Below are positions 1 through 50,704 of a stretch of DNA of 50,704 bases, one piece after another. This DNA is from Vicinamibacterales bacterium (lineage in GTDB: Bacteria; Acidobacteriota; Vicinamibacteria; Vicinamibacterales; Fen-181), in contig DASVIS010000077.1 in the NCBI GenBank assembly GCA_036381995.1, forward strand, positions 1-50,704, in the 5' to 3' direction. Below the pieces are notes generated by a model, which saw only the letters and a list, made by a program, of their open reading frames with translations, searched no databases and was not told the origin of the DNA. Made by a program: the position numbers and the translations under genes. Each line of letters begins with the position of its first letter. Within the stretch, counting starts at the first letter, position 1.

Positions 1-357
1 GTCTGGGTGTCAGGCGGGCGCAGGGTCGCCCCGACAGCAGGTCGTGGGCATCTTCGTGACAGGCGGGCACCGTCCGCCCGGGGCGGGGCGGACGCAGTTT
101 CAGCGGGAAGTGACGCAGTTTCGGAGGGCAACCCGACGGCTGTCCGAAGTGCGTCGACCTCCTCGGGCGGCAGCTCATGCGCCGACAGATCGCGGGCCGC
201 CAGATCGCCAAGATGCAGCCAAATCATGGCTCATCTGCAGCTTACGTCGTGGAGAAGTGGTGCGTACTCGGAGCGGTGGCGTCGCTCGCGAATACCGAGT
301 AGTGCTCGCCCGCAGACATGACGCTCGGGCGGCGGGAGACGAGACGTATGGAAATAT

Positions 358-576
358 CTAGAGGTCGCCGATGGCGCGGGCCTGCATCAATATCAACTCG
401 GCGTATTGGTCAACGAACGCTCGCCCGTCGCATTCGGCGAACGCATCGAGCAAGGCTTGCTCTTCCGGCGTGCGTGGTCCTGGTGACCTCGTGAAGTCGT
501 AACCAGACGCCAGTCGTGCGTAGACGTGGCGCATCTTGGCCGTTTCTTCCGGCGTGAGATCGCGTTCTTGGTCCAT
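358..576 (-). CDS. hypothetical small protein (72 aa)
   Basis: Track ORF with ATG start and mostly G/C third positions. No motif I recognise. Confidence 0.35.
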   Translation of the reverse strand: MDQERDLTPEETAKMRHVYARLASGYDFTRSPGPRTPEEQALLDAFAECDGRAFVDQYAELILMQARAIGDL

Positions 577-612
577 GTGCGTCCTCAGTCTAGCCGCGAC
601 GTCCAGGGCAAG

Positions 613-637
613 AAAAAAGGCGCCCGAAGGCGCCTTT
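613..637 (-). terminator. intrinsic terminator-like hairpin downstream of tRNA-Phe
   Basis: GGCGCC-CGAA-GGCGCC stem-loop (619-634). On the minus strand it reads as stem followed by TTTTTT, about 40 nt past the tRNA 3' end. The plus strand has a TTT tail, so it may act in both directions. Confidence 0.6.
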
Positions 638-679
638 CTGGAATCCGTTGCAATCTCGTTGCAAGCGGCTGAGCAAATT

Positions 680-754
680 TGGTGGCCAGGCCCAGGATTG
701 AACTGGGGACACCCCGGTTTTCAGCCGAGTGCTCTACCGCTGAGCTACCTGGCC
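680..754 (-). tRNA. tRNA-Phe (anticodon GAA), CCA encoded
   Basis: The reverse complement folds by hand as GGCCAGG-TA-GCTC-AGCGGTA-GAGC-A-CTCGG-CTGAAAA-CCGGG-GTGTC-CCCAG-TTCAATC-CTGGG-CCTGGCC-A-CCA (75 nt). All four stems are Watson-Crick and the anticodon loop is CT-GAA-AA. Confidence 0.93.
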
Positions 755-773
755 ACCGACAAGAAACGAAATT

Positions 774-1382
774 TTACAGCGATTCGCCCCTCACTGTCGA
801 GAGGGATGGAGCAGCGCGCGCCAGGACCACGCGGTCCACGAGGCGCTCCGGCTCGCGGTCCACGAGCACCGCAGCGCCCGCTCCATAGAGGAAGCCGTCG
901 TGACGGGCCCGATCGAACATCGCCAGCAGACTATCGAAGTAGCCGTCCGTGTTGAGGAGTGCGCACGGCTTCTGGTGTAAATCGAGTTGCGCCCACGTGA
1001 GGACCTCGAAGAACTCGTCGAGCGTACCGAAGCCGCCCGGCAGCGCGATGAAGGCGTCGCTCAGCCTGACCATGAGGGCTTTCCGCTCGTGCATCGAGGC
1101 GACGACGTGAAGCTCGGTGAGACCTCGGTGCGCGCGCTCCAACCCGACCAACTGTTCCGGGATCACGCCGACCACGCGGCTTCCGGCCTCGAGGGCCGCG
1201 TCGGCCAGCCGCCGCATCAGGCCGATGTTGCTGCCACCGTAGACCAGCGTGAGACCGTGCGCGGCGATGGCGCGACCAATCGCGCCCGCCGCCTCGCCGT
1301 ACGCGGGACGCCCTCCGTCACTCGATCCGCAGAAGACGCAAATGCTGGTCAGACGTCGCTCCCCGCGGCCGCCAGTCGCCAC
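774..1382 (-). CDS. LOG family protein (TIGR00730-type, cytokinin riboside 5'-monophosphate phosphoribohydrolase-like)
   Basis: Only the 3' third of track ORF 774..2105 is used. It shows ICVFCGSSDG, VYGGSNIGLMR and PGGFGTLDEFFE signatures. The upstream part of that ORF is shadow frame over the PAP2 and recA genes. Start is set to the first in-frame GTG (1382), which overlaps the PAP2 stop by 34 nt, so the start is uncertain. Confidence 0.8.
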   Translation of the reverse strand: MATGGRGERRLTSICVFCGSSDGGRPAYGEAAGAIGRAIAAHGLTLVYGGSNIGLMRRLADAALEAGSRVVGVIPEQLVGLERAHRGLTELHVVASMHERKALMVRLSDAFIALPGGFGTLDEFFEVLTWAQLDLHQKPCALLNTDGYFDSLLAMFDRARHDGFLYGAGAAVLVDREPERLVDRVVLARAAPSLSTVRGESL

Positions 1383-1876
1383 ACCGTCCGCCCCCGGATG
1401 ACCCAGGCGACCGCCCACCCAATGAGAAGGCCGGCCAGCACGTCGCTTGGATAGTGCACGCCCAGGTAGATTCGAGAACAGGAGATGCCGATGGCCAAGG
1501 CCCACAGGCCGACCCTGGCAGCCGGCCACGTGGACGCCAGCATGTAGGCGCCAGCCGCGGCAGTGGCGGCGTGCCCGGATGGAAACGAATAGCCGGCGGG
1601 CTGGGCGCCAACCGCCTGAAACGCCTCGATGCTGGTCCACGGCCTCGGACGGTGGACGAGAGGCTTGAGCACGCAGTCGGACATGACCCAGGCAAGCAGA
1701 ACGGCGAGCACCGTCTGCCACGCAGCCATCGCCAGGCGCCGATTGATCACCACCCGGGCGGCCGCAAGGACCACCCAGACGGCACCGCCCCTGGCGATGA
1801 AGGTGAGCGCCAGCATGATGCTGTCGAGCGGCGCGGACCGATGCGCTGCGAGCGATGTCAGGATGCTGGTTTCCAT
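1349..1876 (-). CDS. PAP2-family phosphatase (undecaprenyl-diphosphatase / phosphatidic acid phosphatase type 2-like), membrane
   Basis: The three acid-phosphatase motifs are present: KPLVHRPRP, PSGH and SRIYLGVHYPSD. Several hydrophobic helices. Confidence 0.85.
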   Translation of the reverse strand: METSILTSLAAHRSAPLDSIMLALTFIARGGAVWVVLAAARVVINRRLAMAAWQTVLAVLLAWVMSDCVLKPLVHRPRPWTSIEAFQAVGAQPAGYSFPSGHAATAAAGAYMLASTWPAARVGLWALAIGISCSRIYLGVHYPSDVLAGLLIGWAVAWVIRGRTVWRLAAAGSDV

Positions 1877-1881
1877 CCGGC

Positions 1882-2907
1882 CTAGGCTTCCGCCGCCTCT
1901 GCCGCCGACAGCCCCAGCTCCTTCCGCAGCCGGACTTCGATCGTCTGCGACGTTTCCGGGTTGTCGCGAAGGAACTGCTTGGCGTTCTCACGACCCTGGC
2001 CGAGGCGCTCGCCGCCATAGGCGAACCATGTGCCGCTCTTGTCCACGATCTTGTGCTCCACGGCGAGGTCGAGCAGGTCGCCCTCACGAGAGATCCCTTC
2101 GCCATAGAGGATGTCGAACTCCGCCTCGCGGAATGGCGGCGCCACCTTGTTCTTCACGACCTTTACACGGGTCCGTCCGCCGATGATGGTGTCGCCGTCC
2201 TTGATGCTGGCGATGCGGCGGATGTCGAGTCGCACCGACGCGTAGAACTTCAGCGCGCGCCCGCCTGTCGTCGTCTCGGGGTTGCCGAACATGACGCCGA
2301 TCTTCTCGCGCAACTGGTTGATGAACACCAGGGAGGTCTTCGACTTCGACACGACGCCGGTCAGCTTGCGGAGCGCCTGCGACATGAGCCGGGCCTGCAG
2401 GCCCATTTGGGCCTCGCCCATCTCGCCTTCGATTTCTGCCCGCGGCACGAGCGCGGCGACCGAGTCGACCACCACCACGTCGGCACCGCCCGAGCGCACG
2501 AGGACCTCGACGATCTCCAGCGCCTGCTCCCCATTGTCCGGCTGCGAAACCAGGAGGTTGTCGATATCGACCCCGAGCTTCTTCGCATACTTGGCGTCGA
2601 GCGCATGTTCGGCGTCAACGAACGCAGCCATGCCGCCCAACTTCTGGGCCTGCGCAATCACTTGGAGCGCGAGAGTCGTTTTGCCCGAGGATTCCGGGCC
2701 GAAGATTTCCACGACACGGCCGCGAGGGACGCCACCGACCCCGAGGGCGAAGTCCAAGCTGATCGAACCGGTCGGGATGACGTCCACGGGGGACACGGCT
2801 CCCTTGATTCCCAGCCGCATGATCGAGCCCTTGCCAAACTGCTTCTCGATCTGACTGACGGCGACATCCAGGGCCTTGGTGCGTTCGTTGCGGTCGTCGG
2901 CGGACAT
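1882..2907 (-). CDS. recA: recombinase RecA
   Basis: Full-length RecA-like translation ([22 protein letters not shown], Walker [32 protein letters not shown]). Start moved from the track GTG (2931) to ATG 2907, which is preceded by GAGAGGAG. Confidence 0.97.
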
Positions 2908-2985
2908 CTGCACTCCTCTCTCGTGAGTCACTGAAACCCCTGCATTCTAAAGTCGTGCCGGACGGAAAGTCAAGCGAAAGGCGCA

Positions 2986-2995
2986 AGTATATACT
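2986..2995 (-). promoter_or_regulatory. perfect 10-bp palindrome AGTATATACT overlapping a -10-like TATACT upstream of recA (candidate operator/promoter)
   Basis: AT-rich island in a GC-rich genome, about 80 nt upstream of the recA ATG. On the recA strand it reads TTTGCA-15 nt-TATACT. The palindrome covers the -10-like hexamer. Confidence 0.3.
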
Positions 2996-3024
2996 CAATA
3001 ACTAGCTGCAAATACTATGGTTAT

Positions 3025-3041
3025 CGAAAGTAAGACTTTCG
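3025..3041. promoter_or_regulatory. inverted repeat CGAAAGT-AAG-ACTTTCG between the ydjM-like gene and recA
   Basis: Perfect 7-bp arms with a 3-nt spacer. It could be a small hairpin or a dimeric protein binding site. There is no T-run, so it is not a classical terminator. Confidence 0.25.
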
Positions 3042-3116
3042 CCATCTATTCTTGGGCCGTCAGAATCCTCGCCGTTTCTGCCATGGGTTCCAGAGCGAAG
3101 TGCGCAACGGCTCCAT

Positions 3117-3683
3117 TCAGACAGCAGCGGGCGGTGGCCGTCGCAACCTGAACCGTGCCACGGCCCACGCCAACGGCACCAGGATCAGTAACTCCCTGGC
3201 AACCGACACGATATTCTGCGTCCAGGCGGCCGCCAGCCAGTACTCCCGGGAAATGCGCAGGAAGACGTGGACGGGTGAGAGGAAGAAACTGCTGTCGAAC
3301 GGCCAGAGCGCCATGACGCCAAGCGGTGGGGAGGTGTCCTGGGCCAGCCAGTCGAGGAGAACGTGCGACCCATAACTCGCGGCGACGGCTACCGACACCG
3401 ACAGGGCGGCACGGCCTCGGTGCCTGGTCCACCAGAGCGTCACCGCCAGGGTGAGCAGGACTGCGCCGATGCTGTGGGTATAGCGACTGTGAAGGCCGAC
3501 CAGGAGATCCAGATCGGCAACCATTCCGGCAGCGACGTAAACCCATGTGCGCCGCGAGTGCACGACGCGATGGAACCACGTCCGACTCGCGGGGGCGGAA
3601 CCGGCTGACCTTGTCGCTGGCTCGGGACTGATCAGCCAGCCTGCAATGAAGCCCCCAAGCGCGTGACCAAGCGGGCTGGGCAC
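3117..3683 (-). CDS. membrane-bound metal-dependent hydrolase, YdjM/DUF457-like
   Basis: N-terminus MPSPLGHALGGFIAGWL, conserved His residues (HSRYTHS, SYGSHVLLDW) and 4-5 hydrophobic segments. It resembles the LexA-regulated YdjM family. Confidence 0.6.
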   Translation of the reverse strand: MPSPLGHALGGFIAGWLISPEPATRSAGSAPASRTWFHRVVHSRRTWVYVAAGMVADLDLLVGLHSRYTHSIGAVLLTLAVTLWWTRHRGRAALSVSVAVAASYGSHVLLDWLAQDTSPPLGVMALWPFDSSFFLSPVHVFLRISREYWLAAAWTQNIVSVARELLILVPLAWAVARFRLRRPPPAAV

Positions 3684-3686
3684 CGG

Positions 3687-3980
3687 TCACGCCTTCGGTG
3701 GCCGCGTGAGGATCTTGAGCTTGGTCACGAACTTCGCTCCCACGAGGTCCTGAAGGCGCGACAGGATCATGGTCTGCGAACGTCTGACCTCGCGACGCCA
3801 GGCAAGATCTTCGGCCGTGACCTCAACGGTTCCGTTGTCGAGCATGTTCACGGTAGTGGCACGGCTCATAGCGGCCCCGACGGCCACACGCCACGCGAGC
3901 CGGAGCTTGCCAGGCGACATCGGGCCTTTCTGGAGAATCCTGCGGACGGCTGAGGGGACGACGGCAGTTAATGGCTCCAC
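3687..3980 (-). CDS. DUF721/DciA-like protein
   Basis: Shows the pattern LAWRVAVG..MSRATTVNMLDNGTVEVTAEDLAWRREV...ILSRLQDLVG...VTKLKI typical of DUF721. GTG start. Its stop lies 3 nt before the ydjM-like start. Confidence 0.6.
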   Translation of the reverse strand: MEPLTAVVPSAVRRILQKGPMSPGKLRLAWRVAVGAAMSRATTVNMLDNGTVEVTAEDLAWRREVRRSQTMILSRLQDLVGAKFVTKLKILTRPPKA

Positions 3981-4012
3981 AATGAATCTATTCTCTCATG
4001 TAAAATCTTCCG

Positions 4013-4615
4013 GTGCGCCCTCTTCTCGCGGTCCCCCCGCTGATCCTGGCATCCGCCTCTCCCCGGCGGGCCGATCTTCTCGCCGCTGCCGGCATGCGGT
4101 TCTCCACCCGGCCCGTCGAAGTGGACGAACGAGCGCTCAGCGGCGAATCGCCGCCGGACTACGTGCTCAGGATCGCTCGTGACAAGGCCAGAGCCTGCGC
4201 CCGGTCGTCCGATGACCTGGTGCTGGCGGCCGACACGGTCGTGGTGATCGACGGCCTGATCCTGGGTAAGCCGATCGACGATGCCGACGCGGTGCGCATG
4301 CTTCGACGACTGTCCGGGAGAGTCCACCAGGTGTTGACCGGCGTGGCCCTGCATCGTCGGGACAGGGAAGTCGCGTCGGTTGAAACGACGGCCGTGACGT
4401 TTGAGTCCCTCAGCATGGACGAAATCGGCTGGTACGTGGCGTCGGGCGAGCCTCGCGACAAGGCCGGAGCGTACGCCGTGCAAGGATTGGCGTCCCGATT
4501 CGTGACGCGGATCGACGGGTCCTATTCGAACGTCGTCGGGCTCCCCGTGGCGCGGGTCTATCGAATGGTGGCCGACCTCCAATCTGCAGAGTCGGCAAGC
4601 CCGTTCAGCGTGTGA
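4013..4615 (+). CDS. maf: Maf-like nucleoside triphosphate pyrophosphatase (septum formation protein)
   Basis: [51 protein letters not shown] start. Confidence 0.9.
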
Positions 4616-4634
4616 CGACAACCCTGCAACTCGA

Positions 4635-4663
4635 TTGACCATCGGTCGGTGAGGCGGTATTCT
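4635..4663 (+). promoter_or_regulatory. sigma-70-like promoter candidate for the ccm operon
   Basis: TTGACC (4635-4640), 17-nt spacer, TATTCT (4658-4663), 30 nt upstream of the ccmE ATG. Confidence 0.4.
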
Positions 4664-4692
4664 GGGGTGGGGAAAATTTCGCGAAAGGCGCT

Positions 4693-5124
4693 ATGTCGAA
4701 CAAGGGTGTCAAGATTGGACTGACTGTCGTCGTGCTGGCCGTGGCGCTGGCCGGCCTGCTGCGTGCGACGTTGCGAGACGGCACCGAGTACTACAAGCAC
4801 GTGGACGAGGTGCTGGTGAACCCCGCTGCGTGGCAGGGCAAGAACCTCCAGCTGCACGGGTACGTGGTCAGGGATTCGATTCTCAGGAAGCGCGATTCGC
4901 TCGACTACCGGTTCAAGGTGACGGCGAAGGTGGGCGACGACGCTCGAGTCGTGTCGGCTCACTACACCGGCATCGTGCCGGACACCTTCTCGGATGACGC
5001 GGAGGTCGTGCTGAAGGGCAAGCTCGAGCCGGACGGGTTCCACGTCTCGCCGAACGGCGTCATGGCGAAGTGCCCGTCGAAGTACGAAGCGAAGAAGAGG
5101 GCGGACGGCGCTCCGGGCAACTAG
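4693..5124 (+). CDS. ccmE: cytochrome c maturation heme chaperone CcmE, Cys-type (CxxxY) variant
   Basis: N-terminal membrane anchor plus OB-fold-like body (LQLHGYVV, FKV, VVLKGKL). The C-terminal VMAKCPSKY aligns with E. coli LAKHDENY, so the heme-binding His is replaced by Cys (codon 127, nt 5071-5073). Confidence 0.9.
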   Translation: MSNKGVKIGLTVVVLAVALAGLLRATLRDGTEYYKHVDEVLVNPAAWQGKNLQLHGYVVRDSILRKRDSLDYRFKVTAKVGDDARVVSAHYTGIVPDTFSDDAEVVLKGKLEPDGFHVSPNGVMAKCPSKYEAKKRADGAPGN

Positions 5125-5257
5125 CCAGGAGGCCATGGCTTGCCATCTCCCGTCATCGCGTTTGTCACATTCCCGATTCCGTCTCGTGTGACCTCCGCCT
5201 CCCCGGTGCGGCCATTTCACCGGGAGAATGAGGGTGTGCACGATTAGCGAGTAGACC

Positions 5258-7747
5258 ATGGCCTCCCTCGGCACATTTACGCTCCTCGCAGCGTTCGTGA
5301 TTTCCGCCTACGCCGCCGCCGCGGCGATTGCCGGCGCCCGGCGCGCGTCGCGCAGCCTGGTCGACAGCGCGGTGGGTGCGTTCTATCTCGTCGCGGCCCT
5401 GCTGACGGTTGGCACCGCCGTGATCATCCATGCGTTCGTCACCAACGACTACAGCATCAAGTACGTCCAGCACTACTCGGACAGCGTCCAGCCGTTCATC
5501 TACAAGCTGACCTCCTACTGGGGGGGGCTCGACGGTTCGATCATGTTCTGGGTCTTCCTGCTGGCCGTATTCGGGTCGACGGCCGTCTACGTGAACAGGG
5601 AGCGGCACCGCGAGTTGATGCCATACGTCGTGGCGATCATCTCCGTCGTGCAGATGTTCTTCCTGTTCCTGATGGTCATCCACAAGAACCCGTTCGACAC
5701 CTTCCTGGTGACGGCACCGACCGAAGGGCGGGGGCTCAACCCGCTCCTGCAGAACGCCTACATGGCCATCCACCCGCCGTCGCTCTACGTCGGCTTCGTC
5801 GGGATGACCATTCCGTACGCGTTCGGCATGGCCGCGCTCATCACGGGACATCTGGATGACTCCTGGCTGCGCGCCGTACGGCGGTGGACGATGGTGAGCT
5901 GGCTGTTCCTGTCGTTCGGCCTGACGCTCGGGATGATCTGGGCCTACGAGGTGCTTGGCTGGGGCGGTTACTGGGGATGGGACCCGGTCGAGAACGCCGG
6001 GCTGCTGCCGTGGCTCACGGCGACCGCGTTCCTGCACTCCGTCATGGTCCAGGAGCGGCGGGGGATGCTGCGCGTCTGGAATGTCGCCCTCGTGATCGTC
6101 ACGTTCTTCCTGACGATCTTCGGTACGTTCATGACGCGCTCGGGCGTCGTGCAGTCGGTGCACGCGTTCGGCGAGGACCGCCAGTTGGCGTGGATGTTCA
6201 CGGGCTTCATGGTCGTGATCCTCACTTTCAGCTTCGGCTACGTCATCTACCGGCTGCCGTTGCTGCGGGGACGGCACGAGCTGGACTCGTGGGTATCGCG
6301 CGAAGCGGCCTTCCTCGCGAACAACTGGATCTTGCTCTTCGCGGCGCTGTTCGTCCTGTTCGCCACCATGTTCCCGACGATCAGCGAGGCGCTGACGGGC
6401 GAACGGCTGACGGTCGGGCCGCCGTTCTTCAACAAGTGGATGCTGCCGATCGGACTCGCACTGCTGTTCCTCACGGGCGTGGGACCGCTCTTGGCATGGC
6501 GGAAGTCCACCGTGAAGAACCTGAGAGAGCAGTTTCTCTGGCCCGCGCTCATCGCCGTCGCGATGCCGGTGGCGCTGGCCTTCGCCGGGATTCCGTTCTG
6601 GGCGCCGGGCCTCTGTTTTGCGCTCTGCGCGTTCGTCGGAGTGACGGTCGTCCAGGAGTTCGTGCGGGGCGCGGCGGTGCGAAAGCAGGGAACGGGCACC
6701 GACTATTTCACCGCGATGGTGGGGCTCATAGCCCGCTCCAAACGGCGCTACGGTGGCTACATCGTCCACCTCGGCATCGTGCTGATGTTCCTGGGCTTCA
6801 CCGGCGAGGCGTTCAAGATCGACGAGCAGTTGATTCTGAAACCGGGCCAGCAGGCCCAGGTGGGCCATTTCGTCATCCGCAACGACGGCGTCCGCGTCAC
6901 CGACGACGGGCAGAAGCAGATGATCACCGGGCATCTCACGGTGTTCCGGGACGGCAAGGAGCTCGACAAGGCGTACCCGGGCAAGTGGCTCTATCGCCAT
7001 CACGAACAGGAGCCGGTCAGCCAGGTCGCCATTCGTCGAAGCGTCGCGGAAGACCTTTATATCGTGATGCCGGGGTTCGAGTTGCAGGACCAGTCGGTCA
7101 GTCTCCAGATCGTCATCAACCCGCTGGTGGACTGGATCTGGGTGGGCTTCGGCGTCCTCGCGTTCGGGACGATGCTGGCGCTGCTGCCCGAGCAGGTGCT
7201 CGGCTACGCGGCGGCCAAGCTGCCGGCGCCGGCATCGATCTCGATGCTGGTGCTGATGCTCGTGCTGATGGGTGCGCCGGCGCGAGCGCAGCACGTGGAG
7301 AGCCCGGCGTTCAAGCCGGTCGAGCCGAAGTCCGCGCTCGAGAAGGATCTGTACAGGTCGATCATCTGCATGTGCGGGACGTGCGGCCGGCAGCTCGTCG
7401 GAGAGTGTACGTGCGGTTATGCCGCGGAAATGCGGGCCGAGATCGGGAACCTGGTCAAGATGGGGCTGACGCGCGACCAGGTGCTGCAGTACTACATCAA
7501 GAAATATGGAAGCCAGGAGCCGCTGGCGATGCCGGTCGACAGGGGTTTCAACCGTCTGGCGTGGCTCCTGCCCTACATGCTCGGAACAGGCGGACTGCTG
7601 GTGATTGGCTTTGCCGCGCTCAAGTGGTCCCGCCATCCGTCGAACCCCGTCACCACGGCTGCGCCTGCCCCCGCTGCGCCGTCAACCGAAGCTGCCGACA
7701 AGGAACTGGAGGCGCGGCTGGACGATGAGCTCAGAGACCTCGACTAG
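5258..7747 (+). CDS. ccmF: CcmF heme lyase fused to a C-terminal CcmH-like domain
   Basis: WGGYWGWDPVENAGLLPWL (WWD motif) and a CcmF-like polytopic body of about 640 aa. This is followed by a hydrophobic linker and a CcmH-like module: IICMCGTCG (CxxC at 7373-7384), AEMRAEI...LTRDQVLQYYIKKYG, and a TM LAWLLPYMLGTGGLLVIGF. Confidence 0.9.
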   Translation: MASLGTFTLLAAFVISAYAAAAAIAGARRASRSLVDSAVGAFYLVAALLTVGTAVIIHAFVTNDYSIKYVQHYSDSVQPFIYKLTSYWGGLDGSIMFWVFLLAVFGSTAVYVNRERHRELMPYVVAIISVVQMFFLFLMVIHKNPFDTFLVTAPTEGRGLNPLLQNAYMAIHPPSLYVGFVGMTIPYAFGMAALITGHLDDSWLRAVRRWTMVSWLFLSFGLTLGMIWAYEVLGWGGYWGWDPVENAGLLPWLTATAFLHSVMVQERRGMLRVWNVALVIVTFFLTIFGTFMTRSGVVQSVHAFGEDRQLAWMFTGFMVVILTFSFGYVIYRLPLLRGRHELDSWVSREAAFLANNWILLFAALFVLFATMFPTISEALTGERLTVGPPFFNKWMLPIGLALLFLTGVGPLLAWRKSTVKNLREQFLWPALIAVAMPVALAFAGIPFWAPGLCFALCAFVGVTVVQEFVRGAAVRKQGTGTDYFTAMVGLIARSKRRYGGYIVHLGIVLMFLGFTGEAFKIDEQLILKPGQQAQVGHFVIRNDGVRVTDDGQKQMITGHLTVFRDGKELDKAYPGKWLYRHHEQEPVSQVAIRRSVAEDLYIVMPGFELQDQSVSLQIVINPLVDWIWVGFGVLAFGTMLALLPEQVLGYAAAKLPAPASISMLVLMLVLMGAPARAQHVESPAFKPVEPKSALEKDLYRSIICMCGTCGRQLVGECTCGYAAEMRAEIGNLVKMGLTRDQVLQYYIKKYGSQEPLAMPVDRGFNRLAWLLPYMLGTGGLLVIGFAALKWSRHPSNPVTTAAPAPAAPSTEAADKELEARLDDELRDLD

Positions 7748-9485
7748 ACGGGCGAAGCACGTTCAGGAGCCAGTCGATGACACGGTCCCCGGCTTCCAGC
7801 CGTGGCACCTGTTCGTCATCGGCACATTGATCGCCTCAGCGGGAGCGGCGGTGGCCGTCCGCGGCACGGGGCCCGCAAACGTCGTGTTCGTCTGCCTCAC
7901 CGTGATGACCGCGGGCGTCGCGTCCTACGCGCTGTACCGCATGCTCTGGCCGTTGGTGCACCCGGATGCCGTGGACGCGCCGGAGATGCTCGGAGGGCGC
8001 ACGCGCGCGGCGCTCGAGCGAGAGAAGACGCTCGCACTTCGCGCGATCAAGGAACTCGAGTTCGACCGGGCGATGGGGAAAGTGTCGGAATCGGACTGGC
8101 AGGAGATGACCGCGAGGTTGAGAAGTCGCGCGGTTCGGGTGATCCGTCAGCTGGACAGCGGGAGTGCCGCGTACCGTGAGCTGATCGAAAGAGAGCTGGC
8201 CGCGCGCGGGGCGGCGGTCCCGAAGTCAGCTTCCGAGAATCGTGCTTCCGAAGCGGGCGCGCGGTCGGCTGCGAAACTCCTCGTTGTCGCGATTGCCTGC
8301 GGCGGGATCCTGCTGTCATCGGCAGCACGCGCGCAGATGGGAGGCGTCGGCGGGATCGCGGGCATGCCGGACGCGAAGGCCATGTCCGGAATCCCCCGGC
8401 CGGAAGGCGCGCTGGCGACCGGCACTGTGTCCGTGCGCCTGGTTCGCGGGCAACTTTCCAACCTGGTGGTTGGGCACCCGGTGGAGTTCATCGCCAACGG
8501 CAAGTCGGAGTCGGTTAAGACCGATGAGACCGGGCACGCGGTGATCAACGGGCTGGCGGCAGGCTCGACCGTGCACGTCGTCGCGACGATGGAAGGTGAG
8601 CGCCTGGACTCGCAGGACTTCCAGGTTCCGCCGCAGGGCGGTGTGGTTCTGATGCTGGTGGCGTCGGACAAGACGGCCGCCGATCAGATGGTGAAGACGG
8701 CCGTGGCCGGTACGGTCACGATCGGGGGACAGTCGCGGATCGTCACGCAGTTCGAGGACGACGTCCTCCAGGTGTATTACCTCTTAGACATCGTCAACGC
8801 CGCCCAGGCGCCGGTGAAGACTGATCCGCTCGTGTTCGATCTGCCGCCGGGGGCGCAGAATGCGACCGTCCTCGAGGGCTCGGCGCCGAATGCGACCGCC
8901 AAGGGCTCGACCGTGACGGTCACAGGCCCGTTCCCGCCGGGAGTGACCGGCGTCCAGATCGCGTACTCGCTGCCTCCTGCGGCCCGCGTGTCGATCCGGC
9001 AGAAACTGCCTGCGGCGATGGGACAGGTCGTGGTGATGGCCGAAAAAGCTGGCACGATGGTGGTCTCGTCCGCGCAACTGACCACGATTCGCGAAGGGAA
9101 CGAAAGCGGGAAGTCTTTTGTGCTTGGCGCGGGCCCGTCGCTGAAGGCGGGCGACATACTGGCCGTCGACATCGGCGGTCTGCCTCATCACCCGGTGTGG
9201 CCGCGCAACACGGCGCTGGCGCTCGGTGCCCTGGCGCTGGCGGCTGGAGCCTGGGCAGCCCTGCGAACTGGAGGACGATCGGCGGCCACCGCTGCGCGAC
9301 AGCAACTGGAGGGTCGTCGGGAGCAGGTGTTCGGCGAGTTGCTGCGCCTCGACCAGCGGCAGAAGGCGGGCCAGACGGCCGGAGAGGCAGCCGACGATCG
9401 CCGGGGCGAGCTGGTGGGCGAGCTCGAACGGATCTACGGTGAGCTCGACACGGGCGCGACCGGCCTTCGCGGCGAAGGGGATTGA
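7725..9485 (+). CDS. four-TM membrane protein with a CcmI-like N-terminal module and a beta-rich (carboxypeptidase-regulatory-like) periplasmic domain; function unknown
   Basis: Start set to ATG 7725 (AGGAACTGGAGG upstream, 23-nt overlap with the ccmF-H end) instead of track 7605. Two N-terminal TMs are followed by a cytoplasmic segment (EREKTLALRAIKELEFDRAMGKVSESDWQEMTARLRSRA) and a third TM. A periplasmic region of about 330 aa follows (GTVSVRLVRG...VEFIANGKSESVKTDETGHAVINGL). The protein ends with a fourth TM and a coiled-coil tail. Confidence 0.7.
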   Translation: MSSETSTRRAKHVQEPVDDTVPGFQPWHLFVIGTLIASAGAAVAVRGTGPANVVFVCLTVMTAGVASYALYRMLWPLVHPDAVDAPEMLGGRTRAALEREKTLALRAIKELEFDRAMGKVSESDWQEMTARLRSRAVRVIRQLDSGSAAYRELIERELAARGAAVPKSASENRASEAGARSAAKLLVVAIACGGILLSSAARAQMGGVGGIAGMPDAKAMSGIPRPEGALATGTVSVRLVRGQLSNLVVGHPVEFIANGKSESVKTDETGHAVINGLAAGSTVHVVATMEGERLDSQDFQVPPQGGVVLMLVASDKTAADQMVKTAVAGTVTIGGQSRIVTQFEDDVLQVYYLLDIVNAAQAPVKTDPLVFDLPPGAQNATVLEGSAPNATAKGSTVTVTGPFPPGVTGVQIAYSLPPAARVSIRQKLPAAMGQVVVMAEKAGTMVVSSAQLTTIREGNESGKSFVLGAGPSLKAGDILAVDIGGLPHHPVWPRNTALALGALALAAGAWAALRTGGRSAATAARQQLEGRREQVFGELLRLDQRQKAGQTAGEAADDRRGELVGELERIYGELDTGATGLRGEGD

Positions 9486-9489
9486 CAGC

Positions 9490-10203
9490 GTGAGCTTCGA
9501 CTTCACGGAGGTGGCGGTTCGTGACGTGTCGCGTCACTACGGCCGCCGGCGCGCGCTGGCGCGCGTCTCGATCGCGTGCCGGGCTGGTGAGGTGCTGGGG
9601 CTGCTCGGCCCGAACGGCGCCGGCAAGTCCACGCTCCTGTCAATCCTCGCGACGCTTCTTTCGCCCTCGACCGGCGAGGTCCGCTACGGCACGAAGACTG
9701 CCCAGGAAGCGGGACCGGCCCTCCGCTCCTGCCTTGGGTTTCTCTCTCACGACCTTCATCTGTACCCGGAGCTGACCGCGCGCGAGAACCTGCGGTTCTT
9801 CGCGCAGCTGTACGGAGTACAGAGTGTAGACGCCCGCGTGGGAAGTGCGCTCGATCGGGCAGGCTTGACCGCTCGCAGCGGGGAACTCGTGTCCAGCTTC
9901 TCGCGCGGGATGCGACAGCGCCTAGCGCTCGAGCGGGCGCTCATCCACGAACCACGGCTTCTCCTGCTCGACGAACCGTTCACGGGGCTCGACGACGCCT
10001 CGGTCGCTGCGCTCGTGTCCCGGCTGGGGGAGCTCCGTGCAGGCGGGCGGATCATCGTCGTGGTGACCCATGACCTCGATGTCGCGGAACGGCTGCTCGA
10101 CAAGGTCGCCGTCTTGAAGGAGGGGCGTCTGGTGGCGTTCGATGACGCTCACGGTCGGATTCGGGAACACTATCGGGCGCACGTACAGGAATTGAAGAAT
10201 TGA
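9490..10203 (+). CDS. ccmA: heme exporter ATP-binding protein CcmA
   Basis: Walker A GPNGAGKST, signature FSRGMRQRLALERAL, Walker B LLLLDEP. Start set to GTG 9490 (GAAGGGGA upstream). The track ORF's N-terminal extension overlaps the previous gene. Confidence 0.85.
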   Translation: MSFDFTEVAVRDVSRHYGRRRALARVSIACRAGEVLGLLGPNGAGKSTLLSILATLLSPSTGEVRYGTKTAQEAGPALRSCLGFLSHDLHLYPELTARENLRFFAQLYGVQSVDARVGSALDRAGLTARSGELVSSFSRGMRQRLALERALIHEPRLLLLDEPFTGLDDASVAALVSRLGELRAGGRIIVVVTHDLDVAERLLDKVAVLKEGRLVAFDDAHGRIREHYRAHVQELKN

Positions 10204-10237
10204 GAATTGAGAATCGAACAGTGAAGGGTGAGAATTG
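10189..10237 (+). repeat. purine/AT-rich heptamer tandem (GAATTGA x3, then GAATCGA, later GAATTGG) at the ccmA-ccmB junction
   Basis: Read directly: GAATTGA-A-GAATTGA-GAATTGA-GAATCGA-ACAGTGAAGGGTGA-GAATTGG. It spans the ccmA stop and supplies TGA in several frames plus purine-rich RBS-like sequence. Confidence 0.6.
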
Positions 10238-10945
10238 GACGCTGAGAGAAGGCGGAGACCGGTGCCGATGTTCTTGAGGGTGGCGTGGCTCGTGATGCGG
10301 AAGGACCTCACCATCGAGGTGCGGAGCCGCGAGATCTTGTACACAACGGTCTTCTTTGCGGTCTCTTGCGTTCTGGTCTTCGCGTTTGCGCTCGTGAAGG
10401 AGGGACGGCCGCTGGAGGACGCTGCCGCCGGGATCATGTGGATCTCCGTGGCCTTTGCGGGCACCCTTGCGCTCGGGCGTACTTTCGAACGCGAGCGGCA
10501 CTCCGAGACGTTGCGGGCGCTGATGCTGGCGCCGACCAGCCGGCCTGCGATCTACGTCGGCAAGCTCCTGGGCATCGTCCTGCTGCTCTTGATCGTCGAG
10601 GCCGTGCTCGTCCCGCTGGTCGGCCTGCTGTTCCATGCGCCGATCGGGAATCGGCCTCTGCTGCTGGTTGCGCTGCTGCTGTTCGGCACCATCGGGTTCT
10701 CCGCCGTGGGAACGTTGTTCGCGGCGATGCTCGTGAGGGCCCGCAGCCGCGACGTGATGCTCCCGATCCTGCTGTATCCGATCACGATTCCCGTGATCAT
10801 CGCCGGTGTTCGAGGCACCGCCGCCCTGTTCGAGCCGGTCCCGGCCACCGACCTGGCCCAGATGTGGATGGCCCTGCTCGCGTTCTTCGATATCGTGTTC
10901 GTGACGCTGTCGCTCTGGACATTCGAGCCGTTGATGACGGAGTAA
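10235..10945 (+). CDS. ccmB: heme exporter permease CcmB
   Basis: CcmB-like polytopic protein (REILYTTVFFAV, GIMWISVAFAGTLALGRTFERE, LRALMLAP). The track start is TTG 10235. ATG 10268 (MFLRVAW) is an equally plausible start. Confidence 0.85.
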   Translation: MDAERRRRPVPMFLRVAWLVMRKDLTIEVRSREILYTTVFFAVSCVLVFAFALVKEGRPLEDAAAGIMWISVAFAGTLALGRTFERERHSETLRALMLAPTSRPAIYVGKLLGIVLLLLIVEAVLVPLVGLLFHAPIGNRPLLLVALLLFGTIGFSAVGTLFAAMLVRARSRDVMLPILLYPITIPVIIAGVRGTAALFEPVPATDLAQMWMALLAFFDIVFVTLSLWTFEPLMTE

Positions 10946-10970
10946 CGAGGGTTCCTGCCGGAGTCAAGAG

Positions 10971-11630
10971 ATGAACAAGGGATACCCGGTCTTGGCGCTG
11001 CTGGCCATCGCGCTCTTCTCGGCGGCCCCCGTGATAGTCGCCCAGGCACCCTACGAGGCGACGATGGGGCTGGTGCAGAAGATCTTCTACTACCACGTGC
11101 CGTCAGCGATGGTGATGTTCCTGTCGGCGCTCATCTGCGGGGTCGCCAGCTCGGTGTATCTCTTCAGGGCGCGGCCCGGCGCCGACCGAATCGCCGCGGC
11201 CGCCGCGGAGTTGACTGTCGTGTTCGGCCTGATCGTGCTGGTGACCGGTCCCCTGTGGGCGCGAAAGGCGTGGGGCGTGTGGTGGCAATGGGATGCCCGC
11301 CTGACCTCCACGCTCCTGATGTGGATGATCTTCGTCGCCTACCTGCTGGTACGCCGCTTCGGCGGGCCGGGTGCGGAGAAGTTGTCGGCCGCGATGGCGG
11401 TGTTCGGCATGGCGAACGTGCCGTTCGTCTACGTGTCGGTCAATATCTGGCGAACGATCCACCCGACCACCAGGGTGGTACCGAGCCTGGCTCCGGGCAT
11501 GCGAGGGCCGTTCTGGTTCTGCGTGCTGTCGTTCATGCTGCTGTTCGGCCTGCTGCTGGCGGTACGCGCGCGACTCGAACAGCGCCGCGCCGACCTGGAA
11601 CACCTGTATCTGCTCGCCGACGAGGAATGA
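10971..11630 (+). CDS. ccmC: heme exporter protein CcmC
   Basis: WGVWWQWDARLTS tryptophan-rich motif, conserved His (YYHVPSA), six hydrophobic segments. Confidence 0.9.
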   Translation: MNKGYPVLALLAIALFSAAPVIVAQAPYEATMGLVQKIFYYHVPSAMVMFLSALICGVASSVYLFRARPGADRIAAAAAELTVVFGLIVLVTGPLWARKAWGVWWQWDARLTSTLLMWMIFVAYLLVRRFGGPGAEKLSAAMAVFGMANVPFVYVSVNIWRTIHPTTRVVPSLAPGMRGPFWFCVLSFMLLFGLLLAVRARLEQRRADLEHLYLLADEE

Positions 11631-11663
11631 TCCTGATCTGGCACCGATAGCGAGGCCAGTCAC

Positions 11664-12005
11664 ATGCAGGGGACTATGACGAAGAAGCTGATGGCGTTGA
11701 TCGTGGCCTTCTGGCTGGTTGGGGCGAGTGGCGTGCGCCTGGTCGCTTCGACGCAAGGGCAATCGCCGCAGACGCCGCCAACGGGCCAGGCTGCCGGTGC
11801 CGAACCACAGGACCAGTTTGTGCCGGTGAAGTCGCTCCCGCAGCAGGAACAGCTGCCGGCCGCGCCGCTGCTGCTGACCGCCTACGGGTTCGTGTGGGTG
11901 GTCCTCCTCGTCTACGTGTGGACGATCTGGCGGCGGCTGATGAAGGTCGAGCGGGAGATGCAGGTGCTATCGGCGCGCGTGGCGGAGAAGAGCGGTCGAG
12001 GCTGA
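11664..12005 (+). CDS. CcmD-like small membrane protein (alternative CcmD type with N-terminal signal-like extension)
   Basis: The C-terminal single TM plus basic tail (LLLTAYGFVWVVLLVYVWTIWRRLMKVEREMQVL) and the position directly after ccmC match CcmD. The N-terminal 30 aa look like a signal peptide. Confidence 0.5.
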   Translation: MQGTMTKKLMALIVAFWLVGASGVRLVASTQGQSPQTPPTGQAAGAEPQDQFVPVKSLPQQEQLPAAPLLLTAYGFVWVVLLVYVWTIWRRLMKVEREMQVLSARVAEKSGRG

Positions 12006-12054
12006 ACGGGGTCGCGTGCCTGACGCGCCATCACGAGTACGATCGGAGGGGTCC

Positions 12055-12210
12055 GTGGGCCAGATGGGGGCCGGTCATTTCATCTACATCCCGGCGCTGC
12101 TGTTCATCGGCGTCGTCATCGGCTGGATTCTGGGCTCTCGAGCCGCGCGGGACGCGTTCGCGGTCGAGTTGAAGCGGCGTGAGGAGCGGGCGGCGAAGCG
12201 ACGCGACTGA
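12055..12210 (+). CDS. small single-TM protein (51 aa), unknown function
   Basis: GTG 12055 is preceded by GGAGGGG at 5 nt. It has a TM (FIYIPALLFIGVVIGWILG) and a basic tail. It is the last gene of the ccm string. Confidence 0.4.
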   Translation: MGQMGAGHFIYIPALLFIGVVIGWILGSRAARDAFAVELKRREERAAKRRD

Positions 12211-12226
12211 CAGGGGTCCGACCCCA

Positions 12227-12973
12227 TCACCGTCCGTGCATCAACCGCATGGCCAGCGGTTTCGGAAGCCCGGCAGCCAGGATCCGGTCGCGGGCTTGCG
12301 CGACGGAATATGCGACGCGCCGAATTACGATCTCGCGGGCGGCGGTGTCGAGGATCGCATAGGCGGCTCGTGGATCACCATCGCGCGGCTGGCCAACGGA
12401 CCCGGGATTGACCAGATAGCGGCGGTCTTCCGCGAACGTGATGCGCTGCTCGTCACGCGCTCCATGAAACAACACGTCAAGTGAACGGTCCACCCCGAGC
12501 GCCGCGGCGGCTGGGAGGTGGGTGTGCCCGAACAGGCAGACCGGGCGATGCGCAGCCGACAGCGCCTCCGCGACGTCAAGCTCGCCGAAGATGTAGGTGT
12601 CTTCGTCAACCGGAGAGCCATGGCAGATCTCGACAAGGTCGTCGAGCACGCGAGGGCCCTGCGGGAGGGCCGCCAGATACGCCCGCGTGTCCTCGGAGAT
12701 GGCGTTCCGCGTCCAGGTGGCCGATTGCTGCGCGGTCGGATTGAACCCTTCGGCGCTTTCCAAACCCGCCGCGACCTTGTCGTGATTACCCCTGACGATT
12801 GCGGCGGGTGAGAGCGCCCGCACCCGGGCGACGACCAGATTGGGTTCCGCACCGTAACCCACCAGATCGCCGAGCACGACCATGTCGTCGTATGAGCCGG
12901 GAACGGCAGCATCGAGCACCGCATCGAGCGCATCGATGTTCGCGTGAATGTCGCTCAGGACGAGATACCGCAC
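12227..12973 (-). CDS. metallophosphoesterase family protein (YfcE/MJ0936-like)
   Basis: LVLSDIHAN, VLGDLVGYG, RGNHD, GHTHLP motifs. Start set to GTG 12973, just after the aroK stop. The track ATG 13009 would overlap aroK by 32 nt. Confidence 0.8.
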   Translation of the reverse strand: MRYLVLSDIHANIDALDAVLDAAVPGSYDDMVVLGDLVGYGAEPNLVVARVRALSPAAIVRGNHDKVAAGLESAEGFNPTAQQSATWTRNAISEDTRAYLAALPQGPRVLDDLVEICHGSPVDEDTYIFGELDVAEALSAAHRPVCLFGHTHLPAAAALGVDRSLDVLFHGARDEQRITFAEDRRYLVNPGSVGQPRDGDPRAAYAILDTAAREIVIRRVAYSVAQARDRILAAGLPKPLAMRLMHGR

Positions 12974-12977
12974 GAAT

Positions 12978-13475
12978 CTAGTATCCCAGCCAATCGAGGA
13001 TTCGTTCAATCAGTTCTTCAACCGGCGCGGCGGCGTCCAGGCGGACGTGCGCGTGTTGGTAGGCCAGCCGTCGGGCGTGATAGAGCGCTTCGAACTGCGC
13101 CCGGTGGGCGGCCAGCGGGCGGCGACCGTCAGGGGGTACCCTATCGAGAGCGACAGGGAAGGGCAGGTCCAGCCAGACCGAGACGCCGTTTGCGTTGATC
13201 AGCGCCCGGTTGTCCGGGTCGGCGTAGGTGCCGCCTCCGGTGGCCACGACCGCGTCCTGCACGGGAAGCAGTTGCCGCAGGATTTCGCGTTCCGCCGCCC
13301 GAAAGTACGGCTCTCCTCGCGAAGCAAAAACGTCGGAGACAGGGCAGCGCTCGCGCGCTTCGATCAATTCGTCCAGATCTTCCACACGCCAGCCCAGGCG
13401 CCTGCCGAGAGCGCGGGCCACGGTCGTCTTGCCCGCTCCCATGAACCCCACGAGATAGACCTTGTCCGTCTTCAT
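12978..13475 (-). CDS. aroK: shikimate kinase
   Basis: VYLVGFMGAGKTTVARALG Walker A, typical size of 165 aa, 4-nt overlap with aroA. Confidence 0.9.
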   Translation of the reverse strand: MKTDKVYLVGFMGAGKTTVARALGRRLGWRVEDLDELIEARERCPVSDVFASRGEPYFRAAEREILRQLLPVQDAVVATGGGTYADPDNRALINANGVSVWLDLPFPVALDRVPPDGRRPLAAHRAQFEALYHARRLAYQHAHVRLDAAAPVEELIERILDWLGY

Positions 13476-14758
13476 GCCGTGATCGACTCGAGCACCGTGA
13501 AGAACCCTGAGTAGGAAACGTCTACTGCGCTGGCGCCAAGAACCGTGCAGGGTCCCCGGGCCCCGAGGCCCGCCACCGCGAACGCCATGGCCAGGCGATG
13601 GTCGCCCGCCGCATCCGCTACGCCGCCGGTCAGCCGGCGCGTCCCACTCACGCGGAACCCGTCCGGCAGTTCGTCGGCGTCGGCGCCCAGGGCGCGGAGC
13701 CCGGTGACCAGCGCCGAAATCCGGTCGCTCTCCTTCACGCGCAGCTCGCCGGCTCCGGTGACGGTGATGGCTCCCCCATGGGTCGCGAGGGCGGCGAGCG
13801 CCGGCAACTCATCGATCAGACCGGGCACTTCGTCGGGCTCGATTACGACAGGCCGAAGCTCGCCGTGCGAGACGATCAGGCGACCGCAGGGTTCCCACGC
13901 CGGTTTCGCGTCGACGCAAGTGTCGACAACGGCGCCGGCACGCCTCAGAACCGCCAGCAGGCCCGTCCGCGTCGGGTTCAACCCGACCGCCTCGACTTCT
14001 ATCTCCGAACCGGGCAGCGCTGCTGCCGCCACACACCAAAAGGCGGCCGAGGAAAAGTCTCCCGGAACGATCGCCTCGATTGGAGCCAATGTCTGCCCGC
14101 CGGTCACCGAAACGGTCGTTCCATCGACGTCGACGCCGGCACCGAACTGGCGCAGGGCGAGTTCCGTGTGGTTGCGGGTCTGCAGGCGTTCGGTCACCCG
14201 AGTCGTCCCGGAGGCGTGCAACCCTGCGAGGAGGACGGCGCTCTTCACCTGAGCGCTCGGCACTTCGGTCTCGTGCTGGATAGCCGCCAGCGCCGCGCCC
14301 GTGATCGTCATGGGCAGGCGCCCGCCGTTCGACACGATGCGGGCGCCCATTCGGGAGAGCGGGTCGATCACGCGCCGCATCGGCCGCCGCGACAACGATT
14401 CGTCTCCGGTCAGGGTGGCCGAAACCGGTTGTGCCGCCAGGATTCCAGCCAGCAGCCGAGTGGTGGTGCCCGAATTGCCCGCATCCAGCGCTTCACGCGG
14501 GGAACGGAATTGGCCGGGACCACGTCCGATAATAGTGACCGAGTCGTGTATTCGGGACATTTCCACGCCCAGGCCTTCGAGGCACCGGAGAGTGGACCGG
14601 CAGTCGGCGCCTGGCGCAAAGCCGCGGATGGTCGACGGCCCCTTCGCCAGCGACGCCAGCAGGGCATAGCGATGCGCGATCGACTTGTCGCCCGGCACGC
14701 GGAGATGGCCCCGCACTCGGTGGACCGGCGTGACGACAACTGCGTCGCGTGGAACCAT
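13472..14758 (-). CDS. aroA: 3-phosphoshikimate 1-carboxyvinyltransferase (EPSP synthase)
   Basis: LRVPGDKSIAHR, NSGTTTRLL, LRVKESDRI, HRLAMAFAVAGL. Confidence 0.95.
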   Translation of the reverse strand: MVPRDAVVVTPVHRVRGHLRVPGDKSIAHRYALLASLAKGPSTIRGFAPGADCRSTLRCLEGLGVEMSRIHDSVTIIGRGPGQFRSPREALDAGNSGTTTRLLAGILAAQPVSATLTGDESLSRRPMRRVIDPLSRMGARIVSNGGRLPMTITGAALAAIQHETEVPSAQVKSAVLLAGLHASGTTRVTERLQTRNHTELALRQFGAGVDVDGTTVSVTGGQTLAPIEAIVPGDFSSAAFWCVAAAALPGSEIEVEAVGLNPTRTGLLAVLRRAGAVVDTCVDAKPAWEPCGRLIVSHGELRPVVIEPDEVPGLIDELPALAALATHGGAITVTGAGELRVKESDRISALVTGLRALGADADELPDGFRVSGTRRLTGGVADAAGDHRLAMAFAVAGLGARGPCTVLGASAVDVSYSGFFTVLESITA

Positions 14759-14882
14759 GCCGGCACTATAGCATCAGTCGAATGAGTCAACGCCCAACTC
14801 GATGTCCGGGCTGGACCGTATTCCGGTGCCTGTGTTACTTTGTGCGAACCCGTCGTCGCGGCGTCGCCGGACCACTTCCCGC

Positions 14883-15323
14883 ATGACCGAGACTGGTCAC
14901 ACCGTTCACCTCGACTTTCCGAGCCTCTTCGAGATGATTGATCTCGTTCAGGCGCTGGTGGACCAGCTTTGTCACATGATGGGATTCGACGAGGATTCCC
15001 GGCACTGGATTGAAGTTGCCGTCAGGGAATCGGTGATCAACGCCATCAAGCACGGCAACCGCAACGACGCGTCGAAGCTGGTGGAGATTGACTTCACGAT
15101 GCGGCCGCCGGGGGCTCCGACCGAGTTGCTCGTACGCGTCCGGGACCACGGGGACGGCTTCGATCCAGGAGCCCTGCCCGATCCTCTGGCGCCCCAGAAC
15201 CTTCTCAAGTCCAACGGGCGGGGCATCTTCTTCATGCGCAGCTTCATGGACGACGTCCGAATCGAGCGGGCACCTGGAGGCGGCATGGAGGTACGGATGC
15301 TCAAGCGCCTCAAGCGGCCGTGA
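14883..15323 (+). CDS. anti-sigma regulatory factor-type Ser/Thr kinase (RsbW/SpoIIAB-like, HATPase_c_2)
   Basis: ESVINAIKHGN (N-box), VRDHGDGFDP (G1), NGRGIFFMRSF (G2). Start set to ATG 14883. Confidence 0.8.
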   Translation: MTETGHTVHLDFPSLFEMIDLVQALVDQLCHMMGFDEDSRHWIEVAVRESVINAIKHGNRNDASKLVEIDFTMRPPGAPTELLVRVRDHGDGFDPGALPDPLAPQNLLKSNGRGIFFMRSFMDDVRIERAPGGGMEVRMLKRLKRP

Positions 15324-16132
15324 CCGATCCCCTCTTTCTCGCCACCGCTGTCGAGGCCGTGCTCCGCGCAGGCGATCTCCAGATGGCCCATCTCGGCACG
15401 GACCTGAAGATCGACAAGAAAGGCGCGATCGACCTGGTGACGGAGGTCGACCTGGCGGTGGAACGCATGTTCCGCGCGATGGTCGCGGAGCGGTTTCCGG
15501 GGCACACGGTCCTGGCTGAGGAACTGGGGGATGCCGGCCAGCGGACGGGGAGGTACTGCTGGATCTTCGACCCTCTCGATGGGACCACGAACTACGCGCA
15601 CGGCCTTCCCATCTTCGCTTCGTCACTGGCTCTCGAAATCGACGGCGTGGTCAGAGTCGGCGCGATCTACGACCCTTCGCGGCGCGAGTTGTTCACGGCG
15701 ACACTGGGTGGCGGCGCACACGTGAACGGCGTCCCGATGCGGGTGTCTCCAACCGCGGACCTGATCGACGCGTTGCTCGTCACCGGCTTCCCCTACACGA
15801 TCCATGAGTCCGGCGACGACCTCGTCAGCCTCTTTGCGGCGTTCCTTTCACAGGCGCAGGCTGTGCGCAGACTTGGCTCTGCGGCCCTCGACCTGTGCTA
15901 CGTGGCGGCCGGGCGCTTGGACGCATTCTGGGAGCAGTATCTCAAGCCGTGGGACATGGCCGCCGGCGCCCTGATGCTGGCCGAGGCCGGCGGAACCGTG
16001 ACGGCGCTCGATGGCGGCCCTTTCGACGTTCGGCGGGGTCAGCTGATGGCATCGAACGGCGCGCTGCACGAGGCGATGCTCGACGTCGTTCGACGGTGGC
16101 AAGCAGGGCGCGCGGGCCGCGGCTCGAAGTGA
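15320..16132 (+). CDS. inositol monophosphatase family protein (SuhB-like)
   Basis: LAEELG, WIFDPLDGTTNYAHGLP, WDMAAGALMLAEAGG. The GTG start overlaps the upstream TGA (GTGA). Confidence 0.9.
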   Translation: MTDPLFLATAVEAVLRAGDLQMAHLGTDLKIDKKGAIDLVTEVDLAVERMFRAMVAERFPGHTVLAEELGDAGQRTGRYCWIFDPLDGTTNYAHGLPIFASSLALEIDGVVRVGAIYDPSRRELFTATLGGGAHVNGVPMRVSPTADLIDALLVTGFPYTIHESGDDLVSLFAAFLSQAQAVRRLGSAALDLCYVAAGRLDAFWEQYLKPWDMAAGALMLAEAGGTVTALDGGPFDVRRGQLMASNGALHEAMLDVVRRWQAGRAGRGSK

Positions 16133-16194
16133 CCTCTAGAAGGGACACCTTTCCGTCTGTCCTCGAGGATTCACTGAATTTCGGTCAGACCGAC

Positions 16195-16210
16195 TGGCAT
16201 CGTTCCTGCA
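16195..16210 (+). promoter_or_regulatory. sigma-54 (-24/-12) promoter candidate upstream of the OMP gene
   Basis: CTGGCATCGTTCCTGCA matches YTGGCAC-N5-TTGCW, with the GG and GC elements at the canonical spacing. It lies 78 nt upstream of ATG 16288. An inverted repeat GGACA-N10-TGTCC sits at 16143-16162. Confidence 0.4.
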
Positions 16211-16287
16211 CTAAACATTACCAGACGCCACCGCAGACCCAGGGAAAGCACCCTGGGCCAGGCAGGTTGGCTGGAGGAGACGCGATC

Positions 16288-16995
16288 ATGCATCGGACTG
16301 CAGCCCTCGTCATTGGCATTCTGGCTGTCGTGATGCTAGCCACGCCGGCGGCCGCACAGCAATCGCTGTCGCTGAACATTGGCTACTTCGCGTTGAGGGG
16401 TGAAGCCAACCGGGCTCCGGGCGACACGATTGTCGAGAACCTCTTCGCCACATCGCCCTTCGCGCTCGAATACCGGCTCTCGGATTTCGACAACGCTACA
16501 TTCGGCGCCGAGTGGCTCTTTCCACTCGGTGAGTTCCTCGAAGGTGGCGTCGGTGTCAACTACTACGCGCGAACCGTTCCCAGCTTCTACCGGGACCTCG
16601 TGAACGACAACGGCTCCGAGATCACGCAGGATATCCGGCTGAGGACGATTCCCATGACGGCGACCATCCGGTTCATCCCGACAGGACGACGGGCCGGCGT
16701 GCAGCCGTACATCGGCGCGGGCGTCGGAGTTGTCGCGTGGCGCTATTCAGAAAACGGTGACTTTGCCGATCCCTCGTACAACATCTTCCAGTGGAACTAC
16801 AAGGATTCTGGTACCGCGGTCGGCCCGGTGGTCTTCGGCGGAGTTCGGGTGCCCTTCAGCCGCTCATTCGCCCTGGGCGGAGAGATTCGGTACCAGAAGG
16901 CCGATGCGCCGCTGAACCGCAGTGTGGGGTTTCAAGGCGACCGGCTCGACGTGGGCGGGATTACCTACCAGGCGAATCTCGTCTTCAAGTTCTGA
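16288..16995 (+). CDS. outer-membrane beta-barrel protein
   Basis: Signal peptide (MHRTAALVIGILAVVMLATPAAAQQ), alternating beta-strand pattern and C-terminal ...YQANLVFKF. RBS GGAGGAGA lies 7 nt upstream. The track ORF's N-terminal extension (from 15895) is rejected. Confidence 0.8.
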   Translation: MHRTAALVIGILAVVMLATPAAAQQSLSLNIGYFALRGEANRAPGDTIVENLFATSPFALEYRLSDFDNATFGAEWLFPLGEFLEGGVGVNYYARTVPSFYRDLVNDNGSEITQDIRLRTIPMTATIRFIPTGRRAGVQPYIGAGVGVVAWRYSENGDFADPSYNIFQWNYKDSGTAVGPVVFGGVRVPFSRSFALGGEIRYQKADAPLNRSVGFQGDRLDVGGITYQANLVFKF

Positions 16996-18513
16996 TAACA
17001 GGGTTCGGGGGCGGAGGGCGTAAAGCGCAACGCCGCCGCCCTCCGCCACTCGCGTGAAGGGACGCAGGAATCCGGGGTGCTCCCTCGCGCGGGCCGCGAG
17101 CACATCGCCCCCCTCGGCCAGTTCCTCCACCAGCACCCATTCCACGTGGGCTTGGGGTGATTCGAGCGCCGCCGCCCACAAGTCGCCGTTGCCCTCATGG
17201 ACGACATCCCGCACATTCACGCCGATCTCGGAGAGCTCCTGCACGTAGTGTGAGAGCGACCCGAGGCTGGCCAGGAACTTCCCGCCCTCCCGATCGCTTC
17301 GATGCTGCCGGAGATAGTCGGTGACCACCTTCCGTTGGCGGCTATGCTCCCGGTCCAACTGGGCTTCGAGCACCATCGGCGCGGCCGCGTCGAATGGGTG
17401 TGTCTCGACGAGGACGAGCGCCACGAGGACCGCGGCGGCGACCACCCGGAACCGCCGCGTGAGCCCCACCCCGATCCCGGCCCACACCGCAAGGGCGGGC
17501 ACGAGTGGAACCATGTAGCGGTACCGGAACGGATGGCCGATGAAGAAGGCATACCATGGCAACGCCGCGCTCGCCGCCAGCGCGAGGGCCACCAGCGACG
17601 AGGCCCGGGCCCGTGAGAACAGCCCGGACACCAGTACAGCCGCGGCCCCCGCGACGGCACAGAACAGAACCCCGTACCCGTTCAGATGGTGGCTGGCCCA
17701 CCAGATCGATCCAATGGTCTTGAAGGGGAGGCCCATGTCGGGGTTGTCTACGACGTAGAAACCGCCGGTGACGAACCAGTGTCCGACGGTCAGGCGGCTC
17801 TGGATCAGGAACGCCACTCCTGCGAGTGCCGGGAAGGCGGCGAGCCCAGCCGCGCGGCGGAGGGCGACGGCCGCAGGAACGCCGCGGCGCCACAGAGCGA
17901 TGACGGCCACGAGCAGCGCCAGGGCGGTGACTGGCCACGCCTCATACCGTGTGAGGCAGGCGGCCGCCATCGTCAGACCCGTCGGCGTCCGACCAGGCCC
18001 CGCGTCCGAGGCAACCCAACGGGAGAGCAGCGCAATCGACAGCGTGGTCAGCCCGAGCAGCAGCGGCTCGGTCATCGGAGTCGACTGAAGGTAGACGACA
18101 TCTGGATTGAGCACGAGGATGGCCAGGCCAACGAGTGCCGCGGCGCGCGACCCGGTGGCGTCGAGCACGAGTCGGGCGCAGGCGTAAGCCGTCAGACCGA
18201 ACGACAGGACCGAGACGGCGACCGCAAATGCCCCGGTCCGATAGAAGAAGTCGACCTGGGCCGGCAACAGGTTCACGAGGTGAGGAAGCGGAAGCCAGAC
18301 GGCCCCGATTTGCTTCCATCCGGGCGTCAGGCTGTCGATGACGCGTCGGGCGACGACCAGATGCGCCTTGGCGTCGTAGTGGCTCAGCGTGAGTCCCGCA
18401 CGGGCGTACACCCAGGCCGCATACGTGCCCAGGAGAATTGCGGCCAGGGCGGCGAGTCGCGCCGTGCGCTCGAGTTCGCGATGAGGCGATGAGAGGTCGT
18501 CAGCTATAATCAA
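16864..18513 (-). CDS. polytopic GT-C-fold-like glycosyltransferase (ArnT/PMT-like) with C-terminal soluble domain
   Basis: At least 10 hydrophobic segments, first-loop HYDAKAH, soluble C-terminal domain of about 130 aa. TTG start at 18513. The last 44 codons overlap the convergent OMP gene, so the 3' end is questionable. Confidence 0.6.
   Translation of the reverse strand: MIIADDLSSPHRELERTARLAALAAILLGTYAAWVYARAGLTLSHYDAKAHLVVARRVIDSLTPGWKQIGAVWLPLPHLVNLLPAQVDFFYRTGAFAVAVSVLSFGLTAYACARLVLDATGSRAAALVGLAILVLNPDVVYLQSTPMTEPLLLGLTTLSIALLSRWVASDAGPGRTPTGLTMAAACLTRYEAWPVTALALLVAVIALWRRGVPAAVALRRAAGLAAFPALAGVAFLIQSRLTVGHWFVTGGFYVVDNPDMGLPFKTIGSIWWASHHLNGYGVLFCAVAGAAAVLVSGLFSRARASSLVALALAASAALPWYAFFIGHPFRYRYMVPLVPALAVWAGIGVGLTRRFRVVAAAVLVALVLVETHPFDAAAPMVLEAQLDREHSRQRKVVTDYLRQHRSDREGGKFLASLGSLSHYVQELSEIGVNVRDVVHEGNGDLWAAALESPQAHVEWVLVEELAEGGDVLAARAREHPGFLRPFTRVAEGGGVALYALRPRTLLSELEDEIRLVGNPAHVEPVALKPHTAVQRRIGLLVPNLSAQGE
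17010..17047. terminator. strong GC hairpin just after the OMP stop (11-bp arms GGCGGAGGGCG / CGCCCTCCGCC)
   Basis: Perfect 11-bp inverted repeat with a 16-nt loop, starting 15 nt after the OMP TGA. There is no T-run. It lies inside the 3' end of the convergent minus-strand ORF. Confidence 0.35.
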
Positions 18514-18602
18514 GGCGCCTTGAGCCTCGGCGTTAGTGTACTTCGCTTCGTCTCGTTCGGTGCGCGCGGCTCCCGCCGCGGCGACGGCGCGGGTGACTTC
18601 GC

Positions 18603-19205
18603 ATGAAGGGCCTGGTCGCCTGGGCCAAGGGCATGGCCGTCTCGTTTGGCGGTCCGGGGCTGTTCCTCGTCGCCTTCCTCGACTCTTCGTTTCTCTCGCT
18701 CCCCGAAATCAACGACTTCCTCGTCGTCTGGATGGTGACGCAGCACAAGGAGCGCATCGTCTACTACGCGACGATGGCGACGCTGGGGTCGATTGTCGGC
18801 TGCTTCACCCTGTACTGGCTGGCCTGGAAGGGTGGTGAGGCGTTCGTTCGAAAGCGCGTCAGGTCAGCGAGCATCGAACGCGGCATGGAAACGGTGCGCC
18901 GGTACGGCCTGCTGGCACTGCTGGTTCCCTCGATCCTCCCTCCGCCGGCGCCGTTCAAGGTGTTCGTACTCCTCGCTGGTGTGGTGCGGGTGCGTCCGCT
19001 CAGTTTTGCCATCGCCATCGCCATTGGCCGCGGATTTCGGTACTTTGCCGAAGGGCTGCTGGCAGTCTGGTACGGGGACATGGCGATACGCTATGTCGCC
19101 GAGCACGGCAGCCGGGTCGCACTGGTGGCCGCCATTCTGGTGCTCCTCGGCGGGCTCGGTGTCGTCTGGTGGCGGCGGTGGCGCGCGGCCTCAGAACCTT
19201 CGTAG
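18603..19205 (+). CDS. DedA/YqaA family membrane protein (SNARE-associated domain)
   Basis: PGLFLVAFLDSSFLSLPEINDFLVV, and LPPPAPFKVFVLLAG re-entrant-helix-like motifs. Confidence 0.8.
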   Translation: MKGLVAWAKGMAVSFGGPGLFLVAFLDSSFLSLPEINDFLVVWMVTQHKERIVYYATMATLGSIVGCFTLYWLAWKGGEAFVRKRVRSASIERGMETVRRYGLLALLVPSILPPPAPFKVFVLLAGVVRVRPLSFAIAIAIGRGFRYFAEGLLAVWYGDMAIRYVAEHGSRVALVAAILVLLGGLGVVWWRRWRAASEPS

Positions 19206-19223
19206 GGTATAATCACGGGCTGG

Positions 19224-20183
19224 ATGACTCCTGAGCTGTCCATCGTCATTCCCATTCGGAACGAGTCGGAGAACATTCCTCGCCTCTACGAGGAGCTGAC
19301 CGCCAGCCTCGAGCGGTTCGGGCGAAGCTACGAACTGCTGATGATCGAGGACGGCAGCACGGACAACAGTTTCGAATTGCTGGCTGCGACGCAGTCGCGG
19401 GACCCTCGCGTTCGCGTGATTCGCTTCCGCCGGAACTTCGGGCAGACCGCGGCTTTCGCCGCGGGGTTCGCGATGGCGCGCGGGAGGTACATCATTACGG
19501 CGGACGGCGATCTGCAGAACGACCCCGCCGACATTCCCGGGATGGTGGAGCGTCTGGAACGAGGCTTCGACATCGTCTGCGGCTGGCGGAAGGACCGCAA
19601 GGACCCATTCCTTTCCCGACGCCTGCCGTCAATCCTCGCGAACAGGTTGATCTCGATGGCGACCGGTGTGGCTCTCCACGATTACGGGTGTTCGCTCAAG
19701 GTGTTTCGCGCCGAGGTGGTAAAGCCGCTGAAGCTTTACGGCGAGATGCACCGGTTCATTCCCGCGATTGCGAGCGAGATGGGCGTACAGATCGACGAGG
19801 TGGTGGTCAACCATCGGGCGCGGGTGCACGGTCGATCGAAGTACGGCATCTCCCGGACGGTTCGCGTGATCCTGGATCTGCTCACCGTCAAGTTCCTGCT
19901 GAGCTATGCGACGCGTCCGTTGCAGATCTTCGGCCTGGTAGGGCTCACCATGGGGCTGCTCGGCGTGGCGGTCACGGGATGGCTCTCGATTCAGCGGTTG
20001 CTCGGTTACCAGGCGATCGGGAATCGTCCGTTGCTGCTGTTCGGGATTCTGCTGATCTTCACTGGAGTCCAGTTGGTCACCCTGGGGCTGCTGGCCGAGC
20101 TCCAGGCCCGCACCTATCACGAGTCGCAGAACAAGCCGACGTATGCGATCCGTGAGGTCCGGGACGCCGCATCTGTGCGTTGA
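19224..20183 (+). CDS. GT2 polyprenyl-phosphate glycosyltransferase (ArnC/GtrB/DPM1-like) with two C-terminal TM helices
   Basis: LSIVIPIRNESENI, MIEDGSTDNS, ITADGDLQNDP (DxD), two C-terminal TMs. TATAAT at 19208-19213 is only 11 nt from the ATG. Confidence 0.9.
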   Translation: MTPELSIVIPIRNESENIPRLYEELTASLERFGRSYELLMIEDGSTDNSFELLAATQSRDPRVRVIRFRRNFGQTAAFAAGFAMARGRYIITADGDLQNDPADIPGMVERLERGFDIVCGWRKDRKDPFLSRRLPSILANRLISMATGVALHDYGCSLKVFRAEVVKPLKLYGEMHRFIPAIASEMGVQIDEVVVNHRARVHGRSKYGISRTVRVILDLLTVKFLLSYATRPLQIFGLVGLTMGLLGVAVTGWLSIQRLLGYQAIGNRPLLLFGILLIFTGVQLVTLGLLAELQARTYHESQNKPTYAIREVRDAASVR

Positions 20184-20254
20184 CCGTCCTCACCGTGTCC
20201 ACCCGCAGCGACTCTCCGGCAAGCGAACTCACCGCGGGACCCACCTCTCCACGG

Positions 20255-21241
20255 TCAGCCGCGCAGGGCTTCATTGCCAGCTGCCGCGCCGGCCGGATCG
20301 AGGCCGCTCCTGATGTAGAGCAGGGCGCCCGGCAGGTTGCCGACGACACCCAGCGCGACGAACAGCATCGATAGCGCAAATGCCTGCGGATCGGGAACCC
20401 CCACTCGGGAGAAGAGCCACACGAAGGCCGCCTGGCTCGTGCCGATGCCATTCACGGTCACCGGCAGCAGCATCACGAGCAGAATGAGCGGGATGAACGC
20501 GAAGTAGACCGAGAGGGGCGCGTCGATCCCCAGCGCGCGTCCCAGGTAATACGCCTGGACGACACGCAGCACCTGCACACCTAGCGAGCAGACGAGGACG
20601 TTCAGGAGTTCCCGATGCGATCTCGCGTAGCTCTGGACCGCGCCGAGCAGCGAATCACCAGCTCGACGGATGGCAGGGGAGGGCACGACGCGCAGCAGGC
20701 TTCGCGCGAGATCCGCCATGCTCCGACTGAAGACGACGACGGCCGTGCCGGCGCAGATGACGAGAGCAACCCCCAGCGCGGTAAGGACGGCGGGATGCGT
20801 GGCGAGGTCTCGAGCGAAGACGAGTCCCACGGCTCCCAGCATCAGCACTGACAAAGCCCCCATCATGCGATCCATGAACACGGAGGCCACCGCGTCCGAC
20901 GCGGCCACGTCGTGTCTGGCGAGGCTGTACGCGCGGACTGCATCGCCGCCCACGCTGGCGGGGAGGAACGTCCCCACGAACGTGCTGACGAAGAAGATCC
21001 GCATGACGGGGCCGAGCGAGACGTGGGAGGCCGAGGCCAGAGGGCGGAGCAGCACGAGCCACCGGTACGCCATCAGGGCCCGGTCGAGGAAGGTCAGCGC
21101 GACCGCGATACCGATGCAGGTGAGATCAGCGTGGACCGACGCCTCCCAGACCCTGCCCGGATGGGCCTTCCACAGCAGCAGGCCCGTCAAGGCGACGGCG
21201 ACCAGGATCCGCAGGAGCGTGCCGAGAGACGGGCGCTTCAC
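20255..21241 (-). CDS. UPF0104 / lysylphosphatidylglycerol-synthase-TM-region family membrane protein (flippase-like), copy 1
   Basis: LLRILVAVALTGLLLWKA, AYRWLVLLRPL, FLPASVGGDAVRAY, about 8 TMs. The start GTG 21241 overlaps the radical SAM TGA (GTGA). The upstream part of track ORF 20255..21769 is rejected. Confidence 0.8.
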   Translation of the reverse strand: MKRPSLGTLLRILVAVALTGLLLWKAHPGRVWEASVHADLTCIGIAVALTFLDRALMAYRWLVLLRPLASASHVSLGPVMRIFFVSTFVGTFLPASVGGDAVRAYSLARHDVAASDAVASVFMDRMMGALSVLMLGAVGLVFARDLATHPAVLTALGVALVICAGTAVVVFSRSMADLARSLLRVVPSPAIRRAGDSLLGAVQSYARSHRELLNVLVCSLGVQVLRVVQAYYLGRALGIDAPLSVYFAFIPLILLVMLLPVTVNGIGTSQAAFVWLFSRVGVPDPQAFALSMLFVALGVVGNLPGALLYIRSGLDPAGAAAGNEALRG

Positions 21242-22395
21242 GGGACGGTCGGCAGCGTCTGGATGTGCCGTTCGGGGTTGCGCTTCACGCGGTACGCCCG
21301 CCACAGGAACTTCGCGTACGGGGCGACCTGCTTCATGGCGCCGACGTTGACCTGGCAGGGGCTCAGGCAGTTGGCGCAAATCGTGTCCTTGAAGGTGTGA
21401 CGGTAGGCGATGTTCTCGGCCTTGAAGTAGACCGCCGCCGGAGATTCTCCCGCCAGGTTGCCGATCTCCTTCGAGTTCTCGCAGTAGTACAGTTCGCCGT
21501 TCGGGTTGAGCAGCACACCCTGCGATTGGAACGGACACGGCATCGTCCGCTTGTACCCGTTGGCGATCATGTCCGCATAGTGCAGGTACATGAACGCCTG
21601 GCCGCTGAACACCGACTCCTCCTGCACGCGCTCCAGGAAGAACCGACGCATGAACGCCTCTTCCTCTGAATCGAGACCGATCCGCTCCTGGAGTTCGCTG
21701 TTGCCGAGCATCGCGTCGGTGAAACGCAACATATTGAACACGATGTCCAGCTTCCTGGCGCGCGCCCACGTCAGCAGGTTTTCCGCGTCCTTCATGTTGG
21801 TGGCGAAAATCGTGGCGGCCAGGCCGAACTGGAACTGCGGTACCTCGTCCGCCAGAGCCGACATGGCTTCGATCGTCTTCGACGCCTTCTCGAATCCACG
21901 CTTTACCTGGCGGACCTGGTCATGAATCTCGCCGATGCCGTCGAGCGATACGCGGGCGCTGAAGAGGATGTTCCGCTCAGCGCAGTGCCGCACGATCCGG
22001 GTCAATTGAGGGATGGCGCGGCCTGGGGTCAGGCCGGTGGTGTTGATGCCGATCTTCCGGAGCCGGGGCAGCCGTTTGACGAACATCTCCACGAGTTCCG
22101 GCAGGTCGTTGCGGGTGGTCGGCTCGCCGCCGGAGATGTTCAGGTTCTCGATCGCGTGCCAGAAGGGATGGTCCATCGCCTGCTCGAGGCGCTCGAAGCT
22201 CAGCTCGGCCTTTCGGTCTCCTCGCTTCCAGTTGCTGCACATCTGGCAGCGCGCGTCGCAGACGAACGTGCAGTTGTAGATCAGGACGGTCGGACGGATG
22301 GGCTTGACCAGGGCAACCGCACTCTTGGCCAGGTCACGGGGCGCACCCAGAGCGGCTTTCCCGATGTATCGCAGGGCGAAGGTCTTCGATGACAT
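21238..22395 (-). CDS. radical SAM enzyme with C-terminal SPASM/twitch-like Cys cluster
   Basis: CDARCQMC (CxxxCxxC), ISGGEPT, and C-terminal CPFQSQGVLLNPNGELYYC (CX12GX4C) plus CANCLSPC (CX2CX3C). ATG 22395 was chosen. TTG 22437 from the track is an alternative start. Confidence 0.85.
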   Translation of the reverse strand: MSSKTFALRYIGKAALGAPRDLAKSAVALVKPIRPTVLIYNCTFVCDARCQMCSNWKRGDRKAELSFERLEQAMDHPFWHAIENLNISGGEPTTRNDLPELVEMFVKRLPRLRKIGINTTGLTPGRAIPQLTRIVRHCAERNILFSARVSLDGIGEIHDQVRQVKRGFEKASKTIEAMSALADEVPQFQFGLAATIFATNMKDAENLLTWARARKLDIVFNMLRFTDAMLGNSELQERIGLDSEEEAFMRRFFLERVQEESVFSGQAFMYLHYADMIANGYKRTMPCPFQSQGVLLNPNGELYYCENSKEIGNLAGESPAAVYFKAENIAYRHTFKDTICANCLSPCQVNVGAMKQVAPYAKFLWRAYRVKRNPERHIQTLPTVP

Positions 22396-22670
22396 GTGGA
22401 ATGGACCATGGTACTCCGGTCGCCGGAATGGCGTCAATTTGGCAGCCGCGCGACCGCTCCCCCGGCACGCGAAACGAGCATCTTCAAGACGGGCATTTTC
22501 TGTTGCGCGCGGTGGGGGGGTGGATTACTCTCCTGTCACAGGTAGCGCCATGTTGGGGTAACCGAGTAGTTGCCTGACCTGGAAGTCACCCGTCAGGGAG
22601 AACGCCGACATCTCCATCTCACATCTGGCGTCGTCAACCTGTCTGTTCCACCTTGCGTCGAGGCGTTGTG

Positions 22671-23885
22671 ATGACCGAAGGGAAGCTGAACGTGCTGCAG
22701 GTGTGCGATCACCTCGGCTGGGAGGGATCGCGTATGCACGGGGTGAAGCGGCTGTTCTCCTGGATGATTCCGCGTTTCGACCCGGCGCGCTTCAACGTGT
22801 CTCTTGTGAGTTTGCGCAAGAAGGACCTGTCCGAGGAGACGCTCGACAGCTACGGCGTGGATATCACCTACCTTCAGCGTTCGAAGTTCGACCCGGGGAC
22901 GCTCGGAGACATGCTGAAGATCATCGACCGCAAGAAGATCGATATCCTGCACATGCACGGCTACGGCGCGACGACGTTCGGGCGTGCGGCCGGTGCCATG
23001 CGGCGGATCCCCACGATCCTGCACGAGCACGCGAATCTCACGGACACCCCCTGGTTCCAGAAGGCCGCGGATGTCGCGCTGGAGCCGTTCACGGACATCG
23101 CCATCGCCGTGTCCAGGTCGACGGCGGAGTTCGTGGTCGGAGCCAGGAAGATCCCGGAGCGGAAGGTGAAGGTCGTGTACCTGGGCGCGCCGCTCGACGA
23201 GTTCAGCCAACGCCGTGCGCCCGAGGAGGTTGCGGCCGTCCGCCAGGAACTGGGGGCCGGTCCCGGGGATGTGCTGATCGGAACCGTCACCCGCCTGCAC
23301 GATTCCAAGGGAAACGAGTACCTGGTCGACGCGGCCCGCAAGGTCCTGGACCAGCGGCCCGACGCGAAGTTCTTCCTGGTCGGCGAGGGGCCGCTGCGCC
23401 CCGCACTGGAAGAGCAGGCCCGGCGGCTGCAGCTCGGGGATCGGTTCGTCTTCGTCGGGTTCGTGCGCGACGTCGCGCGATTGCTCTCCGGTTTCGATAT
23501 CAGCGTCTTCCCGTCTCTCTGGGAGGGGACCCCTCTGACGGTGTTCGAGGCGCTTGCCGCGGGACGGCCCATCGTCGCCACCGATGCCGATGGCTTGCTC
23601 GACGTGCTCACGGACGGTCAGAACGCGCTCATCGCGCCGAAGCGGAACGCAGGCGCGCTGGCGGAGAAGATCATCCATCTCATCGATCACCCCGAGGAGC
23701 GGGCCCGGCTCGCGGCTCGTGCACGCGTCAGGAGCGAGCAGTACGACATCGGGACGTTCGTCCGGAAGATGGAGAGGCTGTACGGCATCCTGCACGATGT
23801 GTCGCGCCGTACGCATCGGCGTGGAGTGCTCGACGCCGACCTGTCGTTCCTGACCGGCGGGCCCTTCGGCGCGGGTGCCGTCTGA
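22671..23885 (+). CDS. GT4-family (GT-B fold) glycosyltransferase 1
   Basis: LNVLQVCDHLG, GFVRDV, SLWEGTPLTVFEALAAGRPIVATD (EX7E region). ATG 22671 has GAGG 8 nt upstream. The track start is TTG 22653. Confidence 0.85.
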   Translation: MTEGKLNVLQVCDHLGWEGSRMHGVKRLFSWMIPRFDPARFNVSLVSLRKKDLSEETLDSYGVDITYLQRSKFDPGTLGDMLKIIDRKKIDILHMHGYGATTFGRAAGAMRRIPTILHEHANLTDTPWFQKAADVALEPFTDIAIAVSRSTAEFVVGARKIPERKVKVVYLGAPLDEFSQRRAPEEVAAVRQELGAGPGDVLIGTVTRLHDSKGNEYLVDAARKVLDQRPDAKFFLVGEGPLRPALEEQARRLQLGDRFVFVGFVRDVARLLSGFDISVFPSLWEGTPLTVFEALAAGRPIVATDADGLLDVLTDGQNALIAPKRNAGALAEKIIHLIDHPEERARLAARARVRSEQYDIGTFVRKMERLYGILHDVSRRTHRRGVLDADLSFLTGGPFGAGAV

Positions 23886-23891
23886 CGGCAG

Positions 23892-25868
23892 GTGGCGTCG
23901 GCGCTTTCTCGCGGCTCGAGTCGCGTGTCATACTATCTCGCCGTGGAAAACACCGCATCTGTTCGCGCAAGAGTTGACGTGACCAGCGAGGGTCGGCCGC
24001 GGCCGGTGTGGCAGCGACTCGAGTTTCTCGTGCCGGTCATGCTGTTCGTGCTGGTGCTGTCGGCCGCGCTGACGGTGGACCCGGTGAACAACGGCTACGG
24101 CCTGAAGGGCGACGAGGCCTCCTACACCGCCATGGCCTTCAGCGTCGCCTACGATCGCGACCTGGCCTTCGAACGGAAGGACCTCGAGCGCTACTGGGCC
24201 ATGTATCGATGCGGGCCCGACGGTATCTTCCTGAAGCGCGGAAAGCTCGTCAGATACAAACCGATCTGGACTCCTCCATTCGTACGTCGGGTCGTGTGGG
24301 GTGACGGACCGGTGGATCACCTGTACTTCGGCAAGTCCTACATCTACCCGCTCATGTCGGCGCCGCTCGTCTGGCTGTTGGGCCTGCGGGGCATGCTCGT
24401 GTTCCACGTGCTCCTGCTCACGGGGGTCGGCCTCTGCGGCTATCGGTTCACACGCGCGCGCTCGGCGCCTGGACCGTCGCTCGTCTTCACGCTGGCGTTC
24501 CTGATGGCGTCGGTCGTGCCGGTGTTCGGTGTCTGGTTGACCGCTGAGGTCTTCAATCTCTCGCTGGCCTTCTATGCGTATTTTCTGTGGCTGTACAAGG
24601 AGGTCGCGCCGCAGCCGGCCAGGCCTGGCCTGTTGTCGCGGTTCGTGCGAGGTCGCGGGAGCGACGCGCTGGCCGCAGCGCTGCTGGGGATGATGACCTT
24701 CTCGAAGCCGCTCTACGGGTTGCTGATCGTGCCGATGGTGCTCTGGCCGTGGCTGCGCCGTCGTTTCGCCCGTGGTCTGCTCGCAGGTCTGGTCTTCGTC
24801 CTGGTCGCCGGTGGCTTGTTCGGCATCAACGACTGGATCTCGGGGGAGTGGAATTATCAGGGAGGCAACCGCAAGAGCTTCTATACGTGGTTCCCCATGC
24901 AGCGTCCCGAGATGACCTTCGAGAACCAGGGCGGCTCGAGCGTCACGAACGACCTGGGGGCCGCTGCCATCGCGGACTCTCGGGCGTATGCCAACCGCCT
25001 CGCGCTCAACGTCGGGTACCTCCTGGTTGGCCGCCACTCTGGCCTGGTGCCGTACTTCTTCCCGGGCATCGCCGCCCTTCTGCTCTGGCTCTGGCGCTAT
25101 CGGGAGATCCGGGGCTGGCAGATTCTCATGGTGTTGACCGTCATCGCCTCGGTCGCGGTCACGCTCGTCATCCTGCCGTATACGTGGTCGGGCGGCGGCG
25201 GCCCCCCGGGCAACCGGTACTTCATGGGTTTCTATCCAGTTCTGTTCTTCCTGCTGCCGGCCCTCGACTCGGCGCTCCTGCCCGTGTTGATGTGGACGGG
25301 TGGCGCGATCTTCACGGCGCAACTGGTGCTGAATCCCTACTTCACTGCCAGATTTCCGTACCGCAACCTGAATCACGGCGCCCCGCGCTGGCTCCCGATC
25401 GAGTTGACCTTAGTCAACGATCTGCCGATCATGCTCGATCGTTTCCACGCGAGGCTGCCGTACGGAAGCGACCCGACGCTGTCCCTCTACATGCTCGACG
25501 AAAACGTCTACGATCCAGAGCCGGCCGGCATCTGGTTCTCGGGTGGACGGCAGGGCGACATCATCGTGCGGACCACCCAACCGATCGCGAGCATGCGGAT
25601 CACCGTCAGCTCGCCGATCGCGAATCGCGTGTGGCTCTCGTTCGACGGGCGTGGCAGGACGGTCGATCTGAAACCCGGCGAGGCCATCGACATGGTCGTC
25701 GACACGCGCGGAGGCGGCGTCTACTCCGACCACGGGTTCGGCTACGTGCTATCGGTGAAGGCGGACGAGGGGTTCGTGCCGAAGCTGACAGACTCGGGGA
25801 CGGAGGACCGGCGGTTCCTTGGGGCGCTCGTGCGGTTGCACGCGACAACGGACGCGGGGGGGGAGTAG
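23892..25868 (+). CDS. polytopic GT-C-fold-like glycosyltransferase (PMT_2/ArnT-like) with C-terminal soluble domain
   Basis: First periplasmic loop GLKGDEASYTAMAFS (DE motif), at least 10 hydrophobic segments, beta-rich C-terminus of about 180 aa. GTG start, uncertain. Confidence 0.55.
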   Translation: MASALSRGSSRVSYYLAVENTASVRARVDVTSEGRPRPVWQRLEFLVPVMLFVLVLSAALTVDPVNNGYGLKGDEASYTAMAFSVAYDRDLAFERKDLERYWAMYRCGPDGIFLKRGKLVRYKPIWTPPFVRRVVWGDGPVDHLYFGKSYIYPLMSAPLVWLLGLRGMLVFHVLLLTGVGLCGYRFTRARSAPGPSLVFTLAFLMASVVPVFGVWLTAEVFNLSLAFYAYFLWLYKEVAPQPARPGLLSRFVRGRGSDALAAALLGMMTFSKPLYGLLIVPMVLWPWLRRRFARGLLAGLVFVLVAGGLFGINDWISGEWNYQGGNRKSFYTWFPMQRPEMTFENQGGSSVTNDLGAAAIADSRAYANRLALNVGYLLVGRHSGLVPYFFPGIAALLLWLWRYREIRGWQILMVLTVIASVAVTLVILPYTWSGGGGPPGNRYFMGFYPVLFFLLPALDSALLPVLMWTGGAIFTAQLVLNPYFTARFPYRNLNHGAPRWLPIELTLVNDLPIMLDRFHARLPYGSDPTLSLYMLDENVYDPEPAGIWFSGGRQGDIIVRTTQPIASMRITVSSPIANRVWLSFDGRGRTVDLKPGEAIDMVVDTRGGGVYSDHGFGYVLSVKADEGFVPKLTDSGTEDRRFLGALVRLHATTDAGGE

Positions 25869-25910
25869 GTCAGGGCGACGGACATCTTCGCCCGGGTCTT
25901 CGCCCTGGCT

Positions 25911-26987
25911 TCAGTGCTTGGGGGGGTGGCGGCGCGCGACGTAGACGGCGGCGCCGGACAGCGAGAACAACATGACCAGGGCGGTCGAGCCGAGGGAGAG
26001 CGCCATGGCCGATTCGAGTGGCAGGCCCAGCCGGCTGAAGTAGAACGAGAAGGTCGCCTCGCGAACCCCGAAACCGTTGACCGACACCGGCACCATCTGG
26101 ACGACGAACGACACCGGAACGATCACCGCCATGTGCCAAATCGAGATCGGGATGTTCAGGCTCCGCGCCACGGACGCGTAGAAGAACACGAGCAGCGCCT
26201 GGACGAGCACCGCTCCCGCGAACGCGTTGAATAGTGACGAGGGGCGCTCGTGGAACCGTCCCAGCGCGTCGGTGATACGCGTAATCCGATCGCCCACCCA
26301 TTCCGGGTGGAACACGGTCAGCGGCTGCAGGAGCCGTCCCACGCCTGCCGGGGCGATCACCGCCGGAGCGGAGACGAGCGTGGCCAGGAGGAAACCCGCC
26401 CAGAGCCACGACGGCAGCACCGGAACCGTGCTGGCCCCGCCGGCACCTGCGGCGACGGTCGCACCGAGCGCAGCCACCAGCACGAGCCCCATCAGCCCGA
26501 TACCTCGGTCGATCAGGACGACCGTGGCGGCCAACGTGCGCGACTGCGCCGGCCCGGCCGTATCCCTGATGCGAACCACGTCGCCTCCGATGTTGCTCGG
26601 CAGGAAGTTGTTGAAGAACGTCGCAACGAGGTAGGAGGACAGGAGGCGACGGTATCCGACCCCGATGCCCTGGGGCGCCAGGAGCACGCCCCACCTCCAG
26701 GTGGAGACGAGCATCTGCAGCAGGTAGAGTCCAAGCGCCATCAGCACCCACGGAAGCGATGCGCTCCGAACGTTCTGCCAGAGGCTGGCAAGGTCGGTCC
26801 GCGAGAAGAGCAGAATGAGAAGACCGAGGCTGACGACCAGCTTCAGGGCTGTGACCAGGAGCTGGCGCGTTCGCGAATGTGGGGGAACGGGAACGCTGTC
26901 GGTATCCACGGAAACGACTTCAGAATCCATCGCCAGCCCAATGCCCATGCAGAGGTTGCCCCAGGGGCAACCTGGTACGGAGAACAA
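25911..26987 (-). CDS. UPF0104 / LPG-synthase-TM-region family membrane protein (flippase-like), copy 2
   Basis: LKLVVSLGLLILLF, STWRWGVLL, FLPSNIGGDVVRIRDT, about 8 TMs. The start is uncertain (ATG 26930 or 26948 are alternatives). Confidence 0.8.
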   Translation of the reverse strand: MFSVPGCPWGNLCMGIGLAMDSEVVSVDTDSVPVPPHSRTRQLLVTALKLVVSLGLLILLFSRTDLASLWQNVRSASLPWVLMALGLYLLQMLVSTWRWGVLLAPQGIGVGYRRLLSSYLVATFFNNFLPSNIGGDVVRIRDTAGPAQSRTLAATVVLIDRGIGLMGLVLVAALGATVAAGAGGASTVPVLPSWLWAGFLLATLVSAPAVIAPAGVGRLLQPLTVFHPEWVGDRITRITDALGRFHERPSSLFNAFAGAVLVQALLVFFYASVARSLNIPISIWHMAVIVPVSFVVQMVPVSVNGFGVREATFSFYFSRLGLPLESAMALSLGSTALVMLFSLSGAAVYVARRHPPKH

Positions 26988-27076
26988 GAAATGAAGGGTA
27001 CCATGCGCCGGTGGGGGTGTCCACCCGGTATGCCATCCACTGCCACGATGTCACGATCGGCCGTCCAGTCGTTGCG

Positions 27077-27106
27077 TTGATCTTTCGCCGGTGCAACCCC
27101 TATAAT
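27077..27106 (+). promoter_or_regulatory. sigma-70-like promoter candidate for the 27180-33191 gene string
   Basis: TTGATC (27077-27082), 18-nt spacer, TATAAT (27101-27106), 74 nt upstream of ATG 27180. Confidence 0.4.
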
Positions 27107-27179
27107 CGGTGAGTTTCGGTACCTCAGACTCCGACTTCCTTCAGCCCATCGTCCTGCAGGCGTCGGATCCGATCTGCCC

Positions 27180-28379
27180 ATGCACATACTGATGATCGCG
27201 CCGGAGCCGTTCTTCGAGCCCCGGGGGACCCCGTTCAGCGAGTTTCACAGGATTCGGGCGTTGATCGACCTCGGCCACACCGTGGATCTCGTCACCTATC
27301 CCTTCGGGCGGGACGTGTCGCTGCCGGGCCTTCGGGTCTTCCGGTGCGCGAAGCCACCGTTCATCTCCGGGGCGAAGGTCGGGCCGTCACTGGCGAAGAT
27401 CCCGCTCGACCTGGCGCTGGCGTTCACGGCGTTGCGTCGTGCGCTGAAGGGGGGATTCGACGTCGTTCACTCGCACGAAGAAGGCGCGGCGATTGGCGTC
27501 GTGCTGTCCTGGTTGTTCCGGCGGCCGCACCTGTACGACATGCACTCGAGCCTGCCGCAGCAGTTGTCGAATTTCTCGTTCAGCGAGTCGCGTGTACTGA
27601 AGACGATCTTCCAGGGACTGGAGCGTTTGTTCATCCGGCAGTCTCGCACGGTGATCGTGATCTGCCAGCAACTGGGCGACACCGTCAAGGAAGTGGATCC
27701 GTCAGCCGACCCGGTGCTGATCGAGAACGCGCCTGGCTCGGGGGACACGCCGGTTGCCGGGCAGGGTGCACGGATTCGCGCGGAGTTCCACCTCGATGCT
27801 GAAACTCCACTGGTGATCTACACGGGCACCTTCGAGGCGTACCAGGGCCTCGACCTGTTGTTCCAGGCAGCCGCGCGAGTGCTGGTCGAGCGCCCGGATG
27901 TTCGCTTCCTCCTAGTGGGCGGCCGCCGTGAGCAGGTGGGAAAGGCGCGCGAACAGGCTCGGCAGGCGGGCGTGGAGGCGGCGACCATCTTCACCGGCGA
28001 GCGCCCGGCGGAGGAAATTCCGCTGTTCCTCGATGCGGCCAACGTCCTGGTGTCTCCAAGGAGCACCGGGACCAACACGCCGCTCAAGATCTATCAGTAC
28101 CTGCGTGCGGGTCGGCCGATCGTCGCAACCCGCCTGGTGACACACACGCAGGTGCTGGACGACACCGTGTCGATCCTGACCGAGCCGACTCCTGCCGGCA
28201 TGTCCGCCGGCATCCTGCAGGCCATCTCCGACCCCACGGCGGCGGTTGAGTTGGGCCGGCGGGCACACGAGCTGGCGGAGAGGAAATACAGCTACGAGGC
28301 CTACCTCGGGAAGACACGGATCGCGATGGCGAAGATGGCGGCCGAGCCTACGCCGGCAACCGCGGGGGGAGCGCGATGA
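27180..28379 (+). CDS. GT4-family glycosyltransferase 2
   Basis: MHILMIAPEPFFEPRGTP, HSHEEGAA, TGTFEAYQGLD, TPLKIYQYLRAGRPIVAT. Confidence 0.85.
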   Translation: MHILMIAPEPFFEPRGTPFSEFHRIRALIDLGHTVDLVTYPFGRDVSLPGLRVFRCAKPPFISGAKVGPSLAKIPLDLALAFTALRRALKGGFDVVHSHEEGAAIGVVLSWLFRRPHLYDMHSSLPQQLSNFSFSESRVLKTIFQGLERLFIRQSRTVIVICQQLGDTVKEVDPSADPVLIENAPGSGDTPVAGQGARIRAEFHLDAETPLVIYTGTFEAYQGLDLLFQAAARVLVERPDVRFLLVGGRREQVGKAREQARQAGVEAATIFTGERPAEEIPLFLDAANVLVSPRSTGTNTPLKIYQYLRAGRPIVATRLVTHTQVLDDTVSILTEPTPAGMSAGILQAISDPTAAVELGRRAHELAERKYSYEAYLGKTRIAMAKMAAEPTPATAGGAR

Positions 28380-29146
28380 GCGGGGCCGGTCCCAACCAGC
28401 CGCCTTCGGACCATTACAGCTATGCGGTGTACGCCGATCCGGCGCACGCAGGCCGCTTCGATCAGCTTCGCTTCGGCGGCCCGATCGGCACGCTCCTGGC
28501 CGAAACGCAGGAACGGGTGCTCGTCGAGTTCCTGCCAGGCCTCGAGGGCGCTCGCATCCTCGACGTCGGGACGGGTACGGGGCGGGCGGCGCTCCTGCTG
28601 GCCCGGCGCGGTGCGGTGGTCACCGCGGTGGACGCCTCGGTGCAGATGCTCGAGGTGGCGCGGGAGCGGGCGCAGTTCGAACACCTGTCCGCGGAGTTCG
28701 AGGTCGGCGACGCCCACCACCTCGCGTTCGGCGATCGGTCGTTCGATGCGGCCGTCAGCCTCCGAGTTCTGATGCACACGCCCGACTGGCGACAGTGTCT
28801 CGCCGAACTGTGCCGGGTGGCGCGGGAGCGCGTTGTGTTCGACTATCCGGCGTTCGCGAGCGCGGCCGCGCTGCAGGCCGCCGGACGACGTGTGGCGGCG
28901 GTACTGGGTAGCCGCACCGAGGCCTACCGCGTGTTCCGGGCACGCGAGGTCGAGACGGAACTGGCGCGGCACGGGTTTTCGGTGCGCGCGCGGCATCGCC
29001 AGTTCGTGCTGCCGATCGCGCTGCACAAAGCGATGGAGTCGCGGCGCGTCACAACCGGCGTCGAGGCCGCCCTGGCGAGCGTTGGGCTACTGCGGATGTT
29101 CGGCTCGCCGGTGACCGTGGTGGCGGCGCGGAGAGACGTGAGCTAG
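28376..29146 (+). CDS. class I SAM-dependent methyltransferase
   Basis: ILDVGTGTGRAALLLARRGAVVTAVDAS motif I. 4-nt overlap with the upstream gene. Confidence 0.85.
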   Translation: MSGAGPNQPPSDHYSYAVYADPAHAGRFDQLRFGGPIGTLLAETQERVLVEFLPGLEGARILDVGTGTGRAALLLARRGAVVTAVDASVQMLEVARERAQFEHLSAEFEVGDAHHLAFGDRSFDAAVSLRVLMHTPDWRQCLAELCRVARERVVFDYPAFASAAALQAAGRRVAAVLGSRTEAYRVFRAREVETELARHGFSVRARHRQFVLPIALHKAMESRRVTTGVEAALASVGLLRMFGSPVTVVAARRDVS

Positions 29147-29148
29147 CC

Positions 29149-30150
29149 ATGCCGAGCGGCGCGCCTGACACTGTTCTCGTCACGGGAGCCACCGGATTCA
29201 CGGGAGGGCATCTCGCTCGCACGCTGGCCGGCCGGGGAGAGCGCGTGCGCGTGCTGGTGCGCGAGGCGGCGCGTGCCGCAGGACTCGCCGCATTGCCGAA
29301 CATCGAGCTCTGTGTCGGCGATCTGAAGGACGCCGGGGTTTGCGCGCGGGCCGTGGACGGCGTCGCCACGGTCTACAACATCGCGGCTATCTACCGCCAG
29401 GCGGGCGTCCCCCCGGCCGCTTACCGGGCGATCAATTCCGACGCGGTCGCTGAACTCGTGCGGGCCGCGGGACAAGCCGGCGTCCGCCGGGTCGTGCACT
29501 GCAGCACCGTTGGCGTCCACGGCGATGTGGGGCATCCGCCTGCAAACGAGGATGCGCCACTGCGGCCGGGGGATGTGTATCAAGAGACGAAGCTCGAAGG
29601 CGAGCGCGTCGCGCGCGATGCGGCGCGCGCGAGCGGTGTGGAACTGGTCATCGCGCGGCCGAGCGGCATCTACGGCCCGGGCGACAGACGGCTGCTCAAG
29701 CTGTTCCGCGGCGTGGCGCGCCGCCGATTTGTCATCCTCGGCGCGGGTGACATCTACTACCATCTGACGTACATCGACGATCTCGTCGAGGGATTCCGGT
29801 TGTGCGGAACGGTTCCGGCCGCGGCCGGCCGGACGTACATTCTTGCCGGGAACGAGGTCGGAACGTTGACGGAGCTGGTCAACCTGGTAGCCGAACAGGC
29901 GGGCGTCGCGCCGCCTAAGTTGCACCTTCCCGTCTGGCCGTTCTGGCTGGCTGGGGCGGTGTGCGAAGCCGTGTGCGTGCCGCTCGGGATCGAACCGCCG
30001 CTCTATCGGCGCCGGGTCGATTTCTTTACCAAGAGCCGCGCGTTCGACATTTCCCGCGCGAGGGCCGAACTCGGTTTCGCACCCCGGGTCGGATTGCGGG
30101 ACGGCATCCAGCTCACCCTGGACTGGTATCGTGCGAAGGGGTGGCTCTAG
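29149..30150 (+). CDS. NAD-dependent epimerase/dehydratase (SDR) family protein
   Basis: VLVTGATGFTGGHL Rossmann motif, YQETK catalytic YxxxK. Confidence 0.85.
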   Translation: MPSGAPDTVLVTGATGFTGGHLARTLAGRGERVRVLVREAARAAGLAALPNIELCVGDLKDAGVCARAVDGVATVYNIAAIYRQAGVPPAAYRAINSDAVAELVRAAGQAGVRRVVHCSTVGVHGDVGHPPANEDAPLRPGDVYQETKLEGERVARDAARASGVELVIARPSGIYGPGDRRLLKLFRGVARRRFVILGAGDIYYHLTYIDDLVEGFRLCGTVPAAAGRTYILAGNEVGTLTELVNLVAEQAGVAPPKLHLPVWPFWLAGAVCEAVCVPLGIEPPLYRRRVDFFTKSRAFDISRARAELGFAPRVGLRDGIQLTLDWYRAKGWL

Positions 30151-30891
30151 ATGGCTGAGATCGCTCGCGTTCAGGACCAGTTGTCGGATCGCCGGGTGTC
30201 GGCACGCCAGAAGTACGTCAACCTGGTGGTCGGGCGCCAGGGTGTTGGCGCGCTCCTTTCGTACGAGCTGACGGTGCTGGTCTCGCAGGCGGTGCCGGGC
30301 GCGCTCGGCCTGGCCCTTCGGAAGTGGCTCTACCCCCGGCTTCTCGGCGCGTGCGGCCGCAATGTCGTCTTCGGTCAGAATGTCGTCCTCCGGCACCCGC
30401 ACAAGATTCGAATCGGCGACGATGTCGTCATCGATGACAACTGTCTGCTGGACGCCAAGGGCGACGCCAATGCGGGAATCACGCTCGGGAAGGGTGTGTT
30501 TCTGGGCCGTAACACGATTCTCTCGTGCAAGAACGGTGACATCGAGCTGGGCGACGGGGCCAACCTCGGGTTCAACTGCGAGGTCTTCTCGGCGAGCCGG
30601 GTCACCATCGGCGCGAACGCACTCTTTGCAGCCTACTGCTACGTGATTGGGGGCGACCACGATCGCAGTGATGCATCGCTTCCTGTAAGCCAGCAACGCC
30701 GGACATCGGCCGGCGTGAGCGTTGGCGCAGGAGTATGGATGGGCGCCGGGGCGAAGGTCATGGACGGTGTGTCGATCGGCGCCGATGCGATCGTCGGCGC
30801 CGGCTCGGTGGTCCGGGCCGACGTCCCGGAGCGGTCTGTCGCCGTGGGGATACCCGCGCGAGTCGTCGGCAGCCGCGAGATGCAGGGATAG
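30151..30891 (+). CDS. hexapeptide-repeat (left-handed beta-helix) acyl/acetyltransferase
   Basis: Repeated [LIV]-G-x4 hexapeptides (IGDDVVIDDNCLL, VTIGANALF, VSVGAGVWMGAGAKVMDGVSIGADAIVGAGSVV). Confidence 0.85.
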   Translation: MAEIARVQDQLSDRRVSARQKYVNLVVGRQGVGALLSYELTVLVSQAVPGALGLALRKWLYPRLLGACGRNVVFGQNVVLRHPHKIRIGDDVVIDDNCLLDAKGDANAGITLGKGVFLGRNTILSCKNGDIELGDGANLGFNCEVFSASRVTIGANALFAAYCYVIGGDHDRSDASLPVSQQRRTSAGVSVGAGVWMGAGAKVMDGVSIGADAIVGAGSVVRADVPERSVAVGIPARVVGSREMQG

Positions 30892-30895
30892 CCGC

Positions 30896-31939
30896 ATGAG
30901 CCGAATCGCCGTTATCACGTCGGGTCAGCCGTTCGGCGACGGCGGCCATTTGGCGATCGCAAACGGGCTGGTCCGGGCGCTCCGCGAGGCGGGGCACCAG
31001 GCCGAGGTGGTGCGGACGCCGCAGAACCGCTTCGGGCGTCAGGGCGCGGCCTATCTCGCGACGTGGCTCACCGACGTGGGAGTGGCGCAGGACGGCGGCC
31101 GCGTCGACCAGGTGATCACCCTTCGATACCCGGCCTACGCGGTCAGGCACGATCCGCACGTGTGCTGGCTGACGCACCGCATGCGGGAGTACTACGATCT
31201 CTGGGGGGACTTCTCGGCGACGTTGACGGCGTCCCAGCGCATCAAGGAGGGCGTTCGCCGCAGGCTGATTCATGCGACAGATCGGTACTGCCTGACTCGC
31301 CACGTGAAGCGCCTCTTCGTGATCTCCGGGACGGTTCAGCGGCGACTCGACCGATGGGGTCGCATTCCCTCCAACGTACTCTATCCGCCGCCCCCGCCGC
31401 GCCCGTATCGGTGCGAGGGATATGGCGACTACATCTTCGCGGTCTCTCGTCTGACCCGGCTCAAGAGGATGGACCTGCTGATTCGGGCGCTCGCCGAGCC
31501 GGCGGCGGCGGGTGTGCGCTGCGTCATCGCGGGCGATGGCGAGATGGCTGGAGAATTGCGGGAGCTGGTCGGTTCGAGTGGACTCGGCTCGCGCGTCGAA
31601 CTCGTCGGCGCGATCGACTCGGCGCAACTCGTCGACCATCTCGCCCGGTGCCGGGCGGTCTGCTTCCCGGCGAAGGATGAGGACTACGGGTTCGTCACGG
31701 TAGAGGCGTTCGCGTCGCGCAAGCCGGTGATTACGTGCACGGACAGCGGCGGTCCCCTGGAGTTCGTGCACGACGGCGTCGAAGGGCTGGTGTGCGCTCC
31801 TGCTCCGGCAGCGCTCGGCCAGGCAGTCGCGAGGATCTCGGCGGACGAGTCGCTGGCGTGCCGCATGGGCGAGGCCGGCTGGCACGCCGTCTCGGCGCTG
31901 ACCTGGCCCAGGGTCGTGGAACGGTTGGTGATGGTCTGA
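30896..31939 (+). CDS. GT4-family glycosyltransferase 3
   Basis: Start at ATG 30896 (MSRIAVITSG). VSRLTRLKRMD, GDGEMAGEL, EDYGFVTVEAFASRKPVITCTDSGGPLEFV (EX7E). Confidence 0.85.
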   Translation: MSRIAVITSGQPFGDGGHLAIANGLVRALREAGHQAEVVRTPQNRFGRQGAAYLATWLTDVGVAQDGGRVDQVITLRYPAYAVRHDPHVCWLTHRMREYYDLWGDFSATLTASQRIKEGVRRRLIHATDRYCLTRHVKRLFVISGTVQRRLDRWGRIPSNVLYPPPPPRPYRCEGYGDYIFAVSRLTRLKRMDLLIRALAEPAAAGVRCVIAGDGEMAGELRELVGSSGLGSRVELVGAIDSAQLVDHLARCRAVCFPAKDEDYGFVTVEAFASRKPVITCTDSGGPLEFVHDGVEGLVCAPAPAALGQAVARISADESLACRMGEAGWHAVSALTWPRVVERLVMV

Positions 31940-32742
31940 TGCCGTACCGGTCTCCGCTCGAAACCCGCATTGCCAGAAAGACGACGCAGGCGATCTCCGA
32001 CTTCCAGATGATCGAGGAAGGGGACCGAATCCTGGTCGGCCTGTCTGGCGGCAAGGACAGCTGGGCACTCATCCAGATCCTCGACGTCCTTCGTCGCCGT
32101 GCCAAGATCAACTTCTCGTTCATTGGGGTCAGTGTCGATTCGGGCTACGCCGAGTACGACCACGCCACGATTTCGCGCACCTGCGAGGAGCGGGGCTGGG
32201 AGTGCCGGATCGAGCACACGACGATCGGCGAGGTCATGGAGGACCTGCTCGACGTCGGCGATACGCCGTGTTCGCTCTGCGGCCGCCTGCGCCGCGGCGT
32301 GCTGTACCGCATGGCGACTGAACTCGGCGCCACGAAGATCGCCCTGGGCCATCACGCCGACGACTGCATCGAAACGCTGCTGCTGAATCTCTTCTTCGAG
32401 GGCAACCTGAAATCGATGCCCGCCCGGCTGGTGTCGGACAACGGGGCGCACGTCGTGATCAGGCCGCTGGTCTATGTCAGCGAGTCCGAGGCCAGGGCAT
32501 ACGCCAAGGAGTGCGACCTGCCGATCATCGGGTGCTGCTGTCCCTCGTGTGGGGACCTCAGCCTGCAGCGCCAGCGGGTCAAGCGGCTCCTGCTCGAGCT
32601 CGAGCAGGAACACCCGGGCGTCAAGAACTCGATGCTGGCGGCGCTCCGCAACGTCGCGCCGACGCACCTGCTGGATGCCCGCCTCAACCCGCCCGGCGCT
32701 CTCCGCGCCTCGGTCCGCCCCGCGCCCGGGAGCCGCGGCTGA
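31939..32742 (+). CDS. ttcA: tRNA 2-thiocytidine biosynthesis protein TtcA (PP-loop ATPase)
   Basis: [13 protein letters not shown]-loop, [10 protein letters not shown] and CCPSCG Cys motifs. The ATG overlaps the upstream TGA (TGATG). Confidence 0.85.
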
Positions 32743-33191
32743 TGCGCGCGGTCGTTCAGCGCGTTCGCTCCGCACGCGTGCTCGTGGATGGCCGTGTGGC
32801 CGGTGAGATTGGCATCGGTCTCGTCGTGCTGCTGGGCGTGACGCACGACGATACGACCGACCAGGCGAAGCACCTCGCGGGCAAGCTCGCTGGCCTTCGT
32901 ATCTTCGAAGACGAGGGCGACAAGATGAACCGATCGGTCATCGACGCGGCGGGGTCGGCGCTGATTGTGTCGCAGTTCACGCTGTACGGCGACTGCCGGA
33001 AGGGACGTCGCCCGTCTTTCGACGCGGCCGCGCGGCCGGAGCAGGCGCGTGCGCTCTACGAGGCCTTCGCCGCGGATGTCCGCGCGCTCGGTGTGCCTGT
33101 TGCCACCGGCGTCTTCCAGGCGCACATGCAAATCGAGTTGGTAAACGACGGTCCGGTGACGATCCTCCTCGACACGGCACACGGCCGCTGA
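32742..33191 (+). CDS. dtd: D-aminoacyl-tRNA deacylase
   Basis: [29 protein letters not shown]. The ATG overlaps the ttcA TGA. Confidence 0.92.
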
Positions 33192-33209
33192 AGCAGGACC
33201 GGCCAGCGG

Positions 33210-34832
33210 TCAGGCCACGCGAACGGGTGCGTAGAACTGCACCAGCGCCGCTTCTTCCTGCTCGACCCTCGCCTGGCTCCACACACATTCCGCGGCCATG
33301 ACGGCCGCGCAGCGTTCGGCCACTTCGCGGCCGGGATGGCCTGCCGCGCCGAGGGGCGTCCGCCGCGTCACGACGTCTGTCAGCGTGCAAGCCATCTCCC
33401 CGCGGAGGGCGTGTACCACCTGCGCGCGGATGACAGGAACGCCGTCGGCGATGCGCTGAGCGAGAGCAGGACTTTCGGCTGCCACGTTCAGGACCGCCCG
33501 GTACCCGCTGCCGTACGTGCTCACGAGCTGCCTCGCCACATCGGCGTCGAGGTCTGGAACGGTGCGGCGGATCTCGTCGGCCAGACCCTCGATGTCAGGT
33601 CCTTCACCGCCGGGTAAGGGCACGTCTCCCGTTCGCGCCGCGCCGCTCCGCCCGAGCCGGCGCATGACGACGTCCACTGCCTGGGCCGCCACACCCCGAC
33701 CTGTCGTGTACTTCACGCCAATCAGCGACACGGCGCCTTCGACGCCATCGTGTGCGTGATCCCGGATGCGGAAATGTCCCTCGAGGCCCAGTTCGCCGCG
33801 TCTACTTCGCGCGGCCGGCACGAGGCCGCGGTGGACGAGCGTGACATCGTCCGGCTCGATCTGGAGAGCGGGGAACGCCTGATTGACTTCTGCGATGAAG
33901 CCGAGCAGTTCCTGCTCGGCGACGCCGCTGTCGTCGGGTCCGCAGAGGTCCTGCGAGTGCGACGTGCCGACCACCGCGCGGCCCTCCCATGGGACGATGA
34001 ACAGCATCCGACCATCATTGGTGGAGGACGCCAGCGCGGGACCCGACATCGGGCGGCGCGTGACCAGGTTCATGGCTTTGACGAGCGGATGCGATCCCGG
34101 CACGCCGAACTCCTCCATGATCCGCCCGGCACCAGCCCCGGCGACATTCAGCGTGATGCGTGCGCGGACGTCGAACTGCTGTCCGGAGAGGACATCGCGC
34201 ACTCGGGCCCCCATCACTCGCGTCCCGTCACGCAATGGCGAGGAACCCCGTATGTAGTTGGCCAGGCACGCGCCCTCGCGGTCGGCGGCCATGGCGAAGG
34301 CCAGGGTGAGACGGTCGGTGTTCCGCATCTGGTAGTCGTACCAGAGCGCGCCTCCGGTCAACCCGGCCCGCCTGACGTCCGGGAACAGGCCCAGACATTC
34401 GCTGCGGGAAATCGTGCGTCCCATCGGGATGTGCAGGCGAGGCACCACACCCTGATTGCGGTCGTGTCCCACGAACGCGTCGGTGAGAAACGCAACGCGC
34501 ATGGCCAGACGACTTCTCGTCAGCTTGCGATACGTGGGCATCAGGAACGGGAGCGGCGTCAGCAGGTGCGGGGAGAGCCGTGCAATCGTGCGTCGCTCGA
34601 CGATCGACTCGCGCATCCGCTTCAGGTCTGCGGTTTGCAGGTACCGAAGGCCGCCATGGACCGTCTTCAAGTGGTTGAACGACGCGCCGGACCCGAAGTC
34701 GCCGGCTTCGACGAGCGCGACGGACAGGCCGCGCTGGGCCGCGTCGTAGGCTGCGGCCAGACCGTGGATACCGCCACCGATCACCAGGAGATCGAACGTG
34801 CGGTCTGCGAGACGCGTCAGATCACGATGCAT
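33210..34832 (-). CDS. glpD: FAD-dependent glycerol-3-phosphate dehydrogenase
   Basis: FDLLVIGGGIHGLAAAYDAAQRG dinucleotide-binding motif, KTVHGGLRYL, size 540 aa. Confidence 0.85.
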   Translation of the reverse strand: MHRDLTRLADRTFDLLVIGGGIHGLAAAYDAAQRGLSVALVEAGDFGSGASFNHLKTVHGGLRYLQTADLKRMRESIVERRTIARLSPHLLTPLPFLMPTYRKLTRSRLAMRVAFLTDAFVGHDRNQGVVPRLHIPMGRTISRSECLGLFPDVRRAGLTGGALWYDYQMRNTDRLTLAFAMAADREGACLANYIRGSSPLRDGTRVMGARVRDVLSGQQFDVRARITLNVAGAGAGRIMEEFGVPGSHPLVKAMNLVTRRPMSGPALASSTNDGRMLFIVPWEGRAVVGTSHSQDLCGPDDSGVAEQELLGFIAEVNQAFPALQIEPDDVTLVHRGLVPAARSRRGELGLEGHFRIRDHAHDGVEGAVSLIGVKYTTGRGVAAQAVDVVMRRLGRSGAARTGDVPLPGGEGPDIEGLADEIRRTVPDLDADVARQLVSTYGSGYRAVLNVAAESPALAQRIADGVPVIRAQVVHALRGEMACTLTDVVTRRTPLGAAGHPGREVAERCAAVMAAECVWSQARVEQEEAALVQFYAPVRVA

Positions 34833-34897
34833 GGGATCCTATCGGAGGCCGAAGGCGCGCGTGACGCGCGACGCCCAATATTCTATAGTAATCGGCC

Positions 34898-35674
34898 GTG
34901 ATGACATCTGCGGTTCCCTCTTCGAACGACGCAGTCAGAAAGTACTGGAATGCTCGCATCCACGATCTCGAGATCAGCGGGCACGAGCCCGGTATGCCAG
35001 GCTTTTTCGCCGATCTCGACGAATACCACTTCGACAAGCTGCATCACCTTCTGCGGCTCGTGGATTTCGAAGCTCAGCGAGGCAGGAAGGTCCTCGACGT
35101 CGGCTGCGGTGCCGGCGTGGACGCGGTGCGCTTTGCGAGGGCGGGTGCGCTGGTCACGGCGGTGGACATCGCTCCAGCCGCGATCGGGTTGGCGACGCGG
35201 AATTTCGAATACCAGGCGCTCGAGGCAGAACTGGTGGTCGCCGATGGCGAGAATCTGCCGTTTCCGGACGCGTCCTTCGACTACGTGTTCGCCCACGGGG
35301 TCGTGCAGTACACCACCAACGACCAGGCGCTCGTGAACGAGTGCCGGCGTGTGCTGCGTCCGGGCGGTGTGGCCGTGTTCCAGGTGTACAACCGCATCTC
35401 GTGGCTCAACCTGCTCTCGAAGATCATGAAGGTCGGTCTCGAGCACGAGGACGCGCCCGTGCTGCGGAAGTACAGCGCCCGGGAGTTCCGCCGGCTGCTG
35501 ACCGGGTTCAGCGCCGTGCGGCTGATACCGGAGCGGTTTCCGGTGAAGTCCCGGCTGCACAAGGGCTGGAAAGGCGCCGCGTACAACACCATCTTCGTGG
35601 GCACCTTCAACGCGCTGCCCCGACCGCTCGTCAGGCGATTTGGGTGGCACCTCCTGGCGTTCTGCACGAAGTAG
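34898..35674 (+). CDS. class I SAM-dependent methyltransferase
   Basis: VLDVGCGAGVDAVRFARAGALVTAVDIA motif I, LRPGGVAVF. Confidence 0.8.
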   Translation: MMTSAVPSSNDAVRKYWNARIHDLEISGHEPGMPGFFADLDEYHFDKLHHLLRLVDFEAQRGRKVLDVGCGAGVDAVRFARAGALVTAVDIAPAAIGLATRNFEYQALEAELVVADGENLPFPDASFDYVFAHGVVQYTTNDQALVNECRRVLRPGGVAVFQVYNRISWLNLLSKIMKVGLEHEDAPVLRKYSAREFRRLLTGFSAVRLIPERFPVKSRLHKGWKGAAYNTIFVGTFNALPRPLVRRFGWHLLAFCTK

Positions 35675-35676
35675 CC

Positions 35677-36471
35677 ATGCTTCCGGTCATCAAAGCTCAC
35701 GCCTACGGCAACGACTTCCTCTACATCGAAGAGGAGCACGCGGAAGGGCGAGACCCGGGCGATCTCGCGCGGGCCGTGTGCGAGCGCCACACCGGCGTCG
35801 GGGCTGACGGCCTGATTCTCTATCGGCGAACCGCTCGAGGAGCTGCCATGCGGCTCCTGAACGCCGACGGCAGCTACGCGGAGGTCTCGGGTAACGGGCT
35901 GCGAGGGCTGGCTGCCGTGCTGCTCGACGTCCATCACCTGTCACCCGGCGACGGCACCGTGGTGGTTGAAACGGATGCGGGGGACAAGCGGCTCGTGCTG
36001 CTCGGCCGTGAGAACGGTCGCACGGTCTTCCGGGCGTCGATGGGGCAGCCGTCGGTTCCGACCGAGAGGACCCTGGATGTCTGCGGGGAGCCACTGCCCG
36101 TGGTCATCCTCCGGGTCGGGAACCCGCAGTGTGTCCGGCTGGAGTCACCGCTCAGCGAGGAGCGGGCGCATCGCCTGGGCTACGCGATCGAGCACCATCA
36201 GGTATTTCCAGAAGGGACGAATGTCGAGTTCGCCTCGGTCGAGGCCCCCGATCGTGTCCGGATTCTCATCTGGGAGCGCGGGGTGGGACCCACGCTGGCC
36301 TCGGGAACCGGGGCCTGCGCCGCGGCGGTCGCCGCGGCGGCGTTTGGCGGGGCGAATCGAGACGTCCAGGTGGTCTCGCCGGGAGGCAGCCAGCGCGTGG
36401 AATGGCGCGAGGAGGGACTCTTCCTCACGGGCTGGGCAGAAGTCGTGCTGAAAGGGCAGTGGGTGCGGTAA
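35677..36471 (+). CDS. dapF: diaminopimelate epimerase
   Basis: Start ATG 35677. KAHAYGNDFLYI, GADGLILY, NADGSYAEVSGNGLR, VGNPQCV, ERGVGPTLASGTGACA. The upstream part of track ORF 34798..36471 is shadow frame. Confidence 0.9.
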   Translation: MLPVIKAHAYGNDFLYIEEEHAEGRDPGDLARAVCERHTGVGADGLILYRRTARGAAMRLLNADGSYAEVSGNGLRGLAAVLLDVHHLSPGDGTVVVETDAGDKRLVLLGRENGRTVFRASMGQPSVPTERTLDVCGEPLPVVILRVGNPQCVRLESPLSEERAHRLGYAIEHHQVFPEGTNVEFASVEAPDRVRILIWERGVGPTLASGTGACAAAVAAAAFGGANRDVQVVSPGGSQRVEWREEGLFLTGWAEVVLKGQWVR

Positions 36472-36560
36472 GCGAGTCGGAAGTCTTCGCGTACCCGCGA
36501 TAGCGAGGGGCTGCAATTCCTGCGCGACTCTCCGCCTTGGTGCGAGCGTCCACGCCGCGC

Positions 36561-36980
36561 TCAGGGGCGCAATTTCCCGAAAATGCCCGTCAAATGCTCG
36601 GTGACGCCGAGCGTGGCTTGCCGCACGGCGGCGTAGTCCTCGCGGCCGAGCGCTTCGCGCGCTTTTTGCAGCGCAACATTGGCAGCGACAATCGCCCGCC
36701 GAGTCTCGGAGAGATGCAGGCGCGCCTCCCGGGTGGCGGTCGCCGCGTGTGGTGAGGCCGAGGCGACAGCCGCGTGTGCTTCCGCGATGGCGGCCTCCAG
36801 CGCGTCAACCGATCGGACGGCTCCGGCTCGGTCCGCCCGCATTGGCGCGACAGCTTTCCGGTCCGCGCTTCCCGAGGCGGAGGCCGCAGTGCCAGATGTG
36901 TTCGCCGGCGGAGACCCGCACCCGGCCAGGAGCACGAGTCCCGTCAGCAGCAGCGACGCACGGATGGTGGAACGATGCAT
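36561..36980 (-). CDS. hypothetical lipoprotein (Ala-rich helical)
   Basis: Lipobox LLAGC after MHRSTIRASLLLTGLV. The rest is Ala-rich and helical. Start set to ATG 36980. Confidence 0.55.
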   Translation of the reverse strand: MHRSTIRASLLLTGLVLLAGCGSPPANTSGTAASASGSADRKAVAPMRADRAGAVRSVDALEAAIAEAHAAVASASPHAATATREARLHLSETRRAIVAANVALQKAREALGREDYAAVRQATLGVTEHLTGIFGKLRP

Positions 36981-36994
36981 CAGTTGAAGTATAA

Positions 36995-37681
36995 ATGATG
37001 AGTCGAACGCCGGCACAGACCGCCCGTCTTGACGATCGCCCGCGCGAGAAACTCGGCCGGATCGGGGCGTCTGCGCTCGGAGACGACGAATTGCTGGCGA
37101 TCGTGATTGGAGGAGGGACCGCCGGGACGAGCGCGCTCGGGTTGGCGGCGACGCTGCTGGCGACCGCAGGTGGGCTCCACGGCCTCCTGCGAACGGGCCG
37201 CGACGACCTGCTTCGCGTCAAGGGGTTTGGGGAAGCGCGGGCCGCGCAGGTCCTGGCCGCACTCGAAATCGGGCGGCGGGTCCTGGCCAGCCGGCCGAGC
37301 GAGCGTCTTCAGATCACGTGCCCGCGGGACGCGGCTCACTTCCTCATGCCGGAATTCAGCGCGAGGCCGGTCGAGCAGTTCGGTCTGATGCTGCTGGATA
37401 CCCGGCATCGGGTCATCCGGGCCGCGGTGTTGACGGTCGGCTCGCTGGATGGAACGGCGGTGCAGCCGCGCGAGGTGTTCCGCCAGGCGCTGATGGGGTC
37501 GGCCGCGGCGGTCGTGATGTTCCACAATCACCCGTCCGGTGACCCCCAGCCGAGTGGCGAAGACGTGGAGTTGACCCGCCGGATGGTGGCAGCAGGGCAG
37601 TTGATGGGGATTCAGGTGATCGATCACGTCGTTTTGGGAGACGGGCGCTACTGCAGCCTGAAGGAGTCCGGGTACCTGTAA
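36995..37681 (+). CDS. radC: RadC-family JAB/MPN domain protein
   Basis: RPREKL, ELLAIVIG, HNHPSGDPQPSGED JAMM motif. Confidence 0.9.
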   Translation: MMSRTPAQTARLDDRPREKLGRIGASALGDDELLAIVIGGGTAGTSALGLAATLLATAGGLHGLLRTGRDDLLRVKGFGEARAAQVLAALEIGRRVLASRPSERLQITCPRDAAHFLMPEFSARPVEQFGLMLLDTRHRVIRAAVLTVGSLDGTAVQPREVFRQALMGSAAAVVMFHNHPSGDPQPSGEDVELTRRMVAAGQLMGIQVIDHVVLGDGRYCSLKESGYL

Positions 37682-37683
37682 TC

Positions 37684-38979
37684 ATGGCCAAGATTCTCTA
37701 TTTCGATTGCTTCGCCGGAGCGTCCGGAGACATGGTGCTCGGCGCCCTTCTGGATGCCGGCCTCCCGCTGGCTCAACTCGAGTCGGCGCTCGGAAGCCTG
37801 GTGATTCCCGGATACCACCTCTCGGCGGATCGCGTCCTGAGGGCCGGGCTAGCGGCCACGAAGTTCAGGCTGCACCAGCATGGCCAGGCACACCCCGACC
37901 ACGGTCAGGTGCAGGGTCAGGACGGCCACACGCACGACCAGGATCACCCACACGGGCACCCGCCTCACCACGGCGACGGCGAGCCGCAGCAGCCGCAACG
38001 GCACGAAGGACACCGCTCGGTGGCCGAAATCACGGCGCTGATCGGGATGTCGTCGCTCACGGACCAGGCGCGCGAGCGGGCCATCACCCTGTTCAGGCGG
38101 CTGGCCGAGGCGGAGGCGGCGATCCACCAGATGCCGGTCGAGCAGGTCCACCTCCACGAGGTCGGCGCGCTCGACTCCATCATCGACATCGTCGGCGCCG
38201 TGTTCGGCATCGAGTGGTTCGGCGCCGATCGGATCCTGGCGTCGCCCCTGAATGTCGGGGGTGGGATGGTGCGGTCGGCCCACGGCGTGTTCCCGGTGCC
38301 GGCGCCGGCCACGCTGCGCCTGCTCCAGGGGGTTCCGGTCTACTCGAGCGGCATCCAGATGGAGACGGTCACTCCCACCGGGGCGCTGCTCGTCGCGGGG
38401 CATGCGAGCCAGTTCGGCCCGGTTCCGCTGATGCGGGTGGAACGGGTGGGCTACGGCGCCGGGGATTGTGACCTGGCCGGGACGCCGAACACTCTTCGGA
38501 TCATTGTCGGGCGCGATGACACCGACCCTCACGCACAGCGCGTCGTGGTGCTGGAGTGCGAGATCGACGACATGAACCCGCAGATCTTCGGCGTCGTGAT
38601 CGACAGGTTGTACGCCGCGGGCGCCCTGGAGGTGTTCTACACGTCGGTGCAGATGAAGAAGAACCGGCCCGGCACGCTCCTGACGGTTGTCGCCCCACCT
38701 GACCTGCGTGACTTGCTGACGGGAATCGTCTTTCGCGAAACGACGACGATTGGGCTACGCTATCAGGAGTTGATGCGTGTCTGCCTGGACCGCGAGATCA
38801 TCGTCGTGGAGACGTCGGTCGGCCCGATTCGTTTCAAGATCGCGCGGCGTGGTGACGAAGTGCTGAACGCATCGCCCGAGTTCGAGGATTGCGCCCGCCT
38901 GGCGGCCGAACGTTCGTTGCCGGTGAAGCAGGTGCACGGCCTGGCCGTCCAGGCCTACTGGCAGTCGCGCCGGGGGTAA
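37684..38979 (+). CDS. larC: LarC-family nickel insertion protein (DUF111) with His-rich tract
   Basis: ILYFDCFAGASGDMVLGALLDAG, HLHEVGALDSIIDIVG, and a His-rich insert (HQHGQAHPDHG...HTHDQDHPHGHPPHHGDG). Confidence 0.85.
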   Translation: MAKILYFDCFAGASGDMVLGALLDAGLPLAQLESALGSLVIPGYHLSADRVLRAGLAATKFRLHQHGQAHPDHGQVQGQDGHTHDQDHPHGHPPHHGDGEPQQPQRHEGHRSVAEITALIGMSSLTDQARERAITLFRRLAEAEAAIHQMPVEQVHLHEVGALDSIIDIVGAVFGIEWFGADRILASPLNVGGGMVRSAHGVFPVPAPATLRLLQGVPVYSSGIQMETVTPTGALLVAGHASQFGPVPLMRVERVGYGAGDCDLAGTPNTLRIIVGRDDTDPHAQRVVVLECEIDDMNPQIFGVVIDRLYAAGALEVFYTSVQMKKNRPGTLLTVVAPPDLRDLLTGIVFRETTTIGLRYQELMRVCLDREIIVVETSVGPIRFKIARRGDEVLNASPEFEDCARLAAERSLPVKQVHGLAVQAYWQSRRG

Positions 38980-39015
38980 CGGGTCATCTGAAGCGTCAGA
39001 GTGCCAAGCAACTGT

Positions 39016-41010
39016 ATGTCGCGTTTCTACCTCACAACCGCCATCGATTACGTCAACAGCCGGCCGCACCTGGGCACGGCGTACGAGAAGATCACCGCCG
39101 ACGTGATCGCCCGCTACAAGCGCTTGTGCGGGGTGCAGACGCACTTCGTGATGGGGAATGACGAACATTCCCAGAACGTGTATCGTCGCGCCCGCGAGCG
39201 GGGGCTCGATCCGCTCGCCTACTGCGACCAGATGGAACGGGAGTTCCGCGACGTCTGGGCGCGGCTCGAGGTCTCGTTCGACGATTTCATCCGGACGACG
39301 GAAGACCGCCATCGCATTGGTGTGAGCACGATGGTGCAGCGGATCGCCGACCGCGGCGATCTGTACGACGCCTACTACGAGGGGCCGTACTGCGTGTCCT
39401 GCGAGGCGTTCAAACCCGAGAAGGACCTCGTGGATGGGTTGTGCCCGGTCCACGGGACGAAGCCCGACTGGATCAAGGAGAAGAACCACTTCTTCCGCCT
39501 GTCGAACTACCGCGACGCGCTGCTCGATCACTTCAACGCGCATCCGGAGTTCCTGCAACCCGAGGTCCGTCGCAACGAAATCATGCGCCTGATCGAAGGA
39601 GGCCTCGAGGACATTTCGATCAGCCGCGCAGGACAGCTCTGGGGTATTCCGCTGCCATTCGACGCTTCGAGCGTCGTCTACGTCTGGTTCGATGCGCTGA
39701 TCAACTATGCCTCGGCCGTTGGCTACGGCCGCGATCAGGTGGAGTTCGGCCGGTGGTGGCCAGCCGACTTGCACATCATCGGCAAGGACATCACCCGGTT
39801 CCACTGCGTGATCTGGCCCGCCATGTTGATGAGCGCCGGGGTGGCACTGCCGCGCCAGGTGTTCGGGCATGGCTTCGTGCACTTCAAGGGCCAGAAGATG
39901 AGCAAGTCGCTCGGGACCGTGCTCGACCCGATCGATGCGGCGGAGAAGTTCGGTCCCGACCCGCTGCGGCTGTACCTCGTGAAGGAGATTCCGTACGGCC
40001 AGGACGGTGACTTTTCGTGGGAGCGCTTCGAGGAACGCTACAACGTCGACCTGGCGAACAACCTGGGCAACCTGGTGAACCGGCTCGCGGTGATGACGGA
40101 CAAGTACCGCCAGGGCCGCCTGGCGGCGGCGCCCGGAACGCCGGGGCGTCTGGCCGGCGTCGCCGAGGACGTCGTGCGCCGATATCGGAGGGCGATGGAG
40201 ACGTACGCGATCCACGAGGCTGCGTTCGCCGCCTTCGCGCTCGTGGACGCGGCGAATGAATATATTGCCGAGACCGAGCCGTGGTCGCTCGCCAGACTGG
40301 GTCAGCAGGAGCGGCTGACGCAGGTGCTGTCCGATGTGGTGGAGGCTGTCCGGATCGCGGCGGTGTTGCTCCTGCCGGTCATGCCGGGTTCCTGCGCCGA
40401 GATCTTGCGGCGGATGGGTGAGACCCGCACAGCAAAGGACCTCCGGCTGGACGCCGATGCGACATGGTCTGCCGCCGCGGAGCGCGTGGTGACCAGGGGC
40501 GAGCCGCTCTGGCCGCGCCTCGGGTCGGCGCCCGCGGCGGCCGCTCTGACGACTTCAGGAACACAGGAGAGAACGATGAGTGACGAACCGGCGGTCCAAC
40601 CGCCCACACCTGCCCATGAGGCCACGCCCGCCGTCCCAGCCCTTCCTGCGGCACCGGTCGCTCCCGTCCCGACGCCCGGCGACGTCAAGATTCCGATCGC
40701 TGACTTCGTGAAGATCGATCTGCGCGTGGCCAGGATCCTGGCGGCCGAGAAGGTCAAGGGATCGAGGAAGCTGATCAAGATGCAGATCGACGTCGGGACC
40801 GAACAGCGCACGATTGTGGCGGGTATCGCGGACGCGTACGAACCGGAGGCGCTCGTCGGGCGGTCGGTCGTCATCGTCGCGAACCTCGAGCCGGCGAAGT
40901 TGATGGGCATCGAGTCGAACGGGATGGTGCTCGCGGCCAGCCCGGAAGGGGGGTTGCCCGCCCTGCTCGGGTTCGAGAACCCTCCGCCGCCCGGAAGCCG
41001 GGTCAAGTGA
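39016..41010 (+). CDS. metG: methionine--tRNA ligase with C-terminal tRNA-binding (Trbp111/EMAP-like) domain
   Basis: YLTTAIDYVNSRPHLGTAYE (HxGH-class motif), GQKMSKSLG (KMSKS), C-terminal KIDLRVARIL...GIESNGMVLAA. ATG 39016 preferred over track GTG 39001. Confidence 0.93.
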   Translation: MSRFYLTTAIDYVNSRPHLGTAYEKITADVIARYKRLCGVQTHFVMGNDEHSQNVYRRARERGLDPLAYCDQMEREFRDVWARLEVSFDDFIRTTEDRHRIGVSTMVQRIADRGDLYDAYYEGPYCVSCEAFKPEKDLVDGLCPVHGTKPDWIKEKNHFFRLSNYRDALLDHFNAHPEFLQPEVRRNEIMRLIEGGLEDISISRAGQLWGIPLPFDASSVVYVWFDALINYASAVGYGRDQVEFGRWWPADLHIIGKDITRFHCVIWPAMLMSAGVALPRQVFGHGFVHFKGQKMSKSLGTVLDPIDAAEKFGPDPLRLYLVKEIPYGQDGDFSWERFEERYNVDLANNLGNLVNRLAVMTDKYRQGRLAAAPGTPGRLAGVAEDVVRRYRRAMETYAIHEAAFAAFALVDAANEYIAETEPWSLARLGQQERLTQVLSDVVEAVRIAAVLLLPVMPGSCAEILRRMGETRTAKDLRLDADATWSAAAERVVTRGEPLWPRLGSAPAAAALTTSGTQERTMSDEPAVQPPTPAHEATPAVPALPAAPVAPVPTPGDVKIPIADFVKIDLRVARILAAEKVKGSRKLIKMQIDVGTEQRTIVAGIADAYEPEALVGRSVVIVANLEPAKLMGIESNGMVLAASPEGGLPALLGFENPPPPGSRVK

Positions 41011-41786
41011 TCGACAGCCACTGCCACCTGGCTGATACCGCTTACGCGGACGACCTCGAAGACGTCGTGCACCGCGCGCGCGAGGCGGGCGTGTCAGGTG
41101 GGCTGTGCATCCTGGCGTACGGTGGCGCCTCGGAGGCGGCGCAAGCCACCCGCGTTCGGGCGCTGTGGCCCGGGCTGGGGTTCGCGATTGGCGTCCATCC
41201 ACATCAGGCGCACGAGTTCGCCGGGCGCGAAGCCCAGGTCGACGCCGCCATGCGCGTCTCTCTGTCGGACACTCCCGGTGTCTGCGCGATCGGCGAGATC
41301 GGCCTCGACTACCACTACGATTTCTCACCGCGCGACGTGCAGCGCGAGGTGTTCAGGTCGCAGATCGGCCTGGCTCGAGAAACCGGGCTTCCTGTGGTCG
41401 TGCATGCGCGCGAAGCCGATGAAGATACGGTCCGCATCATCCGGGAGGAAGGCGCCGGCGAGGTCCGGGGCGTGTTCCACTGTTTCTCGGGTACGTCCAA
41501 GCTGGCAGCGCAGGCCCTCGAGCTCGGGTTCCTGCTGTCGTTCTCCGGTATGGTGACGTTCCCGAAGGCCGAGTCGATCAGGGCCATTGCCGCCAGCGTT
41601 CCGGCCGACCGGCTGCTCGTCGAAACCGACTGCCCGTACCTCGCACCGGTACCGATGCGCGGCAGGCGCAACGAGCCCGCGTGGGTCGTTCGAACGGTCG
41701 AACGGCTGGCCGAGGTTCGAGGAGTCGAGATTGGCGAATTGGACGCGTCGGTGACTGGAAATTTCGCCCGGATGATCGGCGCCTAG
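41007..41786 (+). CDS. TatD-family metal-dependent hydrolase
   Basis: IDSHCHL, IGEIGLDYHY, VVVHAREA, ETDCPYLAP. The GTG overlaps the metG TGA. Confidence 0.9.
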   Translation: MIDSHCHLADTAYADDLEDVVHRAREAGVSGGLCILAYGGASEAAQATRVRALWPGLGFAIGVHPHQAHEFAGREAQVDAAMRVSLSDTPGVCAIGEIGLDYHYDFSPRDVQREVFRSQIGLARETGLPVVVHAREADEDTVRIIREEGAGEVRGVFHCFSGTSKLAAQALELGFLLSFSGMVTFPKAESIRAIAASVPADRLLVETDCPYLAPVPMRGRRNEPAWVVRTVERLAEVRGVEIGELDASVTGNFARMIGA

Positions 41787-41867
41787 CGACACCGGCGCTG
41801 CTCGGTCCACAGGCCACCGGACGCGCGTCCGCGCGTTGACACCCCGCGCGCAAGTATGGTCTGATCA

Positions 41868-44935
<3,068 letters not shown>

Positions 44936-44969
44936 CCCTGGGGCGGAAGGCCTTGATTATGGGGACTCC

Positions 44970-46349
44970 ATGAAACCTCGCATCCTGGTGATTGACGACG
45001 AGACCGCCATCCGAGATTCGCTGCGGATGATTATCGAGTACGAGGGGTACGAGTTCATCGGCGCCTCCTCGGGGCCGGAGGGCATCGCGCTGGCGGAGCG
45101 CGAGTCCCCCGACCTCGTCTTCCTCGATATCAAGATGCCGGGGATGGACGGGTTCGAAGTGCTGGAACGGATCAAGGCGACATCCGACGTGCCGATCGTG
45201 ATGATCTCCGGGCACGGAACGGGAGCGACGGGCGCGGACGCGATCCGCCGCGGCGCCTTCGACTTCATCGACAAGCCGCCGGACACCGATCGGATCCTGG
45301 TGACGATCCGGAACGCGCTGGAACGCAGCCGCATCACCGACGAGGTGCACCAGCTGCGGCGCGCCGTCGAGGTGAGGCACGAGATGGTGGGCGACTCCTT
45401 CCAGATCCGCCAGGTGATGGAAGCCGTTCGCCGCGCGGCGCCGACCAATGCGACCGTCCTGATTCAGGGTGAGAGCGGCGTGGGGAAGGAGCTCGTCGCG
45501 CGGGCGATTCACCGGAACAGCCTCCGGAGCCGCGAGCGGTTCGTGCAGGTGAACTGCGCCGCGATTCCGGAGGAGTTGATCGAGTCGGAGCTGTTCGGTC
45601 ACGAGAAGGGTTCGTTCACCGGCGCGACCGAGAAGCAGATTGGCAAGTTCGAACAGGCCGATCGGGGAACCGTCTTCCTCGACGAAGTCGGTGACATGAG
45701 CCTGAAGACGCAGGCAAAGGTCCTCCGGGTGCTGCAGGAGGGCGAGGTTGAGCGCGTGGGATCGTCCCGGACGATCCGCGTGGACGTGCGGGTGATCGCG
45801 GCGACCAACAAGGACCTCGAGAAGGAGATCGAAAAGGGGACCTTCCGCGAGGACCTCTTCTTCCGGCTGAGCGTCATCCCGATCTCCGTGCCGCCGCTGC
45901 GCGAGCGCGTCGAGGACATCCCGCTGCTGGTGCAGCACTTCCTCGACGTGCTGGCGCGTGACAACAACTTCAAGCGCCGGCGGATGACGCCGCGAGCCAT
46001 GGAGGCATTGCAGCGGTACCGCTGGAAGGGCAATATTCGGGAGTTGCGGAACACCGTGGAGCGGAGCATCATCATGACGCCGGGAGACACGATCGACCTG
46101 GCCGACCTTCCCGATGCCCTGCGGTTTGACGCCCGTCCGGCAGCCCCCGATAATGGAGGGGACGTTCGCGCGGCGTCGGCCGGCACGCTCCGGGAGTTCA
46201 AGGAGTCCTCGGAGCGGACGTTCCTGGTGCAGCGGCTTCGCGAGAACGGGTGGAACATCTCGCGGACGGCCGAGGTGATCGGGACGCCGCGAAGCAACTT
46301 GTACAAGAAGCTCGAGTTCTACAAGATCAGCCAGGAGACAGACGGGTAG
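44970..46349 (+). CDS. sigma-54-dependent response regulator (NtrC family: REC-AAA+-HTH)
   Basis: ILVIDDE...[13 protein letters not shown] receiver domain, GESGVGKE Walker A, GSFTGA (GAFTGA variant), C-terminal HTH ([21 protein letters not shown]). Confidence 0.9.
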
Positions 46350-46403
46350 GGCGACCCTTCACGGGTGCCCGCCCGGCAGCGTCCGCCGTTCTTTGACAAT
46401 TTG

Positions 46404-46904
46404 CCGCAGGAAGCCAGACGATCGCCGCGCCGCGGTTGTCCCGCCGCGTTCGCGCGGTGGGAGACGCCGGGGCGGGGAGGAAAGTCCGAACTCCGCAGGG
46501 CAGTGCGCCGGGTAACGCCCGGTCAGGGTGACCTGAAGGAAAGTGGCACAGAAAATATACCGCCCCGGACGTGGTCCGGTCCTGCCGCACGCCGGGAGTA
46601 GCCGCGCGGATGATCGCGCGCGGCAACTCCTTTCAGGTGCGGCGGCAGAACCGGGCCACGTTCGGAGTAAGGGTGAAAAGGTGCGGTAAGAGCGCACCGC
46701 GCCGACGGTAACGCCGGTGGCAGGCAAAACCCCGCACGGAGCAAGACCAAATAGGGAGGCGCTAACAGGACGGCCCGTCCGAAGCCTCCGGGTAGGTCGC
46801 TTGATCCCGCCAGCGATGGCGGGGCTAGAGGAATGGTCGTCACGCCATAGCGGGCCGCAAGGCGCGCGAAGGCGGACAGAACTCGGCTTACGGCTTCTCT
46901 GCGG
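46404..46904 (+). ncRNA. rnpB: RNase P RNA, bacterial type A, with an expanded P12 arm
   Basis: Universal blocks are read directly: GGAGGAAAGTCCG, ACAGAAAATATACCGCC, GTAAGGGTGAAAAGGTGCGGTAAGAGCGCACC, GCAAGACCAAATAGG, ACAGAACTCGGCTTAC. P1 pairs CCGCAGGAAGCC (46404-46415) with GGCTTC-T-CTGCGG (46892-46904). P2 pairs GACGATC with GGTCGTC. End positions are +/- a few nt. Confidence 0.9.
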
Positions 46905-46982
46905 CGCTTTCGTCGCCGTATTTCGTGTTTCGGCTCCAGAATTCCCGGCTCCCGAATCCCGGATTTCCAGGATCCTACGCCT

Positions 46983-47924
46983 ATGTCTCTCTATCTCGTG
47001 ACCGGCGGCGCCGGCTTCATCGGCTCGCACCTGTGCGAAGAACTCGCTCGTCGCGGAGAACGGGTGCGCGTCGTGGACAGCCTGATTACGGGCAAGCGCG
47101 CGAACCTCGCGCACGTTCCAGACGTGGATTTCCTCGAGGGCGATCTTGCCGAGATCGACGTGGCGCACCGCGCCGTGGCCGGCGTGGACTACGTGCTGCA
47201 CCAGGCGGCCATCCCCTCCGTGCCGCGATCGGTCAGCGACCCGATCACGTCGAACCGCTCGAACATCGACGCGACGCTGAACGTGCTGGTGGCTGCTCGT
47301 GACGCGGGCGTCAAGCGCATCGTCTACGCCGGCTCGTCCTCGGCGTACGGCGACACGCCGACGCTCCCGAAGCGCGAGGAGATGCCCACGAACCCGCTCT
47401 CGCCGTACGCGCTTCAGAAGCTGGTCGGGGAGCAGTATCTGGCGATGTTCACGAAGCTGTACGGACTCGACACGGTGACGACCCGGTACTTCAACGTGTT
47501 CGGGCCGCGCCAGGATCCATCGTCCCCGTACTCGGGCGTGATTTCGCTCTTCATCAGCGCCCTCGTCGACGGGCGCCAGCCGATCATGTACGGCGATGGC
47601 GGGCAGACGCGGGATTTCACGTATGTCGCGAACGTGGTGGACGGCGTCCTCCGCGCCTGCCACGCACCCGGGATTGGCGGACAGATGATGAACGTCGCGA
47701 CGGGCGGCCGCATCAGCCTCAACGAGCTGCTGACGACGATGTGCGGGATTCTCGGGGTGCAGACGCAGGCGATCTACCGGGAAGCGCGGGCGGGCGACGT
47801 GCGCGATTCGCAGGCCGACATCACTCGGGCAAAGCGGCTCATCAACTACGTCCCGTTCGTGGACCTGCACGACGGACTGGAGCGAACGCTGGCCTGGTAC
47901 AGATCCGCTCAGCCCACCAGCTAG
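46983..47924 (+). CDS. NAD-dependent UDP-sugar 4-epimerase-like SDR (WbpP/TviC-like)
   Basis: LVTGGAGFIGSHL, SSSAYGD, SPYALQK (YxxxK), NVFGPRQDP. Confidence 0.88.
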   Translation: MSLYLVTGGAGFIGSHLCEELARRGERVRVVDSLITGKRANLAHVPDVDFLEGDLAEIDVAHRAVAGVDYVLHQAAIPSVPRSVSDPITSNRSNIDATLNVLVAARDAGVKRIVYAGSSSAYGDTPTLPKREEMPTNPLSPYALQKLVGEQYLAMFTKLYGLDTVTTRYFNVFGPRQDPSSPYSGVISLFISALVDGRQPIMYGDGGQTRDFTYVANVVDGVLRACHAPGIGGQMMNVATGGRISLNELLTTMCGILGVQTQAIYREARAGDVRDSQADITRAKRLINYVPFVDLHDGLERTLAWYRSAQPTS

Positions 47925-48015
47925 GGATCTTTCTAGCAGGCTCCCCGTGGAGCTTTCGGACTTCGTGATCGATGGCGGAAACGTGTCGGCTGCACACGGC
48001 AGCCGGTCAGACCCC

Positions 48016-48222
48016 TCAACTGCCCCCGAACCCGATCGTCACCTTGTCGCCGTCGACGATGACGGGCACGTCGCGGCGCCCCTTCGAGTGGACGAGCATC
48101 CGATCGAGCGACGCCCGATCCTTCTTCACGTTGACGTACTCGAACTCGATTCGCCGCCTTGCATGGTCGTCACGGGCGGCCTGTGTATAGGGTCAAGTGT
48201 CCTTGCCGAAGATGTAGATCAT
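48016..48222 (-). CDS. glutaredoxin-fold mini-protein with in-frame TGA at the redox-Cys position (candidate selenoprotein; alternatively a pseudogene)
   Basis: Hand translation of the minus strand: ATG 48222, MIYIFGKDT, TGA (48193-48195), PYTQAARDDHARRRIEFEYVNVKKDRASLDRMLVHSKGRRDVPVIVDGDKVTIGFGGS, stop 48016-48018. The frame stays open for 58 codons after the TGA. The layout matches glutaredoxin/NrdH, with U-P-Y-T in place of C-P-Y-C. It is not in the ORF track. Confidence 0.55.
48153..48180 (-). promoter_or_regulatory. candidate SECIS hairpin 3' of the in-frame UGA
   Basis: On the mRNA strand: GCCGCC-CGUG-ACGAC-CAUG-CAA-GGCGGC. It has a 6-bp lower stem, a 4-bp upper stem (one G-U) and a 5-nt apical loop containing G. 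The stem begins 13 nt after the UGA. Confidence 0.35.
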
Positions 48223-48382
48223 TCCCCAATCGTATACCAGTCGGAACTGGCGCGATCAGGCGCCGGAAGCAAAGCAGGAACGCGGGGAGTCCGGCACCTG
48301 ACGACTGCAGGCTCCGGGACACCGGCTATAATTCTGCCGTCCAGCCTGATTTCGTCACGTCGCCCGGCATCCGGAGGCTGAT

Positions 48383-50371
48383 ATGAACCTGATCGATCTT
48401 CGTCCGACCCCAGCGAATTCGTCGTGGCGAGTCGCGCTGGCGGTCACGACGACCGCGCTGGTGCTGGTGCTGGCGTCGCCGATGGGCGCGCAGGCTCCAC
48501 CGAAGCAGCCCGCGACTCCTTCGGCGCTCCCGGGCGAGACACCCGCCACGTTCACGCCGGTCACGGGACGCTTCGACTACGTACGCCGAGACCTGATGAT
48601 CCCGATGCGAGACGGCGTAAGACTCCACACCGTCGTCCTCGTGCCCAAGGGCGCGAGGAACGCCCCGATTCTCCTGACGCGCACGCCCTACGACGCGACG
48701 CGCCTCACCAGCTACGCGGAGAGCGCGCACTTGGGGCCGATCCTGAACGGCTACGACAATGCCGTCGACGTGATCGTCGAGGGCGGCTACATCCGAGCCG
48801 TGCAGGACGTTCGAGGCAAGTACGGGTCCGAAGGCGACTACGTGATGAACCGGCCACTGCGCGGGCCGCTCAATCCGACGCCGGTCGATCACGCTACCGA
48901 CACCTACGACACGATCGACTGGCTGGTGAAGAACATCCCGGAGACCAACGGCAAGGTCGGGATCCTCGGGATCTCATACGACGGCTTCCTCCCGCTGATG
49001 GCGCTCGTCAACCCGCACCCCGCGCTCAAAGTTTCGGTCCCGATGAACCCGATGGTGGACGGCTGGCGCGGGGACGACTGGTTCCACAACGGCGCGTTCC
49101 GGCAGCAGAACCTGCCGTACATCTACGAGCAGGAAGCAACGCGCGGCTCCGAGCTGAAGTGGTGGTCGGCCCACTACGACGACTACGCCCAGTACCTGGA
49201 GGCCGGGTCGGCCGGCGAACTCGGCCGCACGCACGGCCTCGAACAGGTCGGGTTCTGGCGAAAGATCCTCGAGCACCCCGCCTACGACGCGTTCTGGCGC
49301 GAGCAGGCCGTGGACACGTTGCTGGCCGCGCAGCCGCTGCAGGTGCCCGTGATGCTGGTGCACAGCCTGTGGGACCAGGAGGACATCTACGGCGCGCCCG
49401 CCGTGTACAGGGCGATCGAGCCGAAAGACACGGCGAACGACAGGGTGTTCCTCGTATTGGGGCCCTGGTACCACGGGCAGGAAATCGGTGACGGCAGTGC
49501 GATTGGCGCGATCAGGTTCGGCAGCGATACCGCCCTGGCGTTTCGCCGCGACATCCTCGCGCCGTTCCTCGCGCAGTACCTGAAGGACGGCGCGCCCAAG
49601 GCCGACGTCGCGCCCGTCATGGCGTTCGAGACGGGCACGAACACGTGGCGCCGGCTGAACGCGTGGCCGTCGGGCTGCGTCACGGGGTGCACGGTCACGC
49701 CGACGCCGCTCTACCTCGGCGCCGGGCTGACGCTGGGATTCACGGCCCCGAAGGCCGGCGAGGCGACATTCGACGAGTACGTCTCGGATCCGGCCAAGCC
49801 GGTCCCCTATCTCCCGAGGCCCAATCGGCCGTCGAGCGGCCCGGGGTGGTCGGAATGGCTGACGACCGATCAGCGCGAGGCGTCGGGGCGGCCGGACGTG
49901 GTCGCGTTCGTGTCGGATGTGCTCACGACGCCGGTGAAGATCAGCGGGCAGCCGGTGGCGAACCTCGTGGCGTCCACGAGCGGCAGCGACTCGGACTGGG
50001 TCGTGAAGCTCATTGACGTCTATCCTGACGAAGTGGCGCCGCGGCCCGCGATGGGCGGCTACCAGCTGATGGTGTCGGCGGACATCTTTCGCGGCCGGTA
50101 TCGCGAAGGCCTCGACACGCCGAAGCCGGTCGCGCCCGACACCCCCTTGCTCTACACGTTCGACCTGCCGACGGTCAACCACGTGTTCCTGCCCGGCCAC
50201 CGGATCATGGTGCAGATCCAGTCGAGCTGGTTCCCTCTCTACGACCGGAACCCTCAGACGTTTGTGCCGAATATCTTCTGGGCGAAGCCCTCGGATTTCC
50301 GCAAGGCCGTGCAGCGCGTCTACCACGCGCCCGGCCGGGCCAGCTTCGTGCAACTGCCGCTGGTCCGGTAG
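48383..50371 (+). CDS. CocE/NonD-family hydrolase (peptidase S15, X-Pro dipeptidyl-peptidase-like), secreted
   Basis: Signal peptide ALVLVLASPMGAQA, MRDGVRLHTVVLVP, LLTRTPYD, GILGISYDG (nucleophile elbow GxSYxG), C-terminal beta-sandwich region. RBS GGAGG lies 6 nt upstream. Confidence 0.88.
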   Translation: MNLIDLRPTPANSSWRVALAVTTTALVLVLASPMGAQAPPKQPATPSALPGETPATFTPVTGRFDYVRRDLMIPMRDGVRLHTVVLVPKGARNAPILLTRTPYDATRLTSYAESAHLGPILNGYDNAVDVIVEGGYIRAVQDVRGKYGSEGDYVMNRPLRGPLNPTPVDHATDTYDTIDWLVKNIPETNGKVGILGISYDGFLPLMALVNPHPALKVSVPMNPMVDGWRGDDWFHNGAFRQQNLPYIYEQEATRGSELKWWSAHYDDYAQYLEAGSAGELGRTHGLEQVGFWRKILEHPAYDAFWREQAVDTLLAAQPLQVPVMLVHSLWDQEDIYGAPAVYRAIEPKDTANDRVFLVLGPWYHGQEIGDGSAIGAIRFGSDTALAFRRDILAPFLAQYLKDGAPKADVAPVMAFETGTNTWRRLNAWPSGCVTGCTVTPTPLYLGAGLTLGFTAPKAGEATFDEYVSDPAKPVPYLPRPNRPSSGPGWSEWLTTDQREASGRPDVVAFVSDVLTTPVKISGQPVANLVASTSGSDSDWVVKLIDVYPDEVAPRPAMGGYQLMVSADIFRGRYREGLDTPKPVAPDTPLLYTFDLPTVNHVFLPGHRIMVQIQSSWFPLYDRNPQTFVPNIFWAKPSDFRKAVQRVYHAPGRASFVQLPLVR

Positions 50372-50511
50372 ACGGCGCAGGCAGACCCCCTTGCTTCCGG
50401 CTCGGCGCAGCCCATAGACGGGATTCACGCTGGGGGGCGAGCGGCGCTGGCAGCTTCATGCGGGCGATCGTACACGTCTTCGTGACTGCGAGTCTGGTGC
50501 CACCGACCGGT

Positions 50512-50704
50512 TCACCACGCATCCTCTCGCGAGAACGTGACCAAACCCAAGGAGCGGCCGAGCAATACGACGCCGACAAAGACGCCACACGCTTCGATTG
50601 CGATGCGCACCAGAATGACGAGGATCGGCTGTCGCAACGAAAGTGCCGGGCCGTCGACCATGATCTCAGCCGCCGTTGACAGGAAACCCATACTCACGGC
50701 CAAC
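50512..50704 (-). CDS. 3' end of a membrane-protein gene whose start lies beyond the window (partial)
   Basis: Open frame from the window edge with mostly G/C third positions and a hydrophobic stretch (ILVILVRIAIEACGVFVGVVLLG). No identifiable family. Confidence 0.35.
   Translation of the reverse strand, partial: LAVSMGFLSTAAEIMVDGPALSLRQPILVILVRIAIEACGVFVGVVLLGRSLGLVTFSREDAW

What the first reader, a model, noticed from the sequence alone, without database searches (positions are those of the whole stretch)
48016..48222. Hidden glutaredoxin-fold gene with UGA at the catalytic Cys position: candidate selenoprotein
Seen in sequence:
- A minus-strand frame starts at ATG 48222 and reads MIYIFGKDT, then TGA (48193-48195).
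- It stays open for 58 more codons (PYTQAARDDH...GRRDVPVIVDGDKVTIGFGGS) to the stop at 48016-48018.
- Third positions after the TGA remain G/C-rich, like neighbouring genes.
- A GC hairpin (48153-48180) starts 13 nt after the UGA and has a small G-containing apical loop.

Established knowledge:
- The beta1-CPYC-alpha1 ... VP-beta3-beta4-GF layout is the glutaredoxin/NrdH fold.
- Bacterial selenoproteins are very often thioredoxin-fold proteins with Sec replacing the N-terminal redox Cys.
- They need a SECIS hairpin immediately 3' of the UGA.

Inference: the motif here is U-P-Y-T, a mono-selenol glutaredoxin-like protein rather than a nonsense-mutated pseudogene. The six-frame ORF track cannot show it because the TGA splits it below the size cutoff.
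Basis: partly seen in the sequence, partly recalled or inferred. Interest (0 to 1): 0.7.

Follow-up and report, generated by a model that had tools for sequence, protein, structure and literature searches.

The report
Known double-selenocysteine glutaredoxin-like gene (UXX-star)

Summary
The sequence reads as described: ATG 48222, TGA at 48193-48195, 58 more open codons, and a hairpin at 48153-48180. The "stop" at 48016-48018 is also a TGA, followed by Gly-Val and the true stop at 48007-48009.

With U read as C, the 71-aa product scores 119 bits (cut-off 72) against NCBIfam NF041114, "UXX-star selenoprotein family 1". A 2026 review lists this family with motif UxxT and two Sec residues.

Across 84 homologous genes, almost all from Acidobacteriota/Vicinamibacterales MAGs:
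- Codon 10 is TGA in 41 and Cys in 43.
- The C-terminal codon is TGA in 83/83, always followed by two codons and a stop (TGA 41, TAG 37, TAA 5).

Both UGAs have a SECIS-type hairpin:
- **First hairpin (in the coding sequence):** its synonymous sites are frozen only in the Sec10 genes. The stem forms in 34/39 Sec10 genes and 1/43 Cys10 genes.
- **Second hairpin (47987-48005, just after the true stop):** it shows strong compensatory covariation and occurs in 73/81 genes, against about 7% of controls.

An independent metagenome assembly reproduces both TGAs. Sec-machinery genes could not be checked, because nothing beyond the window is available.

Verdict: a correct catch with an incomplete gene model. 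It is not a mono-selenol protein, and the family is already known.

The parts
48007..48222 (-). Complete gene: 71 codons plus the true stop, encoding MIYIFGKDT-U-PYTQ...GFGGS-U-GV. It is a member of UXX-star selenoprotein family 1.
   Evidence: Translation. NF041114 scores 119.4 bits against a cut-off of 72 and covers profile positions 1-70 of 70. PF00462 Glutaredoxin. An exact copy is present in the independent assembly L086.
48220..48222 (-). ATG start codon
   Evidence: An in-frame stop lies 12 codons upstream, with no ATG, GTG or TTG in between. Homologues start at the same position, M-[VI]-x-I-F-G-K-D.
48193..48195 (-). UGA codon 10 (Sec) in the U-P-Y-T motif, at the N-cap of helix alpha1
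   Evidence: This column is TGA in 41 and TGC/TGT in 43 of 84 distinct homologous genes. At least 13 Sec/Cys switches occur on a rough tree. In the AF2 model helix 1 starts at residue 11.
48153..48180 (-). SECIS element 1, inside the coding sequence. Lower stem GCCGCC/GGCGGC (48175-48180 with 48153-48158), upper stem CGUG/CAUG, loop ACGAC, 3-nt bulge CAA. It starts 12 nt after UGA10.
   Evidence: Fold. 89.7% of cells pair across 36 Sec10 genes, without covariation. The 6-bp stem forms in 34/39 Sec10 genes and 1/43 Cys10 genes, p = 1e-16. Third-position entropy collapses at codons 15-17 and 22-23 only in the Sec10 genes.
48016..48018 (-). UGA codon 69 (Sec), three residues from the C-terminus.
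   Evidence: TGA in 83/83 loci, always followed by two sense codons (mostly Gly-Val) and a stop. The NF041114 score rises from 110.3 to 119.4 bits when C-G-V is appended.
48007..48009 (-). True stop codon (TGA)
   Evidence: At this position homologues have TGA 41, TAG 37 and TAA 5, which is ordinary stop-codon usage. The upstream Sec codon is TGA 83/83.
47987..48005 (-). SECIS element 2, in the 3' untranslated region. It has a 7-bp stem CGGCUGC/GCAGCCG and loop CGUGU. It starts 10 nt after UGA69 and 1 nt after the true stop.
   Evidence: A positioned hairpin occurs in 73/81 homologues, against 6.7/81 in shuffles and 6.6% after ordinary stops. Covariation is 0.377 vs 0.153 on the raw MAFFT alignment and 0.498 vs 0.138 on the CM alignment, with 0/500 shuffles reaching either value. 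Only 2/81 are followed by a T-tract, and the terminator scan found nothing.

Best explanation
Window 48007-48222 (minus strand) encodes a 71-residue glutaredoxin-like selenoprotein of the known 'UXX-star selenoprotein family 1' (NCBIfam NF041114), in its double-selenocysteine form.

Shown here:
- Two in-frame UGA codons, at codons 10 and 69.
- Each UGA is followed at a fixed distance (10-12 nt) by its own G+C-rich stem-loop carrying a CGUG motif.
- The first stem-loop lies inside the coding sequence. The second lies in the 3' UTR directly after the true stop, which is only two codons beyond UGA69.

Inferred from the established bacterial Sec pathway: SelB bound to Sec-tRNA(Sec) and GTP docks on each hairpin and delivers Sec to the UGA held at the correct spacing. 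This also explains why UGA69 is read as Sec while UGA72, 1 nt from the hairpin, terminates.

Inferred at lower confidence (about 0.45) from the fold: residue 10 sits at the N-cap of helix alpha1, the nucleophile position of thioredoxin-fold enzymes, with Thr in place of the resolving Cys (U-P-Y-T). The invariant Sec69 sits on a flexible Gly-rich tail that emerges after beta4 at the Grx 'GG' site next to the active site. The two would then form a reversible diselenide (a selenenylsulfide in the Cys10 forms). The protein would act as a small redox shuttle with a tail-to-active-site relay, similar to the GCUG tail of mammalian thioredoxin reductase. Its substrate and reductant are unknown.
For: Family membership:
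- NF041114 scores 119.4 bits against a cut-off of 72, over the full profile.
- A review table gives motif UxxT and 2 Sec for NF041114.
- NCBI names homologues 'UXX-star (seleno)protein family 1'.

UGA10:
- TGA in 41 and Cys in 43 of 84 homologues.
- The SECIS 1 stem forms in 34/39 Sec10 genes and 1/43 Cys10 genes.
- Third-position entropy at codons 15, 16, 17, 22 and 23 is 0.34/0/0.68/0.17/0.75 bits in Sec10 genes and 1.49/1.36/1.29/1.65/1.65 in Cys10 genes. Outside the hairpin the two sets are alike, 0.92 vs 1.03.

UGA69:
- TGA in 83/83, then two codons, then a stop (TGA 41, TAG 37, TAA 5).
- A positioned hairpin occurs in 73/81, against about 8% of shuffles and 6.6% of ordinary stops.
- All six stem pairs show compensatory changes, and 0/500 shuffles reach the covariation score.

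Not an error: the independent assembly L086 (99.73% identical, 10 mismatches over 3.7 kb) carries the identical gene with both TGAs, and L087 confirms TGA69.

Fold: the AF2 model has pLDDT 86 with a coil tail after b4. The nearest structures are cGrx1 7c12/7c10, NrdH 1h75/4fiw, BC3987 and Mrx1, TM 0.76-0.83.

Lineage: Acidobacteria/Acidobacteriota include Sec users.
Against: - No selA, selB, selD or tRNA-Sec is present in the 50.7-kb window or in about 1.25 Mb of homologous flanks. The rest of the source genome is not available, so the machinery is unverified.
- SECIS 1 shows no covariation because it is nearly invariant. Its support rests on the Sec10 versus Cys10 contrast.
- Single-sequence fold z-scores are weak, and no Rfam family matches.
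- No protein-level evidence exists.
- The redox-pair mechanism is inference only.
- Gene neighbourhoods are housekeeping genes that vary between genomes and give no functional clue.
Confidence: 0.9

Rival explanations
1. One reading: a mono-selenol protein with Sec only at codon 10, in which TGA 48016-48018 is the real stop (68 residues).
For: Most public gene calls end there, at 68-69 aa. The 68-aa product already passes the NF041114 cut-off, 110.3 bits against 72.
Against: That codon is TGA in 83/83 loci, while the stop two codons later uses all three stop codons. The probability of 83/83 TGA under ordinary stop usage is about 4e-26. The two intervening codons are conserved as Gly-Val. A covarying hairpin follows at SECIS spacing and lacks a terminator T-tract. 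The profile's last three positions match, adding 9 bits. The review lists 2 Sec for the family.
Confidence: 0.03
2. A pseudogene (nonsense-mutated glutaredoxin) or a sequencing or assembly error at the TGA.
For: Half of the family has Cys at codon 10, one point mutation away (TGY to TGA). No Sec machinery is visible in the window.
Against: TGA occupies the same column in 41 independent genomes, with an intact, conserved reading frame downstream. A hairpin is maintained by selection on synonymous sites only in the TGA genes. The gene is identical in an independent metagenome assembly that differs at 10 other sites. GC3 is 0.84 after the TGA.
Confidence: 0.02
3. The UGAs are recoded, but not to selenocysteine. 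One route is a SECIS/SelB-like system loaded with Cys (selC*-type tRNA-Cys with anticodon UCA). Another is an acidobacterial allo-tRNA suppressor. A third is a genome-wide reassignment of TGA to Trp or Gly.
For: tRNA-Sec-like Cys tRNAs with paralogous SelB exist in some bacteria, and allo-tRNAs that may act as suppressors occur in Acidobacteria (PMC5389517). JGI translated two homologues with TGA read as W. The source genome's tRNAs are unseen.
Against: selC* was reported in Firmicutes, Thermodesulfobacteria, Nitrospirae and Proteobacteria, not in Acidobacteria. TGA still works as a stop in the same mRNA, at 48007-48009. At that position homologues have TAG or TAA in 42/83, which rules out a global reassignment. 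About half of the high-GC3 ORFs in the window also end in TGA. The Cys/TGA alternation at a redox position, with a hairpin at fixed spacing, is the classical Sec signature.
Confidence: 0.04
4. Functional rival, with the same gene model: the two selenols act as a metal or metalloid ligand pair (for example Hg, As or Cu chelation or trafficking) rather than as a catalytic redox couple.
For: [quoted passage not shown] The resolving Cys is replaced by Thr. The terminal Sec sits on a flexible tail, as in metal-handling C-terminal motifs.
Against: No metal-resistance or transport genes are consistently adjacent. Neighbours are peptide deformylase, an MBL-fold hydrolase, ThiI, an ABC ATPase and a thioesterase in other genomes, and an epimerase and an S15 peptidase in the window. 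The fold and active-site position are those of thiol-disulfide oxidoreductases.
Confidence: 0.3

Closest known systems
UXX-star selenoprotein family 1 (NCBIfam NF041114), called 'Distant Grx-like protein 1' in the 2026 prokaryotic selenoproteome review (PMC13188914)
   Same: The full-length profile match is well above the cut-off. The protein is about 70 aa with a Grx fold. It has a U/C-x-x-T motif at the N-terminus and Sec three residues before the C-terminus. The family is listed with 2 Sec. The closest relatives (up to 82% identity) are Acidobacteriota/Vicinamibacterales genes that NCBI names with this family.
   Different: Nothing essential differs. The window copy has Ser instead of the usual Thr before the C-terminal Sec (shared with L016 and L045), and a different gene neighbourhood from most relatives.
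Clostridium oremlandii selenoprotein glutaredoxin Grx1 (cGrx1; PDB 7c10/7c12; Kim et al. 2011, cited in PMC13188914)
   Same: It is the best sequence and fold match among solved structures, TM 0.76-0.79. It is a Grx fold with Sec at the N-terminal active-site position.
   Different: cGrx1 has a U-x-x-C dithiol-type motif and a single Sec, with no C-terminal Sec tail. Here the motif is U-P-Y-T, the second redox residue is a C-terminal Sec, and there is no C-terminal helix. Sequence identity is only about 26%.
NrdH-redoxin / mycoredoxin / BC3987 (minimal Grx-like thioredoxin-fold proteins)
   Same: They share the same compact fold of about 75 residues, TM 0.76-0.83.
   Different: Those proteins use a CxxC (or CxxC-like) pair within helix 1 and contain no Sec. 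NCBIfam NrdH and mycoredoxin models score far below their cut-offs here, at 28 bits against 86-90.
C-terminal Gly-Cys-Sec-Gly tail of mammalian thioredoxin reductase (an analogy of mechanism, from general knowledge)
   Same: Both have a penultimate-region Sec on a flexible Gly-rich C-terminal tail that shuttles redox equivalents to and from a buried active site. In both, the SECIS necessarily lies beyond the stop codon.
   Different: TrxR is a large flavoenzyme with a eukaryotic SECIS and is unrelated in fold. The relay in the window's protein is only inferred.
Canonical bacterial SECIS (E. coli fdhF type)
   Same: Both are stem-loops beginning about 10-12 nt after the UGA with a G/U-containing apical region. 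SECIS 1 lies inside the ORF, as in the textbook case.
   Different: SECIS 2 lies entirely in the 3' UTR, 1 nt after the true stop. The review describes bacterial SECIS elements as residing within coding regions. No Rfam model matches either element.

Membership tests
[quoted passage not shown] | HMM score above the curated cut-off over the full profile | tested here: met
   119.4 bits against a cut-off of 72, residues 2-71 on profile positions 1-70 of 70. Sister families 2 and 3 score below their cut-offs.
[quoted passage not shown] | Sec (UGA) as the third-from-last residue, followed by two codons and a stop | tested here: met
   TGA 48016-48018, GGG GTC, TGA 48007-48009. The same layout is found in 83/83 homologous loci.
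[quoted passage not shown] | N-terminal U/C-x-x-T motif (the review lists UxxT and 2 Sec) | tested here: met
   U-P-Y-T at codons 10-13. Homologues have TGA in 41 and Cys in 43, and P-Y-T is invariant.
[quoted passage not shown] | Small glutaredoxin-like fold of about 70 aa | tested here: met
   PF00462 at 33.4 bits. The AF2 model of the homologue at 81% identity has pLDDT 86.4 and topology b-a-b-a-b-b. The best PDB fold matches are Grx and NrdH.
Bacterial selenoprotein (general) | In-frame UGA aligned with Cys in homologues | tested here: met
   Met for codon 10, with 43 Cys homologues. For codon 69 no Cys homologue was seen among 83 loci; the column is TGA throughout.
Bacterial selenoprotein (general) | SECIS stem-loop at the proper spacing 3' of each UGA, maintained by selection | tested here: met
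   SECIS 1 is supported by synonymous-site constraint specific to the Sec10 genes. SECIS 2 is supported by positional enrichment and compensatory covariation.
Bacterial selenoprotein (general) | Genome encodes selA, selB, selC (tRNA-Sec) and selD | not testable with these tools
   None is present in the window or in the flanks of 79 homologous loci. Only lineage-level literature support exists.
Bacterial selenoprotein (general) | Selenium demonstrated in the protein (75Se labelling or mass spectrometry) | not testable with these tools
   This needs an experiment.
Dithiol glutaredoxin / NrdH (CxxC oxidoreductases) | C-x-x-C active site, with the resolving Cys in helix 1 | tested here: not met
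   The fourth motif position is an invariant Thr. GRX_bact, NrdH and mycoredoxin models score 28-36 bits against cut-offs of 86-90.

The most novel reading that the evidence does not exclude
It is never replaced by Cys in 83 genomes, while position 10 has switched between Sec and Cys at least 13 times, and Sec10 is always accompanied by Thr9. This would fit a self-contained 71-residue diselenide/selenenylsulfide relay, in which a Sec-Gly tail occupies the site where glutathione's Cys-Gly binds in ordinary glutaredoxins. It would be a built-in selenium analogue of the Grx-glutathione mixed disulfide, widespread in soil Acidobacteriota and so far not characterised biochemically.
Probability: 0.35. 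Interest if true: 0.45.

Novelty: already known. Interest (0 to 1): 0.22.

Why it matters
For annotation: the gene is invisible to ordinary gene callers. In the same organism's metagenome contig only a 37-aa fragment is called, relatives are labelled 'glutaredoxin 3' and truncated at 68 aa, and some are translated with TGA read as Trp. The correct model (48007-48222, U10 and U69) is therefore worth recording.

For biology: the locus is a clean natural example of two Sec codons served by two separate SECIS elements in a 216-nt gene. One element is inside the ORF and one is wholly in the 3' UTR, 1 nt after a UGA stop. This illustrates spacing-based discrimination between a Sec UGA and a stop UGA only 6 nt apart.

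It does not open a new question, because the family and its double-Sec nature are already catalogued. Its biochemical function remains unknown.

Tried and rejected
- RNAalifold on the raw MAFFT alignment of the 3' region gave no consensus structure, because the hairpins were out of register. I replaced it with a fixed-helix count, per-sequence detection with controls, and a CM realignment.
- SECIS 1 covariation test: no covariation, because the stem is nearly invariant. I replaced it with the Sec10 versus Cys10 synonymous-site contrast.
- Rfam at gathering and permissive thresholds: only RNase P RNA and tRNA, nothing at the locus.
- tRNA-Sec search in the window and in 60 homologous loci: none.
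- tblastn with E. coli SelA, SelB and SelD against the window and all flanks: no hits.
- Source-record look-ups with the S15 peptidase and the sigma-54 regulator found nothing. The epimerase look-up succeeded.
A Cys10 homologue lacking the tail was modelled instead.
- Haft & Tolstoy 2025, probably the primary description of the UXX-star families, is not in the library. The GOS paper that the review cites for this family does not describe it explicitly in its main text. BSepDB does not mention it.
- The promoter and terminator scan of 47850-48450 found nothing.
- A crude screen for other TGA-interrupted genes in the window found nothing credible. It would also have missed this gene.
- Neighbourhood clustering gave only variable housekeeping neighbours.
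- The window contains no paralogue.

Full report
**Observation**

ATG at 48220-48222 gives MIYIFGKDT, then TGA at 48193-48195, then 58 sense codons ending in GFGGS, then a stop triplet at 48016-48018.

GC3 after the TGA is 0.84, against 0.66 and 0.41 in the other two frames. The hairpin at 48153-48180 exists.

Two caveats apply. First, 28% of all TGA triplets in this 66% G+C window are followed by at least 58 open codons, and the single-sequence fold z-scores are weak. The raw observation alone is therefore not beyond chance. Second, the 'stop' at 48016-48018 is itself TGA. It is followed by GGG GTC and a second TGA at 48007-48009, and then by another G+C-rich hairpin.

**What it is**

With U written as C, the 71-residue product scores 119.4 bits against NCBIfam NF041114, 'UXX-star selenoprotein family 1'. 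The curated cut-off is 72, and all 70 profile positions are matched.

Sister families and ordinary Grx, NrdH and mycoredoxin models fall below their cut-offs. Pfam gives PF00462 Glutaredoxin.

[quoted passage not shown] The window encodes exactly this: U-P-Y-T at codons 10-13 and U-G-V-stop at the end. The family is therefore already known, including its double-Sec form.

**Comparative evidence for the two Sec codons**

A protein search returned 789 relatives. Most were called as 68-69 aa 'glutaredoxin 3', and several were named by NCBI as UXX-star family 1 from Vicinamibacterales. Two of them carried W at both positions, and their DNA shows TGA there.

A scan of GTDB species genomes used only N-terminal peptide patterns. 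It returned 79 loci, almost all Acidobacteriota/Vicinamibacterales MAGs.

In 84 distinct genes, codon 10 is TGA in 41, TGC in 23 and TGT in 20. The C-terminal codon is TGA in 83 of 83. It is always followed by two sense codons (mostly Gly-Val) and a stop, which is TGA in 41, TAG in 37 and TAA in 5.

Under the stop-codon usage seen at the true stop, the chance of 83/83 TGA is about 4e-26. On a rough NJ tree, position 10 switched between Sec and Cys at least 13 times.

**SECIS 1 (48153-48180, inside the ORF)**

Among 36 Sec10 genes, 89.7% of the proposed pairs form, but the stem is nearly invariant, so there is no covariation signal.

The informative test is the contrast with the Cys10 genes, which encode the same Ala-Ala-Arg...Arg-Arg residues.
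- The 6-bp stem GCCGCC/GGCGGC forms in 34/39 Sec10 genes and 1/43 Cys10 genes (p = 1e-16).
- The single Cys10 exception, L007, is a close relative of Sec10 genes and looks like a recent conversion.
- Third-position entropy at codons 15, 16, 17, 22 and 23 is 0.34/0.00/0.68/0.17/0.75 bits in Sec10 genes and 1.49/1.36/1.29/1.65/1.65 bits in Cys10 genes.
- Outside the hairpin the two sets are alike (0.92 vs 1.03), and their overall divergence is similar (0.755 vs 0.717 identity).

Selection on synonymous sites therefore exists only where a UGA has to be decoded.

**SECIS 2 (47987-48005, 3' UTR)**

In the window, a 7-bp stem CGGCUGC/GCAGCCG with loop CGUGU starts 10 nt after UGA69 and 1 nt after the true stop.
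- A perfect stem of at least 6 bp, starting 9-16 nt after the UGA and with a 3-5 nt loop, occurs in 73/81 distinct homologues.
- The same criterion is met by 6.7 ± 2.2 of 81 dinucleotide shuffles and by 35/528 (6.6%) ordinary stops of long ORFs in the same loci.
- Only 2/81 are followed by a T-tract, so these are not terminators.

Stem sequences differ widely between genomes.
- On the unadjusted MAFFT alignment, 78.5% of cells pair against 62.0% in shuffles. There are 75 double-sided changes against 29.7, and the covariation score is 0.377 against 0.153 (0/500 shuffles). Slid controls give 35-52%.
- After realignment to a covariance model, the figures are 87.8% against 62.3%, 102 against 32, and 0.498 against 0.138.

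The model hits the window only at this site. Both elements in the window share a 'G+C stem followed by CGUG' layout. Arg17 uses the otherwise rare CGU codon in 32/39 Sec10 genes.

**Not an artefact**

The neighbouring epimerase is encoded identically on two JGI metagenome contigs from different samples.
- L086 is 99.73% identical to window 46654-50386, with 10 mismatches. It contains an exact copy of 47987-48222 with both TGAs.
- L087 covers the second TGA.

The gene caller on L086 found only a 37-aa fragment.

**Fold and mechanism**

An AlphaFold model of the closest Cys10 homologue (81% identity, pLDDT 86.4) has b1(2-6), a1(11-22), b2(27-31), a2(36-46), b3(54-57) and b4(60-63), followed by a coil tail.

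The best PDB matches are C. oremlandii cGrx1 (the Cys form of a natural selenoprotein Grx), NrdH-redoxins, BC3987 and mycoredoxin, with TM 0.76-0.83.

Residue 10 is thus at the helix-1 N-cap, the nucleophile site of thioredoxin-fold enzymes. The resolving position is an invariant Thr, and there is no C-terminal helix.

From established Grx structure knowledge, the Gly-Gly segment after b4 lines the glutathione site next to the active-site Cys. Here it is followed directly by (S/T)-U-G-V.

I therefore infer, without having shown it, that Sec69 on the flexible tail reaches residue 10 and forms a diselenide, or a selenenylsulfide in the Cys10 forms. The protein would be a tail-relay redox shuttle. 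A metal-ligand role, which the review raises, is the main functional rival.

Decoding is inferred from the standard bacterial pathway, in which SelB bound to Sec-tRNA(Sec) docks on each hairpin. The 10-12 nt spacing explains why UGA69 is read as Sec, while UGA72, only 1 nt from the hairpin, terminates.

**Context**

The gene stands alone. An NAD-dependent epimerase (46983-47924, +) converges on it, and an S15 X-Pro dipeptidyl-peptidase (48383-50371, +) diverges from it. An RNase P RNA (46406-46906) and a sigma-54 response regulator lie further on.

In other genomes the neighbours are peptide deformylase, an MBL-fold hydrolase, ThiI, an ABC ATPase and a 4HBT thioesterase. None of these is in the window, and none suggests a function.

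**What could not be tested**

At lineage level, Acidobacteria/Acidobacteriota include Sec-decoding organisms. selC*-type Cys opal suppressors were not reported for that phylum.

**Verdict**

The family (NF041114), with two Sec residues, is already catalogued.

Novelty is 'already known' and interest is low. Three points of modest residual interest were not followed up:
- The C-terminal Sec is invariant, while position 10 toggles between Sec and Cys.
- Thr9 is coupled to Sec10: 41/41 Sec10 genes against 15/43 Cys10 genes, p = 1e-11.
- The family has not been characterised biochemically.

Noticed in passing
window 48196-48198 (codon 9), and the same column in L001-L083: Residue 9 is Thr (ACN, third base free) in 41/41 genes with Sec at codon 10, but in only 15/43 genes with Cys there (Fisher p = 1e-11). 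This looks like an amino-acid-level coupling between Thr9 and Sec10 and is unexplained.
   Followed up: partly
window 48016-48018, and the same column in 83 loci: The C-terminal Sec codon is never replaced by a Cys codon (83/83 TGA), even though the loci were collected with N-terminal patterns only. Codon 10 switched between Sec and Cys at least 13 times on a rough tree. The tail Sec appears to be the indispensable residue.
   Followed up: partly
L007:10028-10081: This gene has TGT (Cys) at codon 10 but retains an intact SECIS 1 hairpin, identical to its Sec10 relatives. It appears to be a relic SECIS left by a recent Sec-to-Cys change.
   Followed up: partly
L086:1363-1476, and proteins P0001 and P0003 (L001:754-960, L004:2164-2370): Public gene calls for this family are systematically wrong. 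In a near-identical population of the window's organism (L086) only a 37-aa fragment is called. Most relatives are labelled 'glutaredoxin 3' and truncated at 68 aa. Two were translated with TGA read as Trp.
   Followed up: yes
window 46406-46906 (+): A bacterial class A RNase P RNA (Rfam RF00010, 250 bits) lies between the sigma-54 response regulator and the epimerase. Many spurious long ORFs overlap it in the six-frame list.
   Followed up: no
window 680-754 (-): tRNA-Phe (GAA) is the only tRNA in the window.
   Followed up: no
window 48171-48174 and 47995-47998: Both SECIS elements carry CGUG immediately after the 5' arm of the G+C stem. In SECIS 1 this forces the rare Arg codon CGU (32/39 Sec10 genes, against CGC in Cys10 genes). 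It may be a lineage-specific SelB recognition motif.
   Followed up: partly
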